Below, one piece after another: positions 1 to 43,263 of a stretch of DNA of 43,263 nucleotides; position 1 is the stretch's first letter, and the number at the start of each line of letters is the position of its first letter. Source of the DNA: Chiloscyllium plagiosum (lineage: Eukaryota); contig NC_057719.1 in assembly GCF_004010195.1 (NCBI RefSeq), forward strand, positions 40,285,478 to 40,328,740, written 5' to 3'. The notes beneath the pieces are model-generated. The model made no database searches, was not told the DNA's origin, and was given only the letters and a program-made list of their open reading frames with translations. A program made the position numbers and the translations under genes.

Positions 1-313
1 TCTATTTGCCAAAGCTATCTCGTGTCCCCTTTTTGCCCTCCTGATTTCCCTCTTAAGTATACTCCTACTTCCTTTATACTCTTCTAAGGATTCACTCGAT
101 CTATCCTGTCTATACCTGACATATGCTTCCTTCTTTTTCTTAACCAAACCCTCAATTTCTTTAGTCATTCAGCATTCCCTATACCTACCAGCCTTCCCTT
201 TCACCCTGACAGGAATATACTTTCTCTGGATTCTTGTTATCTCATTTCTGAAGGCTTCCCATTTCCCAGCCGTCCCTTTACCTGAGAACATCTGTCTCCA
301 ATCAGCTTTCGAA
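1..313 (-). mobile_element. CR1 LINE ORF2 fragment (linker between endonuclease and RT), runs off the window edge
   Basis: The minus strand reads SKADWRQMFSGKGTAGKWEAFRNEITRIQRKYIPVRVKGKAGRYREC and continues with a basic WMT-like/KKKKEAY stretch typical of CR1 ORF2. Confidence 0.8.
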
Positions 314-699
314 AAGAGGCAGGCAAGTACTGAAAATAGGAGGTCTTGCTGGTTTTCTGCACAAATGAACATAGGTTCAATAGCTAGGTGGATCCCAGTA
401 TATGAAGGAATTAACGATGACTTGGAGGCTAATTTCTTCTGGCTATTACAACAATTCTACAAGTGTTTGGCAATTCAAAACAACAACAGAGAATATCAAT
501 GTTTACTGGGAGAGGAGTAACGTGGCAAGTGATGGTGTTTTTTTTTTGTAGACCACTGATTCTGCATGATCAATTTTTCCCTGACGTCGATGCATGGGAA
601 GGTATTCCCTTCAAATACACTATGCTTGTTGAAGGAGTAGAGGTCATGTAGAGCAGGACCAATTGCTGGAAGATGGAGGATGGAATCAGAAGGAGTACT

Positions 700-1500
700 T
701 TCCTCTACTCCAGAGACCCGAGCGAAAACTCTGCTGGTTAAGGTTTAAATCCCAAAAGAGCAGCTGGTGGAATTAGCATTCTATAAAAATCTGTAACTAA
801 AATTCTAATTATGATTATGAACCACTGTCAATTGTAGGAAAAATTGAACTAGGGGAAAGAGAACTACTATCCTTACCTGGTCCAGCTGACATGTGACTCC
901 AAACTCAGCAATGTGCTTGACTTAACTATCCTCTGAAATGACTTTGCAAGTGGTTCAGTTGTGCAACTGTGAGAAAGGAAAAGAGGAATGAAATCCGGTG
1001 AACCATGCAGCATTGACTAAAACAGCAGAAACGATAAAAAATAAACAAAATCCTGTTAACCCATGCAAAGTTATCCTCCGAAAATCTGGGGCTAAGGCCA
1101 AAATTGGGAGACTTGCTTCATAGTCTTGCTTCATAGACCTGCTTCAAGTAACAGCATGACATAGTCGTACTCATGGAATCCTACCTTACAGACAGTATCC
1201 CAGGCACCATTATCTGGATATGCCCTGTCCAATCAGGAAAGCCCAATAGAGATGGTGGTAAAGTGGTGTGCAGCTGGGGGTAAGCTTACCTCGGAGTCCT
1301 CAACATTGGCTCTGGATAGCATGAAGTCTCATGATGTAAGATCACATGATTAAGGAAGCATCCAACTGAGTACCACATATGGCCCCAAGTTGCTGGTAAA
1401 ATCAGTACTCCTCCAGACAACATTTGGAGGAAATACTAGAGTGACAAGAATGCAGAATGTACTCTGGGTTGGGGACTTCAATTTCCATCAACAAATTTAC
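700..1500 (+). mobile_element. Decayed CR1/L2-group LINE, 5' end plus APE endonuclease remnant
   Basis: Endonuclease motifs DIVVLMESYL (1158-1187) and NVLWVGDFN (1456-1482). The 5' segment (CCTTACCTGGTC...ACATGTGACTCCA) matches 24345-24375. Confidence 0.7.
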
Positions 1501-1844
1501 CACCATCTACACTGGGCCTGTCCTGCTGGTCGGACAGTCAATATCCAGGGATGTTGGTAATGGTGTCTGGGACAAAGTTATACTTATGGAACTATACAGA
1601 CAATTGTGAGTGGCAATTGGCAGAAGCAAAGGAAAATATTTCATGTCGACTCTGCAAATTAGTGATTTGTTTAATAGAAATATAAAGGGAAGGAAGAAAA
1701 TGACAATATTGGGAGAAATATAAATTACTATTTAAAATCACATTTCGCTATACGTATGATAGGGAATGAAAGTTAAAAAGATCTACTCTTACTACACCCT
1801 TTTTTTCTCAGTAGAAAATACATCATTTCCATAAATTATTTTAT

Positions 1845-2494
1845 CTGATGGAGTTTAATTTAGATAAATGCAAGGTGTTGTATTTTGGTAAGATGAACAA
1901 GGGCAGAACTTACACAATTAACAGTAGGGCTCTGTTGTCAAACAGAGTGATCTCGGCATCAAGGTACATAACTTTTTGAAGGTTGCTGCACAGGTAGTGT
2001 GGTAACGAAGACATTTGGTGAGCCTGCCTTCATTGCTCAGACCATTGAGTATAGGAGTTGTGACGTTATGTTGTGATTGTAAAGGATGTTGGTGAGGCCA
2101 CTTTTGGAATACTGTGTACAGTTCTGGTCTCCTTGCATTTGGACGGATATTATTAAATTGAAGGGGGTAAAGGAAAAGATTTACAAGGATGATACTGGAA
2201 GTGGAGGGTTTGAGTTTGTAAGGAGAGGCTGGATAGGCTTTTTTGCCTGGAGCATCAGAGGCTGGGGCGACCTTATGGAAGTTTATAAAATCAGGAGGGA
2301 CATTGATAAGATGAGAAAGGTCTTTTCCCTAGAGTGGGGGAGTTCAAAACTACAGGGCAAAATTTTAAGGTGAAGGATTTAAGAAGAACCTGAGGGGTAA
2401 CCTTTTCACACAGATGGTGGTTCATATATGGAATGAACTGCCAGAGGAAGTAGTAGATGTAGATACTGTTACAGCAGTTAAAAGACATTTGAAC
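1845..2494 (+). mobile_element. CR1 LINE 3' ORF2 fragment, frameshifted
   Basis: MEFNLDKCKVLYFG and LVRPLLEYCVQFWSP motifs, shared with other CR1 copies in the window. Confidence 0.9.
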
Positions 2495-2514
2495 AGTGCA
2501 TATTACATTGTCCA

Positions 2515-3174
2515 ACTAGCTCAGAGCTGGATCCAAGAGTGAACAGAATCCCTGACACTCCTGTTTATTTTATTTTTAAGCAAAGGGAGAGTCCTGGACA
2601 CTCCAGCTCCCTCAGAGCCAGCTCTCAGAGCGAACAGAAGCTCTGATGGTCCTGTTTTTTTATTACCCCCATATTACTGCCTAACTGCAGTAGTGCTTAT
2701 TTTTTCCTCAGCATCCATGTTATGTGTGTGCAGGTGTGAGACACAGTGAGAGACACAAGGTGCACGAATTTTTATTCAGTTTCCACCACTAGGAAGAACA
2801 GAAATACCCAAGTGGCCAGTGACAAACAGTGCCCTTCACATCAAAGGGTAATGCTCACACTCCTGTTTTTTTTGTTGTGTGTGTAGGTGCAGGACACAGT
2901 GAAGAACAATGTGCAGAAATCTTTATTCACATTGTCCCTTGGTTTTTTTTTCCCTTTTTTTGTACACGAATCTTTATTCAGTTTCCACCACCAGGAAGAA
3001 AGGAAACACCCGAGTGGCCAGTGACAAGCACTGCCCTTCACATCAAAGGGTAATGCTCACACTCCTGTTTATATCTGTAAGCCAGGACTCCCTGATTGGA
3101 CCCAGTTAACAGCCCTTATCAGGGAATTCATTTCCAAAGAGCTCCACCTGATTGACCTCATTCCAATCATTACA
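2515..3174 (-). mobile_element. Gypsy LTR (5' part) carrying tandem insertions of a non-LTR element
   Basis: The minus strand begins TGTAATGATT... and aligns with the LTR at 31532 that precedes a gag. TATA is at 3068-3073 (minus). The target ACACTCCTGTTT recurs at 3059-3070, 2857-2868 and 2555-2566, with a diverged copy at 2646-2657. Confidence 0.7.
2658..3058 (-). mobile_element. Tandem 5'-truncated 3'UTR copies of a putative Tx1/L1-type element
   Basis: Units 2869-3058 and 2658-2856 are homologous to 31735-31930 (CCCTTTGATGTGAAGGGCA..., GGAAACTGAATAAA, terminal hairpin). Each has an A-rich tail and is bounded by the repeated target. Confidence 0.6.
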
Positions 3175-3899
3175 CTACTATAGATCCAAGAGCACCGAGT
3201 AATAGGTAAAGTGCAGTCTCAGCATTTTAATGATCTCAAGTTTATAGAGGGTAACATGTAGGATAGAAGGTGGGAATATTGTGGGAATAGTCAGTTCTGG
3301 AGGTAATGAAGGCATGAATGAGGTACAAATTGGAGGCAAGAACATAAAATATTGCAGTGTGCTAACAATATAAGATGAATTGCAGAATCAGAAGAAGCAC
3401 TACAAATTATCATAGATAAATTAAGATCAAAAAGTTTAAAATACACATTAGGTATGCACACCAGAAAGTCAAAAACAATGGTAACTGGAAGGAATATATT
3501 ACTAGAGTGAAGATTGAAGAGGATGGTATTAATTCAATCTGTTCGTTTATTGGATAATGATTACAGAAGATAGTGGATGTAATGCAAAAGTCAGAAGTGG
3601 GCAAAAGTAGTTGACAAGATTAAGGATCAAGAGGAAACAAGAAAACTCAAGTTGGTAAAAAAGGAAAATCTCAGTTACACTTATTTCTGTTTAAACAATT
3701 TTATAGTTCAATTCAATTCTTTATTTTATTCCAAGCAAAATACCATCTTTATATTGATTTTACTCATTTCATAGTTTCAAACAACTCTGAATGAGACCAA
3801 CTTAATGTTCTGAGTTTGTTAAGGATCAGCACTGGGGTGCAACGTTTTTGATTTTTCTTATTTGCCAAGTATTACAGTGTAACTGTTTTCTTTTTGCAG

Positions 3900-3986
3900 G
3901 CATACGAATATCATCAAGTTATTGCGTCAGACTGGTGCCCATTTCTCAAAAGAGGAGATTATCAATGTGGGCACCAAATTGTGCAG
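3900..3986 (+). CDS. ASPG: Internal coding exon (87 nt, phase 2-2) of ASPG-like 60 kDa lysophospholipase, ankyrin region
   Basis: Polypyrimidine tract plus AG at 3898-3899 and GTAAG donor at 3987. Encodes HTNIIKLLRQTGAHFSKEEIINVGTKLC, which resembles the vertebrate ASPG segment as recalled (H..VI.LLR.AGA.LS.QE....GT.LC). Confidence 0.88.
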
Positions 3987-4551
3987 GTAAGATTCTAATT
4001 TGCCATGTACCTCAGAAACCTGATTTTCATACATTACTCACTTGGTAACCCCACCATCATAACATTTTTGTTATTGTTTCTATGACTTGTAGTCCCCTAA
4101 AATGGAAGTTTCCTTGCTTATGCTTCTATTTTTTGACAGTGCATGGAGAAAATTAATGTTGTCTTATAGGTTTAATTTATAAAATAAATATATGAAAATG
4201 TACACGCTTAAGAAGAATAATCTGTAATATTCTTCACAAAGAAGGAATTATTTTTCCTCTCCCCAGTCTGATCAGAACACAAAGGCCAAATTGTTGGTTG
4301 TTCAGGATCAAGTATAATTGACATTAAATGCAATTGTGTAATAACCTGGTTTTTGTACCACATTAAGAACTGTGTTTTTATTAAAATAATAGAGCTGTTT
4401 TTACTCTAGTTAATTCCTTTTGCGAGCTCACCACCTCAATATTAAGTTCAGCAGACAATATAGAATACACTTGTTTCCCAAAATAGAAGAAGGAGTGGAC
4501 TATTCATTATACCATAACTCGCATATCAAGTTGCTAAGTATCATTTTTAAT

Positions 4552-5499
4552 TAGAGTCATAGAGTCATAGAGATGTACAGCAATGAAACAGACCCTTCAG
4601 TCCAACCTTTCCATGCTGACCAGATATCCCAGCCCAATCTAGTCCCACCTGCCAGCACCCGGCCCATATGCATCCAAACCCTTCCTATTCATATGCCCAT
4701 CCAAATGCCTTTTAAATGTTGCAATTGTACCAGCCTCCACCACTTTATCTGGCAGCTCATTCCATATCTTTACCACCCTCTGTGTGAAAAAGTTGCCCCT
4801 TAGGTCTCTTTTATATCTTTCCCCTCTCACCCTAAACCTATGCCCTCTAGTTCTGGACTCACCCACCCCAGGGAAAAGACTTTGTCTATTTATCCTATCC
4901 ATGCCCCTCATAATTTTATAAAACTCTATAAGGTCACCCCTTAGTCTCTGATGCTCCAGGGAAAACAGCCCCCACCTGTTCAACCTCTCCTGAGAGCTCA
5001 AATCATCCAACCCTGGCAACATCCATGTAAATCTTTTCTGAGCCCTTTCAAGTTTCACAACATATTTCTGATAGGAAGGAGACCAGAGTTGCATGCAATA
5101 TTCCAAAAGTGGCATAACCTATGTCCTGTACAGTTGCAATATGACCTCCCAACTCCTGTACTCAATACTCTATCCGATAAAAGAAAGCATACCAAATGCC
5201 TTCTTCACTATCCTATCTACCTGCGATTCCATTTTCAAGGAGCTATGAACCTGCACTCCCAGGTCTCTTTGTTCAGCAACACTCCCTAGGACCTTACCAT
5301 TAAGTATATAAGTCCTGCTAAGATTTGCTTTCCCAAAATGCAGCACCTCGCATTTATCTGAATTAAACTCCATCTGCCACTTCTCAGCCCATTGGCCCGT
5401 CTTGTCAAGATCCTGTTGTAATCTGAGGTAACCCTCTTCGCTGTCCACTACACCTCCAATTTTGGTGTCATCTGCAAACTTACTAACTGTACCTTTTAT
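4552..5499 (-). mobile_element. CR1 LINE 3' portion with 3'UTR and tandem tail
   Basis: [27 protein letters not shown] and LRGDLIE motifs in minus-strand ORFs. (TAGAGTCA)n tail at 4552-4570. Confidence 0.95.
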
Positions 5500-5805
5500 G
5501 ATTAGATTACTTACAGCGTGGAAACAGGCCCTTCGGCCCTACTAGTCCACACCGACCCTCCGAAGAGTCACCCACCCATACCCTTACATTTACCCCTTCA
5601 CCTAACACTACGGGCAATTTAGCATCACCAAATCACCTAACCTGCACATTTTTGGACTGTGGGAGGAAACCGGAACATCCGGAGGAAACCCACGCTGACA
5701 CGGGGAGAATGTGCAAACTCCACACAGACAGTTGCCTGAGGCGGGAATTGAACCCGGGTCTCTGGCGCTGTGAGGCAGCAGTGCTAACCACTGTGCCACC
5801 ATGCT
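5500..5805 (-). mobile_element. HE1-type V-SINE, full length
   Basis: tRNA head on the minus strand with A box TGGCACAGTGG and B box GGTTCAATTCC, a central V-domain-like core (TGTGTGGAGTTTGCACATTCTCCCCGTGTC), and a CR1-like tail (GAAGGGCCTGTTTCC). Confidence 0.88.
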
Positions 5806-5880
5806 CGCATCTGATATATTCTGACTTTTCTGAAAAAATGTGCAGTGTGTAGAAGGGAAAGTTGACTGTTAACTGTCAAT

Positions 5881-6094
5881 GCTGAAAAATGGAAAAGCGC
5901 AGCAGGTCAGGCAGCATCCAAGGAGCAGGGGAATTGACGTTTCAGGCATAAGCCCTTCTTCAGGATTCCTGAAGAAGGGCTTATGCTCGAAATGTCGATT
6001 CCTCTGCTCCTTGGATGCTGCCTGACCTGCTGCGCTTTTCCAGCAACACATTTTTCAGCTCTGATCTCCAGCATCTGCAGTCCTCACTTTCTCC
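5881..6094. mobile_element. Penelope terminal-repeat palindrome with hammerhead motifs
   Basis: Inverted arms of about 75 bp (5891-6041, centre 5966) plus a one-sided extension. A 15-bp TSD CTGTTAACTGTCAAT lies at 5866-5880 and 6095-6109. Confidence 0.85.
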
Positions 6095-6472
6095 CTGTTA
6101 ACTGTCAATTCTCATCTGAACATTGGGAGACTGGAAGTTGAGAAATGGACATTGGGTGGCACCTCTCCTAAACCCCTAGAAACAGCTTAAAGAAGGGTCT
6201 ATAAAAGTGAAGAAGCCTGAGTGTAAAGCACTTAAATAATCAAATCAAATCAAATCAAGGTCATGCTCAAGTATTCATACTTAGATTGGAATTTTCATGT
6301 GTACAGACCATGCACTGTGCATCTTCCAATTTGTGTCAATTAATAAGCAGTCTAATTACAGGCTTTTGATGGCAACACCAGTGGCCACTGAGGAAAAACT
6401 TATAAGCGACCAGGCAAAACAAGAGTGCCCCTGTTGGCTCCAGAAAAATCACATGACATGTCGATGATTCAT

Positions 6473-6566
6473 AGTCGAAAAGTGTGGCATTGGAAAAGCA
6501 CAGCAGGTCAGGCAGCATCCAAGGAGCAAGAGAGTTGACATTTCCGGCATAAGCCCTTCATCAGGA
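6473..6566 (-). mobile_element. Penelope terminal-repeat fragment
   Basis: GGAAAAGCACAGCAGGTCAGGCAGCATCC...GCCCTTCATCAGGAAT. Imperfect 15-bp TSD at 6458-6472 and 6567-6581. Confidence 0.8.
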
Positions 6567-7004
6567 ATGTCAATGGTTCATGTTGGGTCATTCAAACTCA
6601 ATCCTGGATTTGTTACCATTAATCGAAAATGGAAGCTTTCAGTACAATTACTCACTGTTTTACTAGCTGCATAATTGAAGGAGTCAGAATAAGTATTTTG
6701 AATTAGTTTGAGGAAGTTACTGACCTATGGTTAGTACGATTTAGGTAATTATATGGTAGAACCTGCGCTTGCTGGGAAGATGTTCTTAATAAGAATCAGT
6801 TTTCCTATCTATTATTTGCATCAATTGATAACATTTTTGTCACCAGCAAGTGCACTATCTGTCATTGAATGGAAGAATCAATTGCAATTGGCTTCAGAGG
6901 TCTGCTAAATTTTTACAAGGCAGGCCCTCTCTGAAGTTTTGTTAAAGTTTTTTCTCACTTAAATTTAGACACACTGTGTGTGTAATCAGTTGCTCTCTGT
7001 GAAA

Positions 7005-7350
7005 TTAGAGACATAAAGATGTATAGCATGAAACAGACCCTTTGGTCCAAGTCATCCAGGCCGACCAGATATCCCAAATTAATCTAGTCCTATTTGCCAA
7101 CACTTGGCCCATATCCCTTCAAACCCTTATTATTCATATATTCATCCAGATGCCTTTTAAATGTTGTATTTATACCAGCCTTCACCGTGTCCTTAGACAA
7201 CTCATTCCATAAATGCACCATCCTTTGCACAAAAATGTTTCCCCTTAGATCCCTTTTAAATCTTTCCCCTCTCATGCTAAATCTATGCTCTCTAGTTCTG
7301 GACTCCTCCACCCTAGGGAAAAGACGTTGTCTTTTTACTCAATCCATGTC
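7005..7350 (-). mobile_element. CR1 LINE 3' end fragment
   Basis: RFKRDLRGNIF...WNEL motif. The 3'UTR matches 4560-4700. Confidence 0.9.
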
Positions 7351-7576
7351 AATTTTACAATTTTGAAAATGAAACCTCGTACTAACTTCGGATGCGAGAG
7401 TTTGCAATGATTGAGTGCTGTTATTGTGTGAGTAACAGAATTGCGTTGTTTACCCCATTCGTTTTTTTTCGTTAAAATATGCCCATAAATAGATGGATGT
7501 ATGTTTGTGTAATTAGTTCCTGTTGCACTAGAATTTGGTATACATTTTGTTGCACAGTCCATACATTTTGGTATAC

Positions 7577-8300
7577 ATAGTCATACAGTCACAGAGTTGT
7601 ATAGCACAGAAACATACCCTTCAGTCCAACTCATCGATGATGACCAGATATCCTAAATTAATGTAGTCCCATTTGACAGTAAATGACTCATATCCCTCTA
7701 ACTCCTTCCTATTCACAAACTCATCTTTTAAATGTTGTAATTGTACCACTTCCTCTAGCACCTCACTCCATACATACAGTGCCCTCTGTGTGAAAAAGTT
7801 GCACCTTTGGTCCCTTCTAAATCTTTCCCCTCACTTTAAACCTACACCCTTTATTTTTGGACTCCTCTATCCTGGGGGGAAAAAAACCTTGGCTATTCAC
7901 CATATCCATCACCCCCCCCCCCCCGCCTCATGATTTTATAAACCTCTATAAGGCACCCCTCAATCTCCGATGCTCCAGCAAAAATAGCTGCGGCCTACTC
8001 AGCCTTTCCCCAATAGCTCAAACCCTCCAACCCTGGCAACATCCTTGTAAGTCTTTTCCACACCATTTCAAGTTTAACAACATCTTTCCCATAGCTGGGA
8101 GACCAGAATTGAATGCAGCATTCCAGAAATGGCCTAACCAATGTCCCATGCAGGCACAACATGACATCCCAATTCCTCTAGTCAATGTACTAACCAATAA
8201 AGGCAAGTGTACCATGTGCTTTCTTCACTATCCTATCTCTCTGTGACTTTACCTTCAAGGAATTTTGAATCTGCACCCTAAGGTCTCTTAGTTCTGCAAC
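7577..8300 (-). mobile_element. CR1 LINE 3' fragment, decayed
   Basis: Homologous to 4552-5290, with indels. Confidence 0.88.
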
Positions 8301-10879
8301 ATCCACAACACTACTCATATTATCAGTTTTGGATATCTGTTGACAACTTCTGCTGCATTTCATAAGCCTTCAGTTGAGCGTTGTACTTGAACATTTTGCC
8401 GGATGTTGAGGTTAGATATTGGTCATGGGCACATTTTATTTCCTCCTGTTTTTTAAAGTAATACAGTTTGTACTGTTGGGAGTATCAATGAGTGGAGAGG
8501 GTTGTCTTGCAGTTTTATGCTGAATATTAGTTCTGCATTGGATCCATGGTTTGAAGAAGTTTACAACTTTGGTATAGTACAGTATATAAAATCATTTAAA
8601 CTGTTCCATACAATCTGTCAGCTTATTATCTATACTGTAGAGTAAGGTATTTTAAATGTGGGGTTTCTAATCATGCTACTGCTTTTGGACTATGGTGTTT
8701 GTAATTGTCTTAACACCACCATGGCTGGTGACCAAAGATGGATTCTGCATGCCAGTAGGCCTGCCATCACTGGATCAGTGGTATTCTCAACATAAACATC
8801 CAGGTTGACCAAGGCAAATTATTGAAATGATGCTTGAGTTAATGGATCACAGGGATGACCCATTGTCTGTGCTGAGTTTAGCAATGATTGTTGGAACTGT
8901 CACTTACCAGTTGGTCTCATTAAACACTCCCTTGCTTCAACTTTACTGTCCCAACAATGACACACAGGACACAGTGACTGTGTACCGAGTGGTTGCATAT
9001 TTAGCAGGTTGAAATGCACCATAATGGCTTTAATTTTCAAGTCCACATGAATGGCATGCTTCACCTTTGTGGACAAATGACTGACATACACCCAGACTCT
9101 TGGCCTCAAGCAACTCCCCTCTAGAATCATTTTCTAAGGCTTCTTTTCAGCTATTGGCTTAACAACATGGATGTGGCCATCTGTGTTATGTTACTCAATG
9201 ACTGTGAGTTTCAGGTATCAACACTTTACACCTTATTCTGATCCCTAATACTCTGATTTCACAGGAATGCCCAGTCTAGTCAGCCTTGCAATTTTTCGGT
9301 GTTTTTCTTCTTAGCAATTAGCTGTGTCATCTTGGACAGATACCATCTTAAACACCTGAGTTAATTTCATGTGATGCTAAGTGTCCACTCATTGATGTAT
9401 CTGTTCCCATCAGAAGATTTGGTGAACTGAAGGAGATGGTCCATGGGAAGGACTGTGTCTCCTCTAAAGAAGACACAGTGTGGAGAATAACTCATGAGGG
9501 AGTGTGGAGTACTATTATAAGAATAAACCAGCTTTGGAAGGTACTTAGACTACTTCTGGTGGCAAGGTGCACATGATGATTATGCAGAGTGTGATGGAAT
9601 CATTTGCACTTTCATTATCCTACGAATGATAGGGGTGGTACTGCAATGCCTAAGATCTTGTAAAACTTCTATCAGATCTTGCTGTCAAAGTTGTGCCTCT
9701 GATTACTGTGAATCCAATATGAGATGCCAAAACAGACAAACTTATCATACACTAACATTTTGGCTACAGTGAGAATTTTGGTCATGGGCCTGTTTGAACT
9801 TGAAGAACATAGAACGTAGAACTGCACAGAACAGGAATGGGCCCTTTGGCCAACGATGTTGATGCCCAATTAAACTAATCCCTTCTGCCTGCCCTTGGTC
9901 TATATCTCTGCATTCCTTGCACATTCATGTGCTTATCTAAAAGTTTCTTAAATGACCCTAATGTACCTACCTCCACCACTACCCCTGGCAGCACATTTCA
10001 CACTCCTACCATGTTATGTGTAAAAAAAGACTTTCCCTTTACATCTTATTTGAACTTGCCACCCCCACCCCAAACCACCCCCCCTAAGTTCATGCCCCCT
10101 AGATTTAGACATTTCAACTCCGAGAAAAAGATTCTGACTGTCAACCCTATCTATGTATCTCATAATTTTATAGACTCCTATCAAGCCTCCCCTCAGCCTT
10201 TGCCACTCCAAAGAAAACAATCCGAGTTTTTCTAGCCTCTCCTTCTAGTTAATAGTCTCTAATCCAAACAGCATCCTGACAAACCTCTTTTGCACTCTCT
10301 CCAAAGCTTTCACATCCTTCCTATAATATGTTGACTAGACTTGAACACAGTACTCTCAGTGCAGCCTAACCAAAGTCTTATAAATTCGCAACATGATGTC
10401 CTGACTCTTGTACTCAATTTCCCGACCAATAAAGGCAAGTATACCATATGCCTTCTTCACCCCCATATCTACTTTTGTGGCCACTTTCAAGAAGCTTGAA
10501 CCCCAAGATGCCTCTGTATATCAATGCTGTACAGGCTCTTATCATTAACTATATAGTTTTCCTTACCATTTGATCTCCCAAAGTGTTGCATCTCACATTT
10601 GCACAGATTAAACTCCATCTGCCATTTCTCTGCCCATATCTGCAACTGGTATTTTTTGAAAATCTTCTGCACTATCCAGATCTCCACTGATTTTTGTTTT
10701 GTCCACAAATTTATTAACCTACCCATCTATGTTTTCGTCAAAGTCATTTACTTATTTCACAAACAGCAGAGATCCCACTACAGATCCCTGCCGAACACTG
10801 CTAGTCGCGGACCTCCAGCCTGAAAAACAACTTTTCACCACTACCCTCTGCCTTCTATGGCAAGCCAATTCTGAATCAA

Positions 10880-11124
10880 GGGAACAGGAGAATCGACGTT
10901 TCGGGCATTAGCCCTTCTTCAGGAATGAGGGAAGTTGGTCCAGCAGGCTAAGATAAAAGATAGGGAGGAGGGACTTGGGGGAGGGGCGTCGGAAATGTGA
11001 TAGGTGGAAAGAGGTCAAGGTGAGGGTGATAGGTCAGACTGGGGGATGCTGCCTGACCTGCTGCGCTTTTCCAGCAACACATTTCCATCTCTGATCTCCA
11101 GCATCTGCAGACCTCACTTTCTCC
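10880..11124. mobile_element. Rearranged Penelope terminal fragment inserted in CR1
   Basis: Both orientations of the pLTR are present. TSD CCAATTCTGAATCAA at 10865-10879 and 11125-11139. Confidence 0.8.
10892..10926 (-). ncRNA. Minimal hammerhead ribozyme motif (Penelope type), intact core
   Basis: Minus strand reads CTGAAGA-A-GGGC-TAAT-GCCC-GAAA-CGTC: CUGANGA and GAAA core, 4-bp stem II, palindromic ACGU stem III. Confidence 0.7.
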
Positions 11125-11229
11125 CCAATTCTGAATCAATATGGCTGGGTCTCTCTGAATGCATCTTAGTCTTTTGGATAAGCCTACCATGAGGGACCTT
11201 GTCAAAAGCCTTACTAAAATACAAAATAA

Positions 11230-11370
11230 AAGCCCTTCCCGAAGAAGGGCTTATGCCTGAAATGTCGATTCTCCTGCTCCATTGATGCTGCCTGACCTGC
11301 TGTGCTTTTCCAGCAACACATTTTTCAGCTCTGATCTCCAGCATCTGCAGTCCTCACTTTCTCCCCCTTT
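11230..11370 (+). mobile_element. Penelope terminal-repeat fragment in CR1
   Basis: Same pLTR sequence as 5967-6094, flanked by the duplicated TTACTAAAATACA. Confidence 0.8.
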
Positions 11371-11681
11371 TTTACTAAAATACATGTAGACAACATTCAC
11401 TGCTCTACCCTAATTGATCATCTTTGTCACCCATCTTATTTTTGAGCTCTACCCATATTGCCTCAGTGGATGAGCCCACCATATGTCGTCTCTGAAGGCA
11501 GGTGTAACATTCTCCCTGATTAGTAATGCAACTCCTCCACCTCTTTTACCTTCCCCTCTATCTCATCTAAAACAATGAAACTCTGGGACGTTGAGTAGCC
11601 CGTCCTGCCCTGCTCCCAACCAATTGCAAGTCTCTGTAAGAGCCACGACATCAAAGTCCCATGTACTGATCCAGGATGAAG

Positions 11682-12739
11682 TAGACAAAAATGAGGACTG
11701 CAGATACTGGAGATCAGAGTCTAGATTAGAGTGGTGCTGGAAAAGCATAGCAGGTCAGGTAGCATCCAAGGAGCAGGAAAATTGACGTTTATGGCAAAAG
11801 CCCTTCATCAGGAATGAAGGCAAGGAACCTCCAGGGTGGAAAGATAAATGAGATGGGGGTGGGGCTGGGGAGAAGGTAGCCAAGAGTACAATAGGTGGAT
11901 GGAGGTGGGGATGAAGGTGATAGGTCAGAGAGGAGAGTGGAGCAGATGGATGGGAAAGAAGATTGGCAAGTAGGACAAGTAATGAGGATGGTGCTGAGCT
12001 GGAAGATTGGAATTGGGGTAAGGTGGGGGAGGGGAAATGAGGAAAGTGGTGAAGTCCACATTGATGCCCTGGGTTGAAGTGTTCCGAGGCGTTCTTCCTC
12101 CAGGTGTCCGGAGATGAGGGAGTGGCGGTGGAGGAGGCCCAGGACCTGCATATCTTCGGCAGAGTGGGAGGGGGAGTTAAAATGTTGGGCCATGGGGCAG
12201 TGAGGTTGATTGGTGTGGGTGTCCCGGAGATGTTCCCTAAAGCACTCTGCAAGAAGGCGTCCAGTCTCCCCAAAGTATAGGAGGCCGCATCAGGAGCAAG
12301 GATACAATAAATTACATTAGTGGATGTGTAGGTGAAACTTTGGTCCCTCCTTTGGATGGAGGTGAGGGGGGAGGGCACGTGTGAGTGCAGGTTTTGCAAT
12401 TCCTGCGGTGGAAGGTGCCAGGAGGGGTGGGTGGGTTGTTGGGGGGCGTGGACCTGACCAGGTAGTCACGGAGGGAACAGTCTTTGTGGAAAGCGGAATG
12501 TGGTGGGGAGGGAAATACATCCCTGGTGGTGGGGTCTGTTTGGAGGTGGCGGAAATGTCGGCGGATGATGTGTTTTATGCAAAGGTTGGTAGGGTGGAAG
12601 GTGAGCACCAGGGGTGTTCTGTCCTTTTTACTGTTGGAGGGATGGGGTATGAGGGTGGAGGTGCGGGACGTGAATGAGATGCATTGGAGGGCATCTTCAA
12701 CCATATGGGAAGGGAAATTGTGGTCTTTAAAGTGGGATT
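11682..12739 (-). mobile_element. Penelope-like element, 3' portion with GIY-YIG endonuclease remnant
   Basis: Minus-strand peptides RTPLVLTFHPT, FTYTSTNVIYCI and AQHFNSPSHSAEDMQVLGL. pLTR at 11682-11820. TSD CAGGATGAAG at 11672-11681 and 12740-12749. Confidence 0.88.
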
Positions 12740-13721
12740 CAGGATGAAGCTCATCTGCCTTACCGACAATACTCCTTGCATTGAAATAAACACACTTCAA
12801 CCCCTTAGTACCATGGTGTTCATTTACCTGTCTCTATCTGTCCTTTCTGATTTATTAATCCTATTATCTACGTTTCCCTCAATCCCTCCATTTGCTGACC
12901 TGCTGCTCGGTATCCCAGCCCCCCTGCCTCTCCAGTTTAAACAATCCTAAGTAGCACTAGTGAGCCTCCTTGTGAAGGAATTGGTTCCCCTTTAGCTTAG
13001 TTGCAACCTGTCCCTCTTGTACAGGTCACTCCTTGCCCCAGAAGAAGTCCTATTGATCCAAGAACCTGAAACCTTGCCCCCTGCACCAGCTCCTTAGCCA
13101 TACATTCATTTCTTGTATCTTTCTATTCCTTGCCTCACTAGCACGTGGCCCTGGTAGTAACCCAGAGACTACTAACCTCGAGGTCCTGCTTTTCAGCTAA
13201 TCTCCTAACTTCCTGCCCTCATACCCCAGGGCCTCATTCCACTTTCTGCCTATGTTGTTGCTACCACTGTGCACAACAACCTCTAGCTGCTCACCCACCT
13301 CCTTCAGAATTTCATGCAGCCACTCAGTGTCCAACGCAGTTTGTAATGAGCTGCAGTCGCTCACACGTCCTGAGGACGTAGTGATCAGGTATACTAGACT
13401 GCTTACTCACCTCTCACATCTGGTAGGAGGAGCACATCACTGCCCCAATTGCCATCTCTACCTCTTTAGATAAGGAAGATTAAAGAATCTTACCTTGCTC
13501 GCCTTACTCAATGAAGCCCAGTATTCACCTAAGCCCGCATTTATACTAACTTGCAGCACTAAGGGCACCAAGACATCCATGAGTACAAAAATGTGCTCAG
13601 TCCTGTTACTACCGTGGTTTAAGGACTGGAAAAATCCATTGCAAGAACCTCCAGAGATCTCTTGGCGATCAGTGACGCTTCTGGATCTTAATCTGAATAT
13701 TAAAGGGAATTAGGATTGGAA

Positions 13722-14780
13722 TTGTGAGGGGCAGGTCATGCCTCACAAGCCTTATTGAGTTCTTTGAGGATGTGACTAGAAAGGTTGTTGAAGGTTGAGC
13801 TGTGGATGTGGTGTATGTGGACTTCAGCAAGGCATTTGATAAGGTTCCCCGTGGTAGGCTCATTCAAAAGGTCAGGAGGAATGGGATACAGGGGAACTTA
13901 GCTGTCTGGATACAGAATTGGCTGGCCAACAGAAGACAGCGAGTGGTAGTAGAAGGAAAATATTCTGCCTGGAAGTCTGTGGTGAGTGGTATTCCACAGG
14001 GCTCTGTCCTTGGGCCTCTACTGTTTGTAATTTTTATTAATGACTTGGATGAGGGGATTGAAGAATGGGTCAGCAAGTTTGCAGACGACACAAAGGTTGG
14101 CGGTGTCATTGACAGTATAGAGGGCTGTTGTAGTGGACAGGGTTGTTAAGAAAGCATATGGTGTTTTGGCTTTCATTAACAGGGGGATTGAGTTTAAGAG
14201 TCGTGATATCTTGTTGCAGTTCTATAAAACTTTGGTTAGACCGCACTTGGAATGCTGCGTCCAGTTCTGGTCGCCTTATTATAGGAAAGATGTGGATGCT
14301 TTGGAGAGGGTTCAGAGGTGGTTTACCAGGATGCTGCCTGGACTGGAGGGCTTGTCTTATGAAGAGAGGTTGACTGAGCTCGGTCTTTTTTCATTGGAGA
14401 AAAGGAGGAGGAGAGGGGACCTAATTGAGGTATACAAGATAATGAGAGGCATAGATAGAGTCGATAGCCAGAGATTATTTCCCAGGGCAGAAATGACTAA
14501 CACGAGGGGTCATAGTTTTAAGCTGGTTGGAGGAAAGTATGAGGAAAGTATAGAGGGGATGTCAGAGGCGGGTTCTTTACACAGAGAGTTGTGAGAGCAT
14601 GGAATGCGTTGCCAGCAGCAGTTGTGGAAGCAAGGTCATTGGGGACATTTAAGAGAATACTGGACATGCATATGGTCACAGAAATCTGAGGGTGCATACA
14701 TGAGGCTCAGTGGTCAGCACAACATCGTGGGCTGAAGGGCCTGTTCTGTAGCTGTACTGTTCTATGTTCTATGTTCTATG
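13722..14780 (+). mobile_element. CR1 LINE RT and 3' end, relatively young, internal deletion near 14132
   Basis: [36 protein letters not shown] and LVRPHLE motifs in long open frames. (TTCTATG)3 tail at 14760-14780. Confidence 0.95.
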
Positions 14781-14789
14781 AATTCTATT

Positions 14790-15760
14790 TTTGACTTTGG
14801 ACATGGCATCAGCCACAGGCAGCTCCAACTTTGTAGGGGTATGTTCCCTCCCATGGGCAGTTTTCCAACTGACAGCATCAGATTTTTGGATTAATTTTTA
14901 CAGACCTGGAATCAAAACACACAAGTTCAGCACCCCACTGGGTCTCTGTTGCTCCCAGCTTGGCAGAAGTTTCAAAGCAGCCGATTAGATTGTTGTCAAT
15001 AAATCATTCAAAATCTGCACCACTTAGATTGTCTCTAAACCTCTGGGAAATAACTCATCTCAAAGCTGGCAGTTTGAGTGTCATATTGGAGTAATTCTCC
15101 ATGTTCCTTTCATTCAGCTTGAGACTCCAACTGGCCTAAGCCGTAACCACTCTTTTCTGACCTTCTGTGATACCATCACTCCGAGGTCAAGGAAATTCTT
15201 TGAAAGGAAGATGGAAACCTTGGTAGCCAAGGACAGATGATGAGACAAGTTTCTATTTGAAGGTATAAAATGAGACTTCACAAGGAGTTGGATGCCAAAT
15301 TGTGATGTCCCAGGAAGTCATTCCTTGTATATCCTTTCCCAACCATTCTTGCAGCATTCTGATTTCCTCAGTAAATAATGGAATGTGGCATCCAACTGTG
15401 CATAGCCTTTCACAAACCATCTGCAGTAGCCAGCTAGTCAAAGGAACCCACACAGTTCCCTCACATCTTAAACCAGGACCATTCCTTTACTGCTTTGATT
15501 TTCCTATCATTAAGAATAGTGTCTTCCTTGGTAATGAGATTACTCAGATACAATACTTTGGTCCAGAAAAGTTGGCACTTCTTTGGTTTCACTTTCAAAT
15601 TAAACTGCAACAAGTGGGATAAGACAATGTCTCATCTTATGTCATCCAGATATACTAAGAAAGATTGGAAATTAATGTTTACTAAATCTTTATCCACCAA
15701 ATGTGGGCAGGTGGCAGTGGCGTTATAGAGCGCAAAGGGCATTCTTATGTATTTGTAACG
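14790..15760 (-). mobile_element. Decayed Gypsy LTR-retrotransposon pol (RT and RNase H)
   Basis: Minus strand reads RMPFALYNATAT, LVYLDDI (YLDD at 15641-15652), LKVKPKKCQLF, and the RNase H-like RFRDNL..IDNN..SAKLGATETQW. The element may extend to about 16200. Confidence 0.8.
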
Positions 15761-16214
15761 TTTCCTGATGCCTGTTCAGAATGCCATCTAGTGTTGAAGG
15801 TGGATCCCAGAGTTACACCAAGTGGGAGCTCTGACACGTATGGAACATAGTGTTCCACCAAGGTCTGATATTGACAATTTGGAGATAAATGGCATGTGCA
15901 TTTAAGAACAGTGATTGTGCAGGTAGAGAAAACAACAGCAGAATTCCTTGCTACTTGAACAGTTCCAGAGTCCCGCAGAGTTTGGTGCACCTTGACTGCA
16001 TGAACCAAGTTGAAGGATTTCATCTGCAAAGCTCATAATATGCTGCTCACAGCTCACCATACATATTTTCCAAGAATGCCCAGTTATCTCTTGGTTTGTT
16101 TGGCCCCACCACCATGGGTATTCTCAACTTCCTTCTCTGCACTGGAGTATCAATCAAGGCATGACCTATCAGAAACCCCAGGCAATGAAAAGTGTGATTG
16201 AGGACAGATAGGGA

Positions 16215-17189
16215 AGAGCTAAAAATGTGTTGCTGGAAAAGCGCAGCAGGTCAGGCAGCATCCAAGGAGAAGGAGAATCGACGTTTCGTGCATAAGCCCT
16301 TCTTCAGGAATGAGGAGGGTGTGCCAAGCAGGCTAAGATAAAAGGTAGGGAGGAGGGCCTTGGGGGAGGGGCGTTGGGAATGCGATAGGTGGAAGGAGGT
16401 TAAGGTGAGGGTGACAGGCCGGAGTGGGGGTGGGGGCGGAGAGGTCGGGAAGAAGATTGCAGGTCAAGAAGGCGGTGCTGAGTCCGAGGGTNNNNNNNNN
16501 NNNNNNNNNNNNNNNNNNNNNNNNNNNNNNNNNNNNNNNNNNNNNNNNNNNNNNNNNNNNNNNNNNNNNNNNNNNNNNNNNNNNNNNNNNNNNNNNNNNN
16601 NNNNNNNNNNNNNNNNNNNNNNNNNNNNNNNNNNNNNNNNNNNNNNNNNNNNNNNNNNNNNNNNNNNNNNNNNNNNNNNNNNNNNNNNNNNGCAAGTTTT
16701 GCATTTCTTGCGGTTGCAGGGGAAGGTGCCAGGAGTGGAGGTTGGGTTGGTGGGGGGTGTGGACCTGACGAGGGAGTCACAGATGGAGTGGTCTTTCCGG
16801 AATGCTGATAGGGGAGGGGAGGGAAATATATCCTTGGTGGTGGGGTCTGTTTGGAGGTGGCAGAAATGACGAAAGATGATACAATGTATCTGGAGGTTGG
16901 TGGGGTGGTAGGTGAGGACCAGTGGAGTTCTGTCCAGGATATATTTCCTGATGAAGGGCTTTTGCCCAAAACGTCGATTTTACTGCTCCTCGGATGCTGT
17001 CTGAACTGCTGTGCTTTTCCAGCACCACTAATCCCGAAAGCTCAAACAATCCAAGGTGGAAGTGAGCACTGCAGATGCTGGAGATTAGAGTCAAGATTAG
17101 AGTGGTGCTGGAAAAGCACAGCAGGTCAGGCAGCATCCAAGGAGCAGGAAAATCAACGTTTTGAGCAAACGCCCTTCATCTAATCTTGA
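16215..17189 (-). mobile_element. Penelope-like element fragments spanning an assembly gap
   Basis: pLTR at 16215-16320. 16692-16925 is homologous to 12385-12610. Additional inverted pLTR pieces at 16945-17189. Confidence 0.85.
16492..16691. other. Assembly gap (200 N)
   Basis: Run of N bases. Confidence 1.
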
Positions 17190-17925
17190 CTCAACAATCC
17201 AACCCTAGTAACATCCTTGTAAATCTTTTCTGAACCCTTTCAAGTTTCACAACATCCTCCCTATAGTAGGGAGACCAGAACTGCATGCAGTATTCTAAAA
17301 GTGGCCTAACCAATATTCTGTTTAGCTGCAACATGTCATCCCAACTCCTATACGCAATGCATTGACCAATAAAGGCAAGCATACTAAGTCCCTTCTTCAC
17401 TATTCTATCAACCTGCAATTCCACTTTCAAGAAACAATAAACCTGCACTCTGAGGTCTCTTTTATTCAGCAACACTGCCCAGGACCTTACCATTAAGTAT
17501 GTAAGTCCTGCCCTGATTTGCCTTTTCAAAATGCAGCACCTCACATTTCTCTAAATTAAACTCCATCTGCCACTCCTCGGCCCATTGACCCAAGATCCTG
17601 TTGTAATCTGAGGTAACCTTCTTTGTTGTCCACTACACCTCCAATTTTGGTGTCATCTGCAAACTTGCTAACTGTACCTCCTGTGTTCACATCCAAATCA
17701 TGTCGATAAATGAGGAACAGCAGTGGACTCAGCACAGATCCCGGTGGCACACCACTGGTCACTGGCCTCCAGTCTGAAAAACAACCCTCCACCACCACCC
17801 TCTGTCTTCTACCTTTGAGCCAGTTCTGTATCCAAATGGCTAGTTGTCCCTTTATTCCATGTGACCTAACACTGCTAACCAGTCAACCATGAGAAATCTT
17901 GTCAACTGCCTTACTAAAGTCCATA
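17190..17925 (-). mobile_element. CR1 LINE RT fragment
   Basis: [24 protein letters not shown] and LVRPLLEYCMQFWSP motifs. Confidence 0.92.
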
Positions 17926-18124
17926 TTCCAGCCCCATTAGTTAAAATGGTGCGGCTCCGTGCGATTTTGTTAAAACATGAGATCACACCAGAACAGAACT
18001 ATTGTATTAAATCAGAACTGACTCTACACAATTAATAAATTTCTCTCCATCCAAGCTTTTAACACTATAGCAGTCCCAGTCTATGTTTGGAACATTAAAA
18101 TCCCTTACCATTATCACCCTACTA

Positions 18125-18990
18125 ATATAGAGATATCCAGCATGGAAACAGACCCTTCATTTAACTCGTCCATGCTGACCAGATATCCTAAATAAATCCA
18201 GTCCTATTTGCCAGCATTTGGCCCAAATCCCTCTAAACCTTTTCTATTCATAAACCTATCCAGATGCCTTTCAAATGTTGTAATTATAGCAGCCTCCACC
18301 ATTTCCTGTGGTAGCTCATTCTGTACACACACCACTCTGCGGGAAAAAGCTGCCCTTTAGGCCACTTTTAAATTTTCCCTCTCTCACCCTAAACCTATGC
18401 CCTCTAGTTTTGAACTCTCCCAACCTGAGGCAAAAACCTTGTCTATTCACCTATCCATGATCCCCATGATTTTATAAACCTCAAAAGGTCACTCCTCTGC
18501 CTCTGATGCTCCAGGGAAAATAGTGCAGCCTTTTCAGCTTTTCCCTACAGCTCAAACCCTCCAAACCCGTCAAAATCCTTGGAAATCTTTTCTGAGCCCT
18601 CTTCAGCTTAATAATATCCTTCCTATAATAAGGACACCAGAACTGGACACAGTACCCCAGAAGAAGCCTCACCAATGTCCTGTATAATCTCTATATGTCA
18701 TCCCACTTCCTATATTCAAAGGTCTGAGCAATGAAAGCAAGTGTGCTAAATGCCTTCTTAATCACCTTGTGACGCAAACTTTAAACAATTCTGTACCTGA
18801 ACTCCTAGGTCTCTGTTCTACAGTACACCCCAAGGCCAAACTTTTAATTGCATAAGTCTTGCCCTTGTTTGTTTTAGCAAAATGCAATACCTCACAGTTA
18901 TCAAAATTAAACTCCTGTCTGTCATTCCTCAGCCCATTGACCCAATTAATCAAGATCTCTTTGTAATCTCAGATAACCTTGTTCAATGTC
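18125..18990 (-). mobile_element. CR1 LINE 3' portion
   Basis: CEVLHF and VRLLLGYCVQFW motifs. 3'UTR as at 4560-4700. Confidence 0.9.
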
Positions 18991-19103
18991 CACAGTGGCT
19001 CAGTGGTTAGCACTGCTGCTTCACAGTGCCAGGAGAACGGTTTCAGTTCCAACCTTGTGCATCTGCCTATGTGGAGTTTGCACATTCGTCCTGTATCTGA
19101 ATG
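18991..19103 (+). mobile_element. HE1-type SINE 5' fragment
   Basis: CACAGTGGCTCAGTGGTTAGCACTGCTGC head and TGTGGAGTTTGCACATTC core, matching the reverse complement of 5700-5800. Confidence 0.75.
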
Positions 19104-20530
19104 TTCTTTCAGATAACTGAGATCTCCTTACAAATTTGTTTCTCAATCTCCCACGATTAGGGAGTCTATAATACAATCCCAATAAAGTCATCATCCCTTT
19201 CTTATTTCTCAGTTCCACCCAAATAACTTCCCTGGACCTATTCCCAGGAATATCCTCCCAAACTACAGCAATAATGTTATCCCTAATCAAAAATGCCATT
19301 CCCCTTCCTCTCTTGCCCCCCTTTTTATCCTTCCTATACCATCCATACCCTGGAATATTAAACTGCCGGTCCTTTCCATCCCTGAGCCACGTCTCCATAA
19401 TTGTTATGATATCCCAGTCCCATATTCTCAATCATGCCTTCAGTTCATCTGCCTTAACTGATAGGCCTCTTGCACTGAAATAAATGCAGTTTCATTTATC
19501 ACTCCTGTCCTGCCTACCTTGACTGTTTGACTTGCCCCTTTCCCAAAAATGTACCAGTCTCAGACCTCTTTCCTCACTATCTCCCTTGATCTCAAATCCT
19601 TCCAAACAGCTCTAAAAAATCTCCCTACTAGTAAATTAGTCCCTTTCCAATTCAGGTGCAATCCGTTCTTGTTATGTAGGTCACTGCTACCCCAGAAACA
19701 ATTCTAATGATCAAAAAAGTGTGAATCCTTCGCCTCTGTACCAGCTCCTCAGCCACACATTTCGCTGTTCTATCCTCCAATTTCTAAACTCACTCGCTCG
19801 TGGCACTGAGAGTAATCCAGATATTACTACCTTGAGAATCTCCTTTTTGAATTCCTGTCTAACTTACTATATTTTCTCCTCAGAATCTCATCCTTTTCTC
19901 TTTCTATGTCATTAGTTCCAATGTATAGAACAATCTCCTGCTTGTCCCCCTCCCCTTTGAGAATGTTCTGCATGCTGTCCAAGATATTCTTGATCCTGTC
20001 ACCAGGGAGGCAACACACCATTCTGATGTCTCGCTGTCGGCTGCAGAAACATCTGTCTGTGCCTCTGACTAGAGAGACCTCTATCACCATCGATTGCTTG
20101 GAATTATTGGAATCCTCATTGTATTAGAGCTAGTCTCAGTACCAGAAGCATGGCTATCAGTGCTCCATTCCACTGAGAATCCATCGACCCCTACATTTTC
20201 CAAAACAGCATACTTGTTTGAAATGGGGATAGCCAAAGGAGACTCCTGCGCAACCTGCCTCTCTCTCCAACCTTTCCTAGAAGTAACTCACCTACCTGGC
20301 TGTACCTTTGGTTATCTCCTTTCCTGCATCACACCCCCAGCTCCTGTAAATTCCTCATTGCCTCTAACTGCCACTCCAACTGATCCATGTGATCCAATTC
20401 ACAACCACCACTTTCTGCAGACATAATCATTAGTAACATGTAAGCTCTCTCTATTCTCCCATATCCAACAGGAAGAGCACATCACTCTACTAAAGGCCAT
20501 CTTTGCATCTTAACAATCTACAGACCCAGG
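19104..20530 (-). mobile_element. CR1 LINE 5' portion (ORF1 SGNH esterase and endonuclease)
   Basis: MVCCLPG, LYIGTND (esterase GxND), WDIITIMETWL and LGLYYRLP motifs. Confidence 0.85.
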
Positions 20531-21009
20531 AAATTTTAATCAAGAGACAGATCTCAATAAAACATATAATTAAAAAGAACCCACTCCACTCACTATTGTA
20601 AGTTTACAAAAAACATCAGTAAGGTAATACCATAAAAAGCCACTTAGTTGCTCCCCTGCTGTAAGCTCCCTGACACAGGTTTCTTGAAAGTCAGCTGTGA
20701 ATTTTGCTATTTGCTCATTTTTCTTCAAACAAACTTTGATGTCCAGAGATACTTGAAATCAAACAGCAGAACAGTCAGCTGTGCAGATTCACTGCTGAGT
20801 CAGACAGCAGTGCATGTTTAATTCTCCATTTGATTCACGCACCGTGTGGTCACTGCATTTTTCTGTCTTCCTCCTTTTTAAAGTGTTGTTGTTTTGATCT
20901 TTTTTTATTCCCAAAGTTCTGAAACAATGCATCAGCTTACAAAGCAGCAATTACTTCTCCTAGAATTTAAGGAAATCAGCTCCAACACTGAAAATATCTC
21001 AAAAAAAAG

Positions 21010-21365
21010 AGTGGCTCTCAGATTTGATCGGGTAGATGTAAAAATGTTTCTTTTTCCTTTGAGGGAGAATCTAGGACAAAAGGATATAATTACAGAATGA
21101 ACATTGTGTGTTTAAGACAGAGATGAGGAGGAATTTCTTCTCTGAGGGTAGTGAATCTGTGGAATTCTTTACCACAGAGGGCTGTTGAACCTAGGTTGTT
21201 AAAGGCTGACATACAGATGGTTAATCAGTAAGGGAATCAATTATTATGGGAAAATGCAGGAAAATGGAGTCGAGGATTATCAGATCAGTCATGATCTCAT
21301 TGAGTAGTAGAGCAGACTCAATGGGCTAAATGGCTACTTCTGCTCTATAGCTTAAAGCTTTATGG
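21010..21365 (+). mobile_element. CR1 LINE 3' end, different subfamily
   Basis: GAGATGAGGAGGAATTTCTTCTCT...TGGAATTCTTTACCACAG encodes the RNFFS..WNSLP C-terminal motif, followed by a 3'UTR. Confidence 0.7.
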
Positions 21366-21939
21366 TCAAAGGTTGATGTTTGAGGAGAGGCAGGTTAATG
21401 GTGATTTTGAAGAAGAGGCCAGTATCTGAAGAGATAAAACAGTTAACAATAGCACCCGATGCTGCAGTGTTTCACTGCAATAATTTGCCATTACAGTAAG
21501 CAAAATATTAATCTTCAATTGATATGTAATGAATGAGAAAGAACATGTACATTATAAATACTCCTTGAGTTTATGATTTATGACAATTCCATATCTAATT
21601 ACTTTTGTTGACTTGAGTTAGAAAGATTGCGGATAGCCAAAAGATGCCAATGAAAGGACATTGAAGTTTTTTTACAAACAACGTTTTTCTTGATACTCAC
21701 ATGCCTTATCATCTCTGCTGTCTATTAATGACCTGCTGCATGGGTTTACAACTATGAGGTTCCAGCTCTGCTTTGGAGATTCTAATTGCCATTTGAGGAA
21801 GGAAAAAAGCTTCCCATCTCAGCTCTGCTGTTTCTGAAAAGTTGTGGATCCAATGTTAGAGTTGAGCCTATGTCCAGTCTGGACCTTCACTATTCTGCTG
21901 AAGAAAATTCAAAAGAATTACGTCCTACAAAAGATGCTC

Positions 21940-22030
21940 TAGCAATGATGCTAGAAACATCTTCCTATGCTGATGATGCACATCTACACATGTCAGAACA
22001 CAAAACTGGCAGAGGTCTGAACATTCAATA
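21940..22030 (+). mobile_element. Possible ancient RTE-like RT remnant
   Basis: YADDA...GLNI only; weak support. Confidence 0.3.
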
Positions 22031-22401
22031 CTTTATCCTTTCTTTCCCCAATGTAAATCTTGACAGAATTTTTTTTTGCCTTCTGCCCTGTGCTTTTGTG
22101 AGTTTTTGGTTATTTAGATAGGTAGTTCAATTCCCTTTGTAACAAGAAATTATTGATTTAAAATTACCTTTTAAATAAGAGATTATTCTTTTATCCACTC
22201 AGTTTTTATGATGAAGCGTTAATGTACTTATGTAAAGCTGAACAAATTATGAGTTGACTCATGATGACATTAGCAAATACGCAAGATATTTACCAACTGA
22301 TTGATGCCCTTTAAACAAAATGAGTCCTACATAACTTTCTACATTTGCTATTTCTGCCTCTGTGAGAAAAGTACACAACGTTGTTTTGTTTTTGCACATA
22401 G

Positions 22402-22501
22402 CCTGGCTGCATATGGTGACATGGAAGGATTGAAGGCTTGGCACCTTGCAGGGCTCGACATGGATCAGTGTAGCTACGATGGACAAACTCCACTGAAAGT
22501 T
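22402..22501 (+). CDS. ASPG: Internal coding exon (100 nt, phase 2-0) of ASPG-like gene
   Basis: T-rich tract plus AG at 22400-22401 and GTAAG at 22502. Joins the previous exon as AG|C (Ser) and encodes LAAYGDMEGLKAWHLAGLDMDQCSYDGQTPLKV, an ankyrin repeat (YDG.TPL). Confidence 0.9.
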
Positions 22502-22614
22502 GTAAGAAAATGCAATTGTATGGTATTTGAGAGAAACCCAGGAAAGTTCAAAAAAACTCTCCAGGTGGCATTCCTTCCAAATGATGTACATGTGCCACTT
22601 TGCTAAAAGGAGAG

Positions 22615-22827
22615 AAATGTTCTTCTTGCCCTATCAGGGCAAATACAAAAATGCCAAATTTCAAATAACCACAATAATTTATACCACAGAATAAATGAGT
22701 GCTGATTGGTTTACTTGCTAAATAATCAGCACCCTTTTCTTTCCCCTGTAGCCTAAATTATTGCTTTGTAGTTTGAAATTTAGTATTCTTGTGTTTGTCC
22801 TAATGAGTGCAAGATGAAAAAACATTT
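22615..22827. repeat. Imperfect inverted repeat (arms of about 95-100 bp) with a degenerate hammerhead-like core
   Basis: 22615-22707 pairs with 22724-22827 (GTGCTGATT/AATCAGCAC, AAATTTCAAA/TTTGAAATTT, AAATGTT/AACATTT). CTAATGAGTGCAAGATGAAA at 22800-22819. Confidence 0.7.
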
Positions 22828-22828
22828 G

Positions 22829-22930
22829 GTTCTGAGGAAGTGTCAGTGGATCCAAAATGTTAATTCTGACTTCTCTCCACAGATGCTGCCAGACATAGTC
22901 AGCTTTTTCAGCAATTTCTGTTTTTGTATT
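22829..22930 (+). mobile_element. Penelope-type terminal fragment of an older family
   Basis: CTGAGGA...AAAATGTTA followed by CAGATGCTGCCAGAC; homologous to 24787-24880. Confidence 0.6.
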
Positions 22931-23114
22931 TGGCTGCCTGTCTCATTTTTCAGCAATGTTCAATGTCTGTACTACCAAACAGCTACTTTGATAGTCTTAG
23001 CTCAATCACTCCTTTCTAGTACTTAAAGATAACTTTTTGCACCTCAGTGATATGAATCACATTTTTCACTTGGGTAAAGCTAAGTTGTATCAATGTATCT
23101 GACTTTGCTTTTAG

Positions 23115-23180
23115 GCTTTGGCTGCTGGTAATCAGGAAGTTGTTGAATTTCTTCAGTCAACACTCAAACAAAACATGAAG
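23115..23180 (+). CDS. ASPG: Coding exon (66 nt, phase 0) of ASPG-like gene
   Basis: TTTGCTTTTAG acceptor and GTAAG at 23181. Encodes ALAAGNQEVVEFLQSTLKQNMK, completing the ankyrin repeat (A..GN..VV.FL). Confidence 0.88.
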
Positions 23181-23779
23181 GTAAGAGTTGCATAAATTCA
23201 ATGGCTATTGACCACAACAATTCCATTATGACTTAGAACTCTGAATTAAAAGATTCATTAACTGTAGTTTTTGCTTCAGGCTTTGTGACAATAAAGGTAT
23301 AAACTTTTACTCTATGTTATGCTGTGTATATACATACACCTGATATGTTTGTAGCATGTATCTTTAAATGATGCAGAGTAGCATTTACTTATATCAATGT
23401 ATCTTATAGTAGATAGTTGTAGGTCAATGAAGTCAATTAGTTAAAAAAGAATAAGCTGTAGTTTTCCATCATATCAACTCACAGAGCTCTTAAACAGGGC
23501 ATATCACAAGCAGGATTTAAAAAGTTCAAAATAAGTATTAACACATCAATCCTCGTATTTAATTTAACTCTCATTAATTAGCAAGAAAAATACAAAGTAA
23601 AATTTCCCAGGATTCTAACATTCACCTGGAAGTATCTTGTCACTTAACATATACAATAGAAATCTGGGGAAAATCTATTTTCCGCTTCATATGAAAACAA
23701 AGTACTGCATACTAACATTTTGTGACTCATACCAGAACATATGATTCCCTCTGCACATTTAATCTCACATTATGTAAAA

Positions 23780-24204
23780 CACTGTGTTTCCATTCTTCCT
23801 GCCAAAGTGAACAACATCGCATTTCCCACATTTTATGCCGTCTGCCAGATTTTTGCCCACTAACGCTACCTTCCTGTATCCACTTGCAACTTCCTCATGC
23901 CTTCAACAGAACACATCCAAAACATTGTTGTAAATTTTAACAGATACCTGTGGGACTCATCTTATCACATTCTGCCAAACAGATTTTTAACCAACAATCA
24001 TTTACACATACTGTTTCCTGCCAGCCAGCCAATCTTCTCTCCATGCTCGTATGATACTCCCTACACCATGAGCTTTTATTTTCTGAAATATCCATTGATG
24101 TGGCATCTGAGCAAATGCTTTCTGGAAATTCCTTTATTCTGTGCCTATAGGCTCCCCTTTATCCACAGCGCATGTTAGTGCTTCAAAGAACTCCAGTACA
24201 TTAG
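23780..24204 (-). mobile_element. Old CR1 RT relic, resumes at about 27472-27720 after the nested LINE
   Basis: Degraded reverse complement of the GISRKHLLRCH and FFE regions. The continuation carries the HGF..GKSCLT-like segment at 27472-27510. Confidence 0.55.
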
Positions 24205-24786
24205 ATGGTGAAGTGGTGGCAGAGTGGTAGCAAGCTCGAATCATGACAGATGGTGCAAGTAAAAGCTTAATGATGACAATCAAACCATTTTTAATTGTCA
24301 GAAAAAAACATCTGGCTAATTAATGAAGGGAAAGAAAATGCCACCCTTACCTGGTCTGGCCTACATGTGACTCCAGACCCACAGCAATGTGGTTGAATTT
24401 TAACTGCCCTTTTGAAATAACCTAGCAATCCATTCAGTTGTAACAATTGGCAGAAAGTCTAAACAAAACAAGACAGATCATCTGACATCAACCTCGGCAC
24501 TAAATACAACAACAGCAAATACGGTCTGGTCAACTCTGCAAATCCTACTTACTATCATCTAGGGGTGAGTGCCAAAATTGGGAGAGCTGTCACATTTACT
24601 AGTCAAGCAACAATCTGAATAAAGGCAATTAATATTATCTTTAAGGCATTAGCATGAGTCTGTCCAGATACCACCATCACCATCCCTGGTTAAGTACTGT
24701 CCTACTGACTGGAAGACCCAGTTGGTCCTTCCTCCATATTGAACATCCCTGGGGGGAAGCACTGAGGGTGGCAAGGAACTGTTCCA

Positions 24787-24915
24787 TTCTGAAGAAGGGT
24801 CACTGGATTCAAAACCTTAACACTGTTTTCTCTCCACGTGTGCTGCAAGACCTGCTGATTTTCTTCAACAATTTCATTTTGTTCATTTCGGACCTCCAAA
24901 ATCTGAAGTTGTTTG
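24787..24915 (+). mobile_element. Penelope-type terminal fragment nested in LINE
   Basis: CTGAAGAAGGGTCACTGGATTCAAAAC...GACCTGCTGA; homologous to 22829-22930. Confidence 0.6.
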
Positions 24916-25984
24916 AATTTAGAGAAGGAAGACTACTTGATCTCAGCCTCACCAATTTGCCAGCTGCAGGTGCATTTGACCATGACAGTATCATAAGAGT
25001 AACCACTGCACAGCTCTTGAAGAGACAATGTCCAGCCTTCACATTGAGAACACTGTGAGATAGTGTTGTGCAGCACTATGACCATGCTAGATGAAACAAA
25101 CCTTGAACAGATCTAGCCACCCAGGACTGCATGTTAATGTGGCACCATGTAGCAGCAGAATCATACTCCTAATACAATCTGAAATCTCAAGGTCTGGCAA
25201 ATCACTCCTTCTACCATTACCATTGAGTCAGTGGCTCAACACTGATTCAATGACGAGTGCAGGACATGCCAGAAGTAGCTCCATCATATCAAAATAATGA
25301 GATATCAAACTGGTGAAGCTGCATCACGGGATTATTGAGTTGCTAATAGCATAGGCACTAGTGATTGATGGAGCTAAGCCCTATAGTCCTGTTTAGTTGT
25401 GAATGGTGATGGACAATTAAACAACTCTATGAAGAGGGAGGCTCCACAAATATCCCCTCCTCAATGATGGAGGAACCCAGTACATCACTGCAAAAGATAA
25501 GGCTGAATCATTCAGTCAGAAGTGTCAAGTGAATGATCCAACTTGGCCTCCTCCAGTGGTCCCGAGCATTACAGATACCAGTCTTTAGCCAATTTGATTC
25601 ATTCCATGTGATATCAAGAAGTAGTTGGAAGAACTGGACACTGCAAAGGCAACAGTTCTGACAACATTCCATCGATAGTACTGAAGACTTGTGGCACATC
25701 TAGCCTTATGTTCCAATACAGCTACAACATGGCATGTATACGACAATGTGGAAAATTGCTCAAGTATGTCTTGTGCACAAAAGTAGGACAAATCCAACCC
25801 AGCCAATTATTGCCCCATCACTTTACTTTTAATCATCAGTACAGTGATGGAAGGTGTCATCAACAGTGATATCAAGCAATACCCGCTCAGCAATAACCTG
25901 CTCACTGATCACCAAGTCACTGAGCTCCTGACCACATTCCAGATTTAGTTCAAACATGGACAAAAAAACTGAATTCTAGATATG

Positions 25985-26183
25985 ATCTTGTTAGAATAGC
26001 GAGTAGATTCACAAACTCTTAACATTCGCCTGTACCTGTGTTTTTGTTTTTGTCGGTTGCCTATTATTTACTTATCTATGCTACTTAACTCTGTGATCTG
26101 CCTGTATTGCTGCAAGACAAAGCTTTTCACTGTGTCTCAGTACACATGACAATAAGTTCAATTCAATTCATTTCAATTCAATT
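25985..26183 (+). mobile_element. 3' end of another LINE (L2/Rex-type) with (TTCAA)n tail
   Basis: AAAGCTTTTCACTGTGTCTCAGTACACATGACAATAA followed by TTCAA repeats at 26157-26182. It interrupts the host LINE RT. Confidence 0.6.
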
Positions 26184-26751
26184 TGAGTTACTGCCCTTGA
26201 CACCAAGACTGCGTTTGTTCAAGTGTGGCATCAAGGAGCCCTAGCAAGACTGGAGTCAATGGGAATTGGGGGTGGGGGTTTGTGGAGATGGTGAGTGGAA
26301 ACTCCCCCACTGGTTGGAGTCATGTCTGGCACATAGGAAGATGGTTGTGGTTATTGGAAGTCAGCTTCAGGACATCTTGCAGGAGTTCCTTCGGCTAGTG
26401 TCCTAGGCCCAAGTACCTTCAGCTACTTCATCAATGATCTTTCCTCCATCATAAGATCAGAAGTGGGGATGTTCGCTGATTATTTAATGTTCACCATTTA
26501 TGATTCCTCAAGATATTGAAGCAGTCCGTTCAAAAGAAACAAGATCTGGACAATATCCAGGCTTGGGCTGACAAATGTTAACTAACATTTGCACGACCTA
26601 ACTAGCAGGCAATGACCATCTCCAACATGAGAGAATCTAACCATCATCCCTTGACATTCAGTGGTGCCACCATTTCTGAATATCTCACAAACAACATCCT
26701 GGAAGTACCATTGACCAGAAATTGAACTGGACTTGCCATATAAATATAAAT

Positions 26752-26883
26752 ATTATTCCTGAAGAAGGGCTCATGCCTGAAACGTCGATTCTCCTGCTTC
26801 TTGAATGCTGCCTGACCTGCTGTGCTTTTCCAGCAACTCATTTTTCAGCTCTGATCTCCAGCATCTGCAGTCCTCACTTTCTC
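26752..26883 (+). mobile_element. Penelope terminal repeat with intact hammerhead core
   Basis: CTGAAGA (26759-26765), stem II GGGC/GCCT, GAAACGTC (26779-26786). Flanked by the duplicated CTTGCCATATAAATA. Confidence 0.82.
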
Positions 26884-27858
26884 CTTGCCATATAAATAGA
26901 ATGGCTACAGGAGCAGGTCAGACGCTAAGATTCCTATAGTGAGTAATTCACCTCCTGACTCTCCAAAGCTGTCTACAATCTGCAAGGTGCAAGTATGATA
27001 GAATACTCATCACTGGCCTGGACAAGTGCAAGTCCAAAAACACTCAAGAAGTTTGAGATTATGCAGGTCAAAATAACCCACTGGATTGATATTGCATCCA
27101 CAAACACCCACTCTCTCTACCACCAATAGTTTGTGCCATCTATAAGAAGCAGTGCTGAAATTGATCAGCACTCCTCAAACAGTACCTTCCAAATCAATGA
27201 CCATTTCCACTTTGACAGTCATGAGCAGTGGATATATGAGAACACAACACTTGCAAGTTCCTCTTCAAGTCACTCACCATCCTTCCTTCACTGTCGCTCA
27301 GTTAAAATTCTCGAACTCCCTCATTAACAGCATTACAGGTTTACCTACATCATGTGAACTCCAGCAGTTCAAGAAGACAGCTTAGCACCACCCTCTCAAG
27401 GCCAACTAGGAATAGACAATAAATTCTGACCAGCTAGTAATACTCACATTTCATGAATGAATTTTAAAAAAGAGTTAAACATGATTTCCCTGTGATGAAA
27501 CCATGCTCTTCCTGATTACCTTGAATTTTTTTAAGTATGCAACTACAATATCTTCAATAATTGATAATAACAATTTCCCCACAACAGTCGTCATGTGAAT
27601 TGGCCTATATTTTCCTGTTTCTGACTCCCTCCCATTTGGAATAGAGTTATATTTCTATGTTCTACTTCAAAGGCATTATTGAAAATTAATGTTAATTTAT
27701 CTACTACTTCACAAGAAACATCTTTTAAGACTCTAGAATGAAGTCCATAAGCACCCAAAGGTAGATTTGCTTAGTACCACTTCCCCCGTAATTATAATTT
27801 ACTACATTGTTCTCTCCCTTCTGTCTTGACAAACTATTTGTCCATTTCATCCACCATT

Positions 27859-29140
27859 TAGAGTCATAGAGATGTACAGCACAGAAACAGACCCTTTGGT
27901 CCAACTCGTCCATGCCGACCAGATATCCTAACCTAATCTAGTCCCATTTGCCAGCACTTGGCCCATATCACTCTAAATCCTTCCTATTCATGTACCCATC
28001 CAGATGTCTTTTAAATGCTTTACCAGTCTCCAGCATTTCCACTGGTAGTTAATTCCATATACATACATCCTCTGTGCAAAAAAGTTGCCCCTTATTTCCC
28101 TTTTATAACTTTCCTCTCTCATCCTAAACCTATGCCCTGTAGCTCTGGGCTCCCCCAACCCAGGGAAAAGACTTTGTCTATTTATCCTTTCCTTGCCCCT
28201 CATGATTTAATAAACCTCTATAAGGTGACCCCTCAGCCTCTGATGCTCCAGAGAAAACAGCCCCAGCTTATTCAGCCTCTCCCTATTGCTCAAGTCCTCC
28301 AACTGGCAAAATCCTTGAAAATCTTTTTCAGAACCCTTTTATGTTTCACAACATCTTTCCAATAGGAAGAAGACTAGAATTAAATGCAATATTCCAAAAG
28401 TGGCCTAACCAATGTCCTGTACACTTGCAACATGACCCCCCAATTCCTACACTCAATGCTCTGACCAATAACTGAAACCATACCAAAAGCCTTCTTCACT
28501 ATCCTATCTACCTGCATCTCCACTTTCAAGGAATTATGAACCTGTACTCCAAGGTCTCTTTGTTCAGCAACGTTCCCCAGGACCTTACCATTAAGTGTAT
28601 AAGTCCTGCTCTGGTTTGCATTTCCAAAATGCAGCACCTCACATTTATCTAAATTAAACTTCATCCGCCACCCCTCAGTGCATTGGCCCATCTGATCAAG
28701 ATCCCATTGTACTCTGAGGTAACCTTCTTCGCTGTCCACTCCACCTTCAATTTTGGTGTCATCTGCAAACTGACTAACCATACCTCCTATGTTCACATCC
28801 CAATCATTTGTATAAATGACAAAAAGTAGTGAACCCCGCAACGACCCTTCTGGCATACCACTGGTCACAGGCCTCTGGTCTGAAAAGCAACCCTCCATCA
28901 CCACCCTCTGTTTTCTACCTTTGAGCCAGTTCTGTATCCACATGGCTAGTTCTCCCTGTATTCCATGAGATCAAACCTTGCCAAACAATCTCCCATGAGA
29001 AACCTTGTCGAATGCCTTACTGAAGTCTATACAGATCATGTACACCAGTCTGCCCTCATCAATCCTCTTTGTTACTTCTTCAAAAAAGTCAATCAAATCC
29101 GTGAGACATAATTTCCAAGCCACAAAGCCATGCTGACTAT
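27859..29140 (-). mobile_element. CR1 LINE RT and 3' end
   Basis: The 187-aa ORF 28380-28943 contains SQFADDTKI and CEVLHFG. TAGAGTCATAGAG tail at 27859. Confidence 0.95.
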
Positions 29141-31350
29141 TTACTCTTTTACTATTAACTCCCCATTCTCACTCTCTTGAGGACCATCACTCACTTTACT
29201 TATTTCTTTCCTTCTTAAATGCCTATAGACACTCTTGCTATTCATTCTACATTTTTAGCTTGTGTTCTCTCATACTCTGTTCTCCTGATTAATCTTTTTG
29301 TGTAATTTCCTGCTTTACTTTATATTTTGATCAATCATCTGATCTGCCACTCTTTTTTTTGCAGTTATATGCTTTTTTCTTAAGTTTGACGCTGTTCCTA
29401 ACTTTTTCGCTCACCATGAATGATGGGTCTTCCATTTACAAGTTTTCCTTTATAGTAGAAATATACTTCATTCTGATTTTAGTGAAACACCCCCCTTAAA
29501 TGAATCTATTGATGTACATTTAACCTAGTATGCCAGTTCATTTCAGCTAGCTCTACTTTCATGCTCAAGTATTTGCACTTCTTTAAGTTTGAAATTTACT
29601 CTGAGATCTAATTTTCTCTTTTTAAAACTGGATGGAAAATTCATATTATGGTGGCTGCTACCTGGAGGTATTTAATTTTAGCATCATTAATTAATCCTGT
29701 AATTAATTACACAGCACCAAGTCTGGGATAATCAGCTCTCTGGTCAGTTCAAAAATGTTTTGCTCCTAGAAATCTATGTCAAAGAATTCAATGAACTCCT
29801 TGTCCAGGTTACCACTGCTAATCTGATTTTTCCAATTCATATGTAGATTAAAGTCACCCATGATTAATGCCATCCTTTATCATAGGCTGGCAATAGTTTC
29901 CTTCTTGTAAACTTTGTCTCACATTGTAGTTATTGTCAGGCAGCCTCCAGACTACTCCCTTTCATGACATCTTCCCTTTACTATTCCCCATCTCCCCCAA
30001 ACTGCTTCGACATTCTGATCTTCTGAATCAAGGTAATCTCGAACTATCGCACGAATGCCATCCTTGATAAATAGTGCTACTCTTCTACCTTTTTCTGGCT
30101 TCTTATTTTTCTTACCATATACCCTTGATATTCAAAACTCAATCCTTGTCATTCTGAAGTCATGACTTCATTTGGCTATCAGATTGTATTTATTGACTTG
30201 AGCGTGCGCTATCAATTTATTGACTCTGTTGTGAATACTACCAGCATTCAGATCCAGAGGCTCTAGTTTTGTTATTTTGTTATCTTGATAAACATGTTGT
30301 ATCCCAGTTTCTTTTTTTCTCTGTGCCTTCTTGCCATTCTCTAACCTTCATTTCCATATCACTATTTCCTCTCTTACCGTTTCACTCTTTGATGTGCCAG
30401 ATGTTTCCACTTTTAATCCTTTGCTCCCACTATTTAGTTTAAAACCCTCTGTAGTTTACTAGTTATGAATTTCACAAGAACACTGGTCCTAGCCCAGTTC
30501 AGATGTACACTATCTCAAAATTCTAGGCCCACTTTCCCTGGTACTAGTCCAAGAGGCACAACCCATTTCTCCCACATCAGTCTTTGAGCTGCATATTCAA
30601 CTCCTTAAAGTTATGTAGCCGATGCCAATTTATATGGAGCTCAGATAATAATCCAAAGGTTATTAACTTTGATACTCTGCTATTCAATCTAGTTCCTAGC
30701 TCTTCATATTCTGTATGCAGAAACTCTTTCTTGGTTCTCTCTATGTCACTGGTATTTACATGGACCATTACAATTGAATCTGTCTCCTCCATTGCAACAT
30801 CCATTTCTAGCCCTGAGCAGATGTCCTGAACTGTGGTACCAGGCAGGCAACACAGCTTTCTGGACTCCTGCTCTTATCTATAGAGAATCATATCCATGTC
30901 CCTCACTTCTGTATCACCTTCTCCTACTATTATTACTATGAATACATTCTTTATTGCTCCTCCCTCCCCTGTAACTTGAATGATCTTATGTGCTATGATC
31001 TCTTGGTCTGTTTGCATGTCCACCCTACAGCCCCTGCTCTCATCACGCATCCTCAAACCTATTGGACAATTTCAGAGCCTCTGGATCCTGAGTTCTAATA
31101 CCTGTCTCACTCACAGTCATGTCCTCCTGACCCTGATTACTGAGCAAATCAGAAGACCTTTCCAAAGTAGTTTGACTGTTTGTTACAAAGCAGTAAGGTT
31201 ATTTTTTCCATCCCTGCTGCAATGTAGTGTCTGTGGTTCAGTCTCCAGCTTATAAACCCAGTGCTGAAGCTTCTCAAACTTCAAATAGTCATGTTTGTCC
31301 TGAAGCACAATGGTATTCAGGAGCTCCTACATGCTACAGTCTTGACACAT
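29141..31350 (-). mobile_element. Old CR1 relic (endonuclease and ORF1)
   Basis: LIMGDFNL reverse complement near 29845-29870. ORF1 esterase-like VMVHVNTSDI and CCLPG near 30740-30855. Confidence 0.7.
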
Positions 31351-31647
31351 CACCTGAATTGTCATTCATGATGTGTTTTAATTACATTCTTAAATGCTAT
31401 TGTTTTTATTTTTCAGGTTTAGGTGTCCATTGTTAAGAACAGATATACAGATGCACAATCAAAAGTCAATAATGTTTCACGAAATTCTTCATTCTCTTCG
31501 AAAATGAAAATAATTGCTACATAGTATACCATGTCGTGATTATAACAAGGTCAGCCAAGTCGACATCAAAGAATATGAGTTCCCTGATTGGGTCTGTTTA
31601 CCTGGTCAATCGAGGAGCCATAGCTGACAGGTATAAACAGTAGTGTT

Positions 31648-32293
31648 TACCAGGAGGTGTGGAGTGTTTTATTTCCCCCTCCGATTCTATTTTGATTTAA
31701 TCCCTTCCCTCCCCTTCACTGTTTGATCACACAGCATTGCCCTTTGATGTGAAGGGCACTGCTTGTCACTGGTCACTCGGGTGTTAATTTTCTTCCTAGT
31801 GATGGAAACTGAATAAAGATTTGTACACCTTGTGTCTTTCACTGTGTCTCACACCTGCACACACACAACATGGGTACTGGGGAAAAAATAAGCACTACTG
31901 CGGTTAGGCAGTAGTGTAGGGGTTAAGAGAATAAAAGATAAACAAAAAAAAGAAAAGAGAGAGAAACAGCAGTGTTCAGCGCGGGGTGTGGTGTGTTTTA
32001 TTTTCCTCTCCGATTCTATTTTGATTTAGTCCCTGCCTTCTTTTTCACCTTCTTTGATCACTCAACATTGTCCTTTGCTTGTCACTCCCTCCATGAATTT
32101 TCCTTTCTTCCTGGTTGTGGAATATAAATAAATACTTATGCAATTGTTGTTCTTCACTGTGTCCTGCACCTGTGCCCAGACATGACATGGATGTTGGGGA
32201 TTAAATAAACACTACCACTGCATGGCAGTAGTGTGGTGCTTTAAAAAAAAATGTAACCAAGTGATTAGAATTTTCTCAGAAAAAGAATAAATG
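31648..32293 (+). mobile_element. Two tandem 5'-truncated putative Tx1/L1-type elements inside the LTR
   Basis: Units 31648-31963 and 31977-32293. Each starts with an ORF end (PGGVECFISPSDSILI* at 31650-31700; ARGVVCFIFLSDSILI* to 32029), followed by a 3'UTR, hairpin and A-rich tail. Target repeats at 31635-31647, 31964-31976 and 32294-32304. Confidence 0.7.
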
Positions 32294-32387
32294 AACAGTA
32301 GTGTCAGGTATTCTGACCACTCTCAAAGCTGGCCCTGAGGAAGCCCAGAACAGTGAAAACTACTATGCAAATATAAATAAGTGTGGG

Positions 32388-32459
32388 AGGAGAGTGGTGC
32401 AGCACGAGTGTGTTGGGCCCATAACCCACAGGTCGATGGATCGAAGCCATCTTCTGTTA
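32388..32459 (+). pseudogene. Initiator tRNA-Met (CAT) derived pseudogene
   Basis: 72 nt, colinear with vertebrate tRNA-iMet as recalled (11 substitutions by my count). It retains GGGCCCATAACCC and the initiator-type GATCGAA T loop. The D-loop GG is lost. Confidence 0.88.
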
Positions 32460-32464
32460 TTATA

Positions 32465-32604
32465 GGCCTCCATTCCTGATGAAAGGCTTTTGCCCGTAAC
32501 GTCAATTTTCCTGCTCTTCGGATGCTGCCTGACCTGCTGTGCTTTTCCAGCACCACTCTAATCGAGACTCTGGTTTCCAGCATCTGCAGTCCTCACTTTA
32601 GCCG
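32465..32604 (+). mobile_element. Penelope terminal repeat fused to the tRNA copy
   Basis: CCTGATGAAAGGCTTTTGCCCGTAACGTC...CAGCATCTGCAGTCCTCACTTT; same family as 11682-11820. Confidence 0.85.
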
Positions 32605-34299
32605 AAATATAAGTAAAGGGTGACTTGGTGATAGCAAGAGAGAAAAAATACTCTCCTGAAGAAATTTGTTTGCAAAGTTGTCTTTGAATTGGGTTAAGCA
32701 TTTCTGGAACTATGCCATTATTTGTAAAACGTGACTCATTCAATCCTCTCATTGAAAACTGGGCCAAGTATTTGGAAATAAAGCATTATTTTTTCCAGGC
32801 AAAAAATATTTGGGAAAATGGAAAGCAGTGAGTAATTCTCCTGACAGAATGTGGACCTCAAGTTTTTTAGTTATTAGGAGCCTAATGTTTCCTGAGGCAT
32901 CAGATACTAAAACCTTCCAGCAGCTGACGGACCTAGTTAAGGAATATTATGACACCAAACCTCCTCTAATTCTGAGATTAGTTTTACTCGGCAGTTCGAG
33001 AACTGGGGAATCCGTTTCAGGATTTTTGACGAGGTTAAGACAGCTAGCAGAGGCATGTGACTTTGGTTTAACCTTAAATGAGATGCTGACAGACCCTATG
33101 GTATGCGAGATTAATGATGTAACCATGCAAAAGCACCTATTAGCTGAAACCCAACTGAATTTCAAACAGGCACTAAAACTGGCTTTGTCATTAGAAATTG
33201 CTGCAAGGGGAACATATGAATTAGAGTACAGTGGGCACCCTCGCTAGGCTGACTCAGCTTGGTAACACAGTGAAGACAATGGCATACCCTGAACACAGGG
33301 ACTCTAGTCACTTCACACCAAAACGGCAAAACACAGCCAAATCTCGGCCAAATGGTTAAAACTTTCTCCAGAAACCAGCAACTTTCTCCAGCAACTTATT
33401 ATAGTTGCTGCTGTTATGTGGACTTGAGACAACAACAGAGTTCCACTAGGCCTGAATTGATGAAGAGAATTCACAGCTTAGTATCCAGGAGAGTGCACAC
33501 TCTGGAAAGTCCACCAACATCTGGCTTGGAACAGATAAGTTGCTTAGCAACGTCCAAATCAGAACCAATTAAAATAAACATTGGTTTAGTAGTCACCAGC
33601 TTCTAATGGAGGTTGATACTGATGTGGCTATATCAGTGATTGCAGAACCAACCTTTAATAAAATTCAGCCTGGACTCCAACCCTTAAATTTGCATAAGAC
33701 CTTGGCGAGACTGAAAACCTATACCAGGTAACCTTTACAGAATAAGGGTACAACTTTGGTTCCGGTCTTGGATGAGAAGCAGTTGGCTCAGTTGCTGACT
33801 TGTATTAAAAGGCTTGGGCCCAACCCCTGATGGGGCAAAATTGGTTGAGAAAGTCTCATCTTGATTGGCTCAACATTTTTTGATTCGAAAATGGCTGCCT
33901 GACTGAAGTCCTAATTAAATACGCGGAGGATTTTCAAATGAGCTGAGGCCACCTTGCAGTTGACCAGAAAACAATTCCACAATTCTGCAAAGCCTGCTGA
34001 GGACCATTTGACTTATGTGCAAAAGCAGAGGCAGAATTCAGGATGCTGGAAAGCAAAGGAATTATCAAACGAGTTGGGCAGCACTGGTCGTACTGATTGT
34101 GAGTCCAATGAGTCAGTTTGATTTTGTCGGGATTTTAAACAATGGTAATCTACTTCTCACAGCTGGGTAATTACCCAAACCCTCACATAGAAGACTTATA
34201 CACAGGTGGAGGGCTGTCCTTTTACTATAAATTATAACTATAATTTTATATTACTTTTACGATAATGTATTTACTATGAATCTTTTACAATAACTTATG

Positions 34300-34445
34300 T
34301 GTCCTATGATCCTGCTCCATTAGTTACCTGACAAAGGAGCAGCGCTCTGAAAGCTTGTACTTACAAGTAAACCTATTGGACTATAACCTGGAATGTGATT
34401 TTTAACTTTGTTCACTCCAGTTCAGCACCAGCACCTGCATATCAA
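34300..34445 (+). mobile_element. Penelope-type terminal repeat, second family, single arm
   Basis: ACCTGACAAAGGAGCAGCGCTCTGAAAGCT...; homologous to 35477-35597. Confidence 0.7.
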
Positions 34446-34696
34446 ATTTAGGCAGCATCAGGCTGAAATAGCAGATAAAGGAAATTTAAGAGAAATATAT
34501 TTAGTACACTTAAATGGTATAATATGATTTCAATTAAATGAATTGTAGAGTCTGACATGGAAAAATAAACAAACCTTATTGTTTGCAAAATGAATGTTTA
34601 CAGTTAATATTTCTTAATCATACAATTGCAACAAAGCCAACTACAGTGTTCAACTTGCATTAAATAGCAATTCGTAATCTTAAAAAAAAAGTGGAA

Positions 34697-34820
34697 ACAT
34701 GGGTGCTGGGGAAAAATAAGCACTACTGCAGTTAGGTTGGGGGGGGGGTGTTATAAAAAAGAGAAAAAAATTAACTGAGGATTTAGAACCTCTAAAAAAA
34801 GAAAAAATATGTACAAAAAG
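34697..34820 (+). mobile_element. Extreme 3' fragment of the putative Tx1/L1-type element
   Basis: ACATGGGTGCTGGGGAAAAATAAGCACTACTGCAGTTAGG matches 31868-31908, followed by an A-rich tail. Confidence 0.65.
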
Positions 34821-34874
34821 GTGGACCTTTCTGAACCTGCAGGAAAGAAGGAAACAGAAGGCCTTGAAGCCGCA

Positions 34875-36815
34875 GGAGATAGAGATATACTAAACAAGTA
34901 TTTTGCATCAGTATTTACTGTGGAAAAGGACTTGGAAAATATAGAATGTAGGGAAATAGATTGTGACATCTTTAAAATGTCCATATTACAGAGGAGGAAG
35001 TGCAAGATGTCTTGAAACACATAAAAGTGTATTAATCCCCAGGACCTGATCAGGTGTACCTTAGAAGTCTGTGAGAAGCCAGGGAACTGATTGCTGGGCC
35101 TCTTGCTGAGAAATTTGCATCATTGATAGTCACAGGTGAGGTGCCGGAACACTGGAGGTTGGCTAAAGTCGTGCCACTGTTTAAGAAGGGTGGTAAGGAC
35201 AAACCTGGGAACTATAGACCAGTGAGCCTGATGTCAGTGGTGGGCAGGTGGTTGAAAGGAATCCTGAGGGATAGGATGTACATGTATTTGGAAAGGCAAG
35301 GACTGATTAGGGATAGTCAACATGGCTTTGTGTGTGGGAAATCTTGTCTCACAAACTTGATTGAGTTAAAAATCATACAACACCAGGTTATAGTCCAACA
35401 GGTTTAATTGGAAGCACTAGCTTTCGGAGCGCTGCTCCTTCGTCAGGTGGTTGTGATAACAACCTGATGCACAACCACCTGATGAAGGAGCAGCGCTCCG
35501 AAAGCTAGTGCCTCCAATTAAACCTGTTTGACTGTAACCTGGTGTTGTGCGATTTTTAACTTTGTAAACCCCAGTTGAACACCAGCATCACCAAATCAAA
35601 ACTTGATTGAGTTTTTTGAAGAAGTATCAAAGAGAATTGATAAGGGCAGAGCAGTGGACATGATCTATATGGACTTCAGTAAGGGGTTCAACAAAGTTCC
35701 CCATGGGAGACTGGTTAGCAAGGTTAGATCTCATGGAATATGGGGAGAACAAGCCAGTTGGATACAGAACTGGCTCGAAGGTAGAAGACAGAGGGTGGTG
35801 GTGGTAGTTTTCAGACTGCAGGACTGTGACCAGTGGAGTGCCACAATGATCGGTGCTGGATCCACTACTTTTCATCATTTATATCAATTATTTGGATAAG
35901 CGGTATAGTTAGTAAGCTTGCAGATGACACCAAAATTGGAGGTGTAGTGGACAGCAAAGAAGGTTACCTCATATTACAACGGGATCTCGATCAGATGGGC
36001 CAATGGGCTGAGAAGTGGCAGATGGAGTTTAATTTACATGAATGCGAGGTGCTACATTTTGGGAAAGCAAATCGTAGCAGGACTTATACACTTAATGGTA
36101 AGGTCCTCGGGAGTGTTATTGAACAAAGAGACCTTGGAGTGCAGGTTCATATCTCCTTGAATGTAGAGTTGCAGGTGGATAGTATAGTGAAGAACGTGTT
36201 TGATATGGTTTCCTTTATTGGTCAGAGTAATGAGTGGGAGGTCATGTTGTGGCTGTACAGGACATTGGTTAGGCCACTTTTAGAATATTGTGTGCAATTC
36301 TGGTCTCCTTCCTATTGGAAAGATGTTGTAAAACTTGAAAGGGTTCAGAAAATATTTACAAGGATGTTGCCAGGGTTGGAGGATTTGAGGGGTTAAATAT
36401 GCTGGGGCTGTTTTCCCTAGAGTGTCGGAGGCTGAAGGGTGACCTTATAGAGGTTTATAAAATCATGAGGGGCATGGATAAGGTAAATAGACTAAAGTCT
36501 TTTCCCTGGGGTGGGGGAGTCCAGAACTTAAGGGGCATAGGTTTAAGGTGAGAGGGGAAAGATATAAAAGAGACCTAAGAAGCAACTTTTTCATGCAGAA
36601 GGTGGTTCGTGTATGGAACGAGCTGCCAGAGGAAGTGGTGGAGGCTGGTACAACTGCAACATTTAAGAGGTATCTGGACGGGTATATGAATAGGAAGGGT
36701 TTGGAGGGATGTGGGCCGGGTGCTGGCAGGTGGGATTAAATTGGGTTGGGATATCTGGTCAGCATGGATGAGTTGGACTGAAGGGTCTGTTTCCGTGCCA
36801 TGACTCTATGACTCA
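34875..36815 (+). mobile_element. CR1 LINE ORF2 (RT) through 3' end
   Basis: PGNYRPVSL, QHGF..GKSCLTNL, MDFSKGFNKVPH and KLADDTKIGG motifs. ATGACTCTATGACTC tail near 36800-36814. Confidence 0.95.
35368..35598. mobile_element. Penelope-type palindromic insert with hammerhead motifs, nested in CR1
   Basis: Inverted arms of about 90 bp. CTGATGA at 35479-35485, stem II GGAGC/GCTCC, GAAAGCTA at 35500-35507. 15-bp TSD AAACTTGATTGAGTT at 35353-35367 and 35599-35613. Confidence 0.85.
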
Positions 36816-37221
36816 GTTGATTGTCATTAAGATCAAAATGTTATCCCTTTCTGCCTTTGCACAGATTCTGAGTGGAAAATCCCTTGGATGATCTTATGCA
36901 CTAGTTCCACTAGATTCTTAAGTGGTCAACTATTGCACCATCAACAATGCACAAGTCAAGAATGTGATGGAATACTCTTCATTTGCATGAATGAATGCAG
37001 CTTTTTTTGTCAAAACAAAAAGGACAATTGTTAGAGAGTATATATAGCCTGAGTCAAAAAATTGATGTAGAATGTGTGAACATGGAGTGGCTGTTGTGTT
37101 GAAGCTACTACATGCAGGGTTCTGGCTGACCAGGAGGTTCTTTCATTCATACCACCTGTCATTGACATTTAGAAGGGTTTACAGGATGGTAAGGTCATAT
37201 GTGAGGTCATTCAATTCCAGG

Positions 37222-37485
37222 GATCAGATTATCTCAGTTGACCAGATAATTCGTTTGCAAAGGAGTGTGATGCCAACAGTGTGGGTTTGATTCCTACACT
37301 GGCAGAGATTACCATGAAGGGCTCGCCTTTTCAACCTCTCCCCTTGTCTGAGGTTACCATGAAGGACTCTCCTTTGAAACCACTTCCCTTGCCTGAGGTG
37401 TGGTGGCCCTCAAGTTAAATTACCAACAGTGAACTCTCTCTAATGAGAGAGCTGCCCTATGGTTTGGTAAGATTATGGCAATTTG
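37222..37485 (+). mobile_element. tRNA-derived SINE with internal 45-bp tandem duplication
   Basis: B-box-like GGTTTGATTCC at 37284-37294. Duplicated units at 37305-37349 and 37350-37394. Confidence 0.55.
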
Positions 37486-37571
37486 AGAATCAGCCTGTTT
37501 GGGCATGCTATGAATGAACCTTCGTGGTCATTCAGTCCTAAAATGTGACTCAAACAAGTCACAAAATTGCA

Positions 37572-38195
37572 ACACCAACAACTCTCAAGACACTCGTCAA
37601 CATCCAGAACCAAACTGCTGACTTGGTTGGCACCCCATCAATCACCTTAAACATTCATTCCCTGCAAGAGTGGCACACAGTAGTAGCAATGTGTATTGTA
37701 TACAATAGGCATTGCAGAAACTCAATCAAGCTCCTTTGACAGTATAGAGTCATAGAGATGTACAGCATGGAAACAGACCCTTCGGTCCAACCCGTCCATG
37801 CCGACCAGATATCCCAACCCAATCTAGTCCCACCTGCTAGCACCTGGCCCATATCCCTACAAACCCTTCCTATTCATATACCCATCCAAATGCCTCTTAA
37901 ATCTTTCAATTGTACCAGCCTCCACCACATCCTCTGGCAGCTCATTCCATACACGTACCATCCTCTGCGTGAAAAAGTTGCCCCTTAGGTCTCTTTTATA
38001 TCTTTCCCCTCTCATCCTCTCACCCACCTTCCAAACCATGACTACTGTTCTGAAGAAGAATGAGACTGCAATTCCTTCACTGGAATCAAAAACCGTTCCA
38101 AAACAACTACAATCCATGGATTGTAGGAATTCAAAAAAAGTGATTCGCTCCCACCTTATCAAGGGCAATTAAGGATGAGTAACAATTGCTGCCTT
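37572..38195 (+). mobile_element. 3' fragment of the CR1/L2-group LINE, interrupted by CR1 (upstream piece near 36945-37002)
   Basis: Matches 26985-27430 (ACTCTCAAGA..., CACCTTATCAAGGGCAATTAAGGATG). Confidence 0.6.
37745..38018 (-). mobile_element. CR1 LINE 3' end
   Basis: RYKRDLRGNFFTQR motif; close match to 4552-4830. Confidence 0.92.
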
Positions 38196-38339
38196 TGTAA
38201 AACTTGGGGTTCACTATATTTTAAACTATAACACCCAATTCAGTGATATTCTCAGATTAGATTAAAAGGGCCAATCCAAAGGTTTACTAGTCCTGATTAG
38301 TTACAAAACCCACTTCAAGTTTTCAGAACGTTCACAGCA

Positions 38340-38675
38340 ATTAGGGTGAATAGCCAAGGTCTTTTCCCCGGGTAGGGGAGTCCAGAACTCAAAGGTATAG
38401 ATTTAAATTGAGGGAGGAAGAGATTTAAAAGGGACCTGACAGGCAACTTTTTCATGCAGAGGGTGATGCGTGTATGGATTGAATTTCCAGAGGCAGTGGT
38501 GGAGGTGGGTACAATTACAACATTTAAAAGGCATCTGGATGGGTTCATGAATGGGAAGGGTTAAGATGATACGGGCCAAATACTAGCCAATGGGACTTGG
38601 TCAGATTAGGATATCTGGTCGGCATGAATGAGTTGGACTGAAGGGTCTGTTTCTGTGCTGTATAACTTTGTGACT
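38340..38675 (+). mobile_element. CR1 LINE 3' end
   Basis: Homologous to 36480-36815. Confidence 0.88.
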
Positions 38676-39365
38676 GAATTAGATTTATCATTCATGCAAA
38701 AGGGATAATGCTTAAAAAGAGCAATGGTTTTCAGTCGCTCCGTTTTATGATGCCTGTTCACAATTGTTTGATTGGTCACAAGTTTCTTGTTCTGTACTGA
38801 AGTTCTACTTCTATCAAATGATTGTTGGTAAATGGAAGAGTTACCTTACTTTCAACAAATGGTAAAGTTACATTTAACCTTAAAATTATTTAATGTAAAA
38901 CAAATACATAAAATTATAAGGTGGTGCTCAAAAACTATACAGAATGTATCAAATAAGTCAAATAAGTAATCACAGACTATTACATAATTCTAATTCAAAG
39001 AATTTATTTATCAAAATGTGATCACTTCTTTCTCTCTATACACTACAAATTAGCTGTTATTTTCCTTTATCACACAAAAACCCTTATTTACTTACCTGTC
39101 ATGACAACAGCAGCAGGTAATTGATAATGATTAAATGTGTTGTGGGATGTAGGTAAAGTAGTGTCACTTTTGCAATTAAAATTACTTTTGCAAGGTAAAT
39201 GAACTCACACCAGTGTGCAATTGTTTCAACTAAGAGCTGAGTCAACAAGAATGCAAACTATGTGGAGGAAATACATAATTGTTTTTGTATTAGCTAAAAT
39301 TGTATGCAAGAATGCAACGTGACTGCAAAACAATGGTAGATGTTACAGACAAATAGATAAGGTGC

Positions 39366-39877
39366 TGTGAGGATGTAGGTTAAGCCAGATATGCTTGCAC
39401 AAGCAGTAGTTATAAGCATCTGTTTCTCACATTTGCAGAAACACAGGAACAAACCCTAATTTAAAAGTCATAAGGATCAGTATGGTTGGGGAAAGCACAG
39501 ATGGAGGGAATAGATAATGATGAAGAAAGGATATACCTAACAATGGGCCACAGCAGGATGTGATCAAACGGCCTTGTGAGGCCAGATATAAGCATTTTGT
39601 CACAGACAAGGCCAGATAAGGCAAGAGATAAACAGAAGTAATTGGTGTCGGTCTGAGAGAAGTGGAAGATGTAAACGGGGAGGAGCAATAGGATAAAAAA
39701 AAGAACCAAAATTACATAAATATTGTGTATTAGTTGAATTCTGTGTGTGTGTGTGTGTGTCCTGCCTTGTGGACAGTGGACACCACACCCTCTTGCAAGA
39801 GTAAAATAAATGACACTACTGATTCAGATCTTGTCTCGGACTGAAATTATTGAAGTGAGTGAGCTTTGTTTCTCACA
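39366..39877 (+). mobile_element. Probable solo LTR (about 512 bp)
   Basis: Terminal inverted TGTGAG...CTCACA. AATAAA at 39805-39810, preceded by the palindrome CTCTTGCAAGAG (39790-39801). No clear TSD. Confidence 0.5.
39742..39760. repeat. (TG)n microsatellite
   Basis: Read directly from the sequence. Confidence 0.9.
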
Positions 39878-40639
39878 TACGTGAAAGAACATAATGAATG
39901 TTGAATCTGATTCCACCATTGCTTTCAGGCTTGCATTCCAGATCATACCATCTCACTGAGGAAAACATTTCTATTTATCTCTGACTTTCTTTGTCAATTT
40001 CTTAACAAATTACATAATTGCAAAAGTCTTGGTTCTGCACTGTTCCTGCACCTGACCCCAACACTCCTATGCTATCTGCTATTTTTCTGTTGTGGCACTT
40101 ACATCTTCATTGAACCTCTTCCCGTGACTGAGTGACAGTAAATGCCCTAGTTGGTATTAAGGGCTGGATTTTGATGTCAATGAGAGCTGGAATGGAGGCA
40201 AGCAGATGTGAAATTTACCATTGGTGGTCAGCATATTGACTACTTGCAAGTGGTTAGACAGCATTTACTTGATAAGTATGATAAATAAGAAGCCAGTTAT
40301 GATAATTGAACCAAGGTCAACTGGAGTTTACACTCAACCTGCGAAACTGATGCAACTTAGGGAGCACTGTTGATGCATGGAGGGGATTCCCATAATAATG
40401 GACTGCTGGGAGGGGAAGTGATGATGCAGAGTTTACCAGATTGAATTTAAGACTTCCTTGCTGATGCAGGAGGCCTCTTCACAATGGAAAATTGAAAACA
40501 AACTCAGAAATTTTAACAACAATAGGTTTGAAACTATCATAGCAGAAGGGGAAATTTGAGTTCAGTAAAAATCTTGAATAAAAATCGAGCCTAATGGCAA
40601 TCAGATAACTTGCTGTTACATCAAATGCTGTATATTAAA

Positions 40640-41330
40640 TTAAAAGAAGTTCAGGTTAATTGCTGTTTCACTTCGAGGGTTTTTTGGGACTTTAATTTTG
40701 AGATGTGAGGGAGATACAAGGACAGGGTTGCATCGTGTGGAAGGGTGCTGAAGGAAAGATGGGGTATTGAGGATAAGTGGAGAATGGAATTGACTGTTCC
40801 AGAAGGAAAGATCCCTGTGGAATATTGACATGGCAGGGCAAGGGAAGATGTTTTTGGCAGTGATATGGCAGATGATGATTGACTGAATATGAAGGCGGGA
40901 GCGATGAAAGTTAAGGACAAGGGGAACCTATAGTAGTTTTAGGAGGGAGAGGTAGGGATGAGAGATGAAGTGTGTGAAGATATATCGAACTGTTAGTATT
41001 GAAGATTGCCCTGCCTGAACTGATGCAATGCAGACCAAGAAAATGAGAATGAAATGGATTGAATGCAGTCTGCAGCAAGTCAGAAATGTAGTAATGATAA
41101 CTCTGGGAATCCATGGGCTTGCAACTATATTAAATACTGAAAAAGATTTGGAAAAATTCAAGAAGAGAAGGGCAGAATCCAATTTGAAGGTGAGAGCAGG
41201 ATGGAATTTGAAAACCAAGATAATTAAATTTCATGGCAAGAGCAGGATACAGCACTAATCTAATCGTCAAGATCCTGGAAAAACAAACAGGAGGAATTAA
41301 ACCTTCGTAGGTTTAAAAAGGAATGTTCCA
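40640..41330 (-). mobile_element. Old Penelope ORF relic
   Basis: Degraded homologue of 12400-12730 (IFHRDLSF, PLSLTF). Confidence 0.5.
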
Positions 41331-41339
41331 ACTACACAT

Positions 41340-41525
41340 AGCTCGTTGTGTTTTGTCAGCATGAATTGGCTATAAATGATTACGGACATTGTTTGCATAA
41401 TGCAAACTTTCTGCTGAACAGCTTTTCCACAGCGCAATCTCTATTGCAGTTTCCTGTAGCTCAATTTTCTATCGTGCGAGGTTGCAGAGGAACACAACTT
41501 TTGCGTTATAGCAGAATGACCTGTA
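41340..41525. mobile_element. Probable Tc1/pogo-type MITE end
   Basis: Ends GCGTTATAGCAGAATGACCTG|TA, i.e. a CAG-start TIR with a TA target. A similar decayed end lies at about 17930-18026. The second TIR was not found. Confidence 0.4.
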
Positions 41526-42109
41526 AAAGGCAGGCATTGCTAAGATCGATGCAAGTAGGGTATTTGGCCAATGGGAGGGAAGATATTGTAGATAGGTAAG
41601 AGGGTCTCCAATCAGGGGGATGTTCCTGGCCAAAGATATGTAGCTGAAAATGGAAAATTAGCTCAGTGTTATGATGATGGAAGATTAGCTCAGTGTTATG
41701 TTGAGCTCAAAGTTCATTGAAATGCAATGCAATGCATTGAAACTGAGCTCACTACCTGCGTAATGCCATCGCCAAATACATTCCCCCTCTCTTATCAGCA
41801 GGCCTCTGAACCATTCTGTTGCAAATATGACCCTGAGTTTTCTGCATTATAAATTATCCATCTTGATCCCACTCTGATTTTTCTGCCAATGGCTTGCGAC
41901 TGTGTTCCACTGAAGCTCAACACAAGATTGAAGGACAATACTGATTCATCTTCACATCTTTAAGACGCATCACTAAGTTCAACAAATTTAGATCAGATCT
42001 GTTTTAATTTTGTTTCCATTTTTATTGTTGATTTGTTGTGTCTTATTCCTTTCCTTCTTTCATGTTACATTTGTACAGCTGCTCTACAGCCATTCACATG
42101 GACACATCT

Positions 42110-43000
42110 TTGGTGTCAAAACGTGCAGCGCTAGAAAAGCACAGCAAGTCAGGCAGCATCGAGGAGCAGGAGAGTCGAAGTTTCAGGCGTAAGTTTCAGG
42201 GGTTTGGTGGGAAGGTGCAGCTGAGAGATAAACAGGAGGATGGGGTGGGGCTGTGGTGGGGAGGTAGTTGGGAAGGTGATAGGTAGATGCAGGTGGGGGT
42301 GATTATGAAAAGTTTCTGCCAGATGTGAAAAGATCCTTGGGGATCTGGGATGGAGTGAGGGTGCTGGTTTTACACGTCTTGCGGCGGCAAGGTAAGGTGC
42401 CAGGTGTGGAGGGTGGGTTGATGGAACGCTGACTCTCCTGTTCCTTGGATGCTGCCCGACTGGCTATGCTTTTTCAGTGTCACAGTTTTTGACACTGATC
42501 TCCAGCATTTGCAGTTCTAATTTTCTCCTCCCTGATAGGGGGTATGGACCTAATGATGGAGTCATGGAGCGAATGGTCTTTGTGGAATGCAGATAGGGGT
42601 GGGGAGGCAAATATACCGCTGGTAGTGGGGTCTGATTGTAGGTGGCAGAAATGGCAGAGGTTAATGTGCTGTATTTGGTGATTAATGGTGAGGACTAGGG
42701 GGGTTATTTCCTAGATGCAGTTGGAGGGTTGGAGTTCAAATATAGAGTTGCGGGAATTGGAGGAGATGCATTGGAGGGCATTGTTAATCACGTGGGAGGG
42801 GAAATTGTGGTCCTCGAAATAGGAGGCCACCTGGGATGTCCCAGAGTGTAACTGCTCCTCCTTGCAAGCAGATACAGCAAAGACAAAGGAATTGGAAGGA
42901 AGGGATTGCATTTTTACACGAGAGTTGAGGTGGGAGGAATTGTCGTCCAGGTAGCTGTGGGTGTTGATGGATTTGAAATAGATGACCATGTTGAGTTGGT
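42110..43000 (-). mobile_element. Penelope-like element fragments with a nested opposite-strand pLTR (42430-42532)
   Basis: pLTR at 42120-42190. Peptides YFKSINTHSYLDDNSSH and FEDHNFPSHVINNAL resemble the Penelope RT C-terminus. Confidence 0.8.
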
Positions 43001-43009
43001 CACAAAAAA

Positions 43010-43263
43010 AAGGAGGTCCTCCAGGGTAGTAATATCTGGATTACTACCAGTTCCACCAGCTAGTGAGGGCAGGAATAGGAGAATAGAGCAGATGGATGCA
43101 TGGCTGAGGAACTGGTGTATGGGAAAAGGATTCACATTTTTGGATCATTGGAATCTCTTTTGGGGTAGAAGTGACCTGTACAAGAAGGACGGATTGCACC
43201 TACATTGGAAGGGGACTAATATACTGGAAGGGAAATTTGCTAGAACTGCTTGGGAGGATTTAA
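43010..43263 (+). mobile_element. CR1 ORF1 SGNH esterase C-terminus, runs off the window edge
   Basis: RVVISGLLPVP...DLYKKDGLHL (DxxH motif). Confidence 0.85.

Follow-up and report, generated by a model that had tools for sequence, protein, structure and literature searches.

A very abundant LINE of the L1 group, most likely of the Tx1 clade, appears to prefer but not to require the site T|AAA.A..AGTG across the TATA box of a Gypsy LTR, and its insertions rebuild this site and stack there; the probability of this reading is put at about 0.7. It was obtained from a stretch of 43,263 nt of the Chiloscyllium plagiosum genome, here called the window, in which two copies of the LTR were detected by blastn and both were filled at the same base. 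At the first of them (locus A) two 317-nt LINE 3′ ends alternate with three copies of a 12-nt target in a 5′ LTR. At the second (locus B) pieces of the same element were found on the opposite strand, and a further very short copy (copy C) lies outside any LTR.

Sequence data and contig comparison

The evidence from beyond the window consists of the contigs of four public runs, which cover three organisms. A repeat at 32478-32600, unrelated and of very high copy number, dominated the contig comparison, whose listing comprised 15 of the 562 joints, 24 of the 3492 loose ends and 40 of the 354 rows of variants. The window has a G+C content of 41.5% and is dense in CR1-like and other repeats. Contigs from metagenomes, viruses and prokaryotes gave 0 matches in DNA pattern scans, as expected for a vertebrate repeat.

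Stacked insertions in the 5′ LTR of a decayed Gypsy element

The U3 region of LTR A (31532..31646, plus strand) starts with TG at 31532, carries TATAAA at 31632-31637 and was high-copy in all four public runs. It belongs to the 5′ LTR of a decayed Gypsy element, whose internal region is broken by stops and frameshifts (32739..34222, plus strand) and in which tblastn of polyproteins located gag (32739-33244), protease (33597-33725) and the start of the reverse transcriptase (RT; 33809-34222). The gag ORF (32756-33244) reached a score of 0.96 to retrotransposon gag clusters (Atlas) and had 4222 relatives at E up to 0.001 (HMMER), and Pfam assigned no family to the gag ORF alone. RT, RNase H and integrase were present in Gypsy order in five of the ten relatives scanned (P0003, P0034, P0052, P0119 and P0150; in P0089 in the later part). 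The Gypsy nature of the host element, claimed earlier from the sequence alone, is thus borne out both by gag, protease and RT behind LTR A and by relatives with RT, RNase H and integrase in this order. Because gag, protease and RT lie downstream on the plus strand, locus A is a 5′ LTR and its inserts are in sense orientation; the sense orientation that had been claimed for the inserts was found at both LTRs. The window holds no paired 3′ LTR, the Gypsy element being cut after 34222 and the LTR end disrupted. Elsewhere in the window, the RT of a Gypsy polyprotein gave a weak tblastn match at 15482-15757 (minus strand, E 4e-7), a second old remnant of an LTR element. Moreover, a stretch of the whale-shark gene model P0001, annotated as "zinc finger protein 704", is 63% identical to a third of the gag ORF, which would make it either a piece of a transposon within the model or an exon that was joined wrongly. 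P0001 is the only relative of this gag that carries a name, and it fits a shark as the host.

The first copy of the target (AAACAGTAGTGT, 31635..31646, plus strand) begins three bases into TATAAA, and the ends of the duplication would place the first-strand nick between 31634 and 31635, that is inside the TATA box. It is followed by unit A1 (31647..31963, plus strand), which comprises the last 17 codons of a LINE ORF (31647-31700), a 3′ UTR, a hairpin at 31892-31917 and an A-rich tail, and by the second target copy (AAACAGCAGTGT, 31964..31975, plus strand). Unit A2 (31976..32292, plus strand) has the same 5′ start as A1 and a composite A-rich tail, and the third target copy (GAACAGTAGTGT, 32293..32304, plus strand) follows; the second and the third copy each show one change relative to the first. 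The R/U5 region of LTR A then continues at 32305..32630 (plus strand), with an approximate LTR end, and contains at about 32381-32604 an unrelated retro-insert flanked by AAATATAA repeats (32369 and 32605).

In both units the in-frame ORF terminates in ...SDSILI*, followed by the 3′ UTR and the A-rich tail, exactly as the sequence-only reading had described them. The two tandem units, which it had given as about 315 bp long, are each 317 nt in length, and of the target starts that it had listed those at 31635 and 31964 are correct, while the one placed at 32294 actually lies one base earlier at 32293. A1 is near the abundant form of the LINE family, and A2, which is 73-81% identical to A1 and indeed the more decayed of the two as claimed, represents either a diverged subfamily or an older copy. 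The junctions LTR/A1, A1/A2 and A2/LTR were all bridged by contigs of organism B and the junction A2/LTR was additionally bridged by one contig of organism C, with a difference of ~3-5%. The filled locus A is therefore an old, fixed insertion and not an assembly artefact.

A second LTR filled at the same base

The U3 region of LTR B (3059..3174, minus strand) starts with TG at 3174 and carries TATAAA at 3073 and a target copy at 3070-3059. Downstream of it lie unit B1 (3058-2962) and a short piece with its own A-run, B1b (2930 to ~2874), which together occupy 2869..3058 (minus strand) with no target copy between them. The A-run of B1 starts 12 nt after an internal AATAAA. The next segment (2658..2868, minus strand) consists of a target copy at 2868-2857 and unit B2 (2856-2658), whose 5′ start is the same as that of B1. 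It is followed by the R region of a different LTR copy, with the target variant AAACAGGACCAT (2567..2657, minus strand), which ends in an A-rich stretch in register with an AATAAA-like motif of LTR A. A last target copy (2566-2555) then leads into the host R region of LTR B (2490..2566, minus strand), which is cut off by a CR1-like repeat. The three target copies at 3070, 2868 and 2566 are identical (AAACAGGAGTGT), and the LTR is filled at the same base as LTR A. B1 and B1b are joined via an A-rich spacer (2869-2961, minus strand) and overlap by ~19 nt of UTR sequence, a join for which either a template jump or a nested insertion would account.

LTR A and LTR B are 71.8% identical over 117 nt of U3 and 69.1% identical over 81 nt of R. 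At all ten positions listed between 31558 and 31622 at which the contig majority differs from LTR A, copy B has the majority letter, so the two LTRs are copies of one abundant family. A diverged second copy of the same LTR on the minus strand, with pieces of the same element at the same site, had been noticed before and was confirmed with an extent from 3174 to ~2490; the differing 5′ truncation points ascribed to it were found between loci A and B but not within either stack, where the 5′ points are identical.

The foreign R region at locus B is ~90 nt long and 68-71% alike to both host R regions. Because it lies together with B2 between one pair of host-type duplications, a single insertion with 3′ transduction explains both, and the foreign piece was probably transduced from a donor at the same site of a third LTR. 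Such a transduced R would imply that the donor was read through into R, whichever promoter was used, since the piece itself does not reveal it.

Independence of the insertions at the two loci

Over a core of 96-98 nt the identity is 90.6% for A1/B1, 89.8% for B1/B2 and 86.5% for A1/B2, and A1 and B2 are 88.1% identical over 194 nt, whereas the host LTRs are 69-72% alike. Position 7 of the target is T or C in the three copies at locus A and G in all three at locus B. The 5′ ends at the two loci are 85 nt apart, and the 3′ ends differ too. The insertions at A and B are independent, and the repeated insertion at one LTR site that had been proposed thus stands.

The opposite explanation, which the sequence-only reading had itself named among the outcomes that would overturn it, is a single ancestral insertion multiplied together with the LTR as Gypsy replicated. 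Reverse transcription copies U3, and with it the insertion site, to both LTRs, and an insert could have been carried along in this way. Nevertheless, this explanation is hardly credible and is excluded for loci A and B, because the inserts are much more alike than the LTRs, the duplications carry host-specific letters and the 5′ and 3′ ends differ between the loci.

Identity and abundance of the inserted element

In run X6, 128 contigs depart just before 31659 into the open frame LFRERWAPQG (hand translation) instead of the LTR, and the upstream frame is open for all 30 letters listed, which corresponds to ten further codons. Since the ORF runs on upstream in other copies, the element is a LINE, and the earlier assignment to the non-LTR elements was right. 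The hallmarks of target-primed reverse transcription are present in the form of a poly(A)-type tail, target duplication and 5′ truncation. The C-terminal peptide, of which 17 codons are in the window, we take to be Tx1-like, and the units represent the 5′-truncated 3′ part of a LINE of very high abundance, most likely one of the Tx1 clade within the L1 group. Among the 134 of 270 ORFs of at least 55 aa that lie in non-repeated regions, Pfam detected no L1 or Tx1 domain, and three weak matches remained below the cut-off. The placement of Tx1 within the L1 group follows the cited part of PMC3747384.

The bins of the 3′ UTR reached a summed depth of 0.13-5.3 million in the contigs versus 1-120 in the unique flanks. 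The ratio of the summed contig depth of the element to that of the LTR U3 was 35.9, 9.4, 7.7 and 7.1 in the four runs, a ratio that is not a copy number and misses LTR copies less than 80% alike; it suggests that many copies are located elsewhere than in LTRs. No empty-site joint was present among the 15 of 562 joints listed, where absence proves nothing.

The 3′ hairpin of A1 has a z of -5.25, compared to -0.9 to -1.6 in the other three copies, and no compensatory change was found in its ten pairs. The 3′ hairpin was thus not established, the structure being strong in one of four copies and without covariation. The 3′ arm of the hairpin (31908-31917) includes the final 9 nt of target A, and the arm is also present in A2 (32225). 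The match has a P of ~0.004 after the fact and extends over only 7 nt for target B; by this likeness the arm could add RNA or cDNA pairing to the choice of the site. Additionally, the tails of A2 (32245-32292) and copy C (34763-34808) share an A-rich segment of ~45 nt that is not poly(A), with a P of ~0.0015 against crude shuffles, and the element may thus extend further in the 3′ direction, with this segment following an internal A-run.

Target motif and probable preference

Copy C (34683..34824, plus strand), which was absent from the earlier description, comprises a very short stretch from the 3′ end of the element (34696-34811); it is not located in an LTR and lies between 13-nt near-repeats at 34683 and 34812. 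It is 5′-truncated and 92.9% identical to A1 over 42 nt. Its flanking near-repeats are alike at 10 of 13 positions, fit the motif AAA.A..AGTG and lie at a TT|AAAA junction. The motif AAA.A..AGTG[TG], which was drawn after the fact, has nine sites in the window, six of which are at element junctions and three of which are empty.

Two of the three loci in this selected window are therefore in LTRs, and one, copy C, is off the LTR at a similar motif, so that the element is not confined to one target in the manner of Tx1L or R1Bm. A family has been classified as target-specific when more than 20% of its flanks fall into one target type (cited part of PMC4494074); the depth ratio of 7-36 and the two of three loci in a selected window are compatible with either side of this value. 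The targeting is read as a preference and not as exclusivity.

The preferred reading would work as follows. The endonuclease would favour the site form T|AAA.A..AGTG, and the T|AAA step of TATAAA would supply both the nick and the T-run for pairing with poly(A). The bottom strand would be nicked opposite TAT|AAA, the poly(A) tail would pair with the freed T-run, and reverse transcription would follow, which would usually be aborted early. A top-strand cut 12 nt further on would lead to the duplication of the 12-nt site, and as the duplication would keep TATAAA and the site intact upstream, later insertions could stack there. The TATA box is probably in the target for its sequence and not for any promoter need of the LINE. 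As the inserts shift R by ~300-600 nt from the TATA box, they should impair the promoter of that LTR. A full-length copy might profit from the LTR promoter, but the dead 3′ ends found here cannot.

The sequence-only reading had gone further and proposed a Tx1-like hyperparasite of the promoter. In its full form this would be a Tx1 family with strict specificity for the TATA box of Gypsy, inserting there either to be transcribed from the LTR promoter or to silence the host. The sense orientation at both LTRs fits this proposal, the probable transduction points to a donor within an LTR that was transcribed through into R, and transcription from the flanking target has been proposed for SINEU in the cited part of PMC4494074. 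However, the proposal is weakened by the one of three window loci that is outside an LTR (copy C) and by the summed depth of the element, which is far above that of the LTR; moreover, every insert here is a dead 3′ end that gains nothing from a promoter, and read-through into R would equally be expected from the LINE's own promoter. A dedicated promoter parasite is therefore considered unlikely.

A LINE without any particular relation to the LTR has to be weighed as well, namely a promiscuous L1-like element with a T|AAAA preference only, whose stacks would result from its abundance and from DNA-level tandem duplication between short repeats. The very high abundance is in line with it, as are the location of copy C at a TT|AAAA junction, which is of the L1 consensus type (cited part of PMC1950540), and the common 5′ junction of neighbouring units, which duplicates would have. 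Against it, the base that was hit is the same in both LTRs, with 197-389 generic sites available: the P of three random loci reaching both LTR sites is ~1.6e-4 among 197 or 4e-5 among 389 generic A-tract junctions, values that are inflated by the choice of the window for this feature. Tandem duplication disagrees with the identity of A1 and A2, which past the first 100 nt is only 73%, in contrast to 88% for A1 and B2, and with that of B1, which resembles A1 (90.6%) at least as closely as B2 (89.8%) and has a different poly(A) site at its end. Promiscuous insertion combined with duplication is thus an improbable cause of the stacks.

Shared 5′ junctions within the stacks

The preferred reading leaves one feature that could teach something new, namely that neighbouring units begin at the same base in both stacks although they are not plain duplicates. 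In the stretch 31659-31700, 38 of the 42 letters of A1 recur in A2, among them letters that are rare in the contigs, namely G at 31683 (~1-2% of depth) and T at 31685 (4-21%). B1 and B2 have two unusual letters in common in the first 8 nt and are identical over the first 27, and 10 of the next 71 positions differ (P ~0.03). Microhomology as the sole cause of the shared 5′ ends was rejected, as ~3 nt are possible at locus A and none at locus B.

The shared junctions hint at a resident copy that guides the next junction. In a tentative extension, which we regard as possible but doubtful, copies resident in LTRs would act as donors, as the probable 3′ transduction of an LTR R would indicate, and would also form a self-feeding landing pad, in which the new cDNA pairs with a resident and thereby fixes the 5′ junction of the newcomer, with an extended duplication. 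The cDNA would pair with the 5′ end of the resident behind the target, the top strand would be cut there and the overhang would be trimmed, so that the resident would set the junction. This model would account for the same-base starts and for rare letters only near the start in both stacks. On the other hand, 5 of the first 12 nt are not shared by A1 and A2, positions 9-27 at locus B are conserved in A1 too, and the number of stacks is two; the coding end shared by A1 and A2 may also be conserved between subfamilies anyway, which counts against a guided junction.

Pairing of cDNA with the target before the second cut has been proposed for R2 and was left open for APE LINEs in the cited part of PMC6895275, and pairing of L1 cDNA with nearby DNA, though not the shared-junction pattern, is described in the cited part of bioRxiv 2024.08.27.596794. 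The shared junctions bear on the completion of the LINE 5′ end, which is called "poorly understood" in the same part of PMC6895275, and a landing pad, if true, would preserve in natural sequence how an APE-type LINE carries out its second-strand step.

Relation to known target-specific elements

Preferential insertion into LTR retrotransposons is known from the crocodilian Tx1-clade families Tx1-8_Crp and Tx1-4_AMi (Kojima 2015; this and the following comparisons refer to the cited part of PMC4494074). Locus A works like these families, with the difference that the Tx1 clade is putative here and that the host is a shark, and the position at the TATA box may or may not be common to them. Tandem copies of SINEU-3 sandwich the duplicated target by sequential insertion in Mariner-N4_AMi, the independence of which was argued from truncated copies; the arrangement of SINEU-3 and Tx1-Mar around a duplicated target is the same as here, but theirs are SINEs in a DNA transposon while ours are LINE 3′ ends in an LTR. 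The target preferences of families span 13% to 90% in that source. As LTR-preferring Tx1 families and tandem stacks are already published there, the locus is a fresh example of a known targeting habit, and its novelty had been over-rated in the sequence-only reading. Among the papers listed in a literature search, which did not extend to Repbase and Dfam, none described a family from sharks that inserts at the TATA box of Gypsy.

Tx1L of Xenopus laevis, an APE-type LINE that targets Tx1D, resembles the present element in having another transposon as its target (cited part of PMC1950540, also for the following). Unlike Tx1L, which is stringent and has a DNA-transposon target, the element described here has an off-target copy in the window and a presumed L1-like T|A nick. 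With human L1 (5′-TTTT/AA-3′) it shares the poly(A) tail, a duplication of 12-13 nt, 5′ truncation, probable 3′ transduction and, presumably, a nick at a T-run/A step; human L1 is promiscuous, however, and repeated insertion at one base of one LTR family is not the L1 pattern.

If the preference holds genome-wide, the element would be a high-copy vertebrate LINE that uses the TATA box of another retrotransposon as a safe landing site, and many natural junctions would be at hand for reading the preference of its endonuclease. A cost to the Gypsy host would then be plausible, since R is moved away from the TATA box by the insert.

Other repeats in the window

The insert between the AAATATAA repeats in LTR A (32381-32604, plus strand) consists of ~75 nt and, behind them, the terminal part of a repeat of very high copy number, with a depth of up to 2e7. 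The ~75 nt presumably resemble initiator Met tRNA, and neither ARAGORN nor Rfam found a tRNA in the insert, which is possibly a chimeric retrocopy. ARAGORN reported none in the window, and Rfam gave nothing at the gathering score, with two chance low-score matches near the locus. At 42852-43262 (plus strand) a match to a GDSL-like esterase was obtained below the cut-off (E 3e-5), a domain that we take to be typical of CR1 ORF1.
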